A DNA stretch of 64,000 nucleotides from an uncultured Burkholderiales bacterium (GTDB taxonomy: Bacteria; Actinomycetota; Acidimicrobiia; IMCC26256; JAGPDB01), in assembly GCA_964516875.1 (NCBI GenBank), contig CAZFAO010000007.1, positions 1,464 to 65,463 of the forward strand, given 5' to 3'. The position numbers were made by a program, and so were the translations under genes. Below, piece after piece: positions 1 through 64,000 of this stretch. Below the pieces are notes generated by a model that worked only from the letters and a program-made list of their open reading frames with translations, had not been told where the DNA came from and made no database searches. Positions within the stretch are counted from its first letter, which is position 1. Every line of letters starts with the position of its first letter.

Positions 1-398
1 CAGAAACAACCTCGTCGTCATCATCACCAACAACGTCACAAACTACATCTCCAACAACGTCTCGTCCTGTAAGCACGACTCAACCCACAGCAACAACAAT
101 TCCTCAAGGGGAAGTAAACGCACTGACTCAGCTCAACCCATTGACTGCGCCGATCGCTAAAGCAAAAGAAAATGCGAGTCATCCTGAAACCGTTCGCACG
201 GAAGTAAAATCAGCATCGGCTACTCGTCAACCGGTACTGAAAAATCTCTCACCGACAGACAACAATATGTTCGACGCAATCTTGTTGCTCCTCATTGCAC
301 TCGCAATCATCATCTACACACAGCGAGAAAAAATACGTGACTTGATTCATCGCGAAAAGTCAGTCATCTCTCACTCCTCACCACCTAAGTGGCATTAG
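1..398 (+). CDS. C-terminal end of a surface protein (5' end cut by window edge); paralog of the 560..3895 product
   Basis: Frame 3 is open from base 3 (ETTSSSSSPTTSQTTSPTTS..., a Thr/Ser/Pro stalk) to TAG at 396-398. The last ~50 aa (RQPVLKNLSPTDNN-MFDAILLLLIALAIIIYTQREKIRDLIHREKSVISHSSPPKWH) align position-for-position with the C-terminus of the next gene, and the DNA is also clearly similar. Confidence 0.65.
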   Translation, partial: ETTSSSSSPTTSQTTSPTTSRPVSTTQPTATTIPQGEVNALTQLNPLTAPIAKAKENASHPETVRTEVKSASATRQPVLKNLSPTDNNMFDAILLLLIALAIIIYTQREKIRDLIHREKSVISHSSPPKWH

Positions 399-559
399 TT
401 TCTTGACGTAGCCCGAGTGCACACACATCAAATTCTGATGTTATTTGTAATCGGAATTATCCGCACAGCGCGAATAAAACAACAGCCACTTTCTGTCTTA
501 TGTATATATAGTCATAATGAACTATGTTGAAAAAGCCCTGATAAGTCGACATTATTAGG

Positions 560-3500
560 GTGATAGGGGTTAATGCATCGACGCGACTAAAAACGGGAGT
601 AAACACGCTCACCCGGTTCTCCATGCCGCTCATAATTATCGCAACATTCTTCTCTTTTCTTATCATCAACACAGCTCAAGCGACACCGTATCACGAACTT
701 GTTTTGTCTCCCAGTTACGCACCTGATGAATATGTGACTACGTGGGAAACGTATGTTCCTCCGGGAACCACTGACAACAGAATAGCTATCGCACTCGACA
801 TTGAAAACAGTTCATCTGTTGTCGTCGACTGGGGTGACGGAGCAGTTGAAACCAACGTAACACTCGAGACTCCTTCTCATCTTTATGCCGAGCCGGGCAT
901 ATACGAAATTAAAATTTCGGGTGGTCTGACATACTTTACGACTCTGCGATCTTATGGAAAGCTTCTCTCCGTCGAACAATGGGGATCAACTCCATGGTCA
1001 TACATGGGAGAAATGTTTCGTGGAGCACAACACATTGTTTTTAACGCACTAGATGTTCCTGATCTCAGCAACGTCGCAAGCATGTACCGAATGTTCTTTG
1101 GCGCTTCATCATTCAATTCAAACATCAACAACTGGGATGTATCCAACATCATTGATATGCATGAAATGTTTTCTAGCGCAACAGCATTTAACCAACCGCT
1201 GAACGACTGGGACACATCGAGCGTCACCAATATGAGTGAAATGTTTCACTATGCATCAGCATTTAATCAACCGCTCGATAACTGGGACGTGAGCAATGTC
1301 ATCGACATGGGCTCAATGTTTTGGGGCGCTACAGCATTCAACCAAAATATCAACACGTGGGATACAGGCAATGTCACTTCGACTGGCCACATGTTCGCTA
1401 ATGCGAGTTCATTTAATCAACCGTTAGATCAGTGGGATGTCTCGAACGTTACGTACACGACGGCAATGTTTGAAGGAGCGGCTTCATTCAACCAAAATAT
1501 CAACACATGGAATACGGAAAGCCTGATATCAACTGCCGCAATGTTCGCTATTGCATCGTCATTCAATCAGCCCCTCAACAACTGGGACACATCCAACGTC
1601 ACCGACACCAGAGAAATGTTTCGGGGCGCACGAGTATTTAACCAACCGCTTGACAACTGGGACACATCCAACGTCACCGATATGAGCTCTATGTTTGACG
1701 CTGCATGGGTATTTAATCAACCCCTTGATAGTTGGGATACGAGCAACGTCACCACCATGAGCGACATGTTCTATTACGCAGCAGTATTCAACCAATCACT
1801 CAATATTTGGGACACATCCAACGTCACCGATATGAGTTCTATGTTTTACGGCGCACGAGAGTTTAACCAACAGCTCAACGGCTGGGACACGAACAACGTT
1901 ACAACCATGGCTGAAATGTTTGCTGGGGCAATGTCTTTTGACCAGTCGCTTGCTAGCTGGGATGTATCCAATGTTACAGACATGACAAACATATTTGGCG
2001 GACGCGAGGGTGACGATCCTTATTATGATGCGATTTTAAGTTCCACCAACTACGATGCCACCCTTAGCGCATGGAGCGGACTTACATTACAAGGTAACGT
2101 AACTTTTAACGCACGCGGTTCGTATTATTGCGAGGCTGAAAATGCTCGTGAATCAATTATCACTAACTTCAATTGGACAATCATAGATGAAGGGAAAGAA
2201 TGCCCAATTGAATTTGAAGAAAGCGACCTCTTCATTACGACATGGCAGACCGACAACCCCGGCTTTAGTTATGGCTCTGTGTCTCTCAGCGCAGACGAAG
2301 ACTATTCCTATCGGTACTATGTCGATTGGGGGGATGGAAATACGGACATGAACGTGAAGTCCGGAATTTCTCATGACTATGCTGAACCTGGAGTCTATAC
2401 AGTCAAAATTGCTGGCGATTACCCTCAGTTTGGCGCAAGCCACCTGACAAAGCTTCTCTCTGTTGAACAATGGGGAACAATCCAATGGGAAACCACAGAA
2501 TATATGTTTAGCGAGGCCTTGAATGTCGTTATTAATGCGACCGATATTCCTGATCTCAGTAGCGTGTCGAGCATGGAAAGAATGTTCTATGACATCTCTT
2601 CGATCAATTCGAACATCAACAACTGGGATGTATCCAACGTCACAAACATGAACGGAACGTTTTGGGGAGTCTCTTCGTTCAACCAACCACTCAACAACTG
2701 GGACGTATCCAACGTCACAGACATGCGCGGGATTTTTTGGGGCGCAACGTCTTTTAATCAACCCCTCAACAACTGGGACACGAGCAACGTCACAGACATG
2801 CGCGGAATGTTTGGTTTTGCATCATCTTTCAACCAACCACTCAACAACTGGGACACATCCAATGTCACAGGCATGACCGCAATGTTTGGGGGAGCCTCAT
2901 CCTTCAATCAACCTCTCAACAACTGGGATGTATCGAACGTCACAGACATGAGCGAAATGTTCACTCAAGCCACATCTTTCAACCAACCACTCAACAACTG
3001 GGACACATCCAATGTCACAGGCATGACCGAAATGTTCTCTCAAGCCACATCATTCAATCAACCTCTCAACAACTGGGACGTGAGCAACACCACAAACATG
3101 CTCGGAATGTTTTCAAGTGCTGAAAACTTTGATCAATCTCTTGGCAGCTGGGATGTGAGCAATGCGACCGATATGAGATACATGTTTGGCAACTACGATG
3201 AACTAATTGAAAATGCTATGGGTGATACCCCCTACTCAGAATGGCCAGAATATATTAGAGATATGTACGGCCTTCCCCTATCTGGTCTCTCCGTTGAAAA
3301 TTACGATGACACGCTAAATTCATGGAGTCAACTCGATCTTCTCGACGATATTATCTTCGATGGCGGAACGAGCCAATTCTGTGACGCTGAAGGTGAACGA
3401 CAATCAATAATCTCTGATTTTGGATGGACTATAAACGATGCCGGAAACGGATGCATCACACCAGAAGAAGAAACGCCCCCAACAACCACAGTGGCAACAA

Positions 3501-3895
3501 CTGTTACAACAACTCCCGCTCACGTCACCACGACCCCCACCACAACACCAACTCCGTCGACAATTCCCTCGACAGCGCCCGCGAAAACAGCAACAACAAC
3601 ACCAGGCTCACTGCTCAATTTCCCAGGCAGCAGCACAGATAATCTTCCCGTTGTCAAAGCAGAAGAAGCACTCGAGTACATAGCGAAAGCACAAACAAAA
3701 GCCCTTGCCAAACGAGACGTACGTCAACCATTACTGGGGAACTACTCCCCCACAAACAACAACGCATACGACGCAATCTTGTTGCTCTTGCTAGCACTCG
3801 CCGTCATAGCGTACACGCAGCGACAAAAAATACGTGACATGATTCATCGAGAAAAATCAGTTATCTCTCACCACTCACCACCAAAATGGAAATAG
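560..3895 (+). CDS. Large secreted DUF285/BspA-type repeat surface protein with two [PKD-like VDWGDG module + 25-aa repeat array + Cys-capped domain] units, a Thr/Pro stalk and a C-terminal TM anchor
   Basis: 1111-aa ORF with a GTG start at 560. The N-terminus has basic residues, then a hydrophobic stretch ending AQA, which looks like a signal peptide (an in-frame ATG at 623 is an alternative start). About 22 repeats follow the pattern MFxxAxxFNQPLxxWDxSNVTxMxx, typical of DUF285 / bacterial surface protein ~26-residue repeats. There are two VDWGDG...H.YAEPG.Y.(I/V)KI.G motifs, a TTPTTTPTPST stalk, and a C-terminal helix AILLLLLALAVIAY followed by a basic tail. Confidence 0.85.
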   Translation: MIGVNASTRLKTGVNTLTRFSMPLIIIATFFSFLIINTAQATPYHELVLSPSYAPDEYVTTWETYVPPGTTDNRIAIALDIENSSSVVVDWGDGAVETNVTLETPSHLYAEPGIYEIKISGGLTYFTTLRSYGKLLSVEQWGSTPWSYMGEMFRGAQHIVFNALDVPDLSNVASMYRMFFGASSFNSNINNWDVSNIIDMHEMFSSATAFNQPLNDWDTSSVTNMSEMFHYASAFNQPLDNWDVSNVIDMGSMFWGATAFNQNINTWDTGNVTSTGHMFANASSFNQPLDQWDVSNVTYTTAMFEGAASFNQNINTWNTESLISTAAMFAIASSFNQPLNNWDTSNVTDTREMFRGARVFNQPLDNWDTSNVTDMSSMFDAAWVFNQPLDSWDTSNVTTMSDMFYYAAVFNQSLNIWDTSNVTDMSSMFYGAREFNQQLNGWDTNNVTTMAEMFAGAMSFDQSLASWDVSNVTDMTNIFGGREGDDPYYDAILSSTNYDATLSAWSGLTLQGNVTFNARGSYYCEAENARESIITNFNWTIIDEGKECPIEFEESDLFITTWQTDNPGFSYGSVSLSADEDYSYRYYVDWGDGNTDMNVKSGISHDYAEPGVYTVKIAGDYPQFGASHLTKLLSVEQWGTIQWETTEYMFSEALNVVINATDIPDLSSVSSMERMFYDISSINSNINNWDVSNVTNMNGTFWGVSSFNQPLNNWDVSNVTDMRGIFWGATSFNQPLNNWDTSNVTDMRGMFGFASSFNQPLNNWDTSNVTGMTAMFGGASSFNQPLNNWDVSNVTDMSEMFTQATSFNQPLNNWDTSNVTGMTEMFSQATSFNQPLNNWDVSNTTNMLGMFSSAENFDQSLGSWDVSNATDMRYMFGNYDELIENAMGDTPYSEWPEYIRDMYGLPLSGLSVENYDDTLNSWSQLDLLDDIIFDGGTSQFCDAEGERQSIISDFGWTINDAGNGCITPEEETPPTTTVATTVTTTPAHVTTTPTTTPTPSTIPSTAPAKTATTTPGSLLNFPGSSTDNLPVVKAEEALEYIAKAQTKALAKRDVRQPLLGNYSPTNNNAYDAILLLLLALAVIAYTQRQKIRDMIHREKSVISHHSPPKWK
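1013..2003 (+). repeat. Coding tandem-repeat array 1 (~13 x 75 nt / 25 aa)
   Basis: The translation shows 13 consecutive units starting MF.. and ending ..NVT.M.., with a 75-nt period. Confidence 0.8.
2505..3194 (+). repeat. Coding tandem-repeat array 2 (~9 x 75 nt) with stretches identical at the DNA level
   Basis: 2825-2879 is identical to 2975-3029 (55 nt). The string ttcaatcaacctctcaacaactggga recurs at 2903 and 3053. The string aaccaaccactcaacaactgggac also occurs at ~2681. Confidence 0.85.
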
Positions 3896-3920
3896 TTTTG
3901 ATGTTCGCACGAATGTCGTT

Positions 3921-5312
3921 TCAATAATCGCCATCGCTTACACGTTCGTATACAGATGTGCTCTCGAGTGGATCAGCAAAATCGAGAGTGCACATTTTTT
4001 CTTGTGCACTTGGCCCAAACGAACGAATCACAATCGGTGCATCCAGTGCTTTTTCAATGTGCTCCTCTAGTTCTTGGATGCACGTTATTGTTTCGAGAAC
4101 GGGGGTTGCCTGCGCGCACGCCTGCGCTAAAAGCTGCTGGCGATTTAAATCACGCTTGTTTCCGGGAATGATTCGAGTATTGCCAGAATCTGTTGGCTCA
4201 AAAAGTTCTTCAAAAATATCGACGTCACTGTATTGATTACAGATTTTCCAATCTTGGCCCACCCAATCACATCCGGTGAGAACAATTCCATCAACTCCGC
4301 CTGCCACTTCACAAGCGTAACGATGAGCGACGAGATCTAACCATCCCATGCGAAAACTTCCCTGCCACTCGCCACATCCGTTGTGCATTTCGTTGATTGA
4401 TTCTTCCAGTTTCGGGTCATGTGTCACGAGCGGTCCTGCACCATGACGAGTTGTATATGTTCTCATCACACCCAAGCGCACAACCTCACCATCAAATCCA
4501 ATGTCATTCAACAACGTGAACGCATTTTCGTGCGTCGTTGTACTCCAGGTCGTATACGGATGGAAACCAAACCATTCATCGAGCAACACGCCTTGCGCGC
4601 CCTCAAAAATGATTGTTTCTTGGGCGTGTGTGTGCAGTGCGAAGTCGCGGTTGTTGATAATGAAAACTTTGTCCGCCCATGTTCTGTATTCGCTAGCTAA
4701 TTGTTCGATAAGTGTGTCGTCGGAAAAAAGTGGAGAATCTAATGCATCAAAGTGAACACCTGACTCCGTGCCGAGAAGATGTAGCTGGCCCCGTTTGTAA
4801 TCGCGAAGTTTGCGCAAACGCATTGTGAGATTGCCCGTTATATCTTTAACGCGAAGAACAAGATTGGGTGCATCAAGCGAGTCACATTGCGTCTCTCCCA
4901 CTCCCTGACCACAACTTCCGTGAGCATTGCCGGCCCGATGCGTTTCACGGATGCGATTCATTGATACTTGCCACGGCGTGATGATGAGGGCATCAGAATC
5001 AACACTGGTGCGATCCCAAATATCATGGACGCCAAGGTCGATCAAATGTTGAGCTTCTGTCATCATGTTCAATGGATTGATCAACATGAATCGCGAAAGA
5101 TGTGTACGGGATGTGGAAACAAAACTTCCCGACCCAAATTGTGCAAAGGTGTGATGGCGTCCGTCGGGTGTGATGACATTGTGCGCGGCTTGCGCCCCTC
5201 CGCAATGACGAACAACGAGTGATGATGCGCACTGTCGAGCGAGAAAATCGACAGTCGTTCCCTTACCCGCATCGCCGTACCCGAGATCCGTGACAATAAA
5301 CGCTTTGCCCAT
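3921..5312 (-). CDS. Divergent PurA-family (adenylosuccinate synthetase-like) GTP-dependent ligase, probably not the housekeeping PurA
   Basis: 463 aa. PurA landmarks recognised: GDAGKGT (P-loop GDEGKGK), GGAQAAH (GGHNAGH), FEGAQGVLLD (FEGAQGTLLD), YTTRHGAGP (YSTRVGAGP), GWLD, SFGP (STGP). The GATTGRRRR aspartate loop is replaced by CGEWQGSFR. SD-like AAAGGGA lies upstream of the ATG. Confidence 0.75.
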   Translation of the reverse strand: MGKAFIVTDLGYGDAGKGTTVDFLARQCASSLVVRHCGGAQAAHNVITPDGRHHTFAQFGSGSFVSTSRTHLSRFMLINPLNMMTEAQHLIDLGVHDIWDRTSVDSDALIITPWQVSMNRIRETHRAGNAHGSCGQGVGETQCDSLDAPNLVLRVKDITGNLTMRLRKLRDYKRGQLHLLGTESGVHFDALDSPLFSDDTLIEQLASEYRTWADKVFIINNRDFALHTHAQETIIFEGAQGVLLDEWFGFHPYTTWSTTTHENAFTLLNDIGFDGEVVRLGVMRTYTTRHGAGPLVTHDPKLEESINEMHNGCGEWQGSFRMGWLDLVAHRYACEVAGGVDGIVLTGCDWVGQDWKICNQYSDVDIFEELFEPTDSGNTRIIPGNKRDLNRQQLLAQACAQATPVLETITCIQELEEHIEKALDAPIVIRSFGPSAQEKMCTLDFADPLESTSVYERVSDGDY

Positions 5313-5346
5313 TTAATCCCTTTCGTTCGCGGATCAGACCCGCTTA

Positions 5347-5379
5347 TGCTGCGCGCTCTCCCCTCGAGAGCACACAGCA
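5347..5379 (-). promoter_or_regulatory. Intercistronic RNA hairpin between the vWA and PurA-like genes
   Basis: Minus-sense ugcugugugcucuc-gaggg-gagagcgcgcagca forms a 14-bp stem (2 G.U pairs) with a 5-nt loop. No U-tract follows, so it is not a canonical terminator. Confidence 0.4.
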
Positions 5380-5394
5380 ATATCTCCGCAGCGC

Positions 5395-6447
5395 CTACAC
5401 GCGAGATGAACCCAATCCTCGACCTGCGTCGACATCGAGATCCGGCAGCGAACCACTCGCGCGGGCAACCTGGCCACCCTTGCTCGGTTTGTTTACCACG
5501 GAAGAATTTGGATCGATGACCGCAAGCGCAGAACCAACAGCTTTGCGTTGCGCGCTCGTTGCACCTAACTCTTTGAGGTCGTCATCGACAATATCTGGCG
5601 TCACTTTGTGTTCAAGCACTCCCACAATTCCCGCAATGGTGTCACACACTGCAGCAGGGTCGTTCAACACAAGAGCGCGTTCACCAAGAAGTTTTCGCCA
5701 TTCCGGCAAAATGTCATCTTGATGGTACATGCCTTGTTCTTGAAAGAGAAAGAACACCTCATATTGTTCTTGCAACTTTGCAAATACCTCAGCAGTGGAA
5801 ACATTTGCCTCCGCGCCGAGACCAGCATATTTTTTCAAGTGTTCTTTTCTCACTTTGTCATACGGCTTTTCATCGCCGATGAAAAAGAGATAGCCCTTTC
5901 GTCCTTGTTTCTCGGCACTCTCAAGATACGTATGATACGCGTGCAAATACGCAAGCAATTCATACGTTTCATGCGTTTGTCCACCTCCGTTGCCCTCCAA
6001 GACCATTGCCTCGAGTTGGGCATCAATTCGGTTGTCGCTTTCAAACTGTCCAAACTGAACCGGAAAGCGATCTGTATAAGCATCACCCGTTGCCGACACA
6101 TTGATTTGCGGATCATCCACATACCCTTTGGTCTGCAACAGCGAAAACAGCTTCGGCAAACTTGCGTGCGTTGTGCGCGCCGCTGCGATGTTCGAACCCG
6201 TCACGTCGAGGACAATTCCTATTGCCGTTGGATTCGGATGTTCGTCGGTAATCATGACTTCCCTCATGACCTGTCCTGCGTGCGGGCTTGTTGGGCCTGC
6301 AACAGTTTTTGCGTCAAGCAGCGCGTTGACCGCACTCGCTCGACCTGATCGGACTTCGTAATCGTGTCCGAATGTCGGAGCGTTCGTCGCCTTTTTGGCT
6401 TTCACGCTCGAGTCGTATGTTCCTACATTCCAGCTTCCGCCACCCAT
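5395..6447 (-). CDS. von Willebrand factor type A (vWA) domain protein with an intact-looking MIDAS
   Basis: 350 aa. It has VLDVTGS (DxTxS), a later EGNGGGQTHE (GGxT) and FFIGDEKP (xxDG/E-like), in the order and spacing expected for vWA. A perfect SD (AAGGAG) lies 6 nt upstream of the ATG at 6447. Confidence 0.7.
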   Translation of the reverse strand: MGGGSWNVGTYDSSVKAKKATNAPTFGHDYEVRSGRASAVNALLDAKTVAGPTSPHAGQVMREVMITDEHPNPTAIGIVLDVTGSNIAAARTTHASLPKLFSLLQTKGYVDDPQINVSATGDAYTDRFPVQFGQFESDNRIDAQLEAMVLEGNGGGQTHETYELLAYLHAYHTYLESAEKQGRKGYLFFIGDEKPYDKVRKEHLKKYAGLGAEANVSTAEVFAKLQEQYEVFFLFQEQGMYHQDDILPEWRKLLGERALVLNDPAAVCDTIAGIVGVLEHKVTPDIVDDDLKELGATSAQRKAVGSALAVIDPNSSVVNKPSKGGQVARASGSLPDLDVDAGRGLGSSRV

Positions 6448-6501
6448 TATTTCTCCTTACTTTTAAGTGAATATTTCCTCAGTGTTCCCCTTTGTTTTCC
6501 A

Positions 6502-7662
6502 TTACCTCACAATCGAATCAGTGAGTTGGAGGGGTCGGAAAACGCGTGGGTGGAACGGCTTTCCGAGGTTTTCGAGTAGGTCATCAAACTCGGCTAAAAG
6601 TCTGAAGGCATTATCAGGTCGCCCCATCTGTGAAGCGACGATGCATCCTTTGAAATGTCGCTGCATGGGGACAGGAATGGAATCAGGAAGTTCACCGGTA
6701 AGAGGATTTCCTCCACAGAGAAAGATCATTGACCGCGCAGCCATGGCGATGTCGGTTCCGGCATTCGGTGATATTTTCTCGGTGACTTCTAAAGGATACC
6801 AGTCGCGATATTTATCAACGACTGCTTGGATAGGAGTAAGAGCAGATTTTTTTTCGGTGCTGGAATAGCACCAGTCGATGAGAATCACGCCATGTTTTTC
6901 TGGCTCAATCAAAATGTTTGTGGGAACAACGGCGCCGTGAACAATTCCGTTGTCGTGAGCAAAACCAATCGCACATAAAAGGCGACGCCAGATCCACGCC
7001 ATGTGCTTGGGATCTAAACCTCGCGGGAAATACTCGTCTTTGAGTTGTGCGAGATTCACAAAGTTCTTGTCAACAAGTGCAATGACATTTGCTTGACGAT
7101 TGGGTTTTCCCGTTTCGGCAAACGCAAAAGAATCAACCAATGTCGAGACAAAGGGGCGCCACTGCTCTTCGGCTGTGTCACTGCCAAGAATACGAAGCGC
7201 TTTTTCTTCTGCTTGCATCAAATCGTTATCAATCGAACTGCGCACAATTTTGACGAGCGTTGGCGTTGTTGCGCCCGCAATTTCTGATTCCGCGAGATAC
7301 ACGTCGGCTATATCCCCTGTGGCAAAACCTTTGATGATTCTGTGTGTTGCGAGTTTTGTCTCAATCTCAGCAAGAGGTTTAACCTCTCCGTAGGTATCGT
7401 TGTTGATTGCGTCGTGAGCTTTGTGGTGCATGTCCGTCATGCGAGTAAATGCTTGTTCTGCAAGCGCCTTTTGGTCAGGATCGGGATAGAGATCAGGATG
7501 GAGAACGCGCGCGATTCGTCGGTACTCGCGATTAAGATTTTTTTGGCGAGTTGTGTTGTCTTTGCCAAGATCACCAAAGATTTCAACGTACGATGTGGCG
7601 TCGAGAACGAGCTTTGCAGCAACTGCTAGCGAATATCCCCCATCGTTGACCACGCAGTACAC
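6502..7662 (-). CDS. J-domain (DnaJ N-terminal-like, HPD present) fused to a protein-kinase-like domain with a degenerate catalytic loop
   Basis: 386 aa with a GTG start. The N-terminus reads SYVEIFGDLG...LNREYRRIARVLHPDLYPD...AFTRMTDMHHKAHDAI, a J-domain pattern with HPD. The C-terminal part carries TLVKIV (VAIK-like Lys), QAEEKAL (alphaC Glu), HDNGIVHGAVVPTNILI (HRDxKxxN with HRD changed to HGA) and ILIDW (DFG changed to IDW). Confidence 0.65.
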   Translation of the reverse strand: MYCVVNDGGYSLAVAAKLVLDATSYVEIFGDLGKDNTTRQKNLNREYRRIARVLHPDLYPDPDQKALAEQAFTRMTDMHHKAHDAINNDTYGEVKPLAEIETKLATHRIIKGFATGDIADVYLAESEIAGATTPTLVKIVRSSIDNDLMQAEEKALRILGSDTAEEQWRPFVSTLVDSFAFAETGKPNRQANVIALVDKNFVNLAQLKDEYFPRGLDPKHMAWIWRRLLCAIGFAHDNGIVHGAVVPTNILIEPEKHGVILIDWCYSSTEKKSALTPIQAVVDKYRDWYPLEVTEKISPNAGTDIAMAARSMIFLCGGNPLTGELPDSIPVPMQRHFKGCIVASQMGRPDNAFRLLAEFDDLLENLGKPFHPRVFRPLQLTDSIVR

Positions 7663-7867
7663 CCCAATCTGTTTTTAGGCATAGAAAAATAGACCTAATT
7701 TTGGTGGTTTCCACCCGTTACTTTTCAGTAACTAGTGATTAGATAGAGAGTAACATCATGTCCGATTTTCGTAAAGGTCCTGGTCACGACGCGTGGCTTC
7801 GTTCATTGCATTTCCGAAATTGAGATTGCGAATTGATGACTTGTTGCATATCACCTAAATTGGTTTA

Positions 7868-8797
7868 ATGACACGATTTAACACTATTCGAGCTATTGGA
7901 ATATCCGCTTCCCTTTTCGTTGCCAGCGGGTGTGGCACTTCAGACCCAAGCCATGACGCGGTAAAAACTATTGATCTCGTAGACATCGATCGTGCGCCCG
8001 AAGGAACAATCACTATGTCGAATGGATTGCGCATCACAAATTACACAGCGGGTAAATCAACTGTGATGTGGAATAGTGACGGAATAAGACTTCACGTAGA
8101 TTCTCCAAAAAGGATTGATGGTCAACTTTCACTTACTTTCGTCTCAAAAGACAAAAACAATCCTCTTGTGAAAAACGTGCGAATGCAATCTTTTCACATT
8201 GATGCTGATTCATTTCGAAAAAGAATACCTACTGAAGAGATTGATACTTTTCTTAAGGCCAATGATCTTGATCGCGAAAAAATCGCTATTCGCGTTCGCG
8301 TTACCGGAAAAATGGCGGGGGTATTGAGCCCCTTCAACGTCTCAACAAAAATTAGTTATTATGATGCTGCGAAATGGCCATTAGCTAAACCGGAAGCGTA
8401 CAAAACACCAAATGGCAAGACATCGTGCGAATTGTCGCATAACGAAACAAGAACATCCGTTAGTGTAGTTGGAGATGGAAAAGGTGGAACGCGCTCAGTA
8501 ATAAGTTCAAGGACTGTCAGCATTGAAGATGGTCACGTTGACTTTGTCGCTGTGAAAGGTCGAACATACGCAATCAAATCTCACCCTTCAGATAGCGATG
8601 ACACTCTTGAAGGAACAATAACAATTGATGATAACGATGAAAAAGTAACAATCGATATTGGTAACTTAAAAAGCAACACACAAGAAGTGCTCGGCTTACT
8701 AGATCGTGAACCTCTCAGCTTGAACCACATAAAAGCAGATCTTAAATACCGCCATGGAAGCGTTGTCGACGGGGAATCATCGTGTACAGTTCGATGA
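7868..8797 (+). CDS. Orphan lipoprotein
   Basis: 309 aa. The signal peptide ends in the lipobox LFVASG-C. I recognise no other motifs. The gene looks AT-richer than its surroundings by eye. Confidence 0.6.
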   Translation: MTRFNTIRAIGISASLFVASGCGTSDPSHDAVKTIDLVDIDRAPEGTITMSNGLRITNYTAGKSTVMWNSDGIRLHVDSPKRIDGQLSLTFVSKDKNNPLVKNVRMQSFHIDADSFRKRIPTEEIDTFLKANDLDREKIAIRVRVTGKMAGVLSPFNVSTKISYYDAAKWPLAKPEAYKTPNGKTSCELSHNETRTSVSVVGDGKGGTRSVISSRTVSIEDGHVDFVAVKGRTYAIKSHPSDSDDTLEGTITIDDNDEKVTIDIGNLKSNTQEVLGLLDREPLSLNHIKADLKYRHGSVVDGESSCTVR

Positions 8798-8864
8798 TGT
8801 TCACAAGTCTAAAAAGTAGACCTGATGCTCATTAGTTATTCTCACCCAAATACTTGAAAATAAA

Positions 8865-9686
8865 TTACGAATCAACCCGTGGCGGTTCTTGTAAACGTCC
8901 GCGCAACTGCAAAATAGCTTTGGTGTGGATCTGACACACGCGAGATTCGGTCACACCGAGCACGTCACCAATTTCTGCCAACGTTAAACCTTCGTAGTAA
9001 TACAGAGTGAGAACTAAACGTTCGCGGTCGGGCATTCGGTTAATGGAATCGGCGAGCATTTGTTTCATCTCATCAACTTCGAAGTTTGCAACCGGATCGT
9101 GTGTTGCATCAGCCGAGAGAGTGTCTTTAACAGTTGTCCCACCTGTGCGATCTCCGCCGACGTCGATCACTTCATCAAGCGCAACCAAACCAACAAACGA
9201 AATCTGCGTCATCATTGTGTTGAGTTCGTCTTCTGTGATACCAATTTCTTTCGCGACTTCTTTATCTTCGGGCGTACGCTTAAGTTCGTTTTCCAAATGC
9301 GAATACGCACGCTCTAACGTGCGGGCCTTGGCGCGCAGCGATCGCGGAACCCAGTCAATCGAACGAAGTTCATCAATGATGGCACCCTTGATTCGACTAA
9401 TTGCGTACGTTTCAAATTTAAATCCACGCTCGGGTTGAAATTTTTCGATTGCATCGATAAGTCCAAAAATTCCGTAACTCATCAAATCTGATTGATCGAT
9501 ACTTTGCGGCAAACCAGATGCAACACGACCAGCAACGAACTTCACCAATGGCGAGTAGTGCAAAATTAAACGATCACGCGCGTTGGATGTGGAATCCTTG
9601 GCGTAATCGGCCCACAGCTCGGCAACAACTTTGCGGTTGCGCGTATTAGCTACGGTCTTGGCGATTTCTTCATCTGTCTTAGGCAC
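8865..9686 (-). CDS. whiG: FliA/WhiG-family (sigma-28 type) RNA polymerase sigma factor
   Basis: 273 aa. It shows region 2 (DLMSYGIFGLIDAIEKFQPERGFKFETYAISRIKGAIIDELR), region 3, and a region 4 HTH (LTLAEIGDVLGVTESRVCQIHTKAI). It overlaps xerC by 8 nt. Confidence 0.85.
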   Translation of the reverse strand: MPKTDEEIAKTVANTRNRKVVAELWADYAKDSTSNARDRLILHYSPLVKFVAGRVASGLPQSIDQSDLMSYGIFGLIDAIEKFQPERGFKFETYAISRIKGAIIDELRSIDWVPRSLRAKARTLERAYSHLENELKRTPEDKEVAKEIGITEDELNTMMTQISFVGLVALDEVIDVGGDRTGGTTVKDTLSADATHDPVANFEVDEMKQMLADSINRMPDRERLVLTLYYYEGLTLAEIGDVLGVTESRVCQIHTKAILQLRGRLQEPPRVDS

Positions 9687-10572
9687 GGGGGTGAGTCTCT
9701 TCGTACACGGACCGTAAATGATCCTGGCTTATGTGAGTATAACGTTCTGTGGTTGTCACAGAAGTATGTCCCAGTAATTCTTGCACACTTCGCACGTCTG
9801 CACCGCCCACTAACAGGTGAGTCGCATAAGCGTGACGGAGCTGGTGAGGATGTATTTTTGTGCCATCGGCCAGGGGGTATTGGTCCATGATGCGGCGTAC
9901 ATCGCGGGGAGTCAGTGCTTTTCCTGTCGATTTGATGAACACTTTGGTCCTTGGAGATGAGTCTGTGAGGTACGTTTCGCGCACATCCATGTATGCAGCT
10001 AATGCGTCGAGGGCCGGCTCTCCGAGCGGTACCGTTCGGTATTTGGAGCCTTTCCCTAAGACCACAATTGATGCATTGCGCAAATATATGTCAGCCACTT
10101 CCAACCCGCAAAGCTCGCTGACGCGCAATCCTGCACTATAAAGTATCTCCAAAACAGCCATATGCAACGGGTTGGTTTCGCCAGATGTAGTGATGATGCG
10201 CGAAATGTCTTTCGATGACGGAACCCGAGGGAGACGCTTAGGAATTTTCGGAGCGGACAGAGCATGAGCAATTGCGGGGGTCACAATGTCACGTTTGGAG
10301 AGAAAGGTGAGATATCCACGCACGCTTGCTACTTTGCGGGCAATAGAACTGGACTGATATTTTTGCGTCGACAACCACGCAACATAGCGACGTAAAATTG
10401 TGCGGTCAATTTTTTTTGGACTAGATATTTTTGCGCGATCAAGAAATTCGACAAACTGTTTTACGTCACTCGCATAAGCATCACGAGTGTGCTGCGAACG
10501 AGTGGATTGTTTGGCATCGAATTCGTCTAACAACCAATCGCTGGTGAAAGTTTGTTTCGTTGCAGTTGCCAC
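9679..10572 (-). CDS. xerC: Tyrosine site-specific recombinase XerC/XerD
   Basis: 297 aa. It has an N-terminal SAM-like core-binding domain and a C-terminal ...HQLRHAYATHLL...LLGHTSVTTTERYTHI with the catalytic Tyr. The xerC versus xerD call rests on actinobacterial dprA/whiG neighbourhood only. Confidence 0.8.
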   Translation of the reverse strand: MATATKQTFTSDWLLDEFDAKQSTRSQHTRDAYASDVKQFVEFLDRAKISSPKKIDRTILRRYVAWLSTQKYQSSSIARKVASVRGYLTFLSKRDIVTPAIAHALSAPKIPKRLPRVPSSKDISRIITTSGETNPLHMAVLEILYSAGLRVSELCGLEVADIYLRNASIVVLGKGSKYRTVPLGEPALDALAAYMDVRETYLTDSSPRTKVFIKSTGKALTPRDVRRIMDQYPLADGTKIHPHQLRHAYATHLLVGGADVRSVQELLGHTSVTTTERYTHISQDHLRSVYEETHPRA

Positions 10573-10581
10573 ACCTATAGA

Positions 10582-13500
10582 TTAGCTCGAGGAAGCTTGG
10601 CGCGATTTACGACGACGCAACATCGTCAACTGGAGCAAGAATCCAACACCGATCACTGCCGCAATATCAATGAGCAATAGCGCATTCGATATACCGGTAT
10701 TAGCAAGCTCTCCGCTAATAGACGTTCGAGGCGCAGGAACAACAGTGCTTGTGGGAACAGCCGTTGGAGGAACAGTCGTTGTGGTCGGAACGCTCGCCGG
10801 GTCAATCACCAACCCAAGATCAATTGTGAGATTATCATTTGCATCCGAACCCGTATGGCCTCCTGTTTCACCCGTTGGATTGTTGAGATAGCTCACACTC
10901 AGAATGTTCGTTCTGAAACGAGAACCATCGACAATCAAGTCTTGCTGATCATCTTCATCGACATCATCTGTTGGATCATCCGAACCTTCGGGAGCTTCAA
11001 TGAAGTCGTGCAACGGCCCACCGGAATCAAAGTTAGAAGAATCAAGCTCGATGTAATAATCGCCCGGAGCTACACATTGCACCAACCACCGTCCATCAGA
11101 ATCGGTCGTGGTTGTCTTGGAAAGAACATCGTCTCCCCCACCAATATCACCGTCGATACCAACGGAATACAAGTTCAGTACAACGCCTTCAATTCCTGTG
11201 TCACCAGAATCATATTTTCCATTACCGTTGACGTCATTGAACACTAGGTTGCCGAGATTCAAACACGACGGCGTCACAGCAGAAACATCCGAAGACAACA
11301 CGGGCAAAGCTAAAGCCGTCGCGCGCGCTTGCCAACTGTTGGTGTAGACCTCTTCCCCATCATTGTCATTTGTTTCAAGTTCAAAGTGGAAGAGACCATA
11401 TTGTCCCGCTGTCATCGAAACGGTTTTGATACGGATGGCAGTCACTTCATCTGCGTCAGGACAGCCAGACGTTCCCAGTTGCGAAAATTCACAACTCCAC
11501 TTACCTGTTCCCGCTGCGGGGTTGCTTGAATCATTGGGATCATCGCTCAGCGTTGCAGGATCATCGGATGTGACATAAATTTTGCTGATGAGTCCTGTTG
11601 AAAATGTTTCTTGTGCCATCGTCAACGAGTATCCACCATCGACATCGGAGACAGGCGAACGACCATCGTCGTCGTAAGGAAATATATCGATTCCGTCCAT
11701 GACTTTTGCGCTACCCGTTAAGTTTCCGAACGCAAGCGTGAAGCCCAGTGTTCCATCCAGATCGATGGAAGTGTCGCTGATGTATTTTTCGATATTGAAT
11801 GATTGCGCTGTTGCGATTTGAACCCAGTCGTCATCATAGGGACCTGACGTTGGGTCATAGTGATATGCCGTACCCGTTGTTCGAAACGGAAGTGTCGCGG
11901 GCAAATCTTGCAAACCCTCTTCTGCATCTATCCACGCTTTATTCTGCAGATATGCTGCGTTAGGAATGTAACTGGCAATACGCGTTGTCACTTGGAAATT
12001 ACCAAACAACGTGTAGTCCGTCGCTGGTGTTTCTGGTGATCCACTCTGATCGAATGTGAAATCTCCACGGTCCCAACGAAGAGTTGTGTATCCGTAGTTC
12101 GTTCTCGCTGCGGGATTTGCAATACACGCAAAATTGGCAACGGCATTACAGTCAGTAATAACAGCTGATGGTGTAAGTGTTGCCGATTGGTACACCATTC
12201 CTGGAGGCATGACGTCATAGATATGAACACCTCCGATTGCAACATCAACGTTAAATGACATTCCGGCTTTGATGTTATATGTCCACGTCCCGCCCAGTGA
12301 CACAGAGGCAGCAACATCAACCGCCGGTGACGAATCGTACTTTTGAATGATGGCTGTCGGCTGCACAACAATTGCGCGGTCAGCTAAAGCGATACAACTA
12401 TAGAGTCCCGACGATGCGTTCCAGATATCATTTTCCGGAATACAGGTAGGGTTTGAACCGTACCACGCACCTGAATTGATGTTCGATGCTTTATACCGAT
12501 TGAAGTTGAACATCTTTGTATTTTCAGCCAGTCCAGTTTTTGCTCGAAGCGATTGATACGTTGTGATAGTCATCCCGGGAGGAAGCGCTTTTAAAATTCG
12601 CACGCGCACCAAGTTCACATTCGCCAAACCACCAGGATGCGTAGACGGATCCTCCACCCATGTCAGCGAACCGCTGTCGCAGTTAACAGTGCGCTGTTGC
12701 GATGATGTCGAAAAAGTTGTGCCCGTACTTGCGTATTCGACCACAACATCGGAGTCACCGATCACAGGGAAAGAAGGATCAGGAGTTCCCACTTTGTACC
12801 AGCTATACCACGAATGCGATGAACCGCTCGCGCCGCTGGGGAGCGAAGGTGCTGAGTGTTCAATGAAATTGTATTTTGTTTGGTCAATTGCATCACAGCT
12901 CGTCCAGTCTTCCAGACCATACGCTGAGGTTGTATTGACATCGGCGACTTGCGCTTGCGCAAAGTTCATTCCCGGTGCAACGTAGTTATCGCTATCCCCA
13001 GGACCGAGTGCGCCTTGCGTTAAACCAAGATCAGCTTCCGGTCCCGAACCCACGCGGCCACCATATTCTGTAAAGTACTTCGCGGTCCACGGTCCTGTGC
13101 CAGTGAGGTAATTAAAAACGACACAGTTTTGGTTGTTCGAAACATCATCAACACCTGACGATCCTCCTGTAACGGCAGCATCACCGATGTCATTGCACCA
13201 ACTGATGAAGTTTGCACGAACATCACGGTCGCCCGCTGTTTGGTCAAAATCGAGAATTGTTTGGAAAGGATATTTAATGCGAACTACCTGTGTCGCGACG
13301 GGGGCTTGGTTGTGCAGACCCGCGGGTGAGTTATATATAGAGTTGGATGTCCCTGAGTTATATGCCCAGTAGCTTGTGCGGTTGGTTGATTTTCCATACG
13401 GAAACCAGTCGGGCGACCAGTCAATTCCTGTTGCAGAAATATCGATATCGGTACCTACACCACCCGATTGGGTACATGTCCACGAACCTGAATTTTGGAC

Positions 13501-14385
13501 CGCAAGAATATCTCCCAATGTTAACGACGACGAGTTAGGCAAATACTGCTGGTCACTTGTGACGGGTAGACACCCCACCAACTCGCCTTCGGAGTTGACA
13601 GGAAGTTGTGACGAATCACCAGTGGCGAGTTTGTCATCAAGACTTAATGTGGAAAAAGCTCCAGCGTTAAGACCCTTGACTTGTCCAACTTCAGGAGATT
13701 TCACTTCCGTTTGAACACCCCAGTCGACTTGGATATATTCAGGATCACCAACTCCATCGCGAAGAATAGTGATAGGGCCTTTTTGTTTACGGACTTCGTA
13801 ATCGCCTGCTTCGGAGACAACCTCAACGGTGTCGGTACCTGACGCTTGAGGTGTGGGGTTGGTTCCCAAACTGGCATCAGGAGTCATTGTTGCGCTGACA
13901 GTAAATTGAGCAGTGACGTCGGTTCCATTGGGTACAGATGATTTTCCGAACCACGCACCACTGACGTTAAGAGTTGTTCCAGTAGAGAATGTGCCTGAGA
14001 CAACACAAGTCATTGTTTTTCCGTCAACGCTCAGAGTTTTCGTTCCACATGCACTAGGAAGACTATTGAGCATCCAGGCAACATCAGCGCTGGTTGAAGT
14101 GAGCGTTGCAACAATGGTGACGCCACTTAATTGGTGTGGCGATGCATCCAATGTATTCATGTTGACATCGAACGTGTAACTGGTGGTGTCGAGTGAGGCG
14201 ACTAATCCATTCGACGCATTGGGATCAATGGAAATAAAAGGCGCGGTACCATCGGCTGTTTTGGTCAAAGCTGCTCCGAGCGCTACAACAGGGGGCGCAG
14301 CATAGGCTTTGCGGATAAGTGAAACTGAACATATCGACGTCGCCAGAACGGTGATGGCGATGAGCGCGAGAAGTCGTTTTGACAT
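10582..14385 (-). CDS. Very large LAXTG-anchored cell-wall surface protein (adhesin-like) with a C-terminal SdrD-B/Cna-B-like domain
   Basis: The ORF reaches 14433, but the likely start is M17 (MSKRLLALIAITVLATS...AYA signal peptide). The C-terminus has LANTG (10693-10707), a hydrophobic stretch and RRRKSR, forming a sortase signal. The stretch NLVFNDVNGNGKYDSGDTGIEGVVLNLY...TTTDSDGRW...PGDYYIE matches the SdrD B-like repeat pattern. A TTTTVPPTAVPT stalk is also present. Confidence 0.8.
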   Translation of the reverse strand: MSKRLLALIAITVLATSICSVSLIRKAYAAPPVVALGAALTKTADGTAPFISIDPNASNGLVASLDTTSYTFDVNMNTLDASPHQLSGVTIVATLTSTSADVAWMLNSLPSACGTKTLSVDGKTMTCVVSGTFSTGTTLNVSGAWFGKSSVPNGTDVTAQFTVSATMTPDASLGTNPTPQASGTDTVEVVSEAGDYEVRKQKGPITILRDGVGDPEYIQVDWGVQTEVKSPEVGQVKGLNAGAFSTLSLDDKLATGDSSQLPVNSEGELVGCLPVTSDQQYLPNSSSLTLGDILAVQNSGSWTCTQSGGVGTDIDISATGIDWSPDWFPYGKSTNRTSYWAYNSGTSNSIYNSPAGLHNQAPVATQVVRIKYPFQTILDFDQTAGDRDVRANFISWCNDIGDAAVTGGSSGVDDVSNNQNCVVFNYLTGTGPWTAKYFTEYGGRVGSGPEADLGLTQGALGPGDSDNYVAPGMNFAQAQVADVNTTSAYGLEDWTSCDAIDQTKYNFIEHSAPSLPSGASGSSHSWYSWYKVGTPDPSFPVIGDSDVVVEYASTGTTFSTSSQQRTVNCDSGSLTWVEDPSTHPGGLANVNLVRVRILKALPPGMTITTYQSLRAKTGLAENTKMFNFNRYKASNINSGAWYGSNPTCIPENDIWNASSGLYSCIALADRAIVVQPTAIIQKYDSSPAVDVAASVSLGGTWTYNIKAGMSFNVDVAIGGVHIYDVMPPGMVYQSATLTPSAVITDCNAVANFACIANPAARTNYGYTTLRWDRGDFTFDQSGSPETPATDYTLFGNFQVTTRIASYIPNAAYLQNKAWIDAEEGLQDLPATLPFRTTGTAYHYDPTSGPYDDDWVQIATAQSFNIEKYISDTSIDLDGTLGFTLAFGNLTGSAKVMDGIDIFPYDDDGRSPVSDVDGGYSLTMAQETFSTGLISKIYVTSDDPATLSDDPNDSSNPAAGTGKWSCEFSQLGTSGCPDADEVTAIRIKTVSMTAGQYGLFHFELETNDNDGEEVYTNSWQARATALALPVLSSDVSAVTPSCLNLGNLVFNDVNGNGKYDSGDTGIEGVVLNLYSVGIDGDIGGGDDVLSKTTTTDSDGRWLVQCVAPGDYYIELDSSNFDSGGPLHDFIEAPEGSDDPTDDVDEDDQQDLIVDGSRFRTNILSVSYLNNPTGETGGHTGSDANDNLTIDLGLVIDPASVPTTTTVPPTAVPTSTVVPAPRTSISGELANTGISNALLLIDIAAVIGVGFLLQLTMLRRRKSRQASSS

Positions 14386-14671
14386 AGTTGTAGCTGTAAG
14401 AAGGCGTTCCAACGATATCTCCGTTTTTTCCATCGCTTAATACAATATTTAAGCGTGCATGATTCTATGCGCTTATCACCTATATATTCGGGATATTTGG
14501 CCTCTCAGTTGAGCACATTATTGGGAGATTTGGCCGAAGAAATGGCCCTTTGGCGCATGCCGTATACGCGGCACAGTGTTTTTGTCGTACCCCTGGTGTA
14601 GGGTGATGACTAAGCACCGTTCTTATTGAGCATGAAGCTTTCTTCCCTAAATAATCGTCCAAGGAAGAATC

Positions 14672-16153
14672 ATGTTTGCATCTATAAAATCTGCCACCAT
14701 TTCTGGTGTGCTCGGAAAAGTTATTCGAGTCGAAGTTCATACATCATCAGGCATGCCAGGCTACACCGTTGTTGGTATGCCCGACACTGCAATGCGTGAA
14801 AGTAAAGAGCGCATTCGGGCCGCATTGATTTCGTCGAGGCTTGGGTGGCCAGAAACTCGAATGACCATCAACTTAGCTCCGGCGAATATTCGCAAATCGG
14901 GAACAGGTTCCGAGCTTGCAATTTTGGTGGGATTGTTATGTGCGACGCGCAAACTTGATGCTGTCCGATTCCGGGACGCTGGTGTCATCGACGAGCTGGG
15001 TCTCGATGGTTCCATTCGATCCGTTTTAGGAACTATTGCGAGAGTATTGGCTTTGCGTGATTCGGGGGTGACGCAAGTTTTCGTCCCTGCGAGCAATGCG
15101 TATGAAGCATCGCTCATCGATGGTGTTGAAGTATTTCCGATTGAATCTGTTCGTGGACTCGTTGCGTGTCTGAGCACAGGCGAACCGTGGCCCGATGTTG
15201 TCCAGCCTTCAACGAATCTGACCCCCGATGACTACGGAGATTTCGCAGATGTTTCCGGACAACCGCTGGGTTGCGAAGCAATGATGTTATTAGCCGCTGG
15301 CGGACACCACACATTATTGATGGGTTCGCCTGGCATTGGGAAAACAATGTTGGCCGCGCGAGTGCCATCAATATTGCCGTCTTTATCTAACGATGAAAGC
15401 CACGAGATCACAGCAATTGCATCTGTCCTCGATGGAAACGTGACACATCTGATTTCGCAACGACCGTTTCGCCAACCCCATCACTCGGCAAGCGCGCCTG
15501 CGATGATTGGAGGCGGTTCAACTTTTGCTGTCCCCGGTGAAGCCACGCGTGCACATAAGGGAGTGTTGTTTCTCGACGAACTTTCTGAATTCACGCGCAC
15601 ATCACTCGACGTTATGCGCCAACCGATCGAAGAAGGTGTGGTGACCATTTCGCGTGCGCAATTTAGCATGACGTTGCCCGCACAATTTACGTTGCTGGGC
15701 TGTTCCAATCCATGCCCATGCGCAAAGCCGAGAGAGAAATGTATTTGCTCGGATGCTACGCGGCAACGTTATGTTCGTAAACTTTCCGGGCCCCTATTAG
15801 ATAGGTTTGACATACGTTTAGAGTTGTTCCGTTCCCCCTATGTTGAGGGACCAACGCACACAAGTGCCGCAATGAAAGAATGCGTGGCTGTCGCGCGAGA
15901 ACGACAACTTATTCGCAATGCTGACAAGATCCTCAATGGTCAACTCAGCAGCACCGCATTGCCACATGTCGCGCCACTATCTCCGTCTGTCGAATTGTTT
16001 TTTCGAGAACGTGTCGAGAAACGTGAAGTTTCTGGACGTGGAGCAACGGCAATATGGAGAGTGGCGCGCACGTTGGCTGACATCGATGATGTTCCTGATA
16101 TTTCTGAACTTCACATGTCGAGGGCATTCGATTTTCGTGAGGAGTTGTCATGA
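14672..16153 (+). CDS. comM: YifB/ComM-family Mg-chelatase-like AAA+ ATPase
   Basis: 493 aa. It has an N-terminal Lon-protease-like ChlI domain, Walker A LLMGSPGIGKTMLA and Walker B GVLFLDEL. SD AAGGAAG precedes the ATG. Confidence 0.9.
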   Translation: MFASIKSATISGVLGKVIRVEVHTSSGMPGYTVVGMPDTAMRESKERIRAALISSRLGWPETRMTINLAPANIRKSGTGSELAILVGLLCATRKLDAVRFRDAGVIDELGLDGSIRSVLGTIARVLALRDSGVTQVFVPASNAYEASLIDGVEVFPIESVRGLVACLSTGEPWPDVVQPSTNLTPDDYGDFADVSGQPLGCEAMMLLAAGGHHTLLMGSPGIGKTMLAARVPSILPSLSNDESHEITAIASVLDGNVTHLISQRPFRQPHHSASAPAMIGGGSTFAVPGEATRAHKGVLFLDELSEFTRTSLDVMRQPIEEGVVTISRAQFSMTLPAQFTLLGCSNPCPCAKPREKCICSDATRQRYVRKLSGPLLDRFDIRLELFRSPYVEGPTHTSAAMKECVAVARERQLIRNADKILNGQLSSTALPHVAPLSPSVELFFRERVEKREVSGRGATAIWRVARTLADIDDVPDISELHMSRAFDFREELS

Positions 16154-17046
16154 ACTCAACCGAAAACGACATCCTTCATATCCCTCATCCATCTCAAACA
16201 TACACATCGCTTGTTTCGTGTTCACCTGAAGTAAGTCAACTCTTCATTGCGGGGGCGCATCCAGAATTGCTGAGCGAAAAGTATTCCCGACTGCGCGTCG
16301 GCATCGTAGGAACACGCGATGCAACGCTGGCTGGTTTGTCCGACGCTCGACGCATCGCGCAGGTGGTGTGTCGTTATGGTGGAGTTGTCGTGAGTGGAAT
16401 GGCACTCGGCATTGACGGCGCTGCTCACCAAGGTGCTCTTGATGCTGGAGGAAAAACTGTTGCGGTTCTCGGTTCGGGAGTCGATGTCATCTACCCCACT
16501 CGCCATCAAAAAATGGCACGGGAGATAAAGCAGCACGGTTGTATTATTTCCGAATTCGATTGCGGAACAAATGCACTCCCCTGGCATTTTCCTGTTCGCA
16601 ACCGAATCATTGCGGCTCTGTCTGATGTTCTTGTTGTTCCCGAAGGAACGCTCAAGGGCGGCGCGCGCATCACTGTTGATCTTGCACTCGCAATGGGCAA
16701 AACAGTCTGCGCGCTTCCGGGGCCACGGCGCAGTCGTGCAAGTGAATTATGTAATTCAATTCTCAAGGATGGAGCATTGTGCATCACCGACCCCGCTGAT
16801 GTTGTGCGCGAACTCGGGATTGATTGTGATGACCTCGGATGGGAACCGGAAAACATTGCGTCACGTGCGGAGGCCCCCAGCGGTCCTGCAAAAAAGGTCC
16901 TCACCAATCTGAGCCAGGGGCCCTTATCGGCTCTCGACGTGGCGCACATCTGCACACTGACCGAACGTGAATCAATGCGCTTGCTCTCGACGCTCGAAAA
17001 ACAGGGGCATGTGCACTATCGCCGAGGCATGTACGAGATCAGCTAG
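16150..17046 (+). CDS. dprA: DNA-processing protein DprA (Smf)
   Basis: 298 aa. The sequence GIVGTRDAT..G......VVSGMALGIDGAAHQGAL......AVLGSGVDVIYP is typical of DprA. The ATGA overlap with yifB indicates translational coupling. Confidence 0.9.
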   Translation: MNSTENDILHIPHPSQTYTSLVSCSPEVSQLFIAGAHPELLSEKYSRLRVGIVGTRDATLAGLSDARRIAQVVCRYGGVVVSGMALGIDGAAHQGALDAGGKTVAVLGSGVDVIYPTRHQKMAREIKQHGCIISEFDCGTNALPWHFPVRNRIIAALSDVLVVPEGTLKGGARITVDLALAMGKTVCALPGPRRSRASELCNSILKDGALCITDPADVVRELGIDCDDLGWEPENIASRAEAPSGPAKKVLTNLSQGPLSALDVAHICTLTERESMRLLSTLEKQGHVHYRRGMYEIS

Positions 17047-17051
17047 AACGA

Positions 17052-17098
17052 CTTTCCCCCTTGTAGGGTCCGCTTTCCGGAGCCTACAAGGGGGAAAG
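17052..17098. terminator. 16-bp perfect hairpin downstream of dprA (family A palindrome); no 3' U-tract
   Basis: The sequence is ctttcccccttgtagg-N15-cctacaagggggaaag. A sister copy lies at 40587-40633. Confidence 0.45.
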
Positions 17099-17146
17099 TG
17101 TTGAAAAGCACCTTTAGACGTGTTGTGACCGCGTCGATATTCCAGC

Positions 17147-17347
17147 GTGAACTTAACCCAGTGTCCCTATGATGCAACTGACATCACGATTGAAAGCTAC
17201 GAAGGTGGCGTTTATCTTGTGATGTGTGAATGTTGTGGCGCACAGTGGGAAACGCATGGTTCGTGGGTTGCGCGAGTAACCGAACCTGACTGGGATATCG
17301 TTACAGCATTCCAAGAGATTCAAAGTCTTCATACAACACTCGACTAG
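17147..17347 (+). CDS. Small Cys-rich hypothetical protein
   Basis: 66 aa with a GTG start. The pattern CP...CECCG...H could form a zinc ribbon. I recognise no homology. Confidence 0.35.
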   Translation: MNLTQCPYDATDITIESYEGGVYLVMCECCGAQWETHGSWVARVTEPDWDIVTAFQEIQSLHTTLD

Positions 17348-17356
17348 TTTTTAGTT

Positions 17357-17470
17357 ATGGGATATAACCCGACGAGAAAATTTATTCGACATAAAGGCGA
17401 TATTCTTTTTGTTGTTCTCGGTGTCGGTGCGGGACTTGCACTTGTTGTCTGGGCTGCGTGGCCACAATAG
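17357..17470 (+). CDS. Possible 37-aa single-pass membrane micro-protein (below the ORF-track cutoff)
   Basis: An ATG at 17357 gives MGYNPTRKFIRHKGDILFVVLGVGAGLALVVWAAWPQ*, with a basic N-terminus followed by a clean TM helix. Confidence 0.3.
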   Translation: MGYNPTRKFIRHKGDILFVVLGVGAGLALVVWAAWPQ

Positions 17471-17475
17471 CGATT

Positions 17476-17528
17476 CGTCATCCAGCGGCACTACACCCGT
17501 CATCCCGAAAGCACCACAACCGTCATCC
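17476..17528 (+). promoter_or_regulatory. Three direct repeats of CGTCATCC spaced 22-23 nt, upstream of the 17577 gene
   Basis: cgtcatcc occurs at 17476, 17498 and 17521, followed by a TATAAA-like box at ~17551 and SD AAGGAAG. Confidence 0.3.
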
Positions 17529-17576
17529 AGAGCGAAGCGAAGGATCTCAATATAAAAAGGAAGAACGGACCTCCTT

Positions 17577-17810
17577 ATGAAAAAATTTCAATCGTTGATG
17601 CCCCCATTTTTGCCCGATGATTGTGAAGTCCGACATATCCAACCCTACCAAGCAGACAAAGAATATTTATGCCCGTTTTGCAACAACACTATTGCTGTCG
17701 GTTTAGGACACGAAGTTGTCGTCCCTCGAGAATCTGTTGACGATCGACGACATTTTCATTCGGGATGTTGGACAAAATATGTCCGCGCGTGCGAAAACGC
17801 AGGACACTAA
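17577..17810 (+). CDS. Small zinc-ribbon-like hypothetical protein
   Basis: 77 aa with CPFC...HFHSGC. A good SD is present. Its stop overlaps the yraN stop by 4 nt (convergent genes). Confidence 0.5.
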   Translation: MKKFQSLMPPFLPDDCEVRHIQPYQADKEYLCPFCNNTIAVGLGHEVVVPRESVDDRRHFHSGCWTKYVRACENAGH

Positions 17811-18199
17811 ACCTCAATATTGTTGAACACTCTGATTGTTGGAACACTCCGTGAGTAATCGATCGATGCCACATCGAGATGCCAACTCGTCTTGTGTCGA
17901 TCAATGTTTTCCCTTAACCAAGCCATTGCACAATTCCGCATTCGAACCCGCTTTTTATAATCCACGGCCTCGTACCCCTGACCAGCATACGAACTCGATC
18001 GTGTTTTAACTTCAACAAATACGTATTCGGTGATGTCTCCAACAACACGAGCGGCAATTACATCAATCTCGCCCACACGAGAGATGGTGACATTTCGATC
18101 GACAATTACATACCCGTGGTCAATGTAATACTGGCACGCAATATCTTCACCACGGTCGCCGAGTTCTCGGCGCGAAGTTTTAGGCATAACAAATCCCAT
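17807..18199 (-). CDS. yraN: YraN-family (UPF0102) endonuclease-like protein
   Basis: 130 aa with GDRGEDIACQYY...GYVIVDRN......GEIDVIA......VFVEVKTR, the YraN pattern. Confidence 0.8.
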   Translation of the reverse strand: MGFVMPKTSRRELGDRGEDIACQYYIDHGYVIVDRNVTISRVGEIDVIAARVVGDITEYVFVEVKTRSSSYAGQGYEAVDYKKRVRMRNCAMAWLRENIDRHKTSWHLDVASIDYSRSVPTIRVFNNIEV

Positions 18200-18256
18200 C
18201 AGAAAATGAAGGGAAGATAGTGTCAGATTAGATCAGTGAGTTGATCGGTGCAAGAA

Positions 18257-18577
18257 TTATTCTTCGTCGTCAGGAAAATCAGGAATCATATCTTTTCCTG
18301 CGATTTCTTCAATATTGACATCGCGGAAAGTTACAACTTTGACATTGGAAAGGAATCGTGCAGAACGGTAGAGATCCCATACCCACGCGTCGGTGAGAGT
18401 CAGCTCAAAGTAGGTGCGGCCGTCTTCGTTCTTTACGACGTTCTCGACACCATTGGCGAGATAAAAGCGACGTTCAGTTTCCACCACGTAGTTAAACATG
18501 GGGAGAACATCCCTGTATTCCTTATATAGGGCTAATTCAAGTTCCGTCTCGTATCGTTCAAGGTCTTCAGCGCTCAT
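18257..18577 (-). CDS. DUF2469 family protein (actinobacterial signature)
   Basis: 106 aa. MSAEDLERYETELELALYKEYRDVLPMFNYVVETERRFYLAN matches what I remember of DUF2469. Confidence 0.7.
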   Translation of the reverse strand: MSAEDLERYETELELALYKEYRDVLPMFNYVVETERRFYLANGVENVVKNEDGRTYFELTLTDAWVWDLYRSARFLSNVKVVTFRDVNIEEIAGKDMIPDFPDDEE

Positions 18578-18590
18578 ACCTTAAATCTCG

Positions 18591-18938
18591 TCAGACGTCG
18601 CGCTTCTCTTTAATCTTTGCGGATTTACCAACGCGATCCCGCAGGTAATAGAGCTTGGCGCGGCGGACGTCACCACGTTGGGCAACTTCAATTTTCGCAA
18701 TAATAGGCGAATGCAGAGGAAAGGTACGTTCTACCCCAACAGAGAAGGAAACTTTACGGACAGTAAAAGTTTCACGCACTCCACCACCTTGACGACGCGT
18801 AACGGCACCCTCGAAAATCTGGATACGCTCGCGAGTACCTTCGACGACGCGAACGTGTACTTTTACGGTGTCACCAGGTGAGAACTCAGGGAGATCCTTC
18901 TTGAGTGACTCGCGGTCTAAGAAATCGGTCGCTTGCAT
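18591..18938 (-). CDS. rplS: 50S ribosomal protein L19
   Basis: 115 aa with [46 protein letters not shown]. Confidence 0.95.
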
Positions 18939-19079
18939 GATTGCTCCAGCTTTTCAGTGTTCGTTGAGATAAATCGTTGTTTTCGCAGGTCAATTCGTGA
19001 TTCTGCGAGAGGGATACATCTTAGACGATGGTCCGTTCCACCACCAAGCTCGGGCTCAGTTCCGTCATTCAAATGATAG

Positions 19080-19760
19080 CTACAGCAGGTCCGATCGGTT
19101 TTCTTGCGTTTTACGGCGGCTTTCCTCGCGTCGCCATTTCTCAATTGCACCGTGATCACCCGAAAGCAATACGTCGGGCACATCAAAACCTCGAAAGCTC
19201 GACGGTCTTGTGTACTGAGGGGCTTCTAAAATTGCATCGTCTGAATCGGTGGAAAAACTTTCCGTCACATGTGACTCATCGTTGCCCATCACTCCCGGAA
19301 CTAATCTCGTCACTGCTTCAATCATGATAAGTGCTGCTGCTTCACCGCCTGCCAAAACAAAATCGCCGACACATATTTCACCGTCAGCCAAGTGATCCGC
19401 CACACGTTGATCGACCCCTTCGTATCGTCCACAAATAAGAGAGAAGCCATCACCGCGACTGAGTTCGTATGCTTTTTTCTGAGTGAACTTTTCTCCAGAT
19501 GCACTGAGCACAAACAATGGACGTTGAGGTTTCACATCCTCGACAGCATCAAAAAGAGGTTCGGGCATCATCACCATTCCCGCTCCCCCGCCATAGGGTT
19601 GATCGTCGACACTTCGGTGCACATCTCGTGTGTAGTTGCGAATGTCATGCGTCGTTACCGAAACCAGATGTGATTCTTGTGCTTTCCCTAACAGCGCGAG
19701 CGAACTTGGTCCGTCAATATATTCTGGAAACAGCGTAAAGACATCAATAGAAAAACTCAC
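19080..19760 (-). CDS. trmD: tRNA (guanine37-N1)-methyltransferase
   Basis: 226 aa with IDVFTLFPEY......HDIRNYT.D.H..VDD.PYGGGAGMVM and GRYEGVDQRV. Confidence 0.95.
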   Translation of the reverse strand: MSFSIDVFTLFPEYIDGPSSLALLGKAQESHLVSVTTHDIRNYTRDVHRSVDDQPYGGGAGMVMMPEPLFDAVEDVKPQRPLFVLSASGEKFTQKKAYELSRGDGFSLICGRYEGVDQRVADHLADGEICVGDFVLAGGEAAALIMIEAVTRLVPGVMGNDESHVTESFSTDSDDAILEAPQYTRPSSFRGFDVPDVLLSGDHGAIEKWRREESRRKTQENRSDLL

Positions 19761-20272
19761 GAGAAATCCTTATCGTTGACGTCGAATAAACCTTCCGGCG
19801 CATCGAGATAAACATTATTCTCATCAACACGAGAAATGAAACGAAATGGAATAAGCACGCCATCGTCAGTTTCGAGCAAATCACTGGCAGCATTAGGAAT
19901 ATATTTCACTGCTTTCCCGCGCGAGGCACCATCTTGATCGATCAAAGTTTTTCCCACGCAATCATGGACAAAAAATTCGCCTTCTTCTAACAAGTCTTGA
20001 TCAAGTGGCTCACCATAAACGATGGCGTTAACGAGGCCTTCAACATCTTCACGTCGAGAATGACCTTCAAAGAGAACGACATAGTGATCTTTCTGCCAGC
20101 GTATTTTCTCAACTGTCAGCACACTGCCGTCGTCAAGAAAATATTGCGAACTCGCAACGAAACGTTCGTCAACATTAGAAATAGGCCAGAGAGAAATCTC
20201 ACCTTTGAGCCCAACAACTTTTCCACACTTTGCAATGCGAAGATAATTATCAGGTAATTGAAAATCGCCCAT
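19757..20272 (-). CDS. rimM: 16S rRNA processing protein RimM
   Basis: The ORF extends to 20344, but M25 (MGDFQLPDNYLRIAKCGKVVGLKGEISLWP) gives the canonical RimM N-terminus and removes the overlap with the upstream KH gene. Confidence 0.85.
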   Translation of the reverse strand: MGDFQLPDNYLRIAKCGKVVGLKGEISLWPISNVDERFVASSQYFLDDGSVLTVEKIRWQKDHYVVLFEGHSRREDVEGLVNAIVYGEPLDQDLLEEGEFFVHDCVGKTLIDQDGASRGKAVKYIPNAASDLLETDDGVLIPFRFISRVDENNVYLDAPEGLFDVNDKDFS

Positions 20273-20291
20273 GGAATGAGGCGTCGCTGTT

Positions 20292-20687
20292 TTAGTCGTC
20301 GTAATCGTTGTTCGAACGAGAACGAGGAGGACGGTTAGGGTCAATCACTTCAACACCGATGTTGACATCTTCCACCGAACCAATAGCGCGTGCAATGCGA
20401 CGCATTGCTTGAACAACACGACCCTTCTTGCCAATCACGCGACCGATTTCATCAGGATCAGCATGAACGTGAAGCTCAATCGAGTTATCGCCCGTTTCTA
20501 CAACTTCGACTTCAGCGTTGTCTTTGTTATCAACAAGCGACAAAACAATGTGCTCGATAACAGCTGCCGCACGGTCACCAGGAAGGTCGTCGTCAACATT
20601 GTCGAGTTTAGGAAGAACAATCTTGGGAGTTGATTCTTCTTGTACTTCTTCGTTTTTTTCTTCTTCAAGAGTTTCGGTGTCGCTCAT
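20292..20687 (-). CDS. KH-domain RNA-binding protein (YlqC-like) with an acidic N-terminal extension
   Basis: 131 aa. GRVIGKKGRVVQAMRRIARAIG is a KH GXXG motif. The position between rpsP and rimM is conserved. Confidence 0.8.
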   Translation of the reverse strand: MSDTETLEEEKNEEVQEESTPKIVLPKLDNVDDDLPGDRAAAVIEHIVLSLVDNKDNAEVEVVETGDNSIELHVHADPDEIGRVIGKKGRVVQAMRRIARAIGSVEDVNIGVEVIDPNRPPRSRSNNDYDD

Positions 20688-21133
20688 TATTCGCTCTCTG
20701 TAGTTTCAGTAGATTCTGTTTCGGGTGCTACTTCTGCTGCTTCTTCTGCAACAGCCGCTGGTGCTTCTGGCTCTGCGGGTGCTTTCTTTGCACTATGAGC
20801 AGCTTGTGAAATTTTTTGTCCAGCTTCAAGCGCCTTTGTTCGGGCAGCAGCTTTTTCAAGTGATTTCTTCGGGCGAGTTTTTTCGTACTGCTCCCAAATA
20901 CCGGATGCTTTGAGAATTTTTTGAACGGTTTCAGAAGGCTGTGCACCTTCAGACAACCAGTACAAGGCACGGTCATCTTTAATATTGATCATCGATGGGT
21001 TTTCAAGCGGTTGATACTGGCCGATGATTTCAATGAAACGACCATCACGAGGTGCGCGCTCATCAGCGACAACAACACGGTACATCGGGTTCTTTTTCTT
21101 ACCCACGCGAGTTAAGCGAAGTTTTACAGACAC
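20687..21133 (-). CDS. rpsP: 30S ribosomal protein S16 (with Ala/Pro/Glu-rich C-terminal extension)
   Basis: 148 aa starting MSVKLRLTRVGKKKNPMYRVVVADERAPRDGRFIE. Confidence 0.95.
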   Translation of the reverse strand: MSVKLRLTRVGKKKNPMYRVVVADERAPRDGRFIEIIGQYQPLENPSMINIKDDRALYWLSEGAQPSETVQKILKASGIWEQYEKTRPKKSLEKAAARTKALEAGQKISQAAHSAKKAPAEPEAPAAVAEEAAEVAPETESTETTESE

Positions 21134-21211
21134 AAAAGTTTCCTCTCAGGATACGTCAATATTAGGAACAAGAAATACTAGTTCACCAGGCCCTCGACGG
21201 TCGAACCGACG

Positions 21212-22660
21212 CTACTTGCCCGGGAACTGAGGTGGCGGAGGAAGTAATGATTCCATATCGCCAAATGCACCAGGGTTTTTCTTCATTTCCTTTTGCATGG
21301 CCATGGCGCTTCTCATCATTCCTGTCTTCGATGGTTTCTTGCCTTTTTTGCCCTTGCCCTTTTTACCCGTTCCCATCGCATCACCCATCATGCCCTTCAT
21401 CATGGTGCGCATTTGAGCAAACTGTTTGAGAAGTTGGTTGACTTGGGTTGTCGATGTTCCAGATCCATGGGCGATTCTCGTGCGTCGAGAACCACTCACC
21501 AGGTGTGGTTCGTTTCTCTCTTGCGGAGTCATGGAAAGAATGATGGCTTCGACCTGAGCAATTTGTTTATCATCAATTTCGGCATTCTTCATTTCTTTGG
21601 GCATGCCCGGCATCATTTTCATGAGACCACCGAGTGATCCCATCTTTTGCACCATCTTGAGTTGATCGAGAAAATCTTGAAGCCCAAAATCACCACTGGC
21701 AAGTTTGCGGCCGGCTTCTTCTGCTTGTTCTTCGGTAAATGCTGTCTCCGCTTTTTCGATCAACGTGAGGACATCACCCATCCCCAAGATACGACTCGCC
21801 ATTCGATCGGGATAGAAATCTTCAAAGTCGTCCAGACGCTCACCAGTACCGACGTACATGATGGGAGCACCCGTCACGGACCGCACAGATAACGCTGCAC
21901 CACCACGTGCATCACCATCAATCTTGGTCATGATGACACCCGTAATGCTGATGCGCTCGTTAAATGTTTTCGCAACGTTAACGGCTTCTTGTCCCGTCAT
22001 TGCATCCACAACGAGAAGAGTGTTATCCGGCTTGGAAACATCAGAAATCTTTTCCAATTCCTTCATCAAGTCGTTGTCGATCTGCAAACGTCCTGCCGTA
22101 TCGATGATGATGGTGTCGCGGTTCAGTCGCGCCGCTTCATCGAATGCATTCTTAACAACCTTTTCGGGTTTTTTACCTTCCGAGAAAACAGGAACATCAA
22201 TTTGAGCACCCAGCACACGCAACTGTTCGATTGCAGCTGGACGTGCGAGGTCAGCAGCAACGAGCAGAACATTTTTCCCTTGAGACGTTAAATGTTTTGC
22301 GAGCTTTCCTGCGTGAGTCGTTTTACCCGAACCTTGCAGACCCGCAAGCAAAATGACAGTTGGCGGTTTCGAACTAATTGCAAGCTTGACCGCTTCACCA
22401 CCGAGCAGTTGCGTCAGCTCGTCATTAACAATCTTGATGATTTGCTGCGAAGGAGTTAACGCTGGGCTGGGAACAATTCCGCGGCATGCTGTGGCAATAT
22501 GGTCGACAAAGTCGTTGACCACGTTGATGTTGACGTCAGCGTCGATCAGCGCACGCTTAATGTCGGCTGATACTTCATCGATATCAGCATTGCTGATACG
22601 TGACGAGGACTTCAGCTTGTCAAAAATACCTTCAAAACGCGAAGAGAGGGAGTCGAACAT
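21212..22660 (-). CDS. ffh: Signal recognition particle protein Ffh
   Basis: 482 aa with N, G (GLQGSGKTT, DTAGR, TKIDGDARGG) and Met-rich M domains. Confidence 0.95.
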   Translation of the reverse strand: MFDSLSSRFEGIFDKLKSSSRISNADIDEVSADIKRALIDADVNINVVNDFVDHIATACRGIVPSPALTPSQQIIKIVNDELTQLLGGEAVKLAISSKPPTVILLAGLQGSGKTTHAGKLAKHLTSQGKNVLLVAADLARPAAIEQLRVLGAQIDVPVFSEGKKPEKVVKNAFDEAARLNRDTIIIDTAGRLQIDNDLMKELEKISDVSKPDNTLLVVDAMTGQEAVNVAKTFNERISITGVIMTKIDGDARGGAALSVRSVTGAPIMYVGTGERLDDFEDFYPDRMASRILGMGDVLTLIEKAETAFTEEQAEEAGRKLASGDFGLQDFLDQLKMVQKMGSLGGLMKMMPGMPKEMKNAEIDDKQIAQVEAIILSMTPQERNEPHLVSGSRRTRIAHGSGTSTTQVNQLLKQFAQMRTMMKGMMGDAMGTGKKGKGKKGKKPSKTGMMRSAMAMQKEMKKNPGAFGDMESLLPPPPQFPGK

Positions 22661-22686
22661 CTCACTAGTTTACTTTTAGGGTTGTT

Positions 22687-22705
22687 CCTTGGAGGAACTC
22701 CAAGG
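22687..22705 (-). other. Short perfect hairpin in the ftsY-ffh intergenic region
   Basis: ccttggag-gaa-ctccaagg forms an 8-bp stem. There is no U-tract and its function is unknown. Confidence 0.3.
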
Positions 22706-22771
22706 TGCGACCCTCCCCTGGGCGGACGAACCGGCAGCAGTCCGTTCAGTTGCGCACAAAAGGAACAACTT

Positions 22772-23809
22772 TTACGAGACGAGGGCGTCCACATATTCCT
22801 TGGGTTCAAAAGGAATAAGGTCATCGGCACCTTCGCCCAACCCCACCCACTTAATAGGCACACCAAGTTCGTGTTCGATGGCCAAAACAATACCGCCCTT
22901 TGCCGAACCGTCGAGCTTGCTCAACACAACACCCGTAATACCCAACGCATCACCAAATTCACGTGCTTGGACCAAACCATTTTGTCCCGTGGTGGCATCA
23001 ATGACGATCAGTACCTCTTTCAGCGCATCTTTTGTACGATCAATCACGCGACGAATTTTTTTGACTTCTTCCATCAGGTTTGATTTTGTGTGCAATCGTC
23101 CAGCAGTATCAACCAAAACAACATCGTATTGTTTAGCGTTAGCCTTTTCCATTCCATCAAAAACAACGGATGCAGGATCTGCACCTTCGCCGCTGCGAAC
23201 AATGTCGGCGCCGGTACGCGTTGCCCACGTCTCGAGTTGATCCGCAGCTGCAGCACGAAAAGTGTCTCCCGCCACCAGTAAGACCGAGCGGTCTTGTTTG
23301 CGATAATGATGCGCGATTTTAGCAATGGATGTTGTTTTCCCCACACCGTTAACACCCACAAACAACCAAACGTTCGATCCCGATGTGATGATTGGTTCAC
23401 GATCACGCGAAAACACACTCAGCAATGTCTCTTTCACGACGTCAAGCGCTTCATCTGTTGAACTTGTCTTGTTCTCATCACACTTTTTCTTGGCTTCGTA
23501 ACATATATATTCTGTTGTTGAAATTCCTACATCAGACAACAAGAGCATTTCCTCGACGCCGATCCAAAAAGATGGATCGATAGTGCTTTTCCCACGCAAG
23601 CGAACAAGAGTTGTTGTAAATGTCGAACGCGTTTTCCCCAAACGATCCTGCATCGATACCGGCAAATGTGTCGTTGATGGCGCAATATTCGATTTTGCCT
23701 TCGATCTCGATGTGCGTCGTGTGAAGACAAAGAATCCAGCAACCAACAACCCAGGAATGACAAGAAGTCCAACATCTTCAATAGCAATGAGTGACAAAAT
23801 TATGAACAT
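22772..23809 (-). CDS. ftsY: SRP receptor FtsY with N-terminal membrane anchor
   Basis: 345 aa with GVNGVGKTT, DTAGR, SKLDGSAKGG and an N-terminal hydrophobic segment. Confidence 0.9.
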   Translation of the reverse strand: MFIILSLIAIEDVGLLVIPGLLVAGFFVFTRRTSRSKAKSNIAPSTTHLPVSMQDRLGKTRSTFTTTLVRLRGKSTIDPSFWIGVEEMLLLSDVGISTTEYICYEAKKKCDENKTSSTDEALDVVKETLLSVFSRDREPIITSGSNVWLFVGVNGVGKTTSIAKIAHHYRKQDRSVLLVAGDTFRAAAADQLETWATRTGADIVRSGEGADPASVVFDGMEKANAKQYDVVLVDTAGRLHTKSNLMEEVKKIRRVIDRTKDALKEVLIVIDATTGQNGLVQAREFGDALGITGVVLSKLDGSAKGGIVLAIEHELGVPIKWVGLGEGADDLIPFEPKEYVDALVS

Positions 23810-23852
23810 AAAATTATTCTTTCAGACCACGTCCATAAATATCTAACGGTAG

Positions 23853-25346
23853 TTACAAGAACGTGCTGATTGCCTTGGATTTCACCTGTTCATATTCGTA
23901 TCCTGCCTCATCGAGAAGTTTTTCGAGTTCTGCAACATTGTGCGCTTCAAAACCAATGAGGACTTGGCCAACGTCTCCGCCTTGACCGCGGTAATGAAAA
24001 AGAGAAATATTGAAACGATTATGAATAGCTTCGAGAAAGTCACGAAGCGCGCCAGGACGTTCGGGAAAGTTAAAAGAGTAAATGCGTTCATGTTCTACAA
24101 CATCGGGTTTTCCGCCCACCATAAAACGGACGTGTTCTTTTGCATATTCGTCGTTGGAAAGATCTGTATATCCAAATTCATATTTTTTTAACCGCTCGAT
24201 AACCTTGGCTTTGTTATCTTCCCCTCCCGTCAGGAGTCCGATAAAAATATCAGCCCGCTCACGTGAGGCTAAACGATACGAAAATTCTGATATCGAAAAG
24301 CCGTGGATGACGTGCTTATAAAGGTTATAAAGCGCACCCGCTTTTTCTGGGAGTGTTATCGCAAAGAGTGATTCTGTCTTTGCACCAATTAACGTTCGCT
24401 CAGCAACAAATTGAAGTCTCTCGAACGTCATGTTCGCGCCAGAATTTATACATACAACCTGCGGCTTTTTCGATTTATGAGCTTTGCCTGCAAAAAACTT
24501 CGTTGCTCCTGCAACGGCCAACGCGCCGGCGGGCTCACAGATCGATCGCGTTTCTTCGAACACTTTTTTAATGGCGGCACAAATTTCGTCATTATTAACA
24601 GTGATGACTTTATCGACATAATTTTTAGCATGAGCAAACGCATGTTTACCCACAGTTTTTACCGCGACACCATCAGCAAAAATACCAACGTGATCGAGCG
24701 TGACAATTTTATTTGCCTTAAGTGATTGCTGCATGGCGTTTGAATCATCAGGTTCAACACCAATAACGATGATGTCTTTGTTTGCGGTTTTTAGAACTTT
24801 GGACATGCCTGCAATAAGTCCTCCCCCACCAACAGGAATGAAAACATGTGTCACATCATTCAAGTCATCGAGAATTTCTTGAGCAATTGTTCCTTGTCCT
24901 TCAATCACTTTCTCATCATCGAAAGGATGCACAAAAGTCATTTTGTCATTCTTCGCAATTTCTAATGCGTGCTCAAAACAATCTGAAACGCTGTCGCCAA
25001 AAAATACAACTTTTGCACCGTACGAGCGAACGGCATCAACTTTGACCGAAGGTGTCGTGGTCGGCATAACAATGGTTGCTTTCAGCTTGAGCTTTTTTGC
25101 AGCAAGAGCAACCCCTTGCGCATGATTACCTGCACTCGCAGCAATGATGCCTGCGTTCTTTTCTTTGTCGCTCAAACTCGCAATTTTGTTATACGATCCG
25201 CGCAACTTAAACGAGTGAACTTCTTGCAAGTCTTCTCGCTTGAGGTAAACATCACATCCCAATAGAGATGACAGCTTCTTGGCTCGCTCAAGGGGTGATT
25301 TAATCGCGACGTCGTAAACAACGCTTAGCTCATTAGTTGTTGGCAT
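23853..25346 (-). CDS. ilvA: Biosynthetic threonine ammonia-lyase (long form with C-terminal regulatory domains)
   Basis: 497 aa with YLKREDLQEVHSFKLRGSYN (PLP Lys) and AASAGNHAQGVA, plus a ~170-aa regulatory tail. Confidence 0.9.
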   Translation of the reverse strand: MPTTNELSVVYDVAIKSPLERAKKLSSLLGCDVYLKREDLQEVHSFKLRGSYNKIASLSDKEKNAGIIAASAGNHAQGVALAAKKLKLKATIVMPTTTPSVKVDAVRSYGAKVVFFGDSVSDCFEHALEIAKNDKMTFVHPFDDEKVIEGQGTIAQEILDDLNDVTHVFIPVGGGGLIAGMSKVLKTANKDIIVIGVEPDDSNAMQQSLKANKIVTLDHVGIFADGVAVKTVGKHAFAHAKNYVDKVITVNNDEICAAIKKVFEETRSICEPAGALAVAGATKFFAGKAHKSKKPQVVCINSGANMTFERLQFVAERTLIGAKTESLFAITLPEKAGALYNLYKHVIHGFSISEFSYRLASRERADIFIGLLTGGEDNKAKVIERLKKYEFGYTDLSNDEYAKEHVRFMVGGKPDVVEHERIYSFNFPERPGALRDFLEAIHNRFNISLFHYRGQGGDVGQVLIGFEAHNVAELEKLLDEAGYEYEQVKSKAISTFL

Positions 25347-25354
25347 GACAGTTA

Positions 25355-25717
25355 TTAAATTTCTGCAATCGCTTCTATTTCAACGATGAGATCGACATCA
25401 GCTACACGCGGCAACTCCTTGACGGCAATACACGTACGTGCTGGGTACGGTTCAGAAAAATACGAAGCATAGACATCGTTGAACTTTGCATAATCACCCA
25501 TGTCTGTCAGATAGACAGTTGTTTTGATGACTCCCGCTAACGATGCACCCCCATTCTCAAGGTGTTCAGAAAGATTTTTCATTGCTTGATGAGTCTGATC
25601 TTCAATACTGGGTTTTGCGTGTCCGGTTTCCGGGTCACGACCGATTTGACCAGCAGAGAATAAGAGGTTTCCTGAACGACGAGTGGGACTATAAGGAAGA
25701 GGTGCAGGTTGATTCAT
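25355..25717 (-). CDS. ridA: RidA/YjgF-family reactive-intermediate deaminase
   Basis: 120 aa with the ...YLTDMGDYAKFNDVYASYF....PARTCIAVKELP......EIEAIA pattern. It lies directly downstream of ilvA. Confidence 0.85.
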   Translation of the reverse strand: MNQPAPLPYSPTRRSGNLLFSAGQIGRDPETGHAKPSIEDQTHQAMKNLSEHLENGGASLAGVIKTTVYLTDMGDYAKFNDVYASYFSEPYPARTCIAVKELPRVADVDLIVEIEAIAEI

Positions 25718-25766
25718 GAGAGTTCATACTAGTACTGAGTTCCCCATCTGTGACAATGTACATGAC

Positions 25767-26813
25767 CTATTGCTGCGGTCGAGGGTTCGCGTTTGTTCCC
25801 ATTGCATCTCGATATGACCCAGGCGGCGTTGGTGGAGGAAGTTCGATACCGCGCTCATCAAAGGCAATTTTGATTCTGGCTCTCAGCTCGCGAGCAATTT
25901 TCCATTGCGATGCAGGGGTCGTCTTGATGATGACCCGAATCACAATGCGATCTGTTCCGATCTCCTCGACGCCGAGCACTTCTGGTTCATCAATGATCTC
26001 TGTCGAATGATTGACGTCCGCTGCAAGCTCATCGGCTGTTTCTTTAATAACGACTTGTGCATAATCAATGTCGGTATCAAGAGCAACACCAATGTCGAGC
26101 AAAGCCCGTCCCCACTGTTGAGATTTATTTCCTGCGCGCTGAATCACACCGTTGGGAATATGCCAGACCACACCATATTGATCTCGAAGTCGTGTAGCTC
26201 GAAGAGTCACTTGTTCGACCGTCCCCGATGCTTCACCAGCGTCGATCACATCACCAACACCATACCAATCTTCGATGATGATAAAAATTCCCGAAAGGAA
26301 ATCTTTGATCATGCTTTGTGCGCCAAAACCAACAACGATTCCAATCAATCCTGCACCTGCAAAAATTGGTGCAAGTTTCACGTTATAGGTACTTAAAATC
26401 ATCAACGTAGCTGTCAAGACAATGGCGAATGTCGCTACTCCGCGCAGCGCAGAGCCAATTGTGTGTGCACGCTGCACTGTTCTATACGTCGGATTTTCCG
26501 ACGTTTCCAAACGGGCAAGACCTGTACGCTTTTTAAATGTTCTCAGTCGTGCGCGCGATGATTCTTTGGCCAAGTTTTTTACAGAACGGCGAATAAAAAA
26601 GCGAACAATCCGGTTTGCGATATAGGCAACGACGATAATAAGAAGCACACGCGAAGGTTTGGATAATGTGTCCGCAACATCTGCTGCGTACTGTGAGTGC
26701 GTTGCATCGTACACAACCGTACATAATCCTGAGCGTTTATCTTCTTCACCACATGCATCTTGCAGTTCTTGTGCGTCTGATGCATTGAGTGCAGCGAGAA
26801 ATGCAGCGATCAT
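25767..26813 (-). CDS. MscS-family mechanosensitive channel
   Basis: 348 aa with TM helices followed by GFGAQSMIKDFLSGIFIIIEDWYGVGDVI......GTVEQVTLRATRLR. Confidence 0.8.
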   Translation of the reverse strand: MIAAFLAALNASDAQELQDACGEEDKRSGLCTVVYDATHSQYAADVADTLSKPSRVLLIIVVAYIANRIVRFFIRRSVKNLAKESSRARLRTFKKRTGLARLETSENPTYRTVQRAHTIGSALRGVATFAIVLTATLMILSTYNVKLAPIFAGAGLIGIVVGFGAQSMIKDFLSGIFIIIEDWYGVGDVIDAGEASGTVEQVTLRATRLRDQYGVVWHIPNGVIQRAGNKSQQWGRALLDIGVALDTDIDYAQVVIKETADELAADVNHSTEIIDEPEVLGVEEIGTDRIVIRVIIKTTPASQWKIARELRARIKIAFDERGIELPPPTPPGSYRDAMGTNANPRPQQ

Positions 26814-29800
26814 TTATATCGAGCTTTCTAATACCGCTTCGTTATCGTCCTGATGAGCAGTCGCTTGTGTTTGCGATTCTTCTATCGCTACGAGATCAAT
26901 GACTGTTTCGCCCGTTTCATCTTCTTCTTTGTGTGCAGGTTTTTCAATGCGCTGTTTAATGGCACGCGAACTTCCTCCGGGAGCCATAGAAACACCATAG
27001 AGCTCGTCGGCTGCTTCCATTGTTTTCTTTTGGTGAGAAACAATGAGCAACTGTGCATCATGTCGAAATTCTGCAACAAGATCCAAGAATCGCATGAGGT
27101 TCGGTTCATCAAGTGCAGCCTCGACCTCGTCCATCACATAAAACGGCGAGGGACGTGACCGGAACACAGCAAAGAGGAAAGCCAACGCCGTCAGCGAACG
27201 CTCTCCACCCGAGAGCAGCGACAAACGTCGAACATTCTTTCCCGATGGTCGAGCTTCCATTTCGATACCCGTGTTGAGCATGTCACTCGGGTCAGTCAGA
27301 GTGAGACGCCCTGCACCTCCAGAGAAAAGCGTAGAGAACAAATCAGAGAAGTGTTTTTGCACATCTTCGAATGCTTTTTCAAAAACGGTCACGATTTCAA
27401 GGTCAACATTTTTAATAACTTTGTGAAGTTCTTTTCGTGACGCTTTCACGTCATCGAGTTGCTGGTTCAAGAAAATATGGCGTTCATTGAGTTCGTCGTA
27501 CTCTTGTACTGCAAGAGGATTAATCGGTCCCATGAGCTTGAGTTCACGATCAAGTTCACGTGCACGTCCAGAAAGAGTTGTTCCTTCTGGAATTTCTGGA
27601 ATTTCCGCTTCAAGAGCCACTTCGGGTTCGCAATCGAAGTTTGCGCGCAATGCTTCGAGCGTACCTGCAAGACGAGTTTTACTTTCCGCTTCCGTGACAT
27701 CACCTTTTTGGAGAGCTCCACGAGTTTCCACCAAAGATTTTTCTGCAGTGCGACGTTCAACGCGAAGTGTTTCTAGTTTCGCTGTCGATTCGTGAGCACG
27801 CTCCGTTTGTTTTTGCCGTTCTTGGCTCAGAATATCGCGTGCGAGAATTGAATTTTGTTCGACGGCACTTGTCCGCTGAACCAAATCATCAATGGTGGTG
27901 AGCATTGCCAGATGAACATCACGTCGAGCTAAAGCAGCAGCTTGTTGTTCCGGATCTTTTGCAAGACGTTCATTCACATTCGCCAAACGCAAAGAAGCAT
28001 CCTTCAAACGAGTTTGTGTGCGTTCGTGATCTATTTCAAGGCTTCGAATTTCATTTTCTAACGACGCGCGAGAACTATCCATTTCTTTCTTGCGTGCATC
28101 GAATTCGTTCTTGTGTGCTTCAGCATGATCTCGTTGTTCGCGCAGCGTAAATGCTTGTGCACGAAGTTCTTCGACCGTTGATTCTTCTGCGCTGATAAGC
28201 GTACGCAGTTCGTTAATTTCATCATCTAATAATGCTGATTCGCTTGTTCGCGCAGCCATTCCCGATTGCGTTCCCGATGCTGTTTGTTCTGCAATCGACA
28301 TGCGTGACATGATCTCGTTAATTGTTACCGAGCTTTGTCGTTCGCGAGATTCTTCTTCTGTGGATCGCTGCACAAGAACCGCTAATCGAGACGAACAGTC
28401 CTGCAGTGCCCGTGCAGAATTATCAGCATCTCGACCAGCTGCTTCAACACTTTCTGCTGTAACGGTACGTGATGCGGTTTTACCTAAACTCCAAGCTCGC
28501 TCACCGCCGAATCGATCGCCTGCGCGAGTGACAACGACGAGATGAGGATGTGCAATTGCAATATCGCATGCTGATTTCCAATCACCGTCAACAAACACAA
28601 CATTTCTCAGAACAACGTCAATAGCGCGACGCACTCGTGGGTCATCAGAATGAATGAAACTCGAAAGCGCACGTGCGCCATCCGGAATCATAGGTGCCGA
28701 TGCATTTTCGTGTGAGCTCAACACAAAAAGTCGCGCACTTGCATCCGCAGAGGAAAGTTGAGCAATTGCTTCCTTGGCATTTTCGCTGGTGTCGACCACA
28801 ATTGCATGAGCAACATCTTCAAGAACAACAGAAGCAGCTTCTAGCGCGATGTCGTCAATGGAAATATTTTCGAGCAAGGTTCCAAGAACCCCTTGTGTCG
28901 AACGGACGTATTCGATACCTGCCTCGTTTGCATGCGCAGTAAATGTTTCTAAAAGAATGTCGTAGTGCGCTTTTTTCTTAGCTGCTTGCTCTTGGAGTTT
29001 TTTATGCTCTGCCTGGGTGGTTTCAATTTCGGAACGCAAGCCTTCGAGATTGGTGAGAAGAATGTCGCGCTTTGCATGAAGATCCGATAGTGCGCGTGCC
29101 TCTGTCTCAAGGACAGCATTTGCATCATCATTATCTTGCGTCAAAATTGCAATTCGCTGGCGAACAGCTGAGAGTCGTGCAATGTCAGCATCGAGACGGT
29201 CACGCACAACACCTAGATTTTCTTCGTGTAGTTTTTGTTCCTTGAGAATTGCTTCATAGTCGCGAACAACATCTTCGCTTGGAGCTGTTGCAATGAATTC
29301 GTCATAGCGCGCCGTCAATTGTTCATATTCTGAGCGCAACGAAGTGAGTGTTGGCTCTAACACATCTGCCGATTGAGTTAATTCTGCAATCGCATTGTCG
29401 AGTTGTTCTTTTTCGGCAAGTAATGATTCAATAACAGATTCATCTGCGGACGAATCGAGCTGAGCAACAATAGAACGTCGACGTTCACCCAACATTGATT
29501 TTGTTGCATTTGTGCGCGCAACAAGACGTTCAGCGCGAGACAGCCACGATGCCAAATCGCCATCGGCCACTTTCATCAAAGCCGCTTCAGCATCGAGAAC
29601 AGAAACATCTAATGCTGCAAGCTCTTCGAGTAATCGCTTCTCAGTTTCTTTTTGCTCGACACGTTCAGTGACAACACGTTCTAACGTTGCTCGCAGTCCA
29701 CGAATTTCTTGACCGGTGAGAAAGAGACGAATCGATGTCAATTCATCACGCACTCCATCGTGTCGACGAGCAGCATCGGCTTGTCGTTGCAAAGGGGTGA

Positions 29801-30404
29801 GTTGCCGGCGAACTTCACGGACGAGATCACCGAGTCGAGTGAGATTTCCTTCTGTCGCTTCAAGGCGTCGCTGTGCTTTTTCTCGACGCTTGCGATATTT
29901 CAAAACTCCAGCCGCTTCTTCAATAATGGCACGACGGTCTTCAGGGCGAGCATTCAACACAGAATCGAGTTGACCTTGTCCAACAATGACGTGTTGCGTG
30001 CGGCCAATACGAGAATCTGACAGCAATTCCTGGATATCGAGAAGTCGGCACGGAACGTCATTCAGGCGATATTCGCTCTCGCCACTACGGAAAAGAGTAC
30101 GAGTAATGGTGACTTCGGTAAATTCAATAGGCAAAGTGCCATCTGAATTATCAATGGTCAACGAAACTTCAGCACGACCCAGAGCAGGCTTTTTCGTTGT
30201 TCCTGCGAAAATAACATCATCCATCTTGGCACCGCGCAGTGCTCTGGCGCCTTGCGCACCTAACACCCAGGCAACAGCATCGACGAGGTTGGATTTACCC
30301 GAACCATTGGGGCCTACAACCACTGTTACACCAGGCTCAAAGCTCAGATCCGTCTTATCCGCGAACGACTTAAATCCCTTTAATGTGAGTGCCTTGAGAA
30401 ACAT
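26814..30404 (-). CDS. smc: Chromosome segregation protein SMC
   Basis: The likely start is M16 (MFLKALTLKGFKSFADKT...GPNGSGKSN). Long coiled coils, a hinge, and a C-terminal LSGGE...FYVMDEVEAALD follow. Confidence 0.95.
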   Translation of the reverse strand: MFLKALTLKGFKSFADKTDLSFEPGVTVVVGPNGSGKSNLVDAVAWVLGAQGARALRGAKMDDVIFAGTTKKPALGRAEVSLTIDNSDGTLPIEFTEVTITRTLFRSGESEYRLNDVPCRLLDIQELLSDSRIGRTQHVIVGQGQLDSVLNARPEDRRAIIEEAAGVLKYRKRREKAQRRLEATEGNLTRLGDLVREVRRQLTPLQRQADAARRHDGVRDELTSIRLFLTGQEIRGLRATLERVVTERVEQKETEKRLLEELAALDVSVLDAEAALMKVADGDLASWLSRAERLVARTNATKSMLGERRRSIVAQLDSSADESVIESLLAEKEQLDNAIAELTQSADVLEPTLTSLRSEYEQLTARYDEFIATAPSEDVVRDYEAILKEQKLHEENLGVVRDRLDADIARLSAVRQRIAILTQDNDDANAVLETEARALSDLHAKRDILLTNLEGLRSEIETTQAEHKKLQEQAAKKKAHYDILLETFTAHANEAGIEYVRSTQGVLGTLLENISIDDIALEAASVVLEDVAHAIVVDTSENAKEAIAQLSSADASARLFVLSSHENASAPMIPDGARALSSFIHSDDPRVRRAIDVVLRNVVFVDGDWKSACDIAIAHPHLVVVTRAGDRFGGERAWSLGKTASRTVTAESVEAAGRDADNSARALQDCSSRLAVLVQRSTEEESRERQSSVTINEIMSRMSIAEQTASGTQSGMAARTSESALLDDEINELRTLISAEESTVEELRAQAFTLREQRDHAEAHKNEFDARKKEMDSSRASLENEIRSLEIDHERTQTRLKDASLRLANVNERLAKDPEQQAAALARRDVHLAMLTTIDDLVQRTSAVEQNSILARDILSQERQKQTERAHESTAKLETLRVERRTAEKSLVETRGALQKGDVTEAESKTRLAGTLEALRANFDCEPEVALEAEIPEIPEGTTLSGRARELDRELKLMGPINPLAVQEYDELNERHIFLNQQLDDVKASRKELHKVIKNVDLEIVTVFEKAFEDVQKHFSDLFSTLFSGGAGRLTLTDPSDMLNTGIEMEARPSGKNVRRLSLLSGGERSLTALAFLFAVFRSRPSPFYVMDEVEAALDEPNLMRFLDLVAEFRHDAQLLIVSHQKKTMEAADELYGVSMAPGGSSRAIKQRIEKPAHKEEDETGETVIDLVAIEESQTQATAHQDDNEAVLESSI

Positions 30405-30541
30405 TGACTCCCTTTCCGCCTGGCCTGAGTCCAAAAACCTTGAACGCACATTCTAGGTGAGTTGAACCTCGCATGCTTAGGTTCTCAGCAAAACTATTTG
30501 TCGACCTTGTTATATTTCCTGAGATTGCTTATCATTGCTCC

Positions 30542-31018
30542 ATGCAATCTCTGTTTTCATTTCCCAATCCCGTCAACGAGCGCTCAGCTCGGCTCGTCGC
30601 AGGTGGGGTTGTTGTCATGTGTATTGGTGTCGTTGCATTCAATCAGATGTGGATTTTGATACCGCTGGCGTATGGTTTTGTTGCGCGAGTTGCCACGGGA
30701 CCGACGCTCAGCCCTCTTGGCCAGTTCGTCACTCGCGTTGCAATTCCTGCAACAAAATGGAAGCCAAAATATGTTCCTGGCCCACCGAAAAGGTTTGCTC
30801 AAGGAATCGGTGCTGTCTTATCGAGTGCTGCTTTTTTTGCCTGGCTCGTGTGTGACACCAGCACTCCCGCACGCATTATCACTGGGGTGATTCTGGTCGC
30901 TGCGACGCTGGAATCAGTCGTTGGATTTTGTTTGGGATGCACAATCTTTTCGTGGCTCATGAAATCGGGCATTGTCCCTGAGTCCGTGTGCGAAGCGTGC
31001 GTTATTCCAACTCGTTAG
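30542..31018 (+). CDS. DUF4395-like membrane protein
   Basis: The start is taken at MQSLFSFPNPVNERSARLVAG. It has 4 predicted TM segments and a C-terminal CEAC. Confidence 0.55.
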   Translation: MQSLFSFPNPVNERSARLVAGGVVVMCIGVVAFNQMWILIPLAYGFVARVATGPTLSPLGQFVTRVAIPATKWKPKYVPGPPKRFAQGIGAVLSSAAFFAWLVCDTSTPARIITGVILVAATLESVVGFCLGCTIFSWLMKSGIVPESVCEACVIPTR

Positions 31019-31733
31019 AAGAATCAACAAGCTGCTCTAAATATTCCAGCGCGTTCCGTGCTGCATCTTGCTCAGCAATCTTTTTCGAACGACCTAAACC
31101 TGTTCCCATTTCAACATCATTGGAATAAACGTGCGCGGTAAAGACACGATCGTGTTCGGGTCCGTCTGGTTCACAAAAATATCGTGGCTTTGTGTTGTTA
31201 TATTTTACAATCGCTTCTTGGAACCGCGTTTTGTAATCAGCAACGCCTGGATTATTCGCACTGATTTCCGCGCGCGATTCCCACAATCCCATAATAAAGG
31301 TGCGTGTCGTTTCGAAACCAAGATCTAAATACATGGCTGCGATTACCGCTTCGAGAGCATCGGCAACGATGGAACGTTTTGTCGCTCCCCCGCTGCGCGC
31401 TTCACCTTTTCCAAAAAACATAAACGAACCGAGCTCAAGTTCACTTGCAACGTCGGCCAGGGTATCTTCATTGACCACTGCTGAACGAGCTTTCGCCATT
31501 TCTCCTTCGGGCATGTTTTCATTTGTGCGAAATAACATGTCCGAAAGAACAAGGTCGAGGACTGCATCCCCTAAAAATTCGAGACGTTCGTTATTTTCTA
31601 CACCTTCATTTTCTGCACTGTAACTTCTGTGGGTCAATGCGGTCTGCAACAGCGACCAATCATGAGGCTGATACCCCAAACGCTTTGCACACGCTGCAAC
31701 GATTTCCGAATCGAGACGTTCAACTTCGGTCAC
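31002..31733 (-). CDS. rnc: Ribonuclease III
   Basis: 243 aa with NERLEFLGDAVLDLV (the RNase III signature) and a C-terminal dsRBD. Confidence 0.9.
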   Translation of the reverse strand: MTEVERLDSEIVAACAKRLGYQPHDWSLLQTALTHRSYSAENEGVENNERLEFLGDAVLDLVLSDMLFRTNENMPEGEMAKARSAVVNEDTLADVASELELGSFMFFGKGEARSGGATKRSIVADALEAVIAAMYLDLGFETTRTFIMGLWESRAEISANNPGVADYKTRFQEAIVKYNNTKPRYFCEPDGPEHDRVFTAHVYSNDVEMGTGLGRSKKIAEQDAARNALEYLEQLVDSSNELE

Positions 31734-32035
31734 GAGATATCCTTGCGATTATCAATGACGAGGTCTGCAATCATGTCAATTAAGTCTTTCACCGTTTCGA
31801 GTTCTTCTCGCTCTTGTGCATCGATACTAAACCCTAGCGCACGTTCAGTAAATTCTTCTTCCAGCGCGTCAATACAGTCTGTCAATAACAAGCTATCTGC
31901 GCACAGATCTTCTTCAAAACGCGACGATTCTAAAATCGTGGACTCTGTAATAAAAAAGAATTCTGAAATGTAAGCAATAACAATTGATGCAATATCTTTT
32001 CTGTCGAGCGAGGGTGCATCTGTTGGCGACTGCAA
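31730..32035 (-). CDS. Acyl-carrier-protein-like small acidic protein (start uncertain, no in-frame ATG after the plsX stop)
   Basis: ...SRFEEDLCADSLLLTDCIDALEEEF....I.....E.L.TVKDLIDMI resembles the ACP DLGADSLDxVELVxxLEEEF helix II region. I chose the TTG at 32035. The ORF-track start at 32110 lies inside plsX. Confidence 0.5.
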   Translation of the reverse strand: MQSPTDAPSLDRKDIASIVIAYISEFFFITESTILESSRFEEDLCADSLLLTDCIDALEEEFTERALGFSIDAQEREELETVKDLIDMIADLVIDNRKDIS

Positions 32036-32040
32036 GGAAT

Positions 32041-33069
32041 TTACCGCTGTTGGGATTGGGTACCTGCAATAGCATCGCGTATGGCATCGACAACACCGGT
32101 GGTGACACATTCCGTTGCGACTCGAAGTGCATTGTAAATTGCATTCGAACTTGATGACCCGTGCGATATCACAACGGGTGAATTCACACCGAGCAACACT
32201 GCACCACCAAAAGTGTCGGGATGAATTTCTTGTGCGGCGTGCATCAGCGCTGGAATAACTTGTGCACTCGCTTCTTTGAGTTCTTCGGCCATGAGTACTT
32301 CCATAACCAATGTCGAAACCGAACGCGAAACAGCTTCCATTGTTTTCAGAGCAACGTTGCCGGTAAATCCATCGGTTAATACAATCGTGGGATGACCCGT
32401 ACTGAGTTCTCGACCTTCACAATTACCAATAAAGCCGGGCACATCGCGTAACAATTCAAATGTTTTTTTGCGAAGCTCGTCCCCTTTAGATGCTTCTTCG
32501 CCGTTGGATAACAAACCAATTGTTGGTTCATCGATCTCGATACGATGCTGAACATACGCCCTTGCCATGAGTGCATGCTGCACCATCCATTCGGGTTCAG
32601 GATCGACTGTTGCACCTGCATCCATCAAAATTTGTCGCGGCTTTGCACCATGACCACTTCCCGGCGCGGGTAGTTCAACAGCAATACCAGGGCGAGACAC
32701 TCCCGGAATGCGACCCAACGTCAACAGCGCGGCAGCCATCATCGCACCGGTGTTTCCTGCACCCACCATTGCGTCGGCTTTGCCTTCTTTTACAAGTCGT
32801 GCACTCACCACAATAGAAGAGTCGGTTTTTTTGCGAACAGCCGAAGCGGGCTCTTCATGCATTTCAATAACTTCAGACGCTTGAACGTGGTCAAGACCAT
32901 CGACCCAACCAGCAGATCCAAGATTACGTTCGATATCGCTTTTATCGCCAACAAGAACTACACGGATACCGAGTTTTTCAATTGCTTCGAGTGCGCCTTC
33001 AATAATGACACGAGTATCGAAATCTGTTCCGTGCGCGTCGATCGCGACGGTTATAGGTTGTGTATCCAC
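32041..33069 (-). CDS. plsX: Phosphate acyltransferase PlsX
   Basis: 342 aa with ITVAIDAHG.D......I.GA and ...TDGFTGNVALKTMEA. Confidence 0.9.
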   Translation of the reverse strand: MDTQPITVAIDAHGTDFDTRVIIEGALEAIEKLGIRVVLVGDKSDIERNLGSAGWVDGLDHVQASEVIEMHEEPASAVRKKTDSSIVVSARLVKEGKADAMVGAGNTGAMMAAALLTLGRIPGVSRPGIAVELPAPGSGHGAKPRQILMDAGATVDPEPEWMVQHALMARAYVQHRIEIDEPTIGLLSNGEEASKGDELRKKTFELLRDVPGFIGNCEGRELSTGHPTIVLTDGFTGNVALKTMEAVSRSVSTLVMEVLMAEELKEASAQVIPALMHAAQEIHPDTFGGAVLLGVNSPVVISHGSSSSNAIYNALRVATECVTTGVVDAIRDAIAGTQSQQR

Positions 33070-33087
33070 GAAGGAAAGATTAGTGGA

Positions 33088-33276
33088 CTAACCGACGTCT
33101 ACAGCGACGCGATCTTTATACCAACCACAGTTTGAACAAACAACGTGAGGAAGTTTCACTACACCACAGTTAGAACATGATGACTTTGCAGATGCTTGTA
33201 ATGTCCAAGACGATGCTCTTCGTGATCGAGTTTTACTGTGAGGAGTTTTTCGTTTCGGTTCAACCATTGCGGTCAC
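33088..33276 (-). CDS. rpmF: 50S ribosomal protein L32
   Basis: 62 aa with MAVPKRKTPHSKTRSRRA-like TAMVEPKRKTPHSKTRSRRAS and a CSNCG...CSNCG zinc ribbon. Confidence 0.9.
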   Translation of the reverse strand: MTAMVEPKRKTPHSKTRSRRASSWTLQASAKSSCSNCGVVKLPHVVCSNCGWYKDRVAVDVG

Positions 33277-33371
33277 GTCCTTTTGTTGTTAAATCTTGTA
33301 CACAGCTTTTCCCAGCTCTGTGCAGGCGAAATAGTCTACTTGGTATTGCTGGTGGATTTCTAGGTGGCGCT

Positions 33372-33854
33372 TTATCGCTGAGGAAACCAGTCTCTGAGGC
33401 GGTCTATAATGCCCAATCCCCGCAAGGGAGCATTAGCAGTACGCGCAACAGCGTGTTGATCGAGCATTCGGCACATTCGTTCAACGGACAGGTGAAATAA
33501 TTCAATGTCGTCGTAATCAGATCGACCAGGCTCGTTTTGAGGTTTCTGCTCTCTTCGTTCATCCATAAAAGAGATAAATGCTTCAGCAATATCGTCAGCA
33601 ATAACTTGTCGAAGCATTCTGTGCTGTTCGTCGACGGTGTTCTCCATCGGAGTAGCCGGTAGCGCTACGCTGACGGTTTGAACGCCAAGGAGTTCTATTT
33701 CACAATTCAAATTTGGAGCATCTTTATGAAGTTGGTGTCCAACCATGAGCGTTGAGCGCCGACCGTCACGACGAAAGTCAAGCGAGACCGCTGTTGTATT
33801 CTCGGGGCTCCAATACATGTGATGGTAATGGGCAGTGCCTGAATATCTACTCAT
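33372..33854 (-). CDS. Hypothetical protein inserted between yceD and rpmF
   Basis: 160-aa ORF with SD-like GGAGGAAAA upstream of the ATG. I recognise no motifs. Confidence 0.45.
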   Translation of the reverse strand: MSRYSGTAHYHHMYWSPENTTAVSLDFRRDGRRSTLMVGHQLHKDAPNLNCEIELLGVQTVSVALPATPMENTVDEQHRMLRQVIADDIAEAFISFMDERREQKPQNEPGRSDYDDIELFHLSVERMCRMLDQHAVARTANAPLRGLGIIDRLRDWFPQR

Positions 33855-33888
33855 TTTTCCTCCTTGATTTCATCCATTGTGCGTTATG

Positions 33889-34455
33889 TTAATCCTCATC
33901 GTCAAATTTCAGTTGATCGAGTGCTGCCCAGGGGTTTTTCTTTTCCGTAATGACATCGTCTATCCCGCCAATGACATGATCGGAAATGTTACCTAAATCT
34001 TTCGCGATAAAAGGAGTTACCTGAGCCGAACACACTGCGCAATTTTCTGGCCCATGTCCGCACACGGGAGCGAGTGGCAAGCTCGTGAGAAGTATGTCAC
34101 GAAGCATTTGTTCAATATCGAGATCTTCTCCTTTGAAACGATAGACATCCTCGTCTTCCTCTTGCATTCGTTCGCGCAGTCGCACTTCTTCAAAGAGTTC
34201 ATTGTTGACCGTCACGCGAATCGGTTCAACGATATCGATGAGTCCGTAGCTACATTGTGCAGAATAATTTCCTTGCAACAATCCATGAATCACAATTCCA
34301 TGCGGAACACTTTCTAGGGTGAGATCACAGGTGATGTCATCAATAATCTGTGCAACATTGGTAGAAAAAGATTCTCCCGGAACAACTATGTGGATATCAC
34401 GACGCGAACCGACATGACTTCGGAGATCACCAACATAGATCGACGTTTCGATCAT
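33889..34455 (-). CDS. yceD: YceD/DUF177 family protein
   Basis: 188 aa. It has a Cys cluster (CGHGPENCAVC) and an acidic tail, and it holds the conserved position upstream of rpmF. Confidence 0.75.
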   Translation of the reverse strand: MIETSIYVGDLRSHVGSRRDIHIVVPGESFSTNVAQIIDDITCDLTLESVPHGIVIHGLLQGNYSAQCSYGLIDIVEPIRVTVNNELFEEVRLRERMQEEDEDVYRFKGEDLDIEQMLRDILLTSLPLAPVCGHGPENCAVCSAQVTPFIAKDLGNISDHVIGGIDDVITEKKNPWAALDQLKFDDED

Positions 34456-34460
34456 AGAAA

Positions 34461-35030
34461 TTAATTGTCTTGATCGAAGAATCCGTTTTCCGCTGTCTCT
34501 TCCAGAACAACAGATTCTTGTTCTTCAAGTTGAACAGACAAACGATCGCGACCTTTTTGGATCGTCTGCATCGTGCGGTCCAAGATCACTTCAAAACTGG
34601 CAAGCTTTTGGTCGATATAATCTTCTGCTTCGTGCTGGATCTGTCGCGCATTTGATTCCGCTTCGGTCACGATATGTTGTGCAGTGGCTTCACTTTGACG
34701 AACAATTTCGCGCTCTTCGACCATGCGAGCAGCCGTTGCTGCTGCACGTTCTCGAATCTCATCGGCATCCCGGCGTGCTTCGACGAGAAACTCTTCACGT
34801 TCTTTCAACAACCATCGAGCGTGGCGTAATTCTTCGGGTAAACCATCGAGTGCGTCATCGAGCAATTCGAGAAGCTCTTCGCGATTGACGAGCACCGACG
34901 CGGACATGGGCATGGAACGAGCGGTGTCAATTAAGTCACGAACTCGTAAGAGAAGTTCCTCAACACCAACGGGCGTTGGAGTGAAATCTTCTTCCATGAT
35001 GATTTCTTCTTCTAGATCTAAATCTGACAT
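34461..35030 (-). CDS. Acidic coiled-coil protein (ATP-synthase-b/DivIVA-like heptad region); function unknown
   Basis: 189 aa, highly charged and helical (EEREEFLVEARRDADEIRERAAATAARMVEEREIV...). Confidence 0.45.
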   Translation of the reverse strand: MSDLDLEEEIIMEEDFTPTPVGVEELLLRVRDLIDTARSMPMSASVLVNREELLELLDDALDGLPEELRHARWLLKEREEFLVEARRDADEIRERAAATAARMVEEREIVRQSEATAQHIVTEAESNARQIQHEAEDYIDQKLASFEVILDRTMQTIQKGRDRLSVQLEEQESVVLEETAENGFFDQDN

Positions 35031-35061
35031 TGTTCCTCCTGCGGACCAATAGGTTACTATC

Positions 35062-35544
35062 CTACGTTTCTAATGCAAAACGGTTGGCGATATCGGCGGC
35101 AATTGCCGTTGGTACCAGGGAAGATACGTCTCCTCCGTAGCGTGCGATATCGCGCACCATTGATGAAGATAAAAAGCTGTGTTGCGGATTGGTACTTAAA
35201 AAAACTGTTTCGATATGACTGAGTTGGCGATTTGCTTGTGCCATTTGAAGTTCATAATCAAAGTCGGAAACAGCGCGCAGACCTTTCACGACGACATTGG
35301 CCCCTACTTCGCGTGCGCATTCGACAAGCAGTCCGTCGAAAGAAATGACGTTGATATTGGGGTTGCCCTTCAGCGATCGGTTGAGAAAATCGACACGTTC
35401 GTCAGATGTTAACGTCGTTTTTTTTGTTGCATTACGGATAACAGCAACAGTCACCGAATCAAAAAGTTGAGCTGCACGCTCGATAATTTCGATATGACCA
35501 TTGGTCGGTGGATCAAAACTGCCCGGGCACAGTGCGTGACTCAT
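35062..35544 (-). CDS. coaD: Phosphopantetheine adenylyltransferase
   Basis: 160 aa starting CPGSFDPPTNGHIEIIERA, with ...KGLRAVSDFDYELQMA. Confidence 0.95.
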   Translation of the reverse strand: MSHALCPGSFDPPTNGHIEIIERAAQLFDSVTVAVIRNATKKTTLTSDERVDFLNRSLKGNPNINVISFDGLLVECAREVGANVVVKGLRAVSDFDYELQMAQANRQLSHIETVFLSTNPQHSFLSSSMVRDIARYGGDVSSLVPTAIAADIANRFALET

Positions 35545-35561
35545 GCAGCGATTCTACTCGC

Positions 35562-36131
35562 CTACTTTGCGCGAAGGATAACTACACCTGTGTTTCCCAT
35601 TTTTCGCGAGGCAATAATCTCTTCAGTGCGCGGATATGTTGCGAACTCTTCTTCGCATTGAGCGAGTTTGCGCGATGTTGTTTCGTACACCAAATACCCA
35701 CCGGAAGCGACTGTGGTGACGATCTCGATTTCAACATCATCGTCATAGGGAGGGTCCGCCAACACGAGATCGTATTGGTGGAGGTTTTTTGACGACTGCA
35801 CAAATGTCAGCACCGGCGTGCGAAGTACGTTTAAGTTTTTGCGCGCTCCGTCGATTCGTTTTTCTACAGCTGAGATGTTTTCCGAAATTGTGGTGCATGC
35901 ATTTTTATCGGTTTCGACAAATGTAACGTCATGCGCGCCCCGAGAAAATGCTTCGATCCCCAGCGCGCCTGTTCCCGCATAAAGATCGGCGACACGCTTG
36001 TCGTCAAAATCAATACGCGCAGCCAAGATATTGAAGATGCTTTCGCGAACGGAGTCGCTGGTGGGTCGAGTGGTTTCCGAAACGGTTTGGGACAGGGTCA
36101 TGCCCTTCAGCTCACCCGCAACAATTCTCAT
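35562..36131 (-). CDS. rsmD: 16S rRNA (guanine966-N2)-methyltransferase RsmD
   Basis: 189 aa with MRIVAGELKG..L.......TRPTSD.VRESIFNIL, DLYAGTGALGIEA and ADPPY. Confidence 0.9.
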   Translation of the reverse strand: MRIVAGELKGMTLSQTVSETTRPTSDSVRESIFNILAARIDFDDKRVADLYAGTGALGIEAFSRGAHDVTFVETDKNACTTISENISAVEKRIDGARKNLNVLRTPVLTFVQSSKNLHQYDLVLADPPYDDDVEIEIVTTVASGGYLVYETTSRKLAQCEEEFATYPRTEEIIASRKMGNTGVVILRAK

Positions 36132-36206
36132 CCCACCATCCTAATTTCTCCGTGATGGCTGCCAGGGGCCGCGGATTCCGCTGCTAAAACGTACACTCAC
36201 AAGGAT

Positions 36207-38351
36207 TTACGACTTGAAGAGGAAGTCAACTTCGTTTTCATCCAAGAAATGCGCGAGTTCTTTTGTAAGTGTTGCATTTTCTTTCGATGACATTGTGGGG
36301 TCGTTGGTTAATTTTTTCATCGCAACATCGTAAGCATGTTCGACGTACTTCGCGTCGCGTGGCAATCGTCCCAAACGCAGATCACCTTGACCCGATTGCA
36401 CCCCGCCGAGCACGTGACCCGAGCCTCGAAGATCAAGATCGATTTCGGCGAGTTCAAAACCATCGGTGGTGGTTTCCATTGCTTCGAGACGACGCACAGC
36501 ATCGGTTGTGTCCTTATCCGATAGGAGAAAACAAAAGGATTGTTCAGCACCGCGCCCCACTCGTCCACGCAACTGATGCAGTTGGCTCAAACCAAACCTG
36601 TCGGCATCTTCGACGACCATGACGGTGGCATTAGAAACATCAACACCGACTTCAATCACTGTTGTTGACACAAGAACATCAACAACACCAGAAACAAAAC
36701 GCGCCATAACGTCTTCTTTTTCAGCAGAACTCATTTGACCATGCACAAGACCCACTGTTAATCCCTTGAGCTGGTCATTACGGAGGTTTTCAATGTGATC
36801 AACAACCGATTTCGCTTCAACTTTGTCGGACTCATTCACTAACGCGCATACAACATAAGCCTGACGACCAGCTTCGACTTCGTCGCGCACTTTTTTGTAT
36901 GCCTTATTCACATCGGTTTTTGTTTTTGCCCATTTCGTTGTGATGGGTTTGCGCCCCTTGGGCATATCTTTCATGATGGTGTTTTTGAGATCGCCGAAAT
37001 ACAACATTGCAGCAGTTCGAGGAATGGGCGTTGCGCTCATGACAATCATGTGCGGTGTGGTTTCGCTCCGCGACAACAAAGCGGAACGTTGTTCGACACC
37101 AAAACGGTGTTGCTCATCGACAACGACAAGTCCTAAGTTCGCAAACTTCCATTCGTTGTACAACATTGCATGTGTACAGATGACAATGTCACAGTCGCCG
37201 TTTTCAACGTCGCGTTCAATACGCGCGCGATCACTTGCGGATGTGGAGTTCGTTAACAATTCCACGCGCACAGGACGTGCAGAAAAGAGATTCGAATCGT
37301 CCTTGACTTCTAATTCGGCGAACAATTGCTTGGCACTTGCATAATGTTGGTTCACTAACACCTCCGTGGGTGCCATGATGATGGCTTGAGCTCCAGAACC
37401 GACAGCGCGCATGGCCGCAGCAAAAGCAACCACAGTTTTTCCTGAACCCACATCGCCTTGGAGCAAACGATGCATCGGGTGCGCTGAAGTCATGTCCGCA
37501 TCAATCTCGGCAATGGCATCGCTTTGAGAGCCGGTCAGCTCAAACGGCAAGCTCGTGATAAAACTTTTCTCCAAAAAGTCTTCGTTCAAAGTTTGCGCCA
37601 CCAAAATATTTTCGTTCTGCAAATAACGACCGACGAGCACCATCTGCAACATGAGAAATTCGTCGAAGCGCAAGCGTCGCGCACCTTGGCGTGCATCATC
37701 TTCGCTTTCGGGTGCGTGAATATTTTTGTACGCCTGCCCGCGTGAGACGAGTTTCAATTCTTCTAAAAAATTATCTTCGAGAATGTCTGAAAGCTGATCG
37801 GTAAAAGGCAAAACTTTATCCATCATCTTGCGCACATCCCACGTCGACAGATCTGCCTTACCGCTTTGCGGATAAATGGGAATGATTCCACTGGTGCGAT
37901 CTAACTCTTGGTCTTCACGAATAATGTCGACAACAGGATTAACAATCTGCGGACTGCCGCGGTACTCATCCATCTTCCCGAAAAAAGCAGCTTGGGTTCC
38001 GACTTTGAGTTGTTTAACACGCCAGGGCTGATTAAAAAACGTGATCTTGATTCGCGACGTTGCATCGGCAACGACGGCTTCGACCATCACCTTATAATTT
38101 TTCATGCGACGAGATGTGATTGCTTCAACCGTTGCATACACCGTTGCTTCTTCCCCAGGAAAAAGTTCACCAATACTGACTTGGCGAGTGCGGTCTAGAT
38201 AACGGCGAGGATAATAAGACAGCAAATCATCAACATTCTCTATTCCCGCCGAATGCGCCTTCTCCAAAAGAGCAGGACCAATTCCCTCGACCGAACCCAG
38301 ATCAAGAGAGGCAAGATCTGTTCGCCCTAGTGATGACTTTCGAGTGCTCAT
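36207..38351 (-). CDS. recG: ATP-dependent DNA helicase RecG
   Basis: 714 aa with a wedge domain, LLQGDVGSGKT, DEQHRFGV, and the SATPIPRT and QLHQLRGRVGRG motifs. Confidence 0.95.
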   Translation of the reverse strand: MSTRKSSLGRTDLASLDLGSVEGIGPALLEKAHSAGIENVDDLLSYYPRRYLDRTRQVSIGELFPGEEATVYATVEAITSRRMKNYKVMVEAVVADATSRIKITFFNQPWRVKQLKVGTQAAFFGKMDEYRGSPQIVNPVVDIIREDQELDRTSGIIPIYPQSGKADLSTWDVRKMMDKVLPFTDQLSDILEDNFLEELKLVSRGQAYKNIHAPESEDDARQGARRLRFDEFLMLQMVLVGRYLQNENILVAQTLNEDFLEKSFITSLPFELTGSQSDAIAEIDADMTSAHPMHRLLQGDVGSGKTVVAFAAAMRAVGSGAQAIIMAPTEVLVNQHYASAKQLFAELEVKDDSNLFSARPVRVELLTNSTSASDRARIERDVENGDCDIVICTHAMLYNEWKFANLGLVVVDEQHRFGVEQRSALLSRSETTPHMIVMSATPIPRTAAMLYFGDLKNTIMKDMPKGRKPITTKWAKTKTDVNKAYKKVRDEVEAGRQAYVVCALVNESDKVEAKSVVDHIENLRNDQLKGLTVGLVHGQMSSAEKEDVMARFVSGVVDVLVSTTVIEVGVDVSNATVMVVEDADRFGLSQLHQLRGRVGRGAEQSFCFLLSDKDTTDAVRRLEAMETTTDGFELAEIDLDLRGSGHVLGGVQSGQGDLRLGRLPRDAKYVEHAYDVAMKKLTNDPTMSSKENATLTKELAHFLDENEVDFLFKS

Positions 38352-38368
38352 ACAGCTAGGCTAATTGC

Positions 38369-38599
38369 ATGCAAGGCGTTATTATCTCTTTTGATCCCAG
38401 TACTGAAATCGGCACGATCATGACCGACACTCCCGACCGTGGACAATATCCGCTCGCACCAGGAGCTATTGACGACTCGCTCTTTACGATGCTTCGCCAA
38501 GGACAGCGTGTGAACTTCGACATTAACGACGACAAACTCGCGATCAATGTCCGCATTGGTTCCGAAGTTGATATGGGAATTTCAACCGCGCGCGTATAG
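38369..38599 (+). CDS. Small cold-shock/OB-like hypothetical protein
   Basis: 76 aa. GVIISFDPSTEIGTIMTD....YPL....I.....L.QGQRVNFDI loosely follows the Csp pattern (G.V.WF....G.GFI...). An antisense ORF of similar size exists, so the call is tentative. Confidence 0.45.
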   Translation: MQGVIISFDPSTEIGTIMTDTPDRGQYPLAPGAIDDSLFTMLRQGQRVNFDINDDKLAINVRIGSEVDMGISTARV

Positions 38600-38726
38600 T
38601 TCAATCATTCCAAAAATGTGCCGGGTAACACCCCGAAAAATATTCGCATTTTCTTTTCATACTATTTGGGTGAAGTCGCCTATTACCGATAGGTTATAAG
38701 TGACAACCAGTACAAAGGGGATTGAT

Positions 38727-40577
38727 ATGCCACAACAAACACAAGTCAAAAAAGCTGCTCCCGCAACTCAAAATACTCACCTCGTAAACTGGGTCGCCGA
38801 TATCGCAACACTCACGCAACCTGACACTGTTGTCTGGTGTGACGGAAGTAAAGAAGAATGCCAACGACTCATTAATACACTTCTCGACAAGGGCACGATC
38901 ACTCCCCTCAACCAAGAACTTCGTCCGAATAGTTTTTGGGCAACCTCAGACCCTGGCGACGTTGCACGCGTCGAAGATCGCACATATATTTGTTCGGAAA
39001 AAGAAATAGATGCCGGCCCAACAAACAACTGGAAAGACCCAGCAGAAATGCAAGACATCTTGCATAAGAAGTTTGCAGGCGCAATGGCAGGGCGCACAAT
39101 GTATGTTGTTCCTTTTTGCATGGGACCTATTGGGTCACCGCTTTCTTACATCGGTGTTGAAATAACTGACTCTGCCTACGTTGCACTTTCTATGGGCACG
39201 ATGACACGCATGGGGAAAGAAGTTCTTGACCAACTCGGCGATTCGCGTGATTACGTTCCTGCTGTTCACTCTGTGGGAATGCCGCTTATTGATGACAACG
39301 GAAAAGCAATCGACGATGTTGCGTGGCCATGTAACGAAGATAAGTACATTGTGCACTATCCCGAGAAGCGCGAGATCTGGTCGTACGGTTCCGGATACGG
39401 AGGCAATGCATTACTTGGAAAGAAATGTTTTGCTTTGCGTATTGCTTCTGTTCTTGCGCGCGATGAAGGTTGGCTGGCAGAGCATATGCTCGTGATTAAA
39501 GTCACGTCACCCAAAAATGAAGTTCACTATATGGCTGGAGCATTTCCGTCAGCGTGCGGAAAAACAAACCTCGCCATGGTTGTTCCTCAACTTCCGGGAT
39601 GGAAAGTTGAAATGATTGGTGACGACATTGCATGGATGAAGATTGGTCCCGACGGACGACTTCACGCCATCAACCCTGAATATGGAATCTTCGGTGTCGC
39701 GCCCGGAACGTCTGCAGAGACAAACCCCAGCGCACTCGACACGTTGAAAGAGAACTGTATCTTTACTAACACGGCACTCACAGAAGATGGCGACGTCTGG
39801 TGGGAAGGACTCACAGACGAAGCGCCTGCGAACCTCACGACGTGGAAGCACAAGAAATACGATCCCGCTTCTGGTGAACCTGCAGCGCATCCGAACTCGC
39901 GTTTCACCGCGCCTGCGTCGCAGTGTCCAACTATTGCACCCGAGTGGGAAGATCCTGCCGGAGTTCCCATCAGCGCAATTTTGTTTGGTGGACGCCGAGC
40001 CACCGCTGTCCCACTTGTGTACGAAGCGTACGATTGGGAACACGGTGTGTTTATTGCGAGTGCAATTGCATCAGAAAAAACTGCAGCAGCAGAAGGAACC
40101 GTTGGAGAAATCCGCCGCGACCCCATGGCTATGCTTCCGTTTTGTGGATACAACATGGGCGACTATTTCGGCCACTGGCTCTCCATCGCCGACAAAATGG
40201 ATAAGGACAAACTCCCCCGCATCTACGGAGTGAACTGGTTCCGCAAAGCCGATGGCGTCGGTGAGTATTTATGGCCAGGATTTTCTGAAAACGTCCGCGT
40301 TTTAAGCTGGATCATTGATCGACTCGAAGGTCGGACCGAGGGAATGAAAACTCCTGTCGGTATCGTCGCACACGCGAGTGAGATCAACACTGATTCAACG
40401 TTGAATGAAAGTTATGTAGAACGCGCTCTCGCTGTCCGTAAATCTCAGTGGGTCGACGAGTGCAAGTCGATTGAGCAGCACTACAAAACATTTGGAGACC
40501 GTTTGCCTGGCGCATTGGCGCAACAACTTACAGACCTCACCAAGCGTGTGGACGAAATGGACGTCGACGTTCTGTAG
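38727..40577 (+). CDS. pckG: Phosphoenolpyruvate carboxykinase (GTP)
   Basis: The start is taken at the ATG with an AAGGGG SD. Motifs include [12 protein letters not shown] (kinase-1a), [23 protein letters not shown] and NWFRK. Confidence 0.95.
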
Positions 40578-40586
40578 CCTTAACTA

Positions 40587-40633
40587 TTTTCCCCCTTCTA
40601 GACTCCGGAATCCGGACACTAGAAGGGGGAAAA
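40587..40633. terminator. 15-bp perfect hairpin downstream of pckG (family A palindrome); no 3' U-tract
   Basis: ttttcccccttctag-actccggaatccggaca-ctagaagggggaaaa. The loop itself contains the tandem palindrome TCCGGA-A-TCCGGA. Confidence 0.45.
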
Positions 40634-40658
40634 TGATTGAATCGACACAAAAAGCACT

Positions 40659-40907
40659 ATGCTGAAACCCATGACAGTTTCTGCATATATTCTTGTTCAA
40701 GCTGAAGTCGGCGCATCGTCTGATGTTGCACGTGCAGCGAAAGATATCTCTGGTGTTGTTTTCGTTGATGCCATCACAGGTCCGTATGACGTTCTCGTGA
40801 AAGTCGAAGCTGAAACGATGGACGATCTGGGAAAAAAGATCGTGTCTGATGTTCAAAACATTTCGGGAATCACGCGAACGCTTACCTGCCCTGTTGTTAA
40901 TCTGTAA
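40659..40907 (+). CDS. Stand-alone Lrp/AsnC ligand-binding (RAM) domain protein
   Basis: 82 aa. AYILVQAEVG....VA.....I.GV..V..ITGPYDVLVKVEA.TMDDL follows the AsnC_trans_reg pattern. No HTH is present. Confidence 0.7.
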   Translation: MLKPMTVSAYILVQAEVGASSDVARAAKDISGVVFVDAITGPYDVLVKVEAETMDDLGKKIVSDVQNISGITRTLTCPVVNL

Positions 40908-40949
40908 ATACCCTTAAGTCCGTTTTGTACGAAAAGGAAGGACGGACCT

Positions 40950-41330
40950 TCAGAGAAGGACGAGCAGCGCGGCGCGCAAGCCCATTGCGCCCATGAACAA
41001 CGACGACAATCCGTATATCAAAATCTTCTTATTGTTCGGCAAAGAATTGCGATACGACCACATCACCGTTGCGAGTCCGAAAAGCAAAAATCCGTAGAAG
41101 TAATGAAAGCCTTTTGTTGACGCAACTTTTTCTCCGGACATATACAATGACACGCCGAGAAATACTTGAAGAACGAGAGTCGCCCATCCAACATAGACAG
41201 GAACATAAAAGTACTTCATCCGTTTGAGATCGACAAATTTGAGAGCAAGTAACATCCAAATCCCTGCGCCAATATTTGTTGCGATTGTTAAATAGGCAAG
41301 GTCGTGATGAAAACGGAAAAGTTCGTTCAC
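40950..41330 (-). CDS. Hypothetical 4-TM membrane protein
   Basis: 126 aa with four hydrophobic segments. Confidence 0.5.
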   Translation of the reverse strand: MNELFRFHHDLAYLTIATNIGAGIWMLLALKFVDLKRMKYFYVPVYVGWATLVLQVFLGVSLYMSGEKVASTKGFHYFYGFLLFGLATVMWSYRNSLPNNKKILIYGLSSLFMGAMGLRAALLVLL

Positions 41331-41335
41331 TGCAA

Positions 41336-42028
41336 TTACATCTGATCGAGAAGGATTTGTTTCTTTTCCGCAAACTCTTCATTAGTCAAGATACCCTGAT
41401 CTCGCAACTGCGCAAGTTTCTCAATTTGTTCAGGGATCGACAGTTGAGCATTCCCACCACTCATCATTCCTTGGAAACCATCCGAAGCATACCGAGCTGT
41501 CTTTTTATTGTTTGCTTCCATACAGCGGTACACTTCTTGCTGAACAGCGTCGGGATGGCGTACATTTCGAAACATACTCTGGCCATCTTCGCCTGCTGAC
41601 TCGATTTCAAGTGTTCCCGCGCCGATGATGCGTTCAAAAATTCCTTGACGAAAGTTGATGTTATTAATTCTCTCAAGAGGAATCTCAACTCCGTGCTTTG
41701 CAATAACACCAGTACGAAAAATAATGCGGTCACTTGTTACAACAAAAAGAGTAAAGATCCATTTCAGATACATCCCCACAAGCATGATTGCCCAAATGAG
41801 TACTGCAAATGCCCAGATGTAAAAAGAAAATTTATGGATGGTCGAAAAGAAACTGTCTGACGTACCCGCTGATGCTGTTGGATCACCATCGGGAATAAAG
41901 TTGATCATAATCAGTGCAGCAAACAAGACTCCACCAAAGAGAAAATATTGTGCAAAGTACCACCAGTGTGGACGCAGATCGAGGGAGAGTTCTTCGCCTT
42001 CGTTTAATAGTTCGCGTGGATATGCCAT
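41336..42028 (-). CDS. Membrane bPH_2 (YdbS-like PH) domain protein with C-terminal SHOCT domain
   Basis: 230 aa with LLNEGEEL.LDLRPHWW, 2 TM segments, and VVTSDRIIFRTGVIAKHGVEIPLERINNINFRQGIFERIIGAGTLEIES. The C-terminal IEKLAQLRDQGILTNEEFAEKKQILL is a SHOCT domain. Confidence 0.7.
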   Translation of the reverse strand: MAYPRELLNEGEELSLDLRPHWWYFAQYFLFGGVLFAALIMINFIPDGDPTASAGTSDSFFSTIHKFSFYIWAFAVLIWAIMLVGMYLKWIFTLFVVTSDRIIFRTGVIAKHGVEIPLERINNINFRQGIFERIIGAGTLEIESAGEDGQSMFRNVRHPDAVQQEVYRCMEANNKKTARYASDGFQGMMSGGNAQLSIPEQIEKLAQLRDQGILTNEEFAEKKQILLDQM

Positions 42029-42072
42029 TTGATTATCCTAGCGGAAAACACGTCTTCGCGAATTCACACCCG

Positions 42073-42600
42073 TCATTGTGCAGAACCGCCATCGGGCGAT
42101 CGATAGGTTTTCCGCGTGAAAACATCTCGTGCACTCGTGACGCGGTCAAGAAATACCTTGCCGGAAAGGTGGTCGATCTCGTGCTGAAAGACACGCGCTT
42201 CAAAATCAGTTGCACTCAACGTCACAGCGTTGCCGTAAATATCAAGACCACTAATTGTTACATTTTGTGCACGCGATACATTTCCCGTTTGGTCGGGAAC
42301 GCTCATACACCCTTCTCGCTTGATGATGGCTCCACTTTTTTCAACGAATGTTGCATTGATAAGGACGATAAAACCAAACTGTGAAGTTGCCCGATCATTT
42401 TTCGAAGCATCCGCAACAAAAATATTGAGGTCCGATCCAATCTGGTTCGCAGCAAGTCCAACACAATGGTCATACGCAGCCATTGTCGATGTGAGGTTTT
42501 CGATGACTTGAACAACGACCGGATCAGAAACATCGACAACGTCTCTGGCACGCGCTCGCAAATTCACATCGGGATAAAAAACAATTTCAGATATACACAT
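42073..42600 (-). CDS. def: Peptide deformylase
   Basis: 175 aa with GLAANQIG, EGCMSVP and HEIDHLSG. Confidence 0.9.
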   Translation of the reverse strand: MCISEIVFYPDVNLRARARDVVDVSDPVVVQVIENLTSTMAAYDHCVGLAANQIGSDLNIFVADASKNDRATSQFGFIVLINATFVEKSGAIIKREGCMSVPDQTGNVSRAQNVTISGLDIYGNAVTLSATDFEARVFQHEIDHLSGKVFLDRVTSARDVFTRKTYRSPDGGSAQ

Positions 42601-42603
42601 TGC

Positions 42604-43131
42604 TTACAAATCGACATCATCCACACGTTGAAATACAACATCACCAGAAAAGTCATTCACAGCGCTAGAAAGTTCGCTCACAATATTGTCTTCATCCGAA
42701 AGCGGAACATCAACATCAAGAATCATTGAGAACACTCCCGTGTCATTGTTTTTTCGTGTTGCGCAATCAACCACATTTGCTCGATGTCGCGTCAGCACCT
42801 CCGTGACGCGCGCGACAATTCCGGGAGTATCGCTGACGGCTAAGTGGAAAATATATTTCGCAATGCTGTGTTGATTATCAGCATCAACATCGTTGCTTAA
42901 CTCATCTGAAAACGCAATCGAAAAATTAGCTAACTCAGGAGTGGCCAACAATGATTGCTCAAGTTCGCTTTGTGACCTATCGCAATCAATCACCATGATC
43001 ATCGCAAAATGATCTTGGAGCAACGTCATGGAAGCATCTTCAATATTGGCACCATGTTCGGTAAGATTTATTGTCAATGCCGCGATGATACCCGGTCGAT
43101 CTTTACCAAAAATACTAATTGCGATTCGCAT
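42604..43131 (-). CDS. Tandem ACT-domain protein (GcvR-like)
   Basis: The start is taken at M41 (MRIAISIFGKDRPGIIAALT..L...GANI). A second ACT-like unit reads FHLAVSDTPGIVARVTEVL..H.ANV. Confidence 0.6.
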   Translation of the reverse strand: MRIAISIFGKDRPGIIAALTINLTEHGANIEDASMTLLQDHFAMIMVIDCDRSQSELEQSLLATPELANFSIAFSDELSNDVDADNQHSIAKYIFHLAVSDTPGIVARVTEVLTRHRANVVDCATRKNNDTGVFSMILDVDVPLSDEDNIVSELSSAVNDFSGDVVFQRVDDVDL

Positions 43132-43200
43132 ACCCCTAGATGTTAGAACCAAACTCAGTACGACATGACGTTCTGTTGCGTATGCGAGTATCGTACATAG

Positions 43201-44973
43201 ATGAGCGGCAGCGAAGATGTGGTCACAATAGGAGATTTGGACTCTGCCCAAGAGCGAGCTGTCACCTCCCCTGCTACGCGATTATGCATCGTTGCTTCTG
43301 CAGGATCGGGCAAAACTCGGGTGATCGTTAAGCGCATCCAATATCTCTGCACACATCAAGGTCTCCTTCCCGAACATGTTGTTGCCATCACGTTCACACG
43401 CAAGGCGGGATTTGAACTCGCCCAGCGTTTAACAAAAGTTTTCCCTCTCGAAATGCGTGAACGACCCTTTGTGGGAACGCTCCATTCGTTTGTCATGAGC
43501 GAATTAGCCACCTTTCATGACGACGAACGCACACCACTGCGCACTCTCATCGAAAATCCCGTCTCACTCCTCGAAAAACTCAAAATCGCACAAGCATCCA
43601 AAATCGCACGCGCAATTTCGTGGGGCAAAACCCGTCTCATGTCGCCCGACGATGTGACAGATGATGCCATGCGTGTAATTCGACGTCACGTACACATTCA
43701 TCCTCAGGCCTTTGATAAAGATACCTTCGTTACCTCGTGGAAAACTTACGAACGTGAATGTAAAAAACGCGGCGTCATGGATCACGATGAAGCACTCACC
43801 GAATACTGTCGACGTTTAAGCAACCCGGACTACGCTGCATCACGACATTATCTCTATCGTCACATTTTTGTCGATGAGTTCCAAGACACCACACCATTGC
43901 ACATGGAAATCTATCGACGTCTCGTAGGACAATCTGGCGGATTGAGTGTCGTGGGTGATCCCGATCAATCTATTTTTTCGTTCGCGGGTTCGAGTGATGT
44001 GTACTTAAATAATTTTGCTGATTATTTTCCTGGAGCACAGAGCGTTTTCCTCAACACCAACTATCGCTCGACCCGAGCCAATGTTGAAGTTGCTCGAAGT
44101 GTTGTTCCCCATTCTGACCAACTCGAAACAATCATCACTCCCCGTGCCAGCACAATTCTTCCCGAAGTGCACGAATATCCCGACGAGCAAAGCGAAGCTG
44201 ATGGTGTGATGGATATTATTTCTTCGTCGCATGCTCGCGGCGTCGCGATGAACGATATTGCCGTGTTGGTGCGCACCAACGCACAAAAAGATGCGTTCGT
44301 CACTGCTGCGAACAAATTGGGAATGAAGTGCAATCGTGGACGCCATGTCGTAACTGATCCTGTGGCAGCTCAGGTGTGGTCCACCATTGTTGCGCTCCGA
44401 AAAAAGCGTCGATGGAAGTCAATCTATGATGCGCTCGACGATATCGACAACGCCCAAACGCTGACGGGTGAACTCGATCAAGAACATAAGGATCTGTTTC
44501 GTCGATTGCGTAACTCAGCGCGTGAATACATGGAACTTTTCCCTCACGACCGCCATGGTGACGTCGCTGGATTTTTCGAATTCATCGAAACTCGTTTGGG
44601 CATTGGCGCTCAATCAACAGCGGGGTTTTCGCTTCTCACGTTCCACCAGGCAAAAGGACTCGAATTCGATACGGTCATTGTGGCTGGTTTTGAAAAGGGT
44701 CTTGTCCCCCTCTATAGAGACAAGGTACGCAAACGTGAAGAGGCACGCCTCGCCTATGTGGCGCTGTCACGGGCGATTAACGAGCTTCACATCACTCGTG
44801 CAAGTGTACGAATGCGACACGGCACCCCGGTCGTGCAACAACCGTCAGAATTTCTCGCATCGATCAAGAGCCACATTTGCGAACTTGATATTCGAAATGA
44901 CGTTTTCACCGCGGATGAGGCCATCAAACGCATTGCGGACATTCGAGCGAAACACCTCATAAAAAAACTGTGA
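43201..44973 (+). CDS. UvrD/Rep-family (SF1) DNA helicase, short form
   Basis: 590 aa with ASAGSGKT (motif I), VDEFQDT (II), GDPDQSIF (III), and TFHQAKGLEFD / YVALSRA (V/VI). Confidence 0.8.
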   Translation: MSGSEDVVTIGDLDSAQERAVTSPATRLCIVASAGSGKTRVIVKRIQYLCTHQGLLPEHVVAITFTRKAGFELAQRLTKVFPLEMRERPFVGTLHSFVMSELATFHDDERTPLRTLIENPVSLLEKLKIAQASKIARAISWGKTRLMSPDDVTDDAMRVIRRHVHIHPQAFDKDTFVTSWKTYERECKKRGVMDHDEALTEYCRRLSNPDYAASRHYLYRHIFVDEFQDTTPLHMEIYRRLVGQSGGLSVVGDPDQSIFSFAGSSDVYLNNFADYFPGAQSVFLNTNYRSTRANVEVARSVVPHSDQLETIITPRASTILPEVHEYPDEQSEADGVMDIISSSHARGVAMNDIAVLVRTNAQKDAFVTAANKLGMKCNRGRHVVTDPVAAQVWSTIVALRKKRRWKSIYDALDDIDNAQTLTGELDQEHKDLFRRLRNSAREYMELFPHDRHGDVAGFFEFIETRLGIGAQSTAGFSLLTFHQAKGLEFDTVIVAGFEKGLVPLYRDKVRKREEARLAYVALSRAINELHITRASVRMRHGTPVVQQPSEFLASIKSHICELDIRNDVFTADEAIKRIADIRAKHLIKKL

Positions 44974-44997
44974 CGATGGACTTGACCTCGAGCGAAA

Positions 44998-45366
44998 ATG
45001 GGAGCAGGATGTTACCAATATCCCGGTAGATCGGAGGCCGCCATGCGTAGCCCATTTGAGACTCTTTCCGAAAGTGATGATTCCTGGATTTATCCAGATG
45101 AAGATTCCCTGAGCGCTTTCGCAACGCATGATTGCGAAGATCCGACCAGTGATGATGATTTATTTGAATTGCGTACCGATCCACACGCGTATGCGTTTTT
45201 GAGTGCTGCTGAATATTCAATTGTTGATCGCCGTTTCGGACTAACGGGCGAACCATTGTCGATGAAAGACATCGCAGCCGATCTTGGTGTAACTCATAAT
45301 GAAGTTCGCGAAACGTTGGGTTCGGCACTATCGAAGATGCGCGAAAACATGAAAGTTAAACAATAA
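44998..45366 (+). CDS. Small acidic protein with a sigma-70 region-4-like HTH
   Basis: YSIVDRRFGLTGEPLSMKDIAADLGVTHNEVRETLGSALSKMR resembles sigma region 4. The start is uncertain (45043 is an alternative). Confidence 0.5.
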   Translation: MGAGCYQYPGRSEAAMRSPFETLSESDDSWIYPDEDSLSAFATHDCEDPTSDDDLFELRTDPHAYAFLSAAEYSIVDRRFGLTGEPLSMKDIAADLGVTHNEVRETLGSALSKMRENMKVKQ

Positions 45367-45378
45367 CTTTCTTTCGCG

Positions 45379-45401
45379 TTTCCAGGGCCTGGCCCTGGAA
45401 A
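45379..45401. terminator. Perfect 11-bp palindrome between convergent stops (family B palindrome)
   Basis: tttccagggcc-t-ggccctggaaa. It lies between the stop at 45364-45366 (+) and the stop at 45403-45405 (-). It shares its core with 49963-50005. Confidence 0.5.
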
Positions 45402-45402
45402 G

Positions 45403-45999
45403 CTAGTTGGCACACGAGCCCCACATCCCCACTCCTTGTTTTTTCGCATTAATTTCTAACACCAACAATTGATTCGCATATTTATTATTCGGAGAAATAT
45501 TGAGAATCTTTGCGTAGCCCTGACGTACCAGTTCATCATTAAAGCGCGCATCATCAAGATACACATACGCCAGAGTTCGACCATACTTATCTTTTTTCTC
45601 TACATCGTATTCAAGTTCAATGTTTTGGCCGTCAAGATTCTGTTGTGAAAATTGTGCAGCCTCGGGACCAAAACACCCAACAGGTTTTGTCGGATGATGA
45701 GTTTCGGGAGTATCTACACCTAAGAGCCGGATCGTTTCGCTGTGCCCGTCAGAAAATGTGGCGAGGAGGGTATCTCCATCGATGACACTATCGACACGAG
45801 CTGCGACACGCATCTGAGCCTGACGACCCATCTGCATCGAAAAACCGAGAACCACAACAAACGCAAATGCAACAATAAGTAGTTGTACCGTGGAGAATCG
45901 GCGCGAGGTGCGATACGTTCGGTAACCTATATCAATGCGTCGACGCCTCGTTATCTTCTCCATCATTGCTGTCGTCGTCATCCTTGCTTTTGTCATCAC
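45403..45999 (-). CDS. Membrane-anchored thermonuclease (staphylococcal nuclease/SNase family)
   Basis: 198 aa with an N-terminal TM segment and IDGDTLLA......IRLLGVDTPE.....KPV..FG.EA......L.....ELEYD....DKYGRTLAYVYL. Confidence 0.8.
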   Translation of the reverse strand: MMTKARMTTTAMMEKITRRRRIDIGYRTYRTSRRFSTVQLLIVAFAFVVVLGFSMQMGRQAQMRVAARVDSVIDGDTLLATFSDGHSETIRLLGVDTPETHHPTKPVGCFGPEAAQFSQQNLDGQNIELEYDVEKKDKYGRTLAYVYLDDARFNDELVRQGYAKILNISPNNKYANQLLVLEINAKKQGVGMWGSCAN

Positions 46000-46483
46000 A
46001 GGATGCTCTCAGCTTTCCAAGAAAGAGTCAACAGCTGAAAAGAAATTTTCTGCCATGATGCCCGAACTCTCGCTGCGCTACGAAAAATTGTCCGAAGCAA
46101 CCAAATTGGCTGAAGAAGTTGGCGGGAAACGCGACGTCGTTACGGATTCAAAAAAAGCATTAAAAGAATTCACAGCAGCAAAAAAGAAAAAGGATGTCGG
46201 CGCCGAGCTTGAAGCATCTCGAGAACTTGAAACAATCATTGGACGACTCCGCGCAAACACAGCAAGCTCGCCGAGATTGAGCTCATCGGCTGAACTCACA
46301 GCCGCAGTGACTGCAATTGATTCCTCTATACCCGGCACGAACGTCCGCGATCCATATTTTGATTCCGTCCAATCTTACGAAGATGCGCGAACGTCTTTCC
46401 GCTATCTCCTCTCTGCTTTTGTGGGCGGATTCAACGCAGCCCAACAACTCGAATTTTCCTTCCCGCCCGATGCAACAAGTTAA
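45935..46483 (+). CDS. Lipoprotein, possibly LemA-like
   Basis: 182 aa with the lipobox FVITG-C and a helical Lys/Glu-rich body. The C-terminal YFDSVQSYEDARTSFRYLLSAFVGGF is reminiscent of LemA. Its 5' end overlaps the divergent nuclease ORF by 65 nt. Confidence 0.5.
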   Translation: MRRRLVIFSIIAVVVILAFVITGCSQLSKKESTAEKKFSAMMPELSLRYEKLSEATKLAEEVGGKRDVVTDSKKALKEFTAAKKKKDVGAELEASRELETIIGRLRANTASSPRLSSSAELTAAVTAIDSSIPGTNVRDPYFDSVQSYEDARTSFRYLLSAFVGGFNAAQQLEFSFPPDATS

Positions 46484-46487
46484 CAAG

Positions 46488-47645
46488 ATGGGAAAGAAGA
46501 TCGCGTGTATCGGTGGAGGTCAACTCGCACAGATGCTGGGAGAAGCCGCAACACCTTTAGGAATTGATTATCGTTCTGCTGGTGCTGAAGGCTCGTGCGC
46601 ATTTTCAACGTGTGAAGCATTCACTCACGATCTGAACGATGAAAAACAACTCGACGCATTTCTCAGTGATGTTGATGTTTTTACTTTTGAATCTGAACAC
46701 GAAGGAGTCGACTTCGCAGAGCGTATTGCGCAACGTGGAGTGCCGATTTTTCCATCAGCAGAATTCGTTGGCATCGCTGGCGATCGCTATTTAGAAAAAA
46801 CATTGCTAGATAGCAACACAATTCCTGTCGCGCCGTGGTCAAAAATTCCGACAGATCTTTCAACCGTCGAGGAACTTGAATCGTGGCTTGAGCTCCGATG
46901 GAAAAATGCTGCAAACGGAATTGTCATTAAGACACAACGCGGAGGGTATGACGGGAAAGGGCAATGGACTCTCACAGATGACCGCCACGCCGAGGATGTG
47001 GCTGGCTACGCACAAGAAATTTTTCCTCTCCTGGACATCCCCGGCTGCATCGTGGAAGATCGCATCGATTTTGAATTCGAATGTTCCATTCTGGCCGCTC
47101 GCTCGATTTCGGGTGAAATAGCAACATGGCCGCTGACACACAATATTCACAAAGACTCCATTTTACGAAAGTCGTACTCTCCCATCACCACGATTACCAA
47201 TATTGATGAGCTGGAACAACAAGCTATTGATATTGTGACAACTCTCTGCACAAACAATAACTATGTCGGAACAATTGCTGTGGAATGTTTCGTCACGCCG
47301 AACGGATTAGTGGTCAATGAAATTGCTCCACGAGTACATAACTCGGGACACTGGACCATTGAAGGTTCTCAGACAAGCCAATTCGAACAGCACAGTCGCG
47401 CAATTGTGGGAATGGAACTCGGTGACACAACCACTTCGGGATATGCAAGCATGATCAATCTTATTGGGCGCTCGATTAACCCGGCTGTGCTTGAAGGAAT
47501 CGACGGAGTATTTTTTCATTGGTATGGGAAAGAAGTGAAACCCGGCCGCAAAGTTGGGCACATTACCATTGTTGCACCAACGCCTGAACAACGCGAAGAT
47601 CTCACCAACAATGTTGAGGATATCATCAACATGATCGGCGAATAA
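46488..47645 (+). CDS. purK: N5-carboxyaminoimidazole ribonucleotide synthase
   Basis: The start is at MGKKIACIGGGQLAQML. It has an ATP-grasp body, ...NEIAPRVHNSGHWT and KVGHITI. Confidence 0.9.
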   Translation: MGKKIACIGGGQLAQMLGEAATPLGIDYRSAGAEGSCAFSTCEAFTHDLNDEKQLDAFLSDVDVFTFESEHEGVDFAERIAQRGVPIFPSAEFVGIAGDRYLEKTLLDSNTIPVAPWSKIPTDLSTVEELESWLELRWKNAANGIVIKTQRGGYDGKGQWTLTDDRHAEDVAGYAQEIFPLLDIPGCIVEDRIDFEFECSILAARSISGEIATWPLTHNIHKDSILRKSYSPITTITNIDELEQQAIDIVTTLCTNNNYVGTIAVECFVTPNGLVVNEIAPRVHNSGHWTIEGSQTSQFEQHSRAIVGMELGDTTTSGYASMINLIGRSINPAVLEGIDGVFFHWYGKEVKPGRKVGHITIVAPTPEQREDLTNNVEDIINMIGE

Positions 47646-49165
47646 TGTCGATAGCGCACAGAATTTCACACGTGCTCAAGCGACACACAACGGCAACGTA
47701 TGCAGTCATCTTGTTTGTTGCTGCTCTTGTTGTACGCATACCTGTTGCAACACATCATCACTCACTCGGCCCCGACGACGGTGTGTATGGCATGAGTGCT
47801 CTCAGCGTATCGAGAGGTTTGGCTCCGTTTCGAGATACCTTCTCGTCACAAGGAGGATACTTTCTGGAACTGATCTCCGTGCCGGTACGCATTTTTCCTG
47901 ACCTCTTTATGTCACCGCGCATCATTTCGATTCTTACAGGATGCGCCATTGCCGTGTGCACGTTTTTCATCAGCAAAAGAATCATGCCAGAAACATGGGC
48001 GTTTGTTGCAGGAATGTTGTGCGCTGTGTCGGGTACGCTTTTGCGCACGACGGGACCCATTACCTCAGATGGTGTTGTGGCATTGGCTGCGCTGTTGTGC
48101 ATTATTACTGCATTGCGATTTGTTGATTCGCCCACACTTGCTCGTGCCATCGTTGCAGGTTCTGCACTGGGTTTCGGGACTCAGATTAAAAACGTCTTCA
48201 TGATTCCTGTCATCATTTTTCTGATCGCAATCACACTCAAGACACCTCTCGTGCTTCGATTAACAGCGGGCATCACTTCAATCGCAGTTTTTGCTCTTCC
48301 TTTTTTTCTCTACGGCCCGCAACACGTGTGGGACCAAAGCTTTGTGTATCACATGGAAAAAAATGACCAGCAGTCCATCTCAGCTAATGCACAGAAAATT
48401 GTTACAACGCTGAGTTCGTTCGACATGATCTACGTTGCGTTATTCGTTCTCGTTGTCATCGGATCCATTGCAACACTGTTTCTTTTTCCTGAAGCTGTAC
48501 GTGGGTACGCTCGCCGCTTCTTTCATTTTCCGACAAGCGCGCACTCTCGCGGTGAACACACCGCGAATTACCTCACTATTTTTTACTTCATCCCCGCCGT
48601 GGCCTTAATGGTGATTCAGACTCCCCTGTTTCGCAACCACCTCGCCATCATTGTTCCTGTGGGATATATCGTTCTCGTGTATTTTTTCCGAAAGCTCTGT
48701 CTCAGATTCCTACGACAGAAAACAAACGTGCGTGTACCTCTTCTTGTCGGACTCATTCCGATTGCTGTACTCGCGGCGATTTCGTCATACATCGCAACGA
48801 TAAACAGCTCGACGTTCGCGCCGTACAAAGGAAATGCTCAAGCACAAAAACTTTTAGAACCGCTTCGCTCCGATGCCATTGTTCTCACTGACGATCCTGG
48901 TCTCGTATGGGCAGCGGGGCTGCATGTCCCTCGACTGTTTACGGACGTTTCTCGCTATCGCTTTAGTTCACAGACTCCGTCAATAGCACTAACCCAAGAA
49001 AGTTTCTCCGACCAGATTGGCAAGGATCGTGTGTGTGCAGCAGTGCAGTCACCCATCCAAAATGCGAAGCTCTTGAACATTGCTCACTGGGTTCCCTCAA
49101 CGTGGGAAAAACATCATGTTGGTAAATACACATTGTGGATCGATCCGTCACAACAATGTCAATAA
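47645..49165 (+). CDS. Polytopic membrane glycosyltransferase, GT39/ArnT (PMT_2)-like
   Basis: 506 aa with more than 10 TM segments. An N-terminal loop DDGVYGMSA resembles the DE/DD motif of GT-C enzymes. An ATGA overlap links it to purK. Confidence 0.5.
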   Translation: MSIAHRISHVLKRHTTATYAVILFVAALVVRIPVATHHHSLGPDDGVYGMSALSVSRGLAPFRDTFSSQGGYFLELISVPVRIFPDLFMSPRIISILTGCAIAVCTFFISKRIMPETWAFVAGMLCAVSGTLLRTTGPITSDGVVALAALLCIITALRFVDSPTLARAIVAGSALGFGTQIKNVFMIPVIIFLIAITLKTPLVLRLTAGITSIAVFALPFFLYGPQHVWDQSFVYHMEKNDQQSISANAQKIVTTLSSFDMIYVALFVLVVIGSIATLFLFPEAVRGYARRFFHFPTSAHSRGEHTANYLTIFYFIPAVALMVIQTPLFRNHLAIIVPVGYIVLVYFFRKLCLRFLRQKTNVRVPLLVGLIPIAVLAAISSYIATINSSTFAPYKGNAQAQKLLEPLRSDAIVLTDDPGLVWAAGLHVPRLFTDVSRYRFSSQTPSIALTQESFSDQIGKDRVCAAVQSPIQNAKLLNIAHWVPSTWEKHHVGKYTLWIDPSQQCQ

Positions 49166-49204
49166 AAAAGCGGCCAACGTTTCCGCTGACCGCACGAACA
49201 AATA

Positions 49205-49876
49205 CTAGCTTTCGCTAGGTTCTGGTTTTTCTGGTTTTACTTTCTCCACGAGCGCCCAGCACCCAGGAAGCAATGCACCAGCAAGGGCGACTTTCATCAG
49301 GTCACCTAATAAGAAGGGATACACTCCGTATGTCATACCCGAATCTGGGCCTTTAAAAATGGGAATTTCCGCAACGTGTGAAAGCCAGATTGCTCCAAAG
49401 GTATAGATCACGACGGAACCGAGAAGAAACGAACCAATCGAACTGAGAACTTTGCGGTCGTTTCCTTTTTCCGAAAAATAACCGACCAATGCAGCTGCAA
49501 AAATAAATCCAACAAGATAACCAAAAGTACTTGCTGTTCCTCGTATCAGTTCTTCTCCCACTGTTTTGTTTTCCGTGTATCCATGAGCTCCTCCTGAATA
49601 AAAAGGAAAGACAAGTCCCATGAGTACATACATGATTTGCGATCCTGCACCCATTTTCCATCCCAAAACACCACCGGAGAGCAAGACAGCAAGCGTTTGG
49701 CCTGTGACAGGAACGGGTGTGAAGTCCAGACGCCATTCGAATTGCGCCATTGCAGCTGTAAAGAGCGCGAAGCTCAACATCAACCCGACGTTGATCGCGG
49801 CTGCTGTAACTTTCGAACTCGTCCGAGGGATCAGGTCTCCCAGTGTGCGTGGTGGTGTATAAATTGCTGTTGTCAT
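49205..49876 (-). CDS. bioY: Biotin transporter BioY (ECF S-component)
   Basis: 223 aa with TPVPVTGQTLAVLLSG..LG...G......Y...G, and FLLGDLMKVALA near the C-terminus. Confidence 0.85.
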   Translation of the reverse strand: MTTAIYTPPRTLGDLIPRTSSKVTAAAINVGLMLSFALFTAAMAQFEWRLDFTPVPVTGQTLAVLLSGGVLGWKMGAGSQIMYVLMGLVFPFYSGGAHGYTENKTVGEELIRGTASTFGYLVGFIFAAALVGYFSEKGNDRKVLSSIGSFLLGSVVIYTFGAIWLSHVAEIPIFKGPDSGMTYGVYPFLLGDLMKVALAGALLPGCWALVEKVKPEKPEPSES

Positions 49877-49962
49877 GGTCGATTAATCTAACGCGATCGA
49901 CTCTGCGGGAACTTATCGGTAGCAAACCATTGTTTGCAGCGCCGCGTTGTAAACAACCCTTC

Positions 49963-50005
49963 TCTCCCAACGTTTCCAAGGCCTGGCCCTGGAAACGTTG
50001 GGAGA
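49963..50005. repeat. 43-bp near-perfect palindrome (family B) in the bioY / PAS-gene divergent intergenic region
   Basis: tctcccaacgtttcca-aggcctggccc-tggaaacgttgggaga has 16-bp perfect arms. The centre is GGCC-T-GGCC, as at 45379-45401. Confidence 0.6.
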
Positions 50006-50024
50006 CTAAACTCGTAGCAATCCC

Positions 50025-51800
50025 ATGGATGGAGGATGCGTGCTCGAAAAACCTAACAATTCAGTAATGCGGGCGATCCTTCATGCCTTGCCCACTGCTG
50101 TCCTTGCACTGGATTCAACCGACACGATTCTTCTCGCCAATGCTGCAGCGTCTCGTTTATTAGCAACACCGCGCGACCATCTCGAAGGCGGATCCCTCGC
50201 ACGGTTCGTTTCCCCCGGGTCTACTATTTCCTCATCTGCTCACGTCATCACCTTCGCTGCTGCGAGTGGTCCGGTTGATGTTGTATCCGTCGCGAAAGAA
50301 CTCATCGTCGATGATGTTGTCATTCGTGTTGTTTTGTTAAAGCCTGCTGGTGAAAAACATGAACAAGCTCTCTTGGGACACATTTCGGGTCTTGCACAAA
50401 CAAACGTCGAACCATTTCGCTATGTGTGTGAAACACTTGTAGCACTGGGGATCACACAACATGCTTGCGTACGTGAAACAACATCCACAGAATGCATTGT
50501 TCGTGCAACGACGAGCAACGAACAAGATATATTTTCTCAATTCCCCACCGTCGCGCGAACAATTTTGAAAAATGAAGTCAGCCACATTGAACTTGTCATC
50601 ATTCCCGATGCACACAATGGTTTGCGGTCCGATGATCTTTCCATCATCGATATGTTCATTGCGCTACTCCATCTTCGCGTTGATACTTCAGAAAGCGCAT
50701 CGGATGCTGTGGGATCGGAGACGGCACTTGCGCTTGCTTTAAAAGCTGGCGACATGGGAATGTGTTTCTTCGACACCACACGTGGTGATTGCTATCTATC
50801 CGATCAACTTGCAACGTGGTGCGGAATTAACATCGATACTTTTTCTGGAACGATCTCTGCCTGGCTTGATACTTTTCAAGAAGACGACAGAATCCGCTTT
50901 AGCGCCCTCTTGTCTGAGCTAGCGCAACACAAAAAATTTAAGACGGTTGTCCACATCCACACACTCGAGCAAGACATTCGTCTGGAACTTTTTGGTCGCC
51001 CACTGCACGATAAAACAACAAGTGAATGGGTCACGATTGTCCGTCCGTATCGCGACGAACAAGAAGTCGAAGCAGCCTGGCAAACGCGCATCGCGATGGA
51101 AGAGTCAGCACGCGTTCAAGCAGAAGACGACCTCACTCTTTTTGAAAAAACTCTTATCGAAACATTGCTTCCCACAACCAGCGATGTTTCTATCATCCAC
51201 TCTCGACAAGACGCTGGCACATGGCACATTGTTCGCCAGCTCGATAGCCACACCTGCGTATATGCCGTAGGCGCGGTCACGGCAGGCAGTCGAGCACAAG
51301 CAGTTATTGGCGCAACGTTAATTGCGACCATTGCCGATGTTCTTGCGTCGCAAACTCATGACATCAACGAGTTTGTCGAACTGGTGCGCGACCATGCTCG
51401 TGCGCGCGATATCGAAACATCAATAGCCGCTGTTCGAGTTGTTAATGGAGACATGGCATCAGCTACTCATGCAGGAGCATCGGTGTATATTTCTGGAAAA
51501 TCATTCGTGGGTGAAGAAACAATTACTGCAACAACGGCACTGAGCCTGTCGACACATTCTCAGGCAACACCCGAAACAATTGATGTTGCGTCCGACGGTC
51601 GCCCCTGGCGCATCATGACAACTGTTGTGGAAGTCATTTCCCTCATCGACACGTCACCTCAAACCACTTTCGATAATGAACACGAATCGCCAGAAAGCGA
51701 CGAAGGCGAAGACATTGGAGTTATCACCGGCGTTTCACAAAAGTTTCCCCACGGAGCGAACGTGTCGCCGTTTCGTTCCGGGTCAATTGGTCCTAGTTAA
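50025..51800 (+). CDS. PAS-domain sensor protein with a degenerate SpoIIE/PP2C-like C-terminal domain
   Basis: 591 aa. Two PAS-like segments are present (ILHALPTAVLALDSTDTILLANAAASRLL...; GMCFFDTTRGDCYLSDQLATWCGI...). The C-terminal E.LLP...........W.IV.QL.......AVGAVTAGS.AQAV.GA follows SpoIIE spacing, but the metal-binding Asp positions are not obvious. The start could be 50067. Confidence 0.45.
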   Translation: MDGGCVLEKPNNSVMRAILHALPTAVLALDSTDTILLANAAASRLLATPRDHLEGGSLARFVSPGSTISSSAHVITFAAASGPVDVVSVAKELIVDDVVIRVVLLKPAGEKHEQALLGHISGLAQTNVEPFRYVCETLVALGITQHACVRETTSTECIVRATTSNEQDIFSQFPTVARTILKNEVSHIELVIIPDAHNGLRSDDLSIIDMFIALLHLRVDTSESASDAVGSETALALALKAGDMGMCFFDTTRGDCYLSDQLATWCGINIDTFSGTISAWLDTFQEDDRIRFSALLSELAQHKKFKTVVHIHTLEQDIRLELFGRPLHDKTTSEWVTIVRPYRDEQEVEAAWQTRIAMEESARVQAEDDLTLFEKTLIETLLPTTSDVSIIHSRQDAGTWHIVRQLDSHTCVYAVGAVTAGSRAQAVIGATLIATIADVLASQTHDINEFVELVRDHARARDIETSIAAVRVVNGDMASATHAGASVYISGKSFVGEETITATTALSLSTHSQATPETIDVASDGRPWRIMTTVVEVISLIDTSPQTTFDNEHESPESDEGEDIGVITGVSQKFPHGANVSPFRSGSIGPS

Positions 51801-51813
51801 AAACTTGTAGAGT

Positions 51814-52821
51814 TCAACCTCGGGCGCGTAATTTTTCGATCAGTTGCGGCAAAACAACATTGACATCTGCAACAACACCAAGATCAGCCACAGAAAAGAT
51901 AGGTGCTTGGTCATCGATATTGATGGCAATGATATTTTTTGAACCTTTCATCCCAACTAAGTGTTGAGTTGCACCAGAAACACCACACGCAATATAAACA
52001 TTTGGTTTAACGGTCTTGCCTGTTTGTCCCACTTGTTTGGAATAAGGAACCCAACCAGCATCGACAATCGCGCGCGATGCACCCGATGCTCCACCAAGTA
52101 CATCGGCACAGGCTTGAACCAAAGTCTCATAGTTTTCTTGACTTCCTAATCCGCGACCTCCTGTGACAACAATGGCTGCGTCTTCAAGTTCTGGTCCATC
52201 CGATGAGATTGTTTCACTCGATACAATCTGCGTGCGAGCATTTTCTGCAATCAATTCACTTGCATCGCCTCTCACGAGTTCACACGTTGCTGAATGTGAA
52301 TTATCTGGGGTAATTGATTTTGGACGGACAACAACTACATGCGGAGATGCTCCCGTTGATTGAGCAGTCGCAATTTTTGACCCACCAAAAACCATGTGAG
52401 TTGTCGTGATACCATCACCAGTCACTTCGACATTTATTGCGTTAGCGAGAAGTGCACGGTCAGCGAAAACACTCACGTGTGCAGAAACATCGCGTCCCAA
52501 ATATGTTTGAGGCGACAACACCACAACGTCTCGTCCTGCACCAACTGCTGCATCAGAGAGATTTGTCACATAACGAGCCAATGCAGCACCGGAAAGTCCT
52601 GGCCCGCAATCGACGCAATGCAGAGAGTTCGCACCATATCCACCAAGTTCACTTGCAGCTGCGTCGCAATCGAAATCGCTCCGGGAACCCGAAACACTGA
52701 GAACACAGGTGATGGTGGAACCCAACTTGTGTGCCAACGTAATGAGTTCGAAAGTATGGCTAGCAATTTCACCGTGAGAAAGCTCGCCGATAACAATGAC
52801 GTCTGTTGTTTCTTTATTCAT
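51814..52821 (-). CDS. etfA: Electron transfer flavoprotein alpha subunit
   Basis: 335 aa. The C-terminus reads VGQTGKTVKPNVYIACGVSGATQHLVGM..SK.IIAIN.D..APIF..AD.GVV.D. Confidence 0.9.
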   Translation of the reverse strand: MNKETTDVIVIGELSHGEIASHTFELITLAHKLGSTITCVLSVSGSRSDFDCDAAASELGGYGANSLHCVDCGPGLSGAALARYVTNLSDAAVGAGRDVVVLSPQTYLGRDVSAHVSVFADRALLANAINVEVTGDGITTTHMVFGGSKIATAQSTGASPHVVVVRPKSITPDNSHSATCELVRGDASELIAENARTQIVSSETISSDGPELEDAAIVVTGGRGLGSQENYETLVQACADVLGGASGASRAIVDAGWVPYSKQVGQTGKTVKPNVYIACGVSGATQHLVGMKGSKNIIAINIDDQAPIFSVADLGVVADVNVVLPQLIEKLRARG

Positions 52822-53601
52822 TTAAATCGCTCCTACCGTTTCTAAAAATTCAACAATTGTGTCGGCAGCTGTATCAACATCACTAATTTTTACTCCTGAT
52901 TCACGACCAGGGGCATCAGCTAATGCTGTTACTTTTTGCGAACCAATATCGAGCGAGGCACCATCAATACCCAGATCCGAAAGCGAAACCGTTTCGGCAG
53001 GTTTATTTTTTGCATCCATAATTCCTTTGAAATTCGGATAGCGTGGTTCCACCACTCCTGCTGTCACGCTCACGACCGCAGGCAAACTCGCAGACACAAC
53101 ATCGATCCCTTCGTTACTTTGACGTTTGATGGTGACCGTTTTGTCATTCAGCTCCACCGATGTTGCAAAAGTCAAAGCGCATGCATTGCGCAACGCTGCA
53201 ATTTGTGCAGGAATTGTTCCGGTGTACCCATCGCTACTTTCTGTACCCGCAATCACGAGATCGACATTTCCCACACGATCAATCGCAGCATTCAAAACTT
53301 TCGCGGTCGCAAGCGCATGAGAATTTGCTAATGCATCATCAGAAACAACAACTGCTTTATCAGCACCCATTGCTAATGCCGTTCGAACACCCGTGACCTC
53401 TCCGCCAGGAACCATCGAGACAACACTTACTTCTCCACCGCCAGCTGAGTCACGCAACTGCAACGCCATTTCGACACCGAAAAGGTCAGCCTCGTCGAGA
53501 ACGATCTTGCCAGTGCGGACAAAACGAAAATCAGAATCGAGCGATCCAACCTCGCTGGGATCGGGTATTTGCTTGACGAGTACAGCAATATTTACAGGCA
53601 C
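52822..53601 (-). CDS. etfB: Electron transfer flavoprotein beta subunit
   Basis: 259 aa starting NIAVLVKQIPD, with ...DLVIAGTESSDGYTG..PAQIA. It is adjacent to and abuts etfA. Confidence 0.9.
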   Translation of the reverse strand: MPVNIAVLVKQIPDPSEVGSLDSDFRFVRTGKIVLDEADLFGVEMALQLRDSAGGGEVSVVSMVPGGEVTGVRTALAMGADKAVVVSDDALANSHALATAKVLNAAIDRVGNVDLVIAGTESSDGYTGTIPAQIAALRNACALTFATSVELNDKTVTIKRQSNEGIDVVSASLPAVVSVTAGVVEPRYPNFKGIMDAKNKPAETVSLSDLGIDGASLDIGSQKVTALADAPGRESGVKISDVDTAADTIVEFLETVGAI

Positions 53602-53679
53602 GAGCTTCTCCTTAGGCGGTTAATACGGGTTCGATCGTCTAGCTTACGAGACTTTTGGTCGTGCTGATAGAATACTGAC

Positions 53680-54342
53680 ATGACTTATGCAGACACCGCC
53701 CCCAGCCAAGTTAATGTCGACGATTATTACCATCTCGACGAGCTCAAAGAAAAGGGATACTGCGTTTTAAAAGACGCTGACTTTACTGTCCCTGATGAAG
53801 AATTCATGACCATGGAATACATGGACTGGAAGTCTGGTGGCGACACCAACTTCGCACCTATTGCCTCTGCGCTTGGTGATATGGAATGTGCAGGATTCTG
53901 GGAACACTCCAAGCCCGACAAGGGTGGAGTCTGGACAGAAAATGCGAAGCTGTGTCCGACACTCAAAAATTATGTCGAAAGCATTGGCTCAGATTACGGA
54001 CGCGTGCGTACCATCAAACTCAATCCACAAGATCACGATGAAGCATTGAAACAAATTCACCTTGACGACAACAACCGAATTAACCCTCCGGGAACCGGGT
54101 GGGTTGTGCGCACATGGGTTGAGCTCACTGAAACACCGGGAGCCGCAATGATTTTGCGCACTGTCAAAGATGATCCTTCAACAGAAATCCAGCTCAAGCT
54201 TCACAAAGGCATGCGCTATGTTGTCGATTCGGAACGCCTCTATCACGTTGTGATGAACCCAACAGATAAGCCACGGTATTCTCTGATCACAAGCATCGAG
54301 TCCTCTCCTGCATTGAGTGAGTGGATCCAGAAAAACTCATAG
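53680..54342 (+). CDS. Hypothetical protein, possibly cupin / Fe(II)-2OG-oxygenase-like
   Basis: 220 aa. IHLDDNN (HxD) and a later LYHVV could form a 2-His-1-carboxylate triad. This is a weak, motif-only call. Confidence 0.35.
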   Translation: MTYADTAPSQVNVDDYYHLDELKEKGYCVLKDADFTVPDEEFMTMEYMDWKSGGDTNFAPIASALGDMECAGFWEHSKPDKGGVWTENAKLCPTLKNYVESIGSDYGRVRTIKLNPQDHDEALKQIHLDDNNRINPPGTGWVVRTWVELTETPGAAMILRTVKDDPSTEIQLKLHKGMRYVVDSERLYHVVMNPTDKPRYSLITSIESSPALSEWIQKNS

Positions 54343-55207
54343 ATTCCACCGCGTGATCATCCCATCCTTTGACGTCAAAGGCGATGTCCGCATTCGGGTG
54401 CACCACTTCACGCCGAATGCACCTCACGATCAACGAGTACTTGTCCTTTGTCATCCGACGGGATTTTGTGCATCGGTTTATTCGTCCGTCGTTTCTCATC
54501 TGCGCGGCGTCAATGTTTTTGGTATCGACATTCGCTCACATGGGTATTCACAGCGTGGCGATGTCACTGATTGGGCAGGATTTCAGCATGACCTCGACAG
54601 CGCATGCGCTGAAATTCAACGAAGAACTGGCCACGACACTTTCGTCGGTGTGGGAATATCATCGGGGTCAAGCGCACACATCCTCAACGCATCGCGTCAC
54701 AAAGATCTCTACGATGGCCTCTATTTAGCCGAACCTATTTTGTTCCCTCCCGGCGCAGATCTTGCAGGTCGCGACGCTCTTGCATCATCTGCTCGAAAAC
54801 GGCGTGACACATTCGAATCATACAATGATGCGTACTCTCGTTATCGACAAGGCGGTGGGCTTTCCCATCTCAGCGAGAGTGCACTTGCACTGTATTGCGT
54901 TCACGGTTTTGAACACGATGGTGACGTTGTACGTTTGCGCTGCCGACCTGAGGATGAGGAAGCAATTTATCTCTCCGGCGGAGCGAATGGCGTCTATGAA
55001 GCTCTGAAAGATGTGACATGCCCCTCTGTGATTGTGTATGGCGAAATGTCGAAAACGATCTCCGCTGAGAGCGCGCACGCCATTGCTCACCAGATGCGAA
55101 ATGCTCGCGTTGAACGGCTCGATGGAACGGGACACTTCACGCTGTTTGAAAACCCGTTTGCCGGGGCTGCATCAATTACTTCATTTGTGAACTCACTTGA
55201 TCGCTAA
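54317..55207 (+). CDS. Alpha/beta-fold hydrolase
   Basis: 296 aa with LVLCHPTGF (oxyanion region), GVGISSGS (GxSxG-type elbow) and a C-terminal GTGHF (catalytic His). The start is uncertain (26-nt overlap with the upstream ORF). Confidence 0.7.
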   Translation: MSGSRKTHRFHRVIIPSFDVKGDVRIRVHHFTPNAPHDQRVLVLCHPTGFCASVYSSVVSHLRGVNVFGIDIRSHGYSQRGDVTDWAGFQHDLDSACAEIQRRTGHDTFVGVGISSGSSAHILNASRHKDLYDGLYLAEPILFPPGADLAGRDALASSARKRRDTFESYNDAYSRYRQGGGLSHLSESALALYCVHGFEHDGDVVRLRCRPEDEEAIYLSGGANGVYEALKDVTCPSVIVYGEMSKTISAESAHAIAHQMRNARVERLDGTGHFTLFENPFAGAASITSFVNSLDR

Positions 55208-55216
55208 GCTGATCGT

Positions 55217-55999
55217 GTGACTTTCAGTGTTCCCGCGAGCTTTTCTCCATCGTCACTGTCTCAGTTCACTTCGTGTCCTCTGGCGTTTCGATTTTCCTAT
55301 GTCGAACATCGCCCCAGTCCTCCTCAAATAGCAGCCACTAAGGGGACTATTGTGCACCGCGCGTTAGAACACCTCTTTTCGCGACCGAATGATCAACGCA
55401 CCAATGAACATGGACACGAAGATCTCGACCGAGCATTTGCAGAATATGCACTCTTGCCTGATCTGGTTGATCTCCATCTCAGCAATGAAGAAACCGAGTC
55501 GTTAAAAAAAGAATCTCACGTTTTGATGGATAAATATTTTGAAGCGGAAGATCCAACAAAGATTTCTCCGATTGGTCTTGAACTCAAACTCCAAGCGCAG
55601 ATCGGCGAGACACTCGTGCGTGGAATTATTGATCGGCTCGAACTTGATGAAGAGGGTGAACTCGTCGTCACCGATTACAAAACAGGTTCGGTGCCGCGCG
55701 CATCATCCGAACAATCTCGAATGAGCGGTGTCAATATTTATGCTCTGTTGTGTGAAAAAGTTTTTGGAAAACTTCCGTCACGCGTTCAGTTGCTGTATTT
55801 ATCACAACCAACAACAATCATTTCTGTTCCTAAACAGAGCACACTCAAAGGCGTCCAGGCACGAAGCAACGCAGTACACAAAGCAGTCGTGTCAGCGTGC
55901 ACGACGGGAGATTTTCGCCCCAACGTTTCAGCACTGTGCGGCTGGTGTGCCTACCAAGATTTATGTCCCGCACAGGGAGGAACACTCCCTGATGACTAA
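55217..55999 (+). CDS. PD-(D/E)XK nuclease, RecB/Cas4-like with a 4-Cys cluster
   Basis: 260 aa with N-terminal FSPSSLSQFTSCPLAFRF, G.IDRLE.....LVVTDYKTG, and C-terminal CGWCAYQDLC. Confidence 0.8.
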   Translation: MTFSVPASFSPSSLSQFTSCPLAFRFSYVEHRPSPPQIAATKGTIVHRALEHLFSRPNDQRTNEHGHEDLDRAFAEYALLPDLVDLHLSNEETESLKKESHVLMDKYFEAEDPTKISPIGLELKLQAQIGETLVRGIIDRLELDEEGELVVTDYKTGSVPRASSEQSRMSGVNIYALLCEKVFGKLPSRVQLLYLSQPTTIISVPKQSTLKGVQARSNAVHKAVVSACTTGDFRPNVSALCGWCAYQDLCPAQGGTLPDD

Positions 56000-56528
56000 C
56001 AAACTCGATTCGTTCGGTGACACACATCTCACGCTTGCCCGGACACCTGCACGTGATGCCTTCTGGTTTCGACTTTCCCACGCAGCAGATCATTCCCTTT
56101 TATGGTTTGCTTTGGCACTTGTTCGTTTTGCTTTTGTCCGCGACTGGAAAGAGTTAGTTTATTTTATTGTTGTGATGGCCATTGAGTCTGGATTAACAAA
56201 CGGTCCTATTAAATATTGTTTCCGACGTACTCGTCCTCACGAACAAGAAAACACGTATGCCAATGATGAAAAACTTCCCTATGGTCTACGCCGCCCCATC
56301 ACGTCATCGTTTCCGTCCGGTCACGCAACTGCTGCGATGTGCGCATGCGTGTTACTTTCGCGTTCGTATCCACTTGTGGCACTCGTCCTTTTCCCGCTCG
56401 GTTTAGCTGTTGCGTATTCGCGAATGTATACGCGCATGCACCATCTCACTGATGTAATAGGTGGATTAGTTCTGGGACTCGTGTATGGATATCTTGCGCT
56501 GCGTTTTGCTTATGTCTTTATCGACTAA
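55992..56528 (+). CDS. PAP2-family phosphatase (membrane)
   Basis: The start is MTNKLD (8-nt overlap with the upstream stop). Motifs are KYCFRRTRP, SFPSGH and SRMYTRMHHLTDV, the three PAP2 motifs. Confidence 0.8.
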   Translation: MTNKLDSFGDTHLTLARTPARDAFWFRLSHAADHSLLWFALALVRFAFVRDWKELVYFIVVMAIESGLTNGPIKYCFRRTRPHEQENTYANDEKLPYGLRRPITSSFPSGHATAAMCACVLLSRSYPLVALVLFPLGLAVAYSRMYTRMHHLTDVIGGLVLGLVYGYLALRFAYVFID

Positions 56529-56872
56529 CTGTGCAGTCGTTTCTCACCCGTGACTGAACTCCACTCCCCGGCAAGCGGATCTCGCCATAGTGTGTGGACA
56601 CACTCATTTTCTTCCCAGATATATAGGTGGACAGATCCTGAATTTTCTACCAGATCAATAAGCTGCGATAAAAGGTCAGATTCATTGGCATGAGTAATGG
56701 TCATATCGTCGAGAATTTCATTAAAAGGATCGGCCGCTACCACGCAGCTCCGGCAATTAGTGCAGGACGAAATGCTCGGATCTCGCGGTCCGGCCATCTC
56801 CGCAAACAATAGATCAGCCTGACGGTCGTCGAGCACAACGCTTTTGCCGAGGTCATCGAGAATCTTAATCAC
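56525..56872 (-). CDS. Hypothetical acidic protein
   Basis: 115-aa ORF with CTNCRSC. I recognise no family. Confidence 0.4.
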   Translation of the reverse strand: MIKILDDLGKSVVLDDRQADLLFAEMAGPRDPSISSCTNCRSCVVAADPFNEILDDMTITHANESDLLSQLIDLVENSGSVHLYIWEENECVHTLWRDPLAGEWSSVTGEKRLHS

Positions 56873-56978
56873 GGGCCCAGGGTACCATCTCCGCTTTATG
56901 ACTCATTGCATTTAGTGGGCACTGTGTAACTATGTTCTCAATCTGACAGAAATGAACCCAGTCAGCTAGCCTTCCGGG

Positions 56979-58895
56979 GTGGCAATTCCCTCTTCTGACA
57001 TCGTACAGGTCGCGCGTTCACGCGAAAAATATGATGGTCCATCACATATTGATTTGCCTGCGCTCGAAGAGGAAGAACGAGCACGTCTCGAGGGCGATAG
57101 AAAGCCAGACGCACCTAAAGAAAAAAGGGACCTCACGTCTTTTTCTCCCCTTTCCGTTAAAAAGCGAAACGCACTCATTGCTTTGATTGCAATTCTGCTG
57201 CTCGTTATCGCAGCTGCATATATGGATCGCATTTTCCGAGGAAACTCTATTGCCCATGGTGTCAGTGTTTCGGGTGTTGATGTCGGAGGAGACTCTCCCA
57301 CTGAAGCAAAAAAGATTCTTTCCGCGAAAGCCAAAAAAGCTCTGGACACTCCCCTCATTTTTACAATGGGAAAAGATAGAGTCTCTATTTCATCCCAGGA
57401 TCTTGGCTTGAGCTACAACATCGATGCAACGATCGCCCGAGCACAAAAAGTTGACGATTCATACAACCCAATTTCTACCATTAGTGGATTCGTACAACGC
57501 TACAGTGCCGGCAAAAACATCGATCCTGTTGCCAAATATGATGACAATAAGTTTGATGAAGTGGCAACAAATCTCATTAATGAATTTTCGAAAGGCCGAG
57601 TCAATGCGGGTGTGACAATTAAAGACACCACCGTCACTGTTGTGAAGGCAAAGAGCGGAACGGGTGTGTCCCTTGAACAAGCAAAATCAGCACTCAAAAG
57701 CTCCCTAGCTACTTTTTCTCGTTCGCCCCAACAATTAAAGAGTGAAAAAAGTAATGCACAAATCACTCTCGCCGAAGCACAATCAACTGCGGCATCGATC
57801 AGAGGAATGCTAAGTGCAGATTCGCAACTCACAACCCCGGGTGGCAACTCGCTGACGGTGACACCGGCACAATTGAGCGGAGCACTTGTTATCACTCCTA
57901 CAGGTTCACAACTTATTATCAGCGTCGATGCAGAAAAGATACGAGCCGCCCTGGGTGCTTCATTAAGTGCTGTTGAAGTCGCACCTGTCGATGCAACATT
58001 TTCTGTTGGTCCTGGTGGAGTGAGCATTGTTCCGAGCGTTGCCGGTAAACAAGTCGATTTTGCTTCTGCCATGGAACAATGGTTGAACGGAGAACACAAC
58101 TTCACCGTCAACGTGATCGATGTTCAACCTGCACGCGATACCGCCTGGGCGCAGAAATTGAACATCACCGAAACAGTTTCGAGTTACACCACGAACTTTC
58201 CTGCTGGACAAGAACGTATCAAAAATATTCGTCGTGCGGCAGAGGTAGTCAATAACACCGTTGTTGTTCCTGGAGAAACGTTTTCTCTTAACGACAAACT
58301 TGGACGTCGAACAGCAGAAAATGGCTACGTGAAGGCTCCTGTGTATTCAACGGCCGATGGATTCTTCGAAGACTTTGGTGGAGGTGCAAGTCAATTTTCC
58401 ACGACATTCTTCAATGCTGTCTATGTTGGTGGTTACAAAGATGTTGCGCACTCTCCTCATTCGATCTACATTTCGCGCTACCCCCTCGGACGTGACGCGA
58501 CGCTCAACTACGGGTCCATTGATATGAAGTTCAAAAATGATTCAAACTCGGGAATGCTTATTCGCACCAGTGTCGGACCAACTTCTGTCACTGTTGTTGT
58601 TTACGGGAATAAAGAAGGGCGCGTTGTCACTCTTGAAGGACCAAAAGAGATAAGTAAAACTGAAATAGGAACGAAGTACATAGACGATCCCAACATGGAA
58701 GCCGGAAAAGAAAAAGAAACTCACGTGGGATATCCTGGCCTCGTCGTTGAAAACTACCGCACCGTGGATCGCCCTGGACAACCTGGAAAAAAGGAAACGT
58801 ACCGTTGGACGTATCTGATGGTTCCCCGCGAAGTGACACGCGGCTCGAAAACGCCAACGACTGCTGCGCCTGTTCCTGTTGCTCCTGCTGCCTAG
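56979..58895 (+). CDS. VanW-family protein with an N-terminal TM anchor
   Basis: 638 aa. After the TM segment ALIALIAILLLVIAAAY come repeated beta-rich modules and a VanW core: NI.RAAEVVNNTVV.PGETFSLND.LG.RT...GY..A......GGGASQFSTTFFNA. Confidence 0.8.
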   Translation: MAIPSSDIVQVARSREKYDGPSHIDLPALEEEERARLEGDRKPDAPKEKRDLTSFSPLSVKKRNALIALIAILLLVIAAAYMDRIFRGNSIAHGVSVSGVDVGGDSPTEAKKILSAKAKKALDTPLIFTMGKDRVSISSQDLGLSYNIDATIARAQKVDDSYNPISTISGFVQRYSAGKNIDPVAKYDDNKFDEVATNLINEFSKGRVNAGVTIKDTTVTVVKAKSGTGVSLEQAKSALKSSLATFSRSPQQLKSEKSNAQITLAEAQSTAASIRGMLSADSQLTTPGGNSLTVTPAQLSGALVITPTGSQLIISVDAEKIRAALGASLSAVEVAPVDATFSVGPGGVSIVPSVAGKQVDFASAMEQWLNGEHNFTVNVIDVQPARDTAWAQKLNITETVSSYTTNFPAGQERIKNIRRAAEVVNNTVVVPGETFSLNDKLGRRTAENGYVKAPVYSTADGFFEDFGGGASQFSTTFFNAVYVGGYKDVAHSPHSIYISRYPLGRDATLNYGSIDMKFKNDSNSGMLIRTSVGPTSVTVVVYGNKEGRVVTLEGPKEISKTEIGTKYIDDPNMEAGKEKETHVGYPGLVVENYRTVDRPGQPGKKETYRWTYLMVPREVTRGSKTPTTAAPVPVAPAA

Positions 58896-58923
58896 AAGTC
58901 CTTGACCACCGTGTGGTTGTCGT

Positions 58924-60156
58924 TTAGTTTTCGTTTGCAACAACGACGATTTCGTATTCACCTGTTTCTTCATCTTGCATGAATTGGTACCCACACAGTT
59001 GCGCTAAATATTCGCGACCTTCTCCAGGACCAATCGCAATGAGTTCATCGCCAGCAAGAATTTCAATATTGCTCCGTGGACGATAGAAATATCTCGACGA
59101 ACGACGAATGGCGAGAAGAAAGAATCCTGTTTCAATTTCAAGGCGCGCATCTTTCAGTTTTTTATTCGCAAATGCTGAATCTTCAGCGACTGGCATACGC
59201 ACAACGACTTCATCGCTTTCGCCTAACGAGATCTGTAAAATCGGATGCATTTCTTCATCGCGTTCAATCAACCACACAAGTTGTTGGGCTGCGTCTCCGA
59301 TTTCTTCCGCTGCCCCGCCTAATCGCAAAAGCCCTCGCAAGGAAGAAGGATCCAACATCTCAGTAGCGGCACGCAAGATCCACACTTCTAAGTGTTCACG
59401 CATCTCATCGATGCGGTCCTCTAAGTGAGCAACTTCGGCAGCGAGTGAACGGTCCGAAAATAAAATTGCACTGTAGGCCAAACCGACAGCTACTTCGGAG
59501 ATATCTTTCATTTCTACAAGTACATCAACAGCACGATCCAAGTCGGTAAGAGCCCCATCGTCGACAGCGGGTGGCAGATTCCATTCAGGAGCTCCGGCCA
59601 TTGCACGAAGTCCCTCTATGCCTTCGGGGGAACCACGAACGATGAGAACATCTTCAGGAACGATGACTGCATCACCATCAGGATCGATAATCCATTCCTT
59701 ATTCCGTTTGATCGCAACCACGCGCATAGAAATTTCTGTTGGAAGCTCAAGTGTCTCGAGGCTGTTATGCGCTAATGCGGAATCTTCACGAACACGCACT
59801 CGGTGTGATACCTCTTGTGCGTGAGCTAAGTCGTGCAACAAGGCCGGCGGAATACCGAGGTTATGTGTGACAATACGTGAAATATCCGTCGCGGCAACAC
59901 TCATTCGCTCAATGGCGCTGACAACGAGCAATACCGAACTCATCTGTTCTGCTTCGCGAACATTTCGAGCCGCCAAAATACAAATCTCTCGCATATCGTG
60001 GACACGATCGAGCATATCGTTCTCGAGATCGTCGACTTCTTCGGCCATGTCCTCATCATCAAAGAACAATGCCGCATAGGCAAGGTCGATCATTAGTTCT
60101 GAGTGATCCTTCGCCTCAGCAAGCATTGTCCGTAAATTACGGGGGGACTCATCCAT
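58924..60156 (-). CDS. Cytoplasmic regulator with duplicated PhoU-like + TrkA_C (RCK_C) modules
   Basis: 410 aa with two units of a helical PhoU-like segment (DLAYAALFFDDEDMAEEV... / GLAYSAILFSDRSLAAEV...). Each is followed by a ...L.E..LP....V.AI.R......P.G...I..GD.LI..G TrkA_C pattern. Confidence 0.6.
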   Translation of the reverse strand: MDESPRNLRTMLAEAKDHSELMIDLAYAALFFDDEDMAEEVDDLENDMLDRVHDMREICILAARNVREAEQMSSVLLVVSAIERMSVAATDISRIVTHNLGIPPALLHDLAHAQEVSHRVRVREDSALAHNSLETLELPTEISMRVVAIKRNKEWIIDPDGDAVIVPEDVLIVRGSPEGIEGLRAMAGAPEWNLPPAVDDGALTDLDRAVDVLVEMKDISEVAVGLAYSAILFSDRSLAAEVAHLEDRIDEMREHLEVWILRAATEMLDPSSLRGLLRLGGAAEEIGDAAQQLVWLIERDEEMHPILQISLGESDEVVVRMPVAEDSAFANKKLKDARLEIETGFFLLAIRRSSRYFYRPRSNIEILAGDELIAIGPGEGREYLAQLCGYQFMQDEETGEYEIVVVANEN

Positions 60157-60216
60157 TGTTGGCTCCTTTAGCTAACAGAATAATAGGTTGGTGGTAGAAG
60201 TAGGGTTTTCTCGTTT

Positions 60217-61455
60217 TCATATATGCAGCACTCCTATTGTGATCATAAGAACAACTGCACCAACGAGATCGGACCCACTGGTAACAGCGGGAACAGCAAA
60301 GTTGTCGGGATCAAAACCAAAACGATACGTCACTACAGCAGTGAAATATCCGAGGATACTTGAAAATGTTGTAGCAACAATACCTGCGATCACTGCGACT
60401 GCAACAACTAAGTACCACGCAGGTCCTGCAAGGTGACCAAACTCTGCCAGTGCGGCACAGAACAATCCCAACATGAGAAATATAGGAATCGTCAAGAGAT
60501 ACGACACCGTGACATCTTCACTGACGGGAGAAAAAGCAAAACGCTCTGACCGAACGGTACCCAAGTGCAGCTTTGTCGATATACGCGCGGAGAGTATCGA
60601 TCCGATTGCTCCGTTGATGCTGAGAAGTGGAGGCAACAGAACAAGGAAGATCGGATACTCACTTAATCCATCGATTCTTCCTTGAACGGTAAGTCCCGCC
60701 AGGATCGACACCGCACCTCCCACGATTAAGACCGTGAGCGATTCTCGAACAATGCCCCGCAAAATTTCTGCCTGAGAAAATAATCCATAGATAAGAAGAC
60801 CAAACGCGCAAAGGCACGCAACAACAGAAATTACCGGCGTAACCCACCCTATGCCGACCAATAAAGTCGCCAACACAAGGGAAGGAATTGTGATCATGTC
60901 CCCTGTTGCTGTGATGATGGGTGCACCGACATTGTCGAGATCCCACTCGTAACGCACACACGCTTTTGCAAGAAATACTGTCACGAACAAAACAACTACT
61001 GTGGGGATCAACCCACCGATAATGGAAATCACAAAGAAATCTGAAAAGGAGATTGCATTTTTTATTCCAAACGCTTCGGAAACAATTTTGGCGAGTCCCG
61101 CGAGAATAAAAGAACACGAGATTGACAGAATGACTGCTGACGCAAGATTTTGTCCAGATCTCGTATCAAGACGACGCGAAAATCTCGAGTCGCCTAGCTG
61201 AACCATTGTGGACAGTCGCGACGCTAATGCTCCAAAAACATTTCCTCGCAAACCCACTGCACCCGGTAGGAGAACAATCAGACCGGGGAGAGCAAGCAGA
61301 GTGCCCGTTATGGAACCAAGGACAATACCGGCGACCAATCCTGCAATAGTGGAAACAACAAGTGCAACGAAACCGGTACGGACGCTGAGAGGATCAGTAC
61401 GCAATAGCGCTGTTGCACGTCGGTACATGCGCTGTGGCGTTATCTGAAGTTTCAT
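60217..61455 (-). CDS. Divalent-cation transporter made of two MgtE-type TM domains (no MgtE N/CBS domains)
   Basis: 412 aa and about 10 TM segments, internally duplicated. The motifs GAxGSxLSARxST (GALASRLST / GSILSARIST) and PxxTxxGDxxxxP (PIITATGDMITIP / PAVTSGSDLVGAV) are typical of the MgtE channel domain. Confidence 0.65.
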   Translation of the reverse strand: MKLQITPQRMYRRATALLRTDPLSVRTGFVALVVSTIAGLVAGIVLGSITGTLLALPGLIVLLPGAVGLRGNVFGALASRLSTMVQLGDSRFSRRLDTRSGQNLASAVILSISCSFILAGLAKIVSEAFGIKNAISFSDFFVISIIGGLIPTVVVLFVTVFLAKACVRYEWDLDNVGAPIITATGDMITIPSLVLATLLVGIGWVTPVISVVACLCAFGLLIYGLFSQAEILRGIVRESLTVLIVGGAVSILAGLTVQGRIDGLSEYPIFLVLLPPLLSINGAIGSILSARISTKLHLGTVRSERFAFSPVSEDVTVSYLLTIPIFLMLGLFCAALAEFGHLAGPAWYLVVAVAVIAGIVATTFSSILGYFTAVVTYRFGFDPDNFAVPAVTSGSDLVGAVVLMITIGVLHI

Positions 61456-61483
61456 TGCTGTCTAGGCTAGACGCGCTCCGAGG

Positions 61484-61599
61484 TTGTTTGCGGGTCCTGT
61501 TTTTTGTTTGCGGGTCCGACCTCGTGGAGGGAAACCTCGCAGCAACGTCCGTCAATCGTTTGCCAAAGATCCGTATCAGGAGGTCGGACCCGCAAACAA
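61484..61599 (-). ncRNA. Structured leader/intergenic RNA element upstream of the MgtE-like gene (19-bp inverted repeat plus a third competing copy)
   Basis: ttgtttgcgggtccgacct (61504-61522) pairs with aggtcggacccgcaaacaa (61581-61599). An extra copy, ttgtttgcgggtcc, lies at 61484-61497. The class is unknown. Confidence 0.4.
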
Positions 61600-61610
61600 C
61601 AGGGCCCGCA

Positions 61611-61934
61611 CTATGCCGTAGCAGCAGCCCAACCGGCATCATCACCGTAAAAATTAAAAAGATTTTCAATTGCTGCAACGATTTTGTTCTCAATTTTCGA
61701 AAATATTGCTGCGTCACAATTAATGGTCACAACATTCGAATAGATCGATACGCTTTCCACTCCAAAGTCCAATAGCCGCTTCGCTAATACAGACGATCCA
61801 TCATTAGTGTCGACATTCATATCCGGGTTATCGAAAACGATTATCTCCATGCCCGTGATCGATCGGTTGAGTGAATAAATGTGCGTGTCGGCACGTCCAC
61901 TTGGCGTTTGAGTTACGGTAATGTCTTGTCCCAT
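61611..61934 (-). CDS. Small protein, possibly Nfu/NifU N-terminal-domain-like
   Basis: 107 aa. The pattern T.TP.......Y.........I........S.LAKRL....V.SV.I..N.VTI is loosely like Nfu_N. This is a weak call. Confidence 0.35.
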   Translation of the reverse strand: MGQDITVTQTPSGRADTHIYSLNRSITGMEIIVFDNPDMNVDTNDGSSVLAKRLLDFGVESVSIYSNVVTINCDAAIFSKIENKIVAAIENLFNFYGDDAGWAAATA

Positions 61935-61940
61935 GCCCTA

Positions 61941-62600
61941 TCAGAATAGTGGCTGTGCTCGGGGCGACGGGAATGTATCGCCCAGAATATCCCAAGAAAT
62001 TCGATGTAAAGGCGTGGGCCCACAACTTTTCAGCGCTTCTCGATGGACAGGGGCTGGATACCCTTTATTTTTCTCAAAACAGAACTCAGGATATCGTGCT
62101 GCGACTTCGTTGCCACTCATATAGTCATCTCGAAAAACTTTTGCCACAACTGATGCTGCTGCAATGGCATGAGAAACATTGTCGCCCTTAACAATGGTTG
62201 TGACATTATATTTTTTATTGCGGATGAAATCGAAAGATCCGTCGAGCAAAACCGCATCAACTGCCGTAGCGTTTTTTTCGAGATCATCTAACGTTCGCTG
62301 CGCTCCAATGTGTAGCGATTTCGACATCCCCCACTGATCTATTTCTTCATTGGTGACAATTCCAATTCCGACACCTTTCGCCCACGCATAAATTTCTGGA
62401 GCCAATATCGATCGCTTTTTGGGAGATATTCTTTTTGAATCCTTCACGCCGTCGATGGTTCCCGATCCAGGAATCACTGCGGCAAGCACGAGAGGTCCAG
62501 CCCATGCGCCTCGCCCCACTTCATCCATCCCACACACAACAGAACCGCGAGCGAAAAATTCAGCTTCTATTTCGTCTGTCGGGATCGCAGTTGTGGTCAT
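61941..62600 (-). CDS. rnhB: Ribonuclease HII
   Basis: 219 aa with CGMDEVGRGAWAGPLV, DSK and ASVVAK. Confidence 0.9.
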   Translation of the reverse strand: MTTTAIPTDEIEAEFFARGSVVCGMDEVGRGAWAGPLVLAAVIPGSGTIDGVKDSKRISPKKRSILAPEIYAWAKGVGIGIVTNEEIDQWGMSKSLHIGAQRTLDDLEKNATAVDAVLLDGSFDFIRNKKYNVTTIVKGDNVSHAIAAASVVAKVFRDDYMSGNEVAARYPEFCFEKNKGYPAPVHREALKSCGPTPLHRISWDILGDTFPSPRAQPLF

Positions 62601-62602
62601 GG

Positions 62603-63589
62603 TTATTCTTTCGCGGCAGGTCGCGTCATCAGTTGCTCGACAGCATCTTCAGAGATCACACCACTTTCAATAACATTCGCAACAGCTGTGATAATGGGCG
62701 CGTCGACTCCAAAGTGTTGTGCTCTTTCTTTCAGAGCAACAGCGGAAAATACGCCCTCGGCTGTTTCGTTTGTGATGTCGCGAATTTCGTCAAGGCTTTT
62801 CCCTTGTGCAAGCAAATATCCAACAGTGCGGTTCCGAGAGAGCGGGCTCGCGCACGTTGCGATGAGGTCACCTATTCCAGCCAGTCCAGAAAAAGTTGAC
62901 TTTTCACCACCTTCGGCAACACCCAATCGCGTAATTTCTGCCAACGCTCGAGTCATCACAGCAGCTTTTGCATTATCTCCATATTTCAGCCCGTCGCCGA
63001 TCCCGACAGCAATGGCCACAATATTTTTTGCAACGCCGGCAATTTCGCAGCCCACAACATCATCAGACGTATAGACGCGAAATTTTTTTGTCATTAACGT
63101 TTTCTGAATGGATGTGGCAACTGCACTATCGCGGCTTGCAACAACCGTAGCGGCAGGAAGCCCGATGGCAATTTCTCCAGCGAGATTAGGTCCACTCACG
63201 ACAGCGATCTTGTCCGAGTCACGATCAGGATCGGTTTGCTCAATGACTTGACTCATACGCAGGTTCGTAGATTGCTCTAATCCTTTCGTCACTGAAACAA
63301 AGGGAATGTGTTTATCAATAAATGAAAATCGATCTACCGTTTCGCGAAAAGCGATCGACGGAATGGCAAAGACAATGTGATCCGCGCCGGCTACAGACTG
63401 CGGATCGGACGTCACAGTGATTTTTTCAGGAAGAACTATTCCGGGGAGATAATCATCGTTGATTCTCGTTTCGTTGATCTTCGCTGCACGCGTTGCGTCA
63501 CGCGTATAGAGAATGACGTCAGTATTTTCTGACGCAATAAGCGCAAGTGTTGTTCCCCACGCTCCAGCACCGATAAATGCTGTGGTCAT
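62603..63589 (-). CDS. gpsA: NAD(P)H-dependent glycerol-3-phosphate dehydrogenase
   Basis: 328 aa with IGAGAWGTTLA, GPNLAGEIA, KNIVAIAVG and SPLSRNR.VG. Confidence 0.9.
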   Translation of the reverse strand: MTTAFIGAGAWGTTLALIASENTDVILYTRDATRAAKINETRINDDYLPGIVLPEKITVTSDPQSVAGADHIVFAIPSIAFRETVDRFSFIDKHIPFVSVTKGLEQSTNLRMSQVIEQTDPDRDSDKIAVVSGPNLAGEIAIGLPAATVVASRDSAVATSIQKTLMTKKFRVYTSDDVVGCEIAGVAKNIVAIAVGIGDGLKYGDNAKAAVMTRALAEITRLGVAEGGEKSTFSGLAGIGDLIATCASPLSRNRTVGYLLAQGKSLDEIRDITNETAEGVFSAVALKERAQHFGVDAPIITAVANVIESGVISEDAVEQLMTRPAAKE

Positions 63590-64000
63590 GATCTCTCTCC
63601 TATTTTTGCACGCGCCTTCGACGTTGCATCACGCATTTTATCTGCAAGGATGTCGCGTTCATGTTCGATGTCAGCATCGACGGGTATTTCATACGGAGGA
63701 AGAACCACGAGTGCATGCGGCATACGGAATCGCGGATGCGGCTTTTTTCCTTTGCGCCACGTGTCTTGCGCACCCCAGGCACCAACAACAATAATCTGCG
63801 CGCCCGTTTCTGCAGCGAGACGCAACGCTCCTGATTTCAACGGAAGTTGCACAAGATCTTCCGGCATTGTTGATTCAGGAAATATTCCAACGACATGTCC
63901 GTGTTCCAAAGATTCTCGCGCATGAATCAACGAGTCAGCAGCACGCTCTGTCCCCCGCTCGACAGGAATTTGTCGACACGCTCGAAAGAAACGTCCCAAG
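63586..64000 (-). CDS. plsC: 1-acyl-sn-glycerol-3-phosphate acyltransferase (C-terminal part; 5' end beyond window)
   Basis: It contains GIFPESTM (FPEGTR-like block III) and a PL..GA.RLA block. The HX4D block would lie beyond base 64000. There is a 4-nt overlap with gpsA. Confidence 0.65.
   Translation of the reverse strand, partial: LGRFFRACRQIPVERGTERAADSLIHARESLEHGHVVGIFPESTMPEDLVQLPLKSGALRLAAETGAQIIVVGAWGAQDTWRKGKKPHPRFRMPHALVVLPPYEIPVDADIEHERDILADKMRDATSKARAKIGERS

Follow-up and report, generated by a model that had tools for sequence, protein, structure and literature searches.

The locus consists of exactly three minus-strand open reading frames (ORFs) in the window, that is, the whole 64,000-nucleotide stretch of DNA analysed. 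Gene A (6502..7662; 386 aa, GTG start) encodes a J-domain fused to a protein-kinase fold that we predict to be a pseudokinase, gene B (5395..6447; 350 aa) a vWA (MIDAS) protein, and gene C (3921..5312; 463 aa) a divergent PurA-family protein, putatively a GTP-dependent ligase. The database protein corresponding to A, P0241, begins three codons downstream of the ORF start, at 7653, which is probably the annotated start. A and B are separated by 54 nt (6448-6501) and B and C by 82 nt (5313-5394), with no notable ORF in either gap, and Shine-Dalgarno (SD) sequences precede B (gtAAGGAGaaataATG) and C (gaAAGGGAttaaATG). A DUF285/PKD surface protein gene (560..3895) is convergent with C and ends 25 nt from its stop codon, and on the other side a lipobox-containing gene (7868..8797) diverges from A, 205 nt upstream of it. 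The layout given in the original prediction, namely the three ORFs with their gaps, the SD sites ahead of the second and third genes and the two flanking genes, was thus borne out. The region upstream of A (7663..7867, minus strand) carries an 18-bp palindrome, TAGTTACTGAAAAGTAAC (7717-7734), which sequence comparison found to be kept in the closest relative (L004) and which is a possible operator. This palindrome does not fit the GT-N7-AC pattern of NrtR sites, and an Rfam search of the region gave no match.

It had been proposed that the trio sits in an accessory island. We found that the GC content of the window is not anomalous, that its surroundings are core genes (comM, dprA, xerC, whiG, ffh, ftsY, smc, plsX, recG and purK), and that the trio adjoins xerC-whiG in two further related organisms also, indicating that this copy lies in the syntenic core chromosome and not in an island.

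The J-domain of A (approximately aa 25-90; 7393..7590, minus strand, as for all features below) was detected by Pfam DnaJ (E=3e-3) and forms a helical hairpin in the model. Its HPD motif (aa 55-57; nt 7492-7500) is kept, with H, P and D conserved at 96, 98 and 97%, respectively, in an alignment of 196 family members. The kinase-like domain (6553..7374) shows a kinase fold in the AF2 model (pLDDT 95.5), Foldseek with this model returned Pim1/GRK2 kinases (TMt ~0.72), and PHROGs assigned A to phrog_3043, 'kinase' (6e-64). Both predicted domains are therefore present. K138 (98% conserved) and E152 (100%) are kept; in the family alignment H242-G-A244 (nt 6916-6939; HGA in 98%, with H242 at 100% and A244 at 98%) takes the place of HRD, and D263-W-C (nt 6865-6876; W264 at 100%) that of DFG. 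The catalytic Asp of the fold is thus missing family-wide, with Ala instead, and A is predicted to be catalytically dead. This call may err, since it rests on one missing Asp and atypical kinases exist. Profile similarity of A to PD-T4-6 (2.6e-9) and to MAD6 (28 bits, against a family cut-off of 460) was weak, and PADLOC found generic kinase similarity only (35 bits).

B belongs to no family in Pfam, NCBIfam or PADLOC, has homologues in 751 clusters at E<=1e-30 and matches phrog_2971, 'unknown function' (1e-109). Despite the lack of a Pfam match, its vWA assignment held at the level of fold: the AF2 model (pLDDT 87.6) retrieved integrin I-domains with a Foldseek probability of 1.0, and a full MIDAS is present. 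Together with the motif D81-V-T-G-S85 (6193..6207), T161 (nt 5962-5997 region) and D192 of GDE (nt 5869-5880) make up the site. All 71 family sequences compared carry D81, T83, S85, E160, D192 and E193, and the MIDAS residues sit at the beta1/alpha1 and beta4 ends in the model, fitting vWA topology. Two terminal segments are also distinctive. The N-terminal motif MGGGSWNVGTY (6415..6447; family MGxGxW-x4-Y) is strongly conserved (G2 in 88/88, G4 in 84/88, W6 in 85/88 and Y11 in 87/88), and residues 1-10 are flexible in the model (pLDDT ~52). The disordered C-terminal tail (aa 318-350, GSLPDL...SSRV, with a family ending [RK]L; 5398..5496; pLDDT <65) tracks gene A, with an occupancy of 0.67 where A is present versus 0.03-0.10 where it is not.

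C matches Pfam Adenylsucc_synt over its full length (7.6e-57), but falls short of the NCBIfam purA cut-off (148 bits, where 402 are required) and of the PurZ cut-off (46 bits, where 300 are required). Alignments to solved PurA structures and a comparison within the 197-member C family, with E. coli PurA numbering, showed that 173 or more members retain D13, K16, H41, Q224, R272, GxGP, D333 and SxGP. These include the P-loop GDAGKG (5259..5276; D13 and K16 each in 196/197, next to E14A in 168/197), the guanine-specificity motif LTGCD (4266..4280; E. coli TKLD; D333 in 196/197) and SFGP (nt 4011-4022; E. coli S414-x-G-P; S414 in 173/197, G416 in 194/197 and P417 in 187/197). The L-aspartate loop is remodelled to EWQG-SFRMGW (4341..4370) versus ATTGRRRRTGW in E. 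coli: T300 is W, Y or F in 196 members, T301 is Q in 175, R303 is deleted in all 197 and R305 is F or W in 194. Unlike PurA, C has H290 in TRHGAGP (nt 4431-4451; V273H in 196/197) and W256 in TTWST (nt 4539-4553; S240W in 197/197). N38Q, T42N and T128S are also common to nearly all members, and most of the substitutions occur in at least 194. The IMP 5′-phosphate-binding residues are altered (T129C; R131 variable; R143, which comes from the dimer partner in PurA, not conserved), so that C may act on a nucleotide other than a plain NMP. No conserved acidic tail that could act as a MIDAS ligand was found in the C family. These patterns agree with the predicted PurA-family membership and changed substrate pocket, the whole L-aspartate pocket being replaced, and suggest that C is likely still active on a different substrate.

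The gene-neighbourhood survey, whose loci were fetched via B alone and in which A<B<C meant one strand within 5 kb, found A-B-C collinear in most loci (genome, 71/80; viral, 61/80), an arrangement far beyond chance; B+C occurred without A in 5 genome and 14 viral loci. The trio is thus a single co-conserved operon, as had been predicted, and the best explanation is that A-B-C is one functional module, with B+C as its constant, obligatory core and A as a frequent accessory. The module is widespread in actinobacteria, Saccharibacteria and large phages, and it is mobile across phyla, with flanking genes that vary between genera. Its occurrence in phages was missed in the original prediction: in the phage database, B and the C-like protein were each found in the same three main groups (Mycobacterium, 201 records; Rhizobium, 10; Vibrio, 6), approximately 200 Bxz1-type mycobacteriophages carry the module, and 343 viral contigs have it, many of 120-455 kb. 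In phage Cali, the gene order is gp251 kinase, gp252 (B) and gp254 PurA.

An association with NrtR, Nudix and NAD-salvage genes, likewise missed earlier, is new here. An NrtR or Nudix ORF lies beside the module in 75/86 bacterial loci, and Pfam confirmed NUDIX+NrtR_WHD in the flanking regulator. In Saccharibacteria the module is within a NAD-salvage cluster, as in the Saccharimonadaceae locus L086, with the order pncA-pncB-...-A-B-C-nrtR-nadE-nadD. Two GT-N7-AC palindromes, which agree with the NrtR core motif (PMC2330246), were found in the Saccharibacteria loci upstream of A only. Within these loci, no putative NrtR box was detected ahead of pncB or nadE, so the neighbouring regulator may serve only the module. 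Moreover, C is fused to a zinc ribbon and an intact Nudix box in Kitasatospora, the trio at locus L169 has NADAR, Nudix and 2H genes in its vicinity, and a PRT-like gene and a NadM-Nudix gene are 3 kb from B+C in Rhizobium phage Y65. No recurrent NAD-gene neighbours were found at the viral loci, and no NrtR or NAD gene lies near the module at the window copy, its closest relative or locus L168; the NAD link of the window copy is thus by homology and not by local context.

Based on these results, we tentatively propose, as the best explanation of the whole, a module with a B+C core, in which C would be a non-aspartate purine ligase, tied to NAD/ADP-ribose turnover. C would probably bind GTP and a 6-oxopurine nucleotide and phosphorylate the 6-oxo group, and would then join the activated carbon to an amine. 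GTP-driven phosphorylation followed by amine attack is likely given the catalytic, GTP and purine residues kept in C, and L-aspartate would not be that amine, since none of the residues that contact aspartate is retained and an invariant aromatic-rich set stands in their place. B may dock onto C via its vWA/MIDAS domain, as an adaptor or regulator resembling the vWA subunits of MoxR-type enzyme activases, or as a substrate presenter. The J-domain of A would recruit DnaK/Hsp70, the dead kinase fold would probably grip the C-terminal tail of B, and Hsp70 might take the ATP-driven remodelling role that MoxR has for other vWA proteins. In most bacteria an ADP-ribose-sensing NrtR or a Nudix hydrolase would control the module or be coupled to it. 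This coupling and the NAD-salvage neighbours suggest that the product or substrate of C is probably in NAD, ADP-ribose or adenine-nucleotide turnover, and large phages would presumably carry the module to keep the nucleotide pool running during infection. A widely conserved, unstudied trio, usually beside a sensor of ADP-ribose, itself an NAD breakdown product, thus points to a nucleotide reaction.

A possible but rather unlikely alternative is a conflict module, acting as an ADP-ribose-triggered anti-phage system in bacteria and as nucleotide-restoring counter-defence in phages, for example by NARP-like rebuilding of NAD+ or adenine nucleotides once a NADase or deaminase defence has acted. 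The many phage copies, the spread across phyla and the genus-specific flanks would fit such a role. A published prediction casts NrtR-type-controlled operons with vWA 'chaperones' as ADP-ribose-centred conflict systems (PMC9503650, section 3.8), and phage NAD+ reconstitution exists (NARP1/2, 10.1101/2024.02.11.579819; NARP3, PMC13464706). C might, for example, phosphorylate an oxygen with GTP, the phosphate then being displaced by a nitrogen nucleophile such as nicotinamide; the aromatic residues (W, F, W, H) in its replaced Asp pocket would suit a pyridine or base ligand, and ADPR-1''-phosphate arises naturally by NAD phosphorolysis (10.64898/2026.01.28.702374). However, Q224 and D13, the hypoxanthine-ring contacts of PurA, are invariant in C, which speaks for a purine, and against a ribose, as the activated substrate. 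Besides, PADLOC gave no match for B or C and, for A, only the generic kinase similarity, in the window lineage the locus is stable and keeps its synteny, and the module has no effector such as a nuclease, TIR domain or pore. The defence role raised in the original prediction found no positive evidence: hundreds of lytic and jumbo phages carry the module, defence genes are not recurrent in its flanks, and these are not defence islands.

It is improbable that C instead links purine-nucleotide C6 to the alpha-amine of the N-terminal glycine of B, or to another B-presented protein amine, giving an N6-linked nucleotidyl-protein handled by A and DnaK and trimmed by Nudix enzymes. Removal of Met to expose Gly2 is established MetAP specificity, and Gly2 of B would be freed in this way. 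The N-terminus of B is near-invariant from Vibrio and Rhizobium phages to actinobacteria, which is unusual for an N-terminus, and is flexible in the model. C lacks any aspartate-carboxylate contact and keeps its chemistry residues, B and C are never found apart, and the Kitasatospora C carries a fused Nudix. However, such conjugation is pure inference, no PurA-family enzyme is known to act on a protein, and the conserved N-terminus may be a mere interface element. Finally, it is very improbable that C is an ordinary adenylosuccinate synthetase (or PurZ for 2-aminoadenine DNA) with A and B as unrelated neighbours, although the full-length Pfam match, the many database copies named 'adenylosuccinate synthase' and the PurZ-like PHROGs name would fit, given the scores below both cut-offs, the family-wide replacement or deletion of aspartate-binding T300, T301, R303, R305 and V273, the strict linkage of C to B across phyla and phages, and PurK encoded within the window, which leads one to expect de novo purine synthesis and, with it, a canonical purA elsewhere. 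A separate canonical purA is also to be expected in actinobacteria such as Streptomyces.

The preferred reading, a B+C-core purine-ligase module, was compared with known systems. In line with the original prediction, the literature search found no named pathway or defence system matching the trio and no described combination of a J-domain pseudokinase, a vWA protein and a PurA-like protein; what stood of the earlier interpretation was the domain calls, the operon and this lack of a named match, whereas the island, the TerY analogy and the defence role did not. Like the TerY-P triad (vWA, Ser/Thr kinase and PP2C), the module has a vWA gene beside a Hanks-type kinase fold, but it has no PP2C and the fold lacks the catalytic Asp. 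The defence kinases of PD-T4-6 and MADS6 resemble A only weakly, far under family cut-offs, and A differs from all three in carrying a J-domain and in having a PurA-like third gene. NARP1, NARP2 and NARP3 are likewise phage-borne nucleotide-metabolic modules tied to NAD/ADP-ribose, and B+C lies near NARP2-like genes in phage Y65; however, they use other enzyme families (Adps/Namat, NadV/NMNAT, PnuC/NadR), and the NARP papers mention neither PurA-like nor vWA proteins.

The module resembles NrtR-regulated NAD/ADP-ribose operons, as well as the ARG-centred NrtR/WYL + vWA systems that Aravind and co-workers predicted, in having a Nudix-wHTH (NrtR) regulator next to it, palindromes of the GT-N7-AC type, NAD-salvage genes nearby and a vWA component (PMC2330246; PMC9503650 section 3.8). 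In PMC2330246, nrtX-nrtY is given as a two-gene unit. The module differs in having no ADP-ribosylglycohydrolase, phosphatase or nuclease core, in its PurA-like enzyme, in being also phage-borne and, at the window copy, in having no nearby NrtR. C has the PurA and PurZ fold from end to end and keeps the P-loop, Asp13 and His41 of the catalytic site, Gln224, the GxGP loop, and Asp333 and SxGP for guanine binding; it differs in its pocket (V273H, T300W, T301Q, R303 deleted, R305F), in the essentially invariant S240W, N38Q and T42N, in the altered IMP-phosphate residues and R143, in its sub-cut-off scores, and in its constant genetic pairing with a vWA protein, a trait absent from PurA and PurZ. 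In MoxR AAA+/vWA pairs (CbbQ-CbbO, NorQ-NorD, CoxD-CoxE, RavA-ViaA and BchI-BchD), the gene of a vWA/MIDAS adaptor adjoins those of a client enzyme and an ATP-driven chaperone provider, an arrangement that the module resembles. Pairs of this kind are described in PMC9489729 and PMC7824862. The module, however, contains neither MoxR nor any other AAA+ protein; its chaperone link would be a J-domain on a pseudokinase, recruiting Hsp70, and its client would be a PurA-like enzyme.

Gene calling recovered three ORFs on the minus strand of the window, namely gene A at 6502-7662 (386 aa), gene B at 5395-6447 (350 aa) and gene C at 3921-5312 (463 aa), with intergenic gaps of 54 nt (A/B) and 82 nt (B/C). 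Gene B had AAGGAG 6 nt ahead of its ATG, and AAAGGGA preceded the start ATG of C. The trio was bounded by a DUF285/PKD surface-protein gene, convergent with C and ending 25 nt from its stop, and by a lipobox gene divergent from A and starting 205 nt upstream of it. The layout given in the original prediction, with its gaps, Shine-Dalgarno sites and both flanks, was thus borne out, and profiles, models and co-conservation likewise upheld its domain assignments and its reading of the trio as a single operon; its suggestion of an accessory island did not hold, its guess of a defence role was left unsupported, and it had noticed neither the link to NAD/ADP-ribose nor the occurrence in phages described below.

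Protein A matched Pfam only weakly (DnaJ, E=3e-3, below cut-off; Pkinase, E=1e-4). Its AlphaFold model (pLDDT 95.5) showed an N-terminal helical J-domain, formed as a hairpin, followed by a Hanks-type kinase fold, and the nearest solved folds were Pim1 and GRK2 (Foldseek, TMt ~0.72). Across 196 family members, the HPD motif (H55-P56-D57) was 96-98% conserved, and in the kinase fold the Lys of beta3 and the Glu of alphaC were ~100% conserved. The HRD motif was replaced by H-G-A, with Ala in 193 of the 196 members (98%), the DFG motif read D-W-C, and the catalytic-loop Asn was mostly His. Compared with active Hanks-type Ser/Thr kinases, including PD-T4-6 and MAD6, A lacked the catalytic HRD Asp and Asn. 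The fold and the Lys-Glu pair are kept. A thus joins a J-domain to a kinase fold that binds nucleotide and is predicted to be catalytically dead.

Protein B had no match in Pfam or PADLOC and only one sub-threshold match in NCBIfam. Its AF2 model (pLDDT 87.6) was a vWA domain, and Foldseek paired it at probability 1.0 (TMt ~0.6) with viral VWFA proteins and the I-domains of integrins. The MIDAS was complete (D81-x-T83-x-S85, T161 and D192), with little or no variation across 71 sequences, and its residues sat at the loop positions expected for vWA in the model. The C-terminal tail, which ends in [RK]L, was disordered in the model; it was kept where A occurs and largely missing where A is absent, which points to it as the part of B that A recognizes. 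Some B homologs carried an intein/Hint insert (P0218, 595 aa; Mycobacterium phage Sauce, A0A3G3M5V4), and in several C1 mycobacteriophages the B match fell in two pieces over ~1.75 kb, one of them annotated as an HNH endonuclease. Gene B is a target of homing elements.

Protein C matched the Pfam Adenylsucc_synt family over its full length (7.6e-57) and scored far below the curated cut-offs of the NCBIfam PurA equivalogs NF002223 (147.7 bits, cut-off 402) and TIGR00184 (135.4, cut-off 395.55), as well as that of PurZ, NF038379 (45.9 bits, cut-off 300). We then aligned C with E. coli PurA and 196 relatives, and separately with solved PurA structures. In E. coli PurA numbering, C kept the P-loop, D13, K16, H41, Q224, R272, GxGP, D333 and SxGP, each in at least 173 of 197 members. 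The L-aspartate residues were replaced in the window protein (V273H, T300W, T301Q, R303 deleted, R305F), and each of these changes was the majority state of the family (172-197 of 197 members). All or nearly all members carried N38Q, T42N, T128S, S240W and V273H, together with T300W/Y/F, T301Q, loss of R303 and R305F/W, and R143, which comes from the dimer partner in PurA, was not conserved. By the kept and replaced residues in this alignment, the catalytic and GTP machinery of C is intact but its L-aspartate pocket has been rebuilt with aromatic residues. An acidic C-terminal tail of C was also considered as a MIDAS ligand and rejected, because the family does not conserve this tail and only the window lineage has the acidic extension. 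In Kitasatospora (L020, Kitasatospora sp. KL5, 11122-13002), and also in L023, L030 and L075, the C-terminal end of C continued into a CxxC...CxxC zinc ribbon and then a NUDIX domain whose Nudix box was intact, an architecture like that of NudC.

A genome search with B alone matched at least 594 species genomes, and the best 80 loci were kept. These came mostly from Actinomycetota (Streptomyces, Frankia, Nocardia, Actinoplanes, Micromonospora, Kitasatospora), with Saccharibacteria and Chloroflexota also represented. A, B and C were collinear on the same strand in 71 of the 80, and B and C occurred without A in five. In IMG/VR, 343 viral loci carried B, many on contigs of 120-455 kb; among the 80 of these that were kept, 61 were collinear A-B-C and 14 had B and C only. 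Co-conservation of the trio as an operon was seen in both neighbourhood surveys. In the phage database, B and a C-like protein shared their three main groups, each being found in 201 Mycobacterium, 10 Rhizobium and 6 Vibrio records. Phage Cali (Bxz1 type) showed the order gp251 'kinase', gp252 (B), small gp253 and gp254 'PurA', and PHROGs lists the three families apart, as 'kinase', 'unknown function' and a PurZ-like label. In the Vibrio and Rhizobium phages a family HMM detected no gene resembling A, indicating that B and C stand alone there. From the locus counts in genomes and viruses, the module has an obligatory B-C core, to which A is often added as a third gene. The B family comprised 751 clusters at E<=1e-30 in a 50%-identity library.

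The accessory island originally proposed for the trio was contradicted by its surroundings. GC content was unremarkable (0.48-0.50 against a window mean of ~0.48), and the window is a core actinobacterial chromosome segment carrying comM, dprA, xerC, a whiG-type sigma gene, trmD, rimM, ffh, ftsY, ilvA, smc, plsX, yceD, coaD, rsmD, recG, pckG, uvrD, purK, etf and gpsA. The closest relative, L004 (an 'Acidimicrobiia' MAG; B 74% identical), had comM, a surface protein, xerC, whiG, a variable gene and A-B-C in the same order, and L168 (a JGI contig) matched the window gene order from xerC onwards, a shared order that places the trio outside an accessory island. Since the window encodes PurK, the organism should make purines de novo, and a canonical purA would be expected elsewhere in the genome. 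The position separating A from the whiG-type sigma gene held a lipoprotein in the window (7868-8797), a trypsin-like protease in L004 (7161-8612) and a 379-aa hypothetical protein in L168 (5364-6503); it is a local gene-turnover hot spot beside a stable operon. Upstream of A, the 18-bp palindrome TAGTTACTGAAAAGTAAC (7717-7734) and ~100 nt of sequence further upstream (7735-7840) were conserved between the window and L004, despite the proteins of the two being just 57-77% identical. This stretch may be an operator or leader of the operon, and an Rfam scan of the window found no riboswitch or RNA upstream of A.

Several other features of the window were recorded. An ORF ending at 398 and the DUF285/PKD protein ending at 3895 share, in the stretches 141-398 and 3700-3895, a near-identical C-terminal membrane anchor (...ILLLL.ALA.I.YTQR.KIRD.IHREKSVISH.SPPKW), and the two appear to be tandem paralogous surface proteins. 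A 1283-aa surface protein at 10582-14433, with an SdrD_B-like domain, a Thr/Pro-rich stalk and a LANTG-type sorting signal, was conserved in L004 (1696 bits). A candidate tandem-paralogue array at 33.4-36.1 kb proved to be the unrelated housekeeping genes yceD, coaD and rsmD.

The neighbours of the module in other genomes were analysed by targeted phmmer searches, together with a count of the Pfam families in flanking ORFs. Of 86 loci, 75 had an NrtR (ADP-ribose-sensing regulator) or Nudix ORF beside the module. A NUDIX+NrtR_WHD gene (Pfam) lay directly upstream on the same strand in Streptomyces, Frankia, Micromonospora and Actinoplanes-type loci, and Nocardia, Lentzea and Saccharothrix-type loci had a Nudix-only gene after C. 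The Saccharimonadaceae locus L086 read nudix-APH, pncB, pncA, His_Phos, A, B, C, nrtR, nadE, nadD. Trio-bearing Saccharibacteria NAD clusters (L086, 2157-3779 and 5828-6658; L006; L008) encode a NUDIX-APH small-molecule-kinase fusion, with a His_Phos_1 phosphatase gene immediately upstream of A; both fall outside the assigned steps of NAD salvage. Four Saccharibacteria loci carried two GT-N7-AC palindromes 41 bp apart, upstream of A only, where chance would give 0.15-0.27; PMC2330246 gives GT-N7-AC as the NrtR core motif. The window had no GT-N7-AC box upstream of A, its palindrome being a different one, and a search of the high-GC actinobacterial loci identified no operator; the k-mers enriched there were NrtR N-terminus coding sequence (YDP motif) and ribosome-binding sites. 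Neither an NrtR nor a NAD gene lay near the trio in the window, L004 or L168. Beyond the four-gene unit the flanks were heterogeneous, with 75 Pfam families, each in at most five of 121 ORFs, and neighbour clustering of the viral loci gave no recurrent fourth gene or partner and no NAD genes. Rhizobium phage Y65 carried phosphoribosyltransferase-like and NadM-Nudix genes 3 kb from B and C. In L169, NADAR, NUDIX and 2H (2',5' RNA ligase-like) genes lay 3-5 kb downstream of the trio (13894-15501), and an HD (YfbR-like) gene lay divergently upstream, adding to the neighbours that process ADP-ribose and nucleotides.

As a working model, held tentatively and as one package, we propose that C activates a purine for a non-aspartate amine, with B docking on it, A working with DnaK, and the whole set in NAD/ADP-ribose metabolism. 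At the residue level the analysis shows C equipped for GTP binding, purine contact and phosphotransfer and lacking the aspartate set; it would activate a 6-oxopurine nucleotide and couple it to an amine other than aspartate. B would bind C through its MIDAS or its N-terminus, much as vWA subunits serve MoxR-type activases (CbbQO, NorQD, CoxDE). That N-terminus, MGxGxW-x4-Y, is almost invariant (G2 in 88/88, W6 in 85/88, Y11 in 87/88). A would hold the B tail and recruit DnaK through its HPD motif, Hsp70 standing in for the missing AAA+ motor. The module may act in NAD, ADP-ribose or adenine-nucleotide turnover, since the genes found beside it most consistently encode Nudix enzymes and regulators that sense ADP-ribose.

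The trio might instead serve in conflict or counter-defence, for instance by rebuilding NAD in a NARP-like way. We regard this as unlikely, if worth keeping in view: against PADLOC-DB v2, B and C gave no match and A matched kinase profiles only weakly and generically, at 35 bits or less, leaving the earlier guess of a defence role unsupported, and the trio is none of NARP1, NARP2 or NARP3 (PnuC+NadR). Conjugation of a nucleotide by C to the N-terminal glycine of B, the invariant G2, seems improbable. A broader form, which we consider very improbable, is that C makes no free metabolite and joins the purine nucleotide C6 to the B N-terminal oligoglycine or to a B-presented client amine; the resulting N6-linked nucleotidyl-protein mark would be of a new kind, ADP-ribose-controlled and passed to Hsp70 by A, in bacteria and large phages. 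An ordinary PurA or PurZ with unrelated neighbours is hardly credible, as C falls below the curated cut-offs for both and has lost the aspartate residues.

Returning to the preferred reading, in which C activates a purine for another amine, we know of only two reactions in the PurA family, those of PurA and PurZ. The C branch would be a third, implying an unrecognized purine-nucleotide reaction, and this rebuilt-pocket branch extends over at least 594 bacterial species genomes (from the B search) and hundreds of phages. A vWA/MIDAS protein accompanies C in every case and a J-domain pseudokinase in most, a partnership that would couple Hsp70 to an enzyme in a new way. The NrtR and Nudix linkage would set the module in NAD/ADP-ribose biology, a field now central in phage-host conflict. 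Ready genetic systems exist in cluster C1 mycobacteriophages on M. smegmatis and in Streptomyces and Micromonospora strains.

Finally, we compared the trio with known systems. Assignment of C to PurA or PurZ was rejected on the missed cut-offs and replaced aspartate residues. Annotations of three phage loci named none of the PurZ companions datZ, mazZ and dpoZ. The TerY-P triad consists of a vWA protein, an active STPK and a PP2C, whereas the trio has a kinase predicted to be dead and no PP2C, either in the window flanks or among the 25 commonest of the 75 flank families (121 ORFs), so the suggested TerY-type analogy fails. MoxR-vWA pairs have an adjacent AAA+ ATPase, whereas the ORFs beside B are A and C; MoxR/AAA+ was absent from A, B and C (Pfam, NCBIfam) and from the 25 commonest flank families, and the trio is therefore not such a pair. 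It also differs from the ARG-centred NrtR/vWA systems (PMC9503650), and none of the literature searched describes it. The two-gene unit nrtX-nrtY of PMC2330246 could conceivably overlap with B and C. As first suspected, the trio matches no named system, standing outside PurA, PurZ, TerY-P, MoxR-vWA, PADLOC and NARP; it is a real, strongly conserved and uncharacterized module.

Follow-up and report, generated by a model that had tools for sequence, protein, structure and literature searches.

A candidate GTP-dependent ligase family related to PurA and co-encoded with a vWA-fold protein in bacteria and large phages

Introduction

In PurA (adenylosuccinate synthetase, EC 6.3.4.4, PF00709, PDB 1ADE/1CG0), the γ-phosphate of GTP is transferred to O6 of IMP, which is thereby activated. 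Only one precedent for neofunctionalisation in the PurA fold has been characterised, namely PurZ, and a survey of PurZ (NAR 2026) listed 481 phage homologs of PF00709, of which 147 were assigned to PurZ and the rest left undiscussed. The other described systems nearest to the locus considered here are built around vWA proteins, as in the TerY-P triad (vWA, Ser/Thr kinase and PP2C), MoxR-vWA and the ARG/Nudix-TF/vWA systems (Iyer et al., 2022), or concern NAD metabolism, as do the regulon of the ADP-ribose-sensing regulator NrtR and the NARP pathways of phages.

The window, a stretch of DNA of 64,000 nucleotides, carries a three-gene operon that encodes a J-domain protein with a Hanks-type kinase fold, then a vWA-fold protein, then a homolog of PurA (Table 1). 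The first-pass annotation had considered the last of these alone and proposed a GTP-dependent PurA homolog with a changed amine and/or nucleotide substrate, a proposal supported by every computational test that was run, although no enzymology stands behind it. We regard the gene with moderate confidence, and in the absence of biochemical data, as a substrate-shifted member of the PurA fold that is neither adenylosuccinate synthetase nor PurZ.

Family membership of the PurA-like protein

The PurA-like protein matches Pfam PF00709 (E = 7.6e-57, residues 7-438 of 463) and phrog_1211 (E = 1e-76), and PDB chains of PurA, including that of E. coli, are recovered at E values of 1e-28 to 1e-13 (best 4.9e-28). 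It nevertheless fails both NCBIfam equivalogs for PurA, with 147.7 bits vs 402 for NF002223 and 135.4 vs 395.55 for TIGR00184, and also the PurZ model NF038379 (45.9 bits vs a cutoff of 300). Its relatives form a separate family of 2,623 clusters at 50% identity (E <= 1e-30), whose members share 37-46% identity with the window protein, 26-35% with E. coli PurA and 18-26% with PhiVC8 PurZ. In public databases the PurA-like proteins are annotated as adenylosuccinate synthase. A second PurA was not found inside the window, the rest of the genome being outside the scope of the search.

Residues were mapped onto E. coli PurA with HMMER and MAFFT alignments, and conservation was scored in two independent samples of the family (n=203 and n=144, 347 sequences in total). 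The roles of the residues are carried over from the published E. coli structures, without mapping in three dimensions, and are to be taken as assumptions. The two alignments agree with the register that had been set by eye, and each motif quoted in the first-pass annotation lies where it was implied to lie on the minus strand of 3921-5312. The extra length and the acidic C-terminal tail pointed out there are also present, but the tail and part of the length are peculiar to the window protein: the S-x-G-P motif is followed by a median of 13 aa in the family and by 14 aa in the E. coli enzyme. The tail was considered as a family trait or as a ligand of the MIDAS of the vWA partner, and was ruled out on both counts by being unique to the window protein.

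Table 1. Coordinates of the operon, its motifs and its upstream palindrome in the window
Feature	Position	Strand	Remarks
J-domain + Hanks-type kinase fold, first gene of the operon	6502..7662	-	Alignment of 40 homologs, AF2, Foldseek; database gene call starts at 7653
HPD of the kinase-like protein	7492-7500	-	
β3 Lys motif LVKIV of the kinase-like protein	7243-7257	-	
HGAVVPTN of the kinase-like protein	6916-6939	-	
LIDW of the kinase-like protein, with the DFG-equivalent Asp	6871-6882	-	
vWA-fold protein, cytoplasmic, 350 aa	5395..6447	-	AF2, Foldseek, phrog_2971; linked to the PurA-like gene
N-terminus MGGGSW of the vWA partner	6430-6447	-	Conserved, predicted disordered
MIDAS DVTGS of the vWA partner	6193-6207	-	Invariant
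MIDAS FIGDE of the vWA partner	5869-5883	-	Invariant
PurA-like GTP-dependent ligase (inferred activity), 463 aa	3921..5312	-	Last gene of the operon; ORF, PF00709, phrog_1211
P-loop GDAGKGT, retained	5256..5276	-	D14 + K17 = E. coli D13 + K16; D, K in 202/203 and 143/144
GGAQAAH, catalytic His44 retained	5181..5201	-	His44 = H41, H 203/203 and 144/144; N38->Q41, Q 202/203 and 141/144
HGSCGQGVGE, remodelled IMP/Asp loop	4893..4922	-	H, S, C, E family-conserved; R131 position variable
FEGAQG, retained	4590..4607	-	Q240 = Q224, Q 203/203 and 144/144
HPYTTWS	4542..4562	-	T255 = T239 retained, S240->W256; family alignments
TRHGAGP	4431..4451	-	V273->H290, family-invariant, H 202/203 and 144/144
CGEWQGSFR, rebuilt 'aspartate loop' (E. 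coli GATTGRRRR)	4350..4376	-	Aromatic, Q, G, x, F/W, R conserved family-wide
GWLD motif	4335-4346	-	Coordinates verified
TGCD, guanine-specificity Asp retained	4266..4277	-	Asp349 = D333, D 201/203 and 142/144
Palindrome AGTTACT-N4-AGTAAC	7712..7737	.	~60 bp upstream of the operon; common to locus L007

Retained and remodelled residues

The retention of GTP and catalytic motifs claimed for the single protein holds for the family. Residues D13, K16, H41, Q224, T239 and D333 (E. coli numbering) are each kept in at least 98% of the sequences of both samples, and so are the P-loop pattern G12-D13-x-G-K16-G and S414-x-G-P, both of which the window protein also has; at the D13 position Asp is found in the window protein and in 345/347 family sequences. 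As far as alignment alone can show, the complete machinery is kept that binds GTP and passes the γ-phosphate to an oxygen beside Asp14, His44 and Gln240. Since the full-length fold and the GTP and catalytic motifs are the same as in PurA, the chemistry is most likely a GTP-dependent O-phosphorylation followed by displacement of the phosphate by nitrogen.

The substrate side of the pocket is different. The residues that serve as L-aspartate ligands in the E. coli structures (R131, T300, T301, R303, R304 and R305) are not kept. In the loop that corresponds to GATTGRRRR both Thr residues and three of the four Arg residues are gone, a single Arg surviving, and the loop is one residue shorter. The first-pass annotation had called this loop lost; it has instead been replaced by a motif conserved in the family and is better described as remodelled. 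The change that it had noted in the IMP-phosphate loop (GSCGQGVGE) is borne out by the family alignments. Among the ligands of the IMP 5'-phosphate (N38, T129, T239 and R143, the last supplied by the dimer partner) T239 alone is kept. The window protein has A148 for R143, and the R131 and R143 positions are variable across the family.

The substitutions in HGSCGQGVGE are I126->H131, T128->S133, T129->C134, R131->Q136 and P135->E140. Across the two samples the new residues are conserved at N38->Q (98-99%), T129->C (85-94%), I126->H (93-99%), P135->E (89-99%), V273->H (~100%) and S240->W (85-98%). The replacement residues are themselves conserved; the pocket has been rebuilt and not lost. Inteins occupy conserved motifs in both the PurA-like enzyme and the vWA partner, one of them being inserted within the HPYTTWS-equivalent motif of the protein P0474, and their location argues that these motifs are functionally important. 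A glutaminase-like triad made of Cys134, His and Glu was considered and ruled out, the Cys position being Val or Thr in ~6-15% of the sequences, including those of loci L006, L011 and L005.

The vWA and kinase-like partners

The vWA partner has no Pfam match at the sequence level. Its AF2 model (pLDDT 85) retrieves integrin I-domains and vWA proteins in Foldseek (E about 1e-6), and the MIDAS residues D81, T83, S85, S/T161 and D192 are each at least 99% conserved in 275 sequences. Residues 1-7 have pLDDT below 50 and are thus predicted to be disordered. The same N-terminus follows the pattern "MG..W", with Gly2 in 274/275 sequences, an aromatic residue at position 6 in 275/275 and another at position 11 in ~98%, a pattern that phage copies still show at an identity of just 30%.

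The first gene encodes a protein whose AF2 model (pLDDT 94) includes an N-terminal helical bundle and which in Foldseek resembles PIM1, PknB and GRK2 (E about 1e-11 for PIM1 and PknB). Sequence profiles are less decisive: Pfam Pkinase scores 22.2, below its cutoff of 31.7, and Pfam DnaJ scores 18.1 bits vs a cutoff of 27.8, which is weak support for a J-domain. The HPD motif (residues 55-57) is, however, nearly invariant in an alignment of 40 homologs. In the same alignment the protein keeps the β3 Lys (K135), the αC Glu (E149) and the DFG-equivalent Asp (D260), but in the catalytic loop HGAVVPTN the Asp of HRD is replaced by Ala, and in the family version of the loop, H-G-A-V-L-P-x-H/N, this Ala is at least 90% conserved. 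On the modelled fold, the gene product is a predicted J-domain protein fused to a pseudokinase, the catalytic Asp having been lost family-wide. PADLOC returned only weak generic kinase matches to PD-T4-6 for it, and nothing more.

Distribution and gene linkage

Linkage was scored in the 80 best matches of each scan, and the proportions apply to these loci rather than to the family at large; in high-GC loci the ORF starts were over-extended. In 78/80 bacterial loci the vWA gene is immediately followed by the PurA-like gene, and in 73/80 the kinase-like gene is present. In viral contigs the vWA and PurA-like genes are on one strand in 78/80 (54 of them directly adjacent), with the kinase-like gene in at least 53/80. 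The Bixzunavirus mycobacteriophages have the same gene order as the window, and the vWA/PurA-like pair is also present in Rhizobium and Vibrio phages. At least 577 bacterial species carry the family; most of them are Actinomycetota, and Chloroflexota and Saccharibacteria are also represented. At least 520 viral contigs carry it too, among them those of ~200 well-studied mycobacteriophages. In bacteria the surroundings of the gene are those of an ordinary chromosome and not of a prophage. The operon partners, the spread in phages and the link to NrtR and NAD, none of which figured in the first-pass annotation, are the more informative side of the evidence.

A PADLOC scan gave no match for the PurA-like or the vWA protein, and a catalogued defence system was ruled out on the strength of that blank. 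The literature searched contained no published description of the PurA-like/vWA module, only genome announcements and papers on PurZ; a preprint on a kinase of the oral microbiome and a paper on phage Vi01 proved to have no bearing on it.

NrtR and the NAD/ADP-ribose context

In 70/82 bacterial loci the operon is abutted by nrtR, the gene for the ADP-ribose-sensing regulator. The box TAGTGT-N7-ACACTA, which contains the GT-N7-AC core of NrtR operators, was matched 33 times vs 10.9 expected. Of the 33 matches, 20 are located upstream of the operon at a distance of no more than 250 bp; they come from 11 loci that represent three phyla. In loci L006 and L171 the same box fronts pncA/pncB and nadE/nadD, and in Saccharibacteria the module is accompanied by NrtR operators and by the NAD-salvage genes pncA, pncB, nadD and nadE. 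Fusions of the PurA-like protein to NUDIX occur in Kitasatospora, and some copies have NADAR, NUDIX, PRTase or NAMPT genes nearby. In phage neighbourhoods NAMPT (5/80) and a Prs-like gene (3/80) are seen; the enrichment of NAD genes there is real but modest and carries little weight. The linked NrtR proteins keep REUxEE in 26/70, and their Nudix box is in some cases intact and in others degenerate.

The window itself has no nrtR gene by tblastn and no NrtR box near the operon, and L007, its syntenic relative, likewise lacks both, so that the NAD link of the window locus rests on homology only. The palindrome upstream of the operon (Table 1) may be an operator that stands in for the NrtR box of other lineages. 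No riboswitch or known RNA family was found by Rfam in the operon leaders, which are conserved only between close pairs. Among the NrtR targets given by Rodionov et al. (2008) for Streptomyces, Frankia and Kineococcus is the uncharacterised 'nrtX-nrtY', which may or may not belong to the PurA-like operon.

Proposed reaction and its alternatives

The best reading of these results, in which we have middling confidence, is that the PurA-like protein works as a GTP-dependent ligase at purine C6, takes its nitrogen from a nucleophile that is not acidic, and belongs to a module linked to NAD and ADP-ribose; its substrates are unidentified and no biochemical data exist. The enzyme would use GTP to phosphorylate a purine nucleotide on its 6-oxo (lactam) group, and a nitrogen nucleophile other than an acidic amino acid, most simply ammonia or a neutral or cationic amine, would then displace the phosphate, so that AMP or an adenine nucleotide substituted at N6 is formed. 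From the changes in the 5'-phosphate site it seems that the nucleotide may belong to something larger, such as a dinucleotide or a molecule of the ADP-ribose type. The vWA partner is inferred to be an obligatory scaffold, regulator or substrate carrier of the enzyme, and the J-domain protein may couple the complex to DnaK. A rise in ADP-ribose, which accompanies the consumption of NAD+, would turn the module on, and large phages would use their copies to alter or replenish this pool of nucleotides in the infected cell. If the role were purely metabolic, the need for a vWA protein and a J-domain pseudokinase would be left unexplained.

A possible though unlikely alternative is that the enzyme acts on a protein. 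Here the α-amine of Gly2 of the vWA partner, Met1 having been removed, would replace aspartate and attack the GTP-activated C6 of the purine, so that the partner would become 'purinylated' at its N-terminus, an N6-(peptidyl-glycyl)-AMP adduct. The obligate co-encoding of partner and enzyme fits this scheme, as does an N-terminus that is predicted to be disordered yet has near-invariant Gly2 and aromatic positions. The enzyme has lost precisely those residues by which PurA holds aspartate at its two carboxylates and side chain, and has gained bulky aromatics there; aromatics in place of the aspartate ligands would favour an uncharged peptide amine without a side chain. On the other hand, both NrtR control and the fusion to NUDIX suggest the metabolism of small-molecule nucleotides, conservation of the N-terminus would be just as compatible with a peptide for docking or regulation, and no co-variation is evident between position 6 of the partner and the aromatic positions of the enzyme in the Rhizobium and Vibrio phage copies. 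Nor is any enzyme of the PurA family known to act on a protein. Should the reaction occur, which we doubt, N-terminal purinylation would be a previously unknown post-translational modification, switched by ADP-ribose and NrtR in bacteria and used by large phages during infection.

It is improbable that the enzyme rebuilds NAD+ by phosphorylating the anomeric 1''-hydroxyl of ADP-ribose with GTP, nicotinamide bound in the aromatic pocket then displacing the phosphate, all within a single active site, which would add one more route of NAD+ reconstitution. NrtR/ADP-ribose control and co-regulation with pncA, pncB, nadD and nadE speak for it, the pocket for the acceptor is rich in aromatics, and the remodelled phosphate contacts could fit a diphosphate-linked substrate. 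The module is also carried by phages, and phages are known to rebuild NAD+ through other pathways, NARP1-3. However, the scheme is entirely inferential, does not require the residues for the purine lactam, D13 and Q224, that are strictly retained, and leaves the vWA protein and the pseudokinase without a role; NAMPT and Prs-like genes, moreover, are only occasional phage neighbours.

We consider it no less improbable that the PurA-like protein serves the vWA protein mainly as a switch driven by GTP or as a partner in chaperoning, by analogy with MoxR-vWA and without ligase chemistry of its own. Pairs of a P-loop NTPase and a vWA protein are a recurrent chaperone architecture (phage MoxR-vWA, among others), the J-domain protein in the operon implies proteostasis, and the MIDAS of the vWA protein is invariant. 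Against it, the residues with which PurA acts on the acceptor and not on GTP (D13, Q224 and T239) are invariant, a whole set of new pocket residues is under strong purifying selection, and the NUDIX fusion argues for nucleotide chemistry.

There is very little to recommend a divergent adenylosuccinate synthetase isozyme, in which other residues would bind aspartate and IMP and which would supply AMP for NAD synthesis. Full-length PF00709 homology, the intact catalytic core and the public annotations agree with it, and so does placement in the NrtR regulon beside ATP-consuming genes of NAD synthesis. However, R131, Thr 300 and 301 and three of R303-R306 are gone while Glu140 appears in the same region, the score falls far short of the equivalog cutoff (148 vs 402 bits), adenylosuccinate lyase is not linked in any locus inspected, and neither a vWA partner nor a pseudokinase should be necessary for housekeeping. 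It also counts against this reading that the hosts of the phages with the PurA-like gene, and the actinobacterial genera in which the gene occurs, presumably have their own purA.

Hardly tenable, finally, is the view that the enzyme is of the PurZ type and supplies a modified (deoxy)purine nucleotide to phage genomes with hypermodified DNA, the bacterial copies being prophage remnants: the family is common in large phages, PHROG 1211 and RefSeq label its phage homologs '2-aminooxy adenylosuccinate synthetase', and PurZ, too, is one residue short in the run of Arg, but PurZ has Ser for D13 in all phage sequences, that of PhiVC8 included, where the PurA-like family keeps Asp, it retains N38, T129, T239 and R143 and still uses aspartate, the PurZ model and PhiVC8 PurZ match poorly (see above), and the bacterial copies are chromosomal and under NrtR control. 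DatZ, MazZ and DpoZ genes are found neither next to the window copy nor in the Bixzunavirus locus, the only loci to which this statement applies, and a YfbR-like HD gene lies upstream in locus L170.

Comparison with known systems

The PurA-like family shares with PurA the full-length fold, the P-loop, the catalytic Asp, Lys and His, the Gln of EGAQG, the guanine-specific Asp and S-x-G-P. The genes for a vWA protein and a J-domain pseudokinase that share its operon, and the NrtR control that is often seen, have no counterpart in PurA. PurZ/PurZ0 is likewise a PurA homolog carried by phages and shifted in substrate, and had been cited as a precedent on that ground. The precedent is only a loose one: PurZ changes the nucleotide (dGMP) and keeps the aspartate and phosphate ligands, D13 being Ser, whereas the PurA-like family keeps D13 and rebuilds the amine pocket. 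The mismatch at D13, together with the low score in the PurZ model, makes the label '2-aminooxy adenylosuccinate synthetase' on the phage members probably wrong.

With the TerY-P triad the operon has in common a cytoplasmic vWA protein and a Hanks-type kinase fold. However, its third gene encodes a PurA homolog instead of a PP2C, none of which was found in the Pfam-annotated gene tables of the inspected loci. With the ARG/Nudix-TF/vWA systems it shares the ADP-ribose-sensing Nudix-HTH regulator (Iyer et al., 2022). Like the PurA-like module, TerY-P, MoxR-vWA and ARG/Nudix-TF/vWA are found in bacteria and large phages, but the module has no MoxR AAA+ protein and no ADP-ribosylglycohydrolase, and its kinase lacks the catalytic Asp and bears a J-domain. 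None of the descriptions of these three kinds of system mentions a PurA homolog. With the NrtR regulon and the NARP pathways the module shares adjacency to, or regulation by, NrtR, the NAD genes in Saccharibacteria, and carriage by lytic phages. No enzyme is common to the module and NARP1 (Adps/Namat), NARP2 (NadV/NMNAT) or NARP3 (PnuC/NadR); identity with NARP3 was considered and ruled out, PnuC and NadR being unrelated.

Carriers that can be cultured, such as Bxz1-like phages and the hosts M. smegmatis, Streptomyces and Nocardia, make the system directly testable. Once worked out, the reaction would most likely define a new nucleotide or protein-nucleotide product, add a part to NAD/ADP-ribose homeostasis or to the conflict between phage and host over NAD, and correct thousands of annotations that now read 'adenylosuccinate synthase' or 'PurZ-like'. 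PurZ, the sole known offshoot of PurA, revealed a whole new DNA chemistry; beside it, the PurA-like family would be a second and much larger functional offshoot.

Identity and residue mapping of the PurA-like protein

The PurA-like ORF, the last gene of its operon, is covered almost end to end by Pfam Adenylsucc_synt (E = 7.6e-57), and PurA structures from many organisms match its product (E = 4.9e-28 to 1.7e-13). The protein scores below the cutoffs of both PurA models, NF002223 (147.7 against 402 bits) and TIGR00184 (135.4 against 395.55 bits), and of the PurZ model NF038379 (45.9 against 300 bits). No second PurA was found in the window. All the motifs quoted in the first-pass annotation are present, and their coordinates were verified.

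Coordinates of features in the window and in related loci
Feature	Coordinates	Strand	Remarks
Short ORF with anchor	141-398	+	just upstream of the BspA-like gene
BspA-like surface protein	560-3895	+	1111 aa
PurA-like ORF	3921-5312	-	463 aa
vWA middle gene	5395-6447	-	350 aa; 82-bp gap; upstream of PurA-like ORF
First gene, kinase-like	6502-7662	-	386 aa; 54-bp gap
Palindrome	7712-7737		~60 bp upstream of operon
Sortase-type surface protein	10582-14433	-	1283 aa
Phage Patter gp265	L001:5726-5992		88 aa
Leaders with hairpin-like stretch	L170:4560-4710; L172:4560-4703		between NrtR box and start codon

HMMER, run exhaustively against 1.84 billion cluster representatives, returned 2,623 proteins at E <= 1e-30. 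The identity of family members to the window protein is 37-46%; to E. coli PurA it is 26-35%, and to PurZ 18-26%. Those that are named come from Actinomycetota, Chloroflexota and Saccharibacteria, and INPHARED adds 201 Mycobacterium phages (Bixzunavirus), 10 Rhizobium phages and 6 Vibrio phages. Depositors use the name 'PurA-like adenylosuccinate synthetase' for them. The RefSeq name, '2-aminooxy adenylosuccinate synthetase', derives from PurZ through the PHROG 1211/PurZ label (e.g., NC_023737.1, Pleione gp268; NC_070966.1, RHph_TM30 gp019). This is probably a systematic mis-annotation, to judge from the sequences, because the phage members keep Asp13 and are without the PurZ signature.

Residues were mapped against authentic E. 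coli PurA and PhiVC8 PurZ in an alignment of 203 family members, drawn from database matches and from genomic loci, and in a second alignment of 144 further representatives of 50%-identity clusters. Numbers are those of mature E. coli PurA, with window numbers in brackets; the roles of the residues are those established by E. coli PurA structures and mutagenesis, and are carried over by alignment only. Essentially invariant in both alignments are G12-D13-x-G-K16-G (D14, K17), H41 (H44), E221-G-A-Q224-G (Q240), T239 (T255), R272/G274/G276/P277, D333 (D349) and S414-x-G-P; a single Arg of the R303-R306 run (R321) and G308 are likewise kept. The first-pass annotation had proposed that the GTP and catalytic motifs are retained, and D13, K16, H41, Q224 and D333 bear this out across 203 + 144 sequences.

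Family-wide substitutions relative to E. coli PurA
Substitution	Window position	First sample	Second sample
N38 to Q	41	202/203	141/144
T42 to N	45	198/203	119/144
I126 to H	131	202/203	134/144
T128 to S	133	203/203	124/144
T129 to C	134	172/203	135/144
P135 to E	140	201/203	128/144
S240 to W	256	200/203	123/144
V273 to H	290	202/203	144/144

The reported change in the IMP-phosphate loop also holds: T128, T129 and P135 are replaced, and R131, like R143, has no conserved substitute in the family. In the aspartate loop, a family sequence G-x-(W/Y/F)-Q-G-x-(F/W)-R replaces E. coli G-A-T-T-G-R-R-R-R and is one residue shorter. The register within the Arg run is ambiguous because the deletion differs by one column between the two alignments; under both placements the loop is without either Thr and retains just one of the four Arg. 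The observation that this loop is altered was thus correct and, from the residue mapping of both samples, is a property of the whole family. The same annotation called the loop lost, which misleads: the pocket has been remade under purifying selection, and its new residues are conserved. The acidic C-terminal tail of the window protein is not a family feature.

As read from its sequence, the protein is of PurA fold with the residues for GTP and phosphotransfer intact. The acceptor pocket, as far as alignment without three-dimensional mapping can tell, is without aspartate-specific features and has gained a conserved His/Glu/His/Trp/Trp/Phe set. We consider it highly probable that the protein is not an adenylosuccinate synthetase and is substrate-shifted. 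Since D13, Q224 and T239 are retained, GTP would still activate the 6-oxo group of a purine; because the formerly positive pocket is now aromatic and partly acidic, the activated purine would be coupled to a nitrogen nucleophile other than an acidic amino acid, by default ammonia or an amine of small size. Changes among the ligands of the 5'-phosphate point, by inference, to a nucleotide with a different 5' end.

Operon organization and linkage

The three ORFs all match phage families strongly (phrog_1211; phrog_2971, E = 1e-110; phrog_3043, E = 6e-64). The order kinase, hypothetical, PurA-like recurs in phage Patter (gp263-264-(265)-266), in a Saccharimonadaceae genome, in a window-syntenic MAG labelled Acidimicrobiia and in one other bacterium, on a contig of 3 Mb. 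Bacteria were scanned, with one genome per species, for the middle protein; unlike the PurA-like protein, this probe is not mistaken for canonical PurA. It occurs in at least 577 species. Among the best 80 loci, the PurA-like gene lies directly downstream on the same strand in 78 and the kinase-like gene upstream in 73. The middle protein is encoded on at least 520 IMG/VR contigs, many of them belonging to phages with sizes of 100-450 kb; in the best 80 of these the PurA-like gene is on the same strand in 78, within 400 bp in 54, and the kinase-like gene is present in at least 53. The linkage percentages refer only to the best 80 hits of each scan, and ORF starts were over-called in high-GC loci. 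The pair stands without the kinase-like gene in Rhizobium phages, Vibrio phages and some Nocardia. The vWA/PurA-like pair is the core, with the vWA partner obligate, and the J-domain pseudokinase is a frequent accessory.

One Roseiflexaceae MAG (L016) has tandem NrtR boxes along with a kinase-like and a vWA gene; it has no PurA-like gene within 6 kb downstream and is one of only two linkage exceptions among the 80 genome loci. In Bixzunaviruses an extra ORF, gp265 of Patter, lies between the vWA and PurA-like genes; it matches nothing in Pfam, and the bacterial operons have no equivalent.

The operon of the window is embedded in ordinary chromosome (Ffh, SMC, RecG, GTP-PEPCK, UvrD). Surface-protein genes lie on either side. 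The BspA-like protein consists of two near-duplicate halves of DUF285/BspA-like 'NxWDVSNVT' repeats, followed by a Thr/Pro-rich stalk and a hydrophobic anchor, and the short ORF before it ends in nearly the same anchor (…AILLLL.ALA.I.YTQR.KIRD.IHREKSVISH.SPPKW.). The two suggest a cassette-like surface-protein family with a common C-terminal anchor. The sortase-type protein has a signal-like N-terminus and a C-terminal 'ELANTG' sorting signal followed by a hydrophobic tail; its counterpart in L007, the locus syntenic with the window, matches SdrD_B weakly. Both loci have the same gene order: surface protein, Xer-type recombinase, sigma factor, operon.

Partner proteins and inteins

The middle protein has no Pfam domain and is predicted to adopt a vWA/integrin I-domain fold (pLDDT 85). 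Its MIDAS residues (D81-x-T83-x-S85, S/T161, D192) are at least 99% conserved in 275 sequences. Its N-terminus, predicted to be disordered, is yet almost invariant in the same set: M1, G2 (274/275), G/S4, an aromatic residue at position 6 (275/275) and another at position 11. The most interesting alternative to an amine or ammonia is that this N-terminal Gly serves as the nucleophile; the invariance of the residue would fit, and we regard the idea as unlikely, with the small molecule remaining the default.

The first protein begins with a J-domain, whose HPD motif is nearly invariant, and continues into a Hanks-type kinase fold (pLDDT 94; top structural matches PIM1, PknB and GRK2). Conserved residues include the beta3 Lys, the alphaC Glu and the Asp equivalent to that of DFG ('IDW'), whereas the catalytic-loop HRD Asp is Ala throughout the family (H-G-A-V-L-P-x-H/N). 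We therefore infer either a pseudokinase that binds nucleotide or an atypical transferase; recruitment of DnaK is expected of it. With such a neighbor, the PurA-like protein might itself be a chaperone-type GTPase; this is improbable for a protein in which an acceptor pocket is conserved.

Inteins interrupt both members of the core pair. In some mycobacteriophages the vWA partner (P0218, 595 aa) has one at KGY|C…N|CIFIGDE, beside the MIDAS Asp. A PurA-like protein (P0474, 800 aa) has one at HGF|C…GN|SPYTTWS, beside the conserved Thr aligned with the IMP-phosphate ligand T239 of E. coli PurA. These sites are consistent with functional importance of the interrupted motifs.

Link to NAD and ADP-ribose

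In neighbor clustering, the dominant family is a protein of ~250 aa with NUDIX and NrtR winged-helix domains (Pfam), found in 70 of 82 bacterial loci. Its gene almost always abuts the operon on the same strand, before the kinase-like or after the PurA-like gene; in the Saccharibacteria-type relatives L006, L171, L172 and L173 it is next to the operon and convergent. NrtR proteins repress NAD synthesis and respond to ADP-ribose (Rodionov et al., 2008, PMC2330246). The operon of L006 and L171 is surrounded by pncA, pncB, nadE, a NUDIX-APH gene and one like nadD.

The palindrome TAGTGT-N7-ACACTA, which contains the GT-N7-AC core reported for NrtR operators, was searched in 1.06 Mb of loci with up to 2 mismatches, giving 33 occurrences against 10.9 in shuffles. 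Of these, 20 fall no more than 250 bp upstream of the operon's first gene, often as tandem pairs; the 11 loci concerned belong to Saccharibacteria, Chloroflexota, Corynebacterium and another actinobacterium. In L006 and L171 the box is also found in front of the pncA/pncB and nadE/nadD divergons. The operon is predicted to be under NrtR control in most bacterial lineages. The leaders of L170 and L172 have a hairpin-like stretch in common (GCAGGACTTCTCGCC..AGGCTTGAGAAGACCG), without an Rfam match and not conserved in other lineages.

In three Kitasatospora loci (L019, L021, L071) the PurA-like protein continues at its C-terminus into a CxxC…CxxC zinc ribbon and a NUDIX domain with intact Nudix box, a fusion resembling the architecture of NudC. 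Near phage copies the association with NAD genes is modest: NUDIX and PRTase genes in Rhizobium phage TM30, a NADAR gene in Vibrio phage Va1 (as in bacterial L170), occasional NAMPT or Prs-like genes, and nrtR in only 6 of 80 viral contigs. The window and L007 have neither an nrtR gene nor an NrtR box, and the NAD link for the window's own copy is indirect. The window has instead a palindrome CACCCGTTACT/AGTAACTAGTG, AGTTACT-N4-AGTAA(C) with core GTTACT-N4-AGTAAC, kept in L007 (AGTTACTAAAAAGTAAT) and not conserved in nrtR-bearing lineages; another regulator, one that replaced NrtR, may use it as operator.

By inference, ADP-ribose build-up would be the trigger of the module. ADP-ribose could also be the substrate, activated to rebuild NAD+; the NAD genes would suit this, and we give it little credence. 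For the complete mechanism, a GTP-activated purine, a non-acidic nitrogen nucleophile and an ADP-ribose-responsive module, the chances are about even.

Comparison with known systems

Literature searches found no description of a function for the family or the operon, and a 2026 survey of phage PF00709 proteins left non-PurZ phage sequences unexamined; by the literature searched, the enzyme sits in an undescribed module. The uncharacterized NrtR2-regulated 'nrtX-nrtY' of Streptomyces, Frankia, Kineococcus, Proteus and Hahella (Rodionov et al., 2008, Table 1, PMC2330246) may overlap with the operon.

The enzyme is inferred to resemble PurA in its first half-reaction, but the family fails the PurA criteria of equivalog score, Asp ligands and IMP-phosphate ligands, making canonical adenylosuccinate synthetase activity very improbable. 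A PurZ-like role, the one implied by the RefSeq name, is the weakest reading, as the family fails both the PurZ score and the D13S change of PurZ. The operon as a whole resembles TerY-P triads and the Aravind group's Nudix-TF/vWA ADP-ribose systems, but it is without the enzymes that define them, and it has nothing in common with NARP1-3.

Follow-up and report, generated by a model that had tools for sequence, protein, structure and literature searches.

J-domain proteins direct Hsp70 to its sites of action, and pseudokinases are known to serve as scaffolds, as STRAD-alpha and HER3 do, SelO being an enzymatic exception. In class C (type III) J-proteins that serve a single client, such as HscB for IscU and auxilin/GAK for clathrin, an HPD-bearing J-domain is joined to a specialised client module unlike that of DnaJ, and the gene lies beside that of the presumed client. 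Both traits recur at the locus described here, which lies in a 64,000-nucleotide stretch of contig CAZFAO010000007.1 (hereafter the window). This locus differs in that its client module has a kinase fold, it pairs this module with a vWA and a PurA-like protein, and it is known from sequence alone. The domain order also departs from that of GAK, which begins with an active kinase and has its J-domain at the C-terminus; here, the J-domain comes first. A J-domain and a pseudokinase are thus united in one large, conserved family shared by bacteria and phages, whose members appear in databases as ‘Ser/Thr kinase’, ‘DnaJ’ or ‘hypothetical’. Our literature search found no description of the J-pseudokinase protein or of the gene triad to which it belongs. 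The best reading is that it serves as a non-catalytic adaptor, recruiting DnaK for its vWA and PurA-like partners. Its assignment as a specialised class-C J-domain protein, with a degenerate Hanks-type kinase domain (a pseudokinase) as the client-binding module, seems to us evenly poised.

The open reading frame occupies positions 6502..7662 on the minus strand and encodes 386 amino acids from a GTG at 7662. The NCBI gene call (P0001) begins three codons downstream, at 7653, and this second GTG is probably the true start, giving a product of 383 amino acids. The initial annotation of this DNA had proposed a J-domain fused to a kinase fold, and this was borne out by a genuine reading frame, a family profile and an AF2 model (pLDDT 95.1, pTM 0.88). 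The Hanks-type fold extends over 6523..7377 on the minus strand (approximately residues 96-380) according to AF2, Foldseek and profile alignment. It comprises N-lobe strands, alphaC, catalytic and activation segments, an APE-like YPxE motif, the alphaF Asp (D304) and GHI helices. Assignment by a structural method, as had been suggested earlier, gave a kinase: Foldseek against the PDB returned approximately 2,000 kinase matches at probability 1.0, including GRK2 and TNIK, with a TM-score of about 0.72 on Pim1. Curated sequence models scored below threshold, with Pfam Pkinase at 22.2 bits against a cut-off of 31.7 and every NCBIfam kinase model far under its cut-off.

Within this fold, the canonical catalytic set of Hanks kinases is incomplete, as the HRD Asp, the HRDxK Lys and the Gly-rich loop are all absent. 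The degenerate catalytic loop HGAVVPTN (6916..6939, minus strand) aligns with HRDxKxxN, carrying Ala for Asp and Val for Lys. Among 262 relatives, the HRD Asp position is occupied by Ala in 251, Gly in 6, Ser in 5 and Asp in none, and Lys is likewise found in 0/262 at the HRDxK position, so that the reported loss of the HRD Asp extends to the whole family. The catalytic-loop Asn, which had been counted as a kinase landmark, is present in the query and its clade, but is His in 216/262 relatives. By contrast, the beta3 Lys and alphaC Glu noted earlier are widely retained: K138 (nt 7251-7249) in 248/262 and E152 (nt 7209-7207) in 259/262, the pair spanning 7207..7251 on the minus strand. The GxGxxG loop is replaced by A-T-G-D-I-A-D-V-Y, where conservation is confined to G116 and, next to it, D117, which is nearly invariant; the AF2 model reduces the loop to a hairpin turn of three residues.

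The initial annotation had also reported the DFG Asp as missing, which proved to be an error of register. In HMMER alignments to PknB (VMDFGIA) and CK2alpha (LRLIDWGLA), D263-W264-C265 (6868..6876, minus strand) falls on D-F/W-G. The motif is thus a DWC form of the CK2-like DWG variant, and the match of ‘LIDWCY’ to CK2 ‘LIDWGL’ identifies D263 as the DFG Asp, which is present in 220/262 relatives (84%). CK2alpha is also the best profile match among solved structures, with the motif ‘H-x-x-V-x-P-x-N/H-V-M/L-I ... L-I-D-W-G/C’ aligning; it differs in having a full HRDVKPHN loop and constitutive activity, and its CK2-beta partner is absent here. The similarity is limited (E 5e-9) and may reflect convergence. 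If a kinase fold counts as a pseudokinase once the VAIK Lys, the HRD Asp or the DFG Asp is absent, the entire family qualifies through its HRD Asp. This agrees with the earlier framing of the domain as a pseudokinase or atypical transferase, with the fold kept and the HRD Asp absent in 262/262 relatives. With the APE-like Y289-P290-x-E292 and R348 both retained, the fold still has its face for a protein substrate.

The strongest competing explanation, which we nevertheless consider unlikely, is an atypical active enzyme. Here, the K138/E152/D263 pocket would support non-canonical chemistry, for example AMPylation in the manner of SelO or phosphorylation by way of a base at a new position (such as D117 or H249/H257), and docking through the J-domain would bring the enzyme to its substrate, DnaK or the vWA protein. 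SelO itself lacks the HRD Asp and keeps the Lys and the DFG Asp. Most family members similarly hold the K-E-D triad, as in pseudokinase folds later proven active, and the pocket is bordered by odd invariant residues (G116-D117, H257-G258), with the catalytic-loop Asn often replaced by His. There are also kinases, such as LegK4 and HopBF1, whose targets are Hsp70 or Hsp90. However, the residues proposed as alternative catalysts are putative in identity and geometry, and the Gly-rich loop is cut to a short turn. The comparison with SelO and SidJ made in the initial annotation found no counterpart in sequence: neither SelO (UPF0061) nor SidJ was matched in Pfam scans of the query and 79 members or among PDB sequence matches, and the scans, which returned only Pkinase, APH, RIO, Kdo and choline kinase, gave no similarity to other atypical transferases. 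Conservation also weighs against this enzyme, since 16% of the family have G, N, E or H in place of D263, whereas residues that stabilise the fold are kept in more than 97% (among 262 relatives, H242 in 261, W264 in 254, H257 in 258 and D304 in 262). That structural residues are more conserved than D263 favours a scaffold over conserved transferase chemistry. Even so, K138, E152 and D263 are conserved beyond the needs of a pure scaffold, which leaves room for some nucleotide-dependent chemistry in the preferred adaptor.

The candidate clients are encoded immediately downstream. The second gene of the operon (5395..6447, minus strand), 54 nt from the J gene, encodes a vWA-fold protein of 350 amino acids, in keeping with the earlier neighbour call. 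Its MIDAS motif is intact (D81-x-T83-x-S85 and G191-D192-E193) and invariant in the vWA family; the N-terminal MGGGxW is nearly invariant, and approximately 35 C-terminal residues are disordered. After a further 82 nt, the third gene (3921..5312, minus strand) encodes a divergent PurA-family enzyme of 463 amino acids. The earlier PurA-like call was confirmed by Pfam Adenylsucc_synt (7.6e-57). Like PurA and phage PurZ, this protein keeps the catalytic residues D13, K16, H41, Q224, D333 and S414, and so appears to have kept GTP-dependent machinery able to phosphorylate an oxygen and displace it with a nitrogen nucleophile. In contrast to both, its NCBIfam scores fall far under the cut-offs (PurA 148 (147.7) against 402, PurZ 46 against 300), and the residues for the IMP 5'-phosphate (N38, T129, R143) and for aspartate (T300, T301, R303, R305) are replaced family-wide. 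The changes include N38Q (in 77/77 PurA-like proteins), T129C, loss of R131 and R143, S240W and V273H, and the aspartate loop TTGRRR has become WQG-xF. Both pockets therefore appear to have been remodelled throughout the family, and ‘adenylosuccinate synthetase’ looks like a wrong label for the third gene.

This neighbourhood, described initially as unusual, is nearly invariant. The J-pseudokinase family comprises approximately 1,660 clusters at 50% identity and occurs in at least 597 species genomes, and among loci with enough flanking DNA the order J-pseudokinase, vWA, PurA-like was kept in 73/74. Only these three genes and nrtR recur. Clustering of flanking ORFs, made with a crude caller that yields antisense artefacts in high-GC loci, gave no fifth conserved gene, nrtR being the sole recurrent extra. 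No Rosetta-stone fusions were found among the triad proteins; a long vWA homologue (P0218) considered as a fusion carries an intein. Membership in a known defence system was also considered and set aside, as PADLOC gave the J-pseudokinase weak kinase-core matches only (PD-T4-6, MkoA, mad6) and the vWA and PurA-like proteins none. Full-length matches to PD-T4-6, MkoA or MAD6 were absent, the best being E 2.6e-9 over the kinase core, and MAD6 scored 28 against a 460-bit cut-off.

The triad also occurs in large phages. Bxz1-like mycobacteriophages carry it in the same order, as do 24/26 uncultivated viral contigs, and the name ‘serine/threonine kinase’ given to the Bxz1-like phage genes looks wrong. 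In Proteobacterial phages, the vWA and PurA-like pair occurs without the J-kinase; none was found beside the pair in Vibrio phage Va1 or Rhizobium phage RHph_Y65. This pattern suggests that the J-protein is an accessory to the pair rather than its core.

The genomic context points to NAD metabolism, a link that, like the phage occurrences, the initial annotation had not drawn. An nrtR gene, encoding an ADP-ribose-sensing regulator, adjoins the J-pseudokinase locus in 43/44 other Actinomycetota and 11/12 Patescibacteria, and its products contain NUDIX and NrtR_WHD domains above Pfam cut-offs. Operators of the form GT-N7-AC, the published NrtR operator core (PMC2330246), occur in the 260 nt that precede the J gene in 12/13 of the Patescibacteria and 15/20 of the Chloroflexota; of 72 such sites in 1.45 Mb, 48 fell in the 260-nt upstream windows. 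In Saccharibacteria, the triad adjoins pncA, pncB, nadD, nadE and pnuC, and the same operator stands in front of pncA, pncB, nadE and nadD. Neither a nearby nrtR nor a GT-N7-AC operator is present in the window or in its closest relative (L001), and the NAD link for these two is therefore drawn from other lineages. The NrtR regulator of the genome from which the window comes could be encoded elsewhere. An imperfect palindrome, AGTTACT-GAAA-AGTAACG on the gene's strand (7712..7737), lies 50-75 nt upstream of the start and is a possible operator, though not of the NrtR type, as it lacks the GT-N7-AC form. A promoter and terminator scan gave counts at chance level. The pair nrtX-nrtY reported by Rodionov (PMC2330246) comprises two genes divergent from nrtR and is probably something other than the triad.

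Taken together, the PurA-like machinery and the linkage to nrtR or NrtR operators in most lineages suggest a role in the ADP-ribose/NAD response, and the presence of the triad in large phages fits NAD-centred conflict between host and phage. The triad is thus probably an undescribed NAD-linked system, most likely acting in response to ADP-ribose accumulation and NAD turnover, as far as gene content and operators can indicate.

The same context would also suit a nucleotide sensor or small-molecule kinase acting in NAD metabolism, with a pocket for ADP-ribose, NAD, GTP or the PurA-like product and a secondary role for the J-like region. We regard this as rather improbable. Besides the NrtR and NAD-salvage surroundings, it draws on Pfam matches to APH in 21/79 members and to Kdo in 5/79, and on a loop of the form HGA-hydrophobic-x-x-x-N/H, which is similar to HGD-L-x-x-x-N, the motif found in APH, RIO and Bud32. 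The place of CK2alpha as the best solved-structure match is also relevant, CK2 being able to use GTP as well as ATP. Yet the APE-like motif, alphaF Asp and GHI helices that the family keeps are typical of protein-directed Hanks kinases and absent from small-molecule kinases of the APH/RIO type, and the catalytic Asp for phosphotransfer is missing. Retention of HPD in more than 93% of members argues, moreover, that J function is under selection.

The J-domain itself covers 7387..7635 on the minus strand (approximately residues 10-92) in the AF2 model and family profile, and the initial identification of an N-terminal J-domain with an intact HPD was upheld. HPD (nt 7500-7492, minus strand; residues 55-57) lies between predicted helix II (residues 36-54) and a long helix III (residues 62-87), and the signature is complete, with a basic helix II and the A-x-x-A-F-x-x-L pattern in helix III. 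Taken alone, the query matched Pfam DnaJ (PF00226) weakly (E 3e-3, 18.1 bits against a cut-off of 27.8), and 39/79 family members matched at E<0.01. A profile built from 32 family N-termini matched only J-domains among solved structures, aligned over helices I-IV, with E-values of 7e-8 for DNAJA3, 5e-7 for CbpA, 7.6e-7 for E. coli DnaJ and 2e-6 for auxilin. Within the 262 relatives, H is conserved in 251, P in 245 and D in 258.

It has to be weighed whether this region engages DnaK at all, or is instead a helical extension packed on the N-lobe, with a structural HPD, in a protein whose sole function is to scaffold its vWA and PurA-like partners. The whole-chain pTM suggests a J-domain packed on the kinase domain rather than free, helix III runs to an unusual 26 residues, and the sub-threshold DnaJ score of the query and the lack of a recognisable HPD in some viral homologues point the same way. 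We think this more doubtful still, however, as the region shows the conservation seen in functional J-domains (HPD, the basic character of helix II and the helix III pattern), the solved structures matched by the family profile are all J-domains, and such conservation over four phyla as well as phages would be difficult to account for if Hsp70 were not contacted. Finally, most database records, together with the weak Pkinase, PknB and PD-T4-6 matches, would make the protein a conventional Ser/Thr kinase, which is very improbable given the absence of the catalytic Asp and HRDxK Lys in 262/262 relatives, the missing GxGxxG loop and curated scores far below every cut-off.

Returning to the DnaK-recruiting adaptor, its pseudokinase domain would dock the vWA protein, the PurA-like protein or both. 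One candidate contact is the MIDAS metal of the vWA protein on an exposed acidic residue, for instance G116-D117, which is nearly invariant and forms the tip of the shortened hairpin of the G-loop. On the partner complex, the J-domain would then switch host DnaK into its client-locking state, a step that nucleotide binding in the retained K-E-D pocket (K138, E152, D263) may gate. By analogy, DnaK could take the role that MoxR-type AAA+ ATPases have for vWA proteins, an ATP-driven remodelling or activation of a partner enzyme.

A fuller account combines these parts into an unrecognised ADP-ribose/NAD-responsive system common to Actinomycetota, Chloroflexota, Patescibacteria and their large phages; as a whole it is tentative, and we would not expect all of its parts to hold. 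Bacteria would turn the triad on through NrtR as ADP-ribose accumulates, and phages would carry it against NAD-depleting immunity. With GTP, the PurA-like enzyme would activate an oxygen of its substrate, a nucleotide or a derivative of ADP-ribose, and then join it to a nitrogen nucleophile; alternatively, its target might be a protein N-terminus, possibly that of the vWA protein, which is Gly-rich and invariant. Together, the J-pseudokinase and the vWA protein would form an activase of this enzyme that depends on DnaK. The triad offers a concrete entry point to an uncharacterised branch of NAD/ADP-ribose biology, a field in which NARP1-3 and several NAD-depleting defence systems were recently found.

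Several known systems resemble parts of this arrangement. STRAD-alpha/HER3-type pseudokinases likewise lack the HRD Asp while keeping the beta3 Lys, alphaC Glu, DFG-type Asp and regulatory spine. Compared with these and with SelO, the present family occurs in bacteria and phages, carries a fused J-domain, reads DWC for DFG, has its G-loop reduced to a G-D hairpin tip and shows His for the catalytic-loop Asn in 82% of members. MoxR AAA+/vWA pairs, among them CbbQ/CbbO, NorQ/NorD and RavA/ViaA, offer an analogy in which a MIDAS vWA protein is similarly encoded with an energy-coupling partner and a target enzyme. A MIDAS vWA protein with a kinase-fold partner is also found in the vWA, Ser/Thr kinase and PP2C triads (TerY-P; PMC7159879). 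Unlike these two kinds of system, the present locus has neither an AAA+ ATPase nor a PP2C phosphatase, the latter being absent from the conserved core and thus setting the locus apart from the TerY-P ternary system, and its kinase fold lacks the catalytic base; here the J-domain would supply the ATPase by recruiting DnaK in trans. Among class C J-proteins, Rki of phage RB43 offers a precedent for a phage-borne member (PMC3486835). vWA domains have, in addition, been proposed as Mg-dependent peptide-binding chaperones in operons regulated by NrtR-like Nudix-HTH proteins (PMC9503650), and prs-nadV sits in NrtR regulons (PMC2330246). NrtR-regulated NAD modules (prs-nadV; phage NARP1, NARP2 and NARP3) are, like the triad, linked to NrtR in bacteria and carried by large phages, but the triad proteins are unrelated to Adps, Namat, NadV, NadM, NadR and PnuC.

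The open reading frame at 7662-6502 (minus strand) is genuine; its product is a protein of 386 aa, which NCBI (P0001) starts three codons downstream, for 383 aa, at a second GTG preceded, 8 nt upstream, by a G-rich stretch. Against Pfam, the query alone gave sub-threshold matches to DnaJ (E 3e-3, aa 33-77) and Pkinase (E 1e-4, aa 214-274). This sequence by itself is insufficient to assert either domain; family-level evidence settles both. Relatives numbered 240 in a word-indexed search and 1,660 clusters (50% identity, E <= 1e-30) in an exhaustive one, nearly all 320-410 aa long with full-length matches. The family occurs in at least 597 species-level genomes, with hosts in Actinomycetota (Micromonospora, Dactylosporangium, Actinomadura, Nocardiopsis, Frankia, Streptomyces, Acidimicrobiia), Chloroflexota (Ktedonobacteria, Anaerolineae) and Patescibacteria (Saccharibacteria, Woesebacteria, Microgenomates). 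When 32 family N-termini were made into a profile and compared with all solved-structure sequences, the 60 best matches were all J-domains (DNAJA3, 7e-8; CbpA, 5e-7; E. coli DnaJ, 7.6e-7; auxilin, 2e-6; also Sec63), the alignment spanning helix I ('Y..vFG'), 'YrrLArvlHPD' and helices III/IV ('AxxAFxxL...YG'). Individually, 39 of 79 family members matched Pfam DnaJ, and the HPD (aa 55-57, nt 7500-7492) lies between AlphaFold2 model helices at 36-54 and 62-87. This evidence bears out the J-domain with intact HPD proposed in the initial annotation.

The AlphaFold2 model, which drew on an alignment of 79 sequences (mean pLDDT 95.1, pTM 0.88), places a bilobal alpha/beta domain after the J-domain helices. 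For this domain Foldseek returned about 2,000 matching protein-kinase chains (probability 1.0; TM about 0.72 on Pim1). The register of the catalytic motifs was set by HMMER, aligning the query with PknB and the family profile with CK2alpha: the catalytic loop 'IVHGAVVPTNILI' pairs with PknB 'IIHRDVKPANIMI' and CK2 'HRDVKPHNVMI', and 'VILIDWCYS' with PknB 'VKVMDFGIA' and CK2 'LRLIDWGLA'. Because these alignments fix the register, Ala244 occupies the HRD Asp position and Val246 that of the HRDxK Lys (HGAVVPTN, nt 6939-6916), and the DFG Asp is kept as D263 within a CK2-like D-W-C (nt 6876-6868). The structural check recommended in the initial annotation thus upheld its kinase fold C-terminal to the J-domain, and its missing HRD Asp was correct; its reading of the DFG as IDW, with the Asp lost, was off by one residue.

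Among 262 relatives, the HRD Asp position is A in 251, G in 6, S in 5 and never D, and the HRDxK position is never K. The beta3 Lys (K138; 248 of 262) and alphaC Glu (E152; 259) noted earlier are real family landmarks, while the catalytic-loop Asn holds for the query's clade but gives way to His in 216 relatives (Asn in 38). The DFG Asp is present in 220 (84%), the rest having G, N, E or H, and is less conserved than the fold-stabilising residues H242 (261), P247 (259), H257 (258), W264 (254) and alphaF D304 (262). Also conserved are an APE-like Y289-P290-x-E292 and R348, and the Gly-rich loop has shrunk to a three-residue hairpin turn bearing a nearly invariant G116-D117. The product is a pseudokinase by the usual definition, one of the options raised in the initial annotation: the catalytic base is absent and the fold is kept, with the nucleotide-pocket residues and protein-substrate face of a Hanks-type kinase retained.

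These frequencies also bear on the alternatives. An atypical active enzyme, SelO-like or Hsp70-directed, is unlikely. The strongest case for a nucleotide-dependent function of some kind is the near-invariance of K138 and E152; the strongest case against conserved catalysis is that 16% of members have lost the DFG Asp, with structural residues staying above 97%. For SelO and SidJ, named earlier as pseudokinase folds with transferase activity, Pfam scans of the query and 79 members and the PDB sequence matches gave no sequence signal, and the protein is not placed in either family. We consider a small-molecule sensor or kinase quite improbable. The J-domain signature is intact, next to a base-less kinase fold with nucleotide-pocket residues. 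It is very doubtful that the J-like region fails to engage DnaK. An ordinary kinase is scarcely credible, as HRD Asp, Lys, G-loop and curated scores all fail for a catalytically competent Hanks kinase.

The J-pseudokinase gene is followed on the same strand, after 54 nt, by a gene for a 350-aa protein (5395-6447) and, after a further 82 nt, by one for a 463-aa PurA-like protein (3921-5312). This order was found in 73 of 74 genome loci with enough downstream DNA and in every contig recovered by exact look-up, confirming the vWA and PurA-like neighbourhood described initially. It also held in 24 of 26 IMG/VR viral contigs, many of 100-500 kb, and the triad is carried by Bxz1-like mycobacteriophages (Bixzunavirus), annotated as gp261 'serine/threonine kinase', gp262 hypothetical and gp264 'PurA-like'. 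The HGA loop is kept in viral J-pseudokinase homologues, and the J-pseudokinase is obligately coupled to its two partners, the PurA-like enzyme and the vWA protein with its MIDAS motif. In several viral homologues (L093, L094, L096, L101) the G-loop tip reads R-G-D (ARGDIADLF, YRGDIANLY, FRGDIACLY), resembling the integrin-ligand motif, and the neighbouring gene encodes an integrin-I-domain-like vWA protein. Two proteobacterial phages, Vibrio phage Va1 (L005 5001-7083) and Rhizobium phage RHph_Y65 (L117 5001-7275), have only the vWA and PurA-like genes, the nearest 5 kb lacking a J-kinase.

Nothing in Pfam matches the middle protein; its model (pLDDT 86) shows an integrin I-domain-type vWA fold with an invariant MIDAS motif (D81-x-T83-x-S85 and G191-D192-E193). 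It is the best conserved of the triad, with 55% identity to a mycobacteriophage Erdmann protein. Among its aligned homologues the N-terminus MGG[GA]xW is nearly invariant (M1, G2, G4 and W6 at least 90%), even in Va1 at an overall identity of 33%, and the last ~35 aa are disordered with a conserved ending, ...LP...G-[TS]-x-R-[LV]. Either terminus could be where the PurA-like enzyme, the pseudokinase or DnaK docks on the protein or modifies it. Some homologues, such as the 595-aa P0218, carry an intein-like insertion (CNTPD...SSNC) immediately N-terminal to the invariant FIGDE MIDAS motif. In several Bxz1-like phages (hits H10, H11, H17, H18, H20, H21) the vWA query is matched in two pieces, over ~1.7 kb against 1 kb, which would fit an insertion of this kind.

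The third protein has a Pfam Adenylsucc_synt match (7.6e-57) and falls far below every NCBIfam PurA/PurZ cut-off. In E. coli PurA, the phosphotransfer residues are D13, H41 and K16, those binding the IMP phosphate are N38, T129, R143 and T239, and those binding aspartate are T300, T301, R303 and R305. An alignment of the window protein, E. coli PurA and 76 orthologues drawn from the loci shows D13, K16, H41, Q224, D333 and S414 retained. Family-wide changes comprise E14A, K18T, N38Q (77/77), T128S, T129C, S240W, V273H (77/77) and loss of R131 and R143; the aspartate loop T300-T301-G-R303-R304-R305 has become W-Q-G-(gap)-x-F, and K331 is H, N or G. This pattern suggests a retained GTP-dependent 'phosphorylate, then displace' machinery with both substrate pockets remodelled, and the name adenylosuccinate synthetase should be withheld for the present. 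The Va1 protein retains E14 and N38, which places it between PurA and the triad type.

The triad is linked to NrtR in most lineages. In Solwaraspora, the start of the J gene is overlapped by a NUDIX + NrtR_WHD gene, both domains above Pfam cut-offs. Across a census of 80 genome loci, an nrtR-like gene adjoins the triad in 43 of 44 other Actinomycetota (where it mostly leads a four-gene operon), in 11 of 12 Patescibacteria and in 3 of 20 Chloroflexota. The triad of Saccharibacteria lies amid pncA, pncB, nadD, nadE, pnuC, a NadR-like AAA_28 gene and a His_Phos_1 gene; a ~540-aa NUDIX + APH (kinase-like) fusion, a second kinase-fold protein in this context, adjoins pncB there (L006 157-1779, minus strand; L012, L016, L023, L032). 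One or two tandem 21-bp palindromes 5' of the J gene in this group, 'TTAGTGT-N7-ACACTAT', match the published NrtR core GT-N7-AC (PMC2330246). A weight matrix built from Patescibacteria sites, a subset of those later scored, found sites in the 260 nt preceding the J gene at 12 of 13 Patescibacteria loci; independent of its construction are sites in 15 of 20 Chloroflexota loci, mostly without adjacent nrtR, and in the Saccharibacteria pncA/His_Phos and nadE/nadD divergons. Of 72 matrix sites in 1.45 Mb, 48 fall within the 260-nt windows, about 1.4% of the DNA. Ktedonobacteria and other Chloroflexota have one or two TAGTGT-N7-ACACTA copies per triad promoter, ~40-180 nt 5' of the J gene (L002, L014, L018-L021, L024, L025, L027, L039, L040, L048, L050, L051). 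Given these operators and no nrtR gene within 10 kb, the triad would be a remote NrtR-regulon member there. Since ADP-ribose is the NrtR anti-repressor (PMC2330246), triad induction upon NAD cleavage is predicted in most lineages. Among viral contigs, a NADAR gene adjoins the triad in two and an nrtR-like gene in two others; in RHph_Y65, NadM-like and phosphoribosyltransferase-like genes lie 3-4 kb away from the vWA and PurA-like pair.

Before nrtR, Actinomycetota carry a tandem palindrome of another form, TTCTCA-N4/5-GAGA(A), in two or three copies 20-130 nt upstream (L003, L030, L041-L046 and others; exact TTCTC-N5-GAGAA in 17 of 44 loci). Unlike GT-N7-AC, it may be the operator of an Actinomycetota NrtR subgroup. 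Both nrtR and a GT-N7-AC-type operator are absent from the window and from its nearest relative, an Acidimicrobiia MAG locus (L001, 57% identity), and the NAD link is not demonstrable in the window itself. The triad promoter here has a palindrome at 7712-7737 (AGTTACT-GAAA-AGTAACG), and that of L001 a different, perfect 12+12 palindrome at 7945-7969 (CAACAAAATAAG/CTTATTTTGTTG); neither is of NrtR type. Both loci share the order ComM-like Mg-chelatase, SdrD_B protein, XerC-like recombinase, sigma factor and triad; the triad therefore sits in the chromosome here, with no obvious mobile element carrying it. The SdrD_B protein (10582-14433, minus strand; 1,283 aa) is a surface protein with, near its C-terminus, a sortase-like 'LANTG' (LAxTG type), a hydrophobic stretch and an RRRK tail. 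A 1,111-aa protein (560-3895, plus strand) has 8 DUF285 stretches in two modules (Pfam 4e-230), a PKD-like segment, a Thr/Pro-rich linker and a C-terminal membrane anchor ending SPPKWK; an 85-aa ORF (141-398, plus strand) ends in an almost identical anchor (...AILLLLIALAIIIYTQREKIRDLIHREKSVISHSSPPKWH), like a truncated paralogue's tail.

We give about even chances to an adaptor role for the pseudokinase. As a class-C J-domain adaptor, it would dock the vWA and/or PurA-like protein through its pseudokinase domain, and its J-domain would trigger DnaK ATPase on the docked complex. DnaK might then supply ATP-driven remodelling, by analogy with MoxR-type AAA+ ATPases for other bacterial vWA proteins (CbbQ/CbbO, NorQ/NorD, RavA/ViaA). 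More speculatively, the exposed G116-D117 at the G-loop tip could be an acidic ligand of the vWA MIDAS metal, much as a ligand aspartate is bound by integrin I-domains. Independently, Iyer et al. 2022 (PMC9503650) treat the vWA domains of Nudix-HTH-regulated operons as Mg-dependent peptide-binding chaperones.

Our literature searches found no description of the J-pseudokinase or the triad. We rate what is new here as a J-protein with a pseudokinase client module, a variant on known kinds; that the triad is a new system tied to NAD and ADP-ribose is an unlikely but real possibility. Membership of PADLOC defence kinases was rejected, as was that of vWA + kinase + PP2C triads, with the phosphatase absent and the kinase predicted to be inactive. 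The protein resembles pseudokinases that retain a nucleotide pocket, and dedicated class-C J-proteins such as HscB, auxilin/GAK and phage Rki. GAK/auxilin is an architectural analogy only, as initially stated, since its domain order is opposite and its kinase active. Although it has no protein families in common with NARP1-3, the triad resembles prs-nadV/NARP1 in being NrtR-linked in bacteria and phage-borne.
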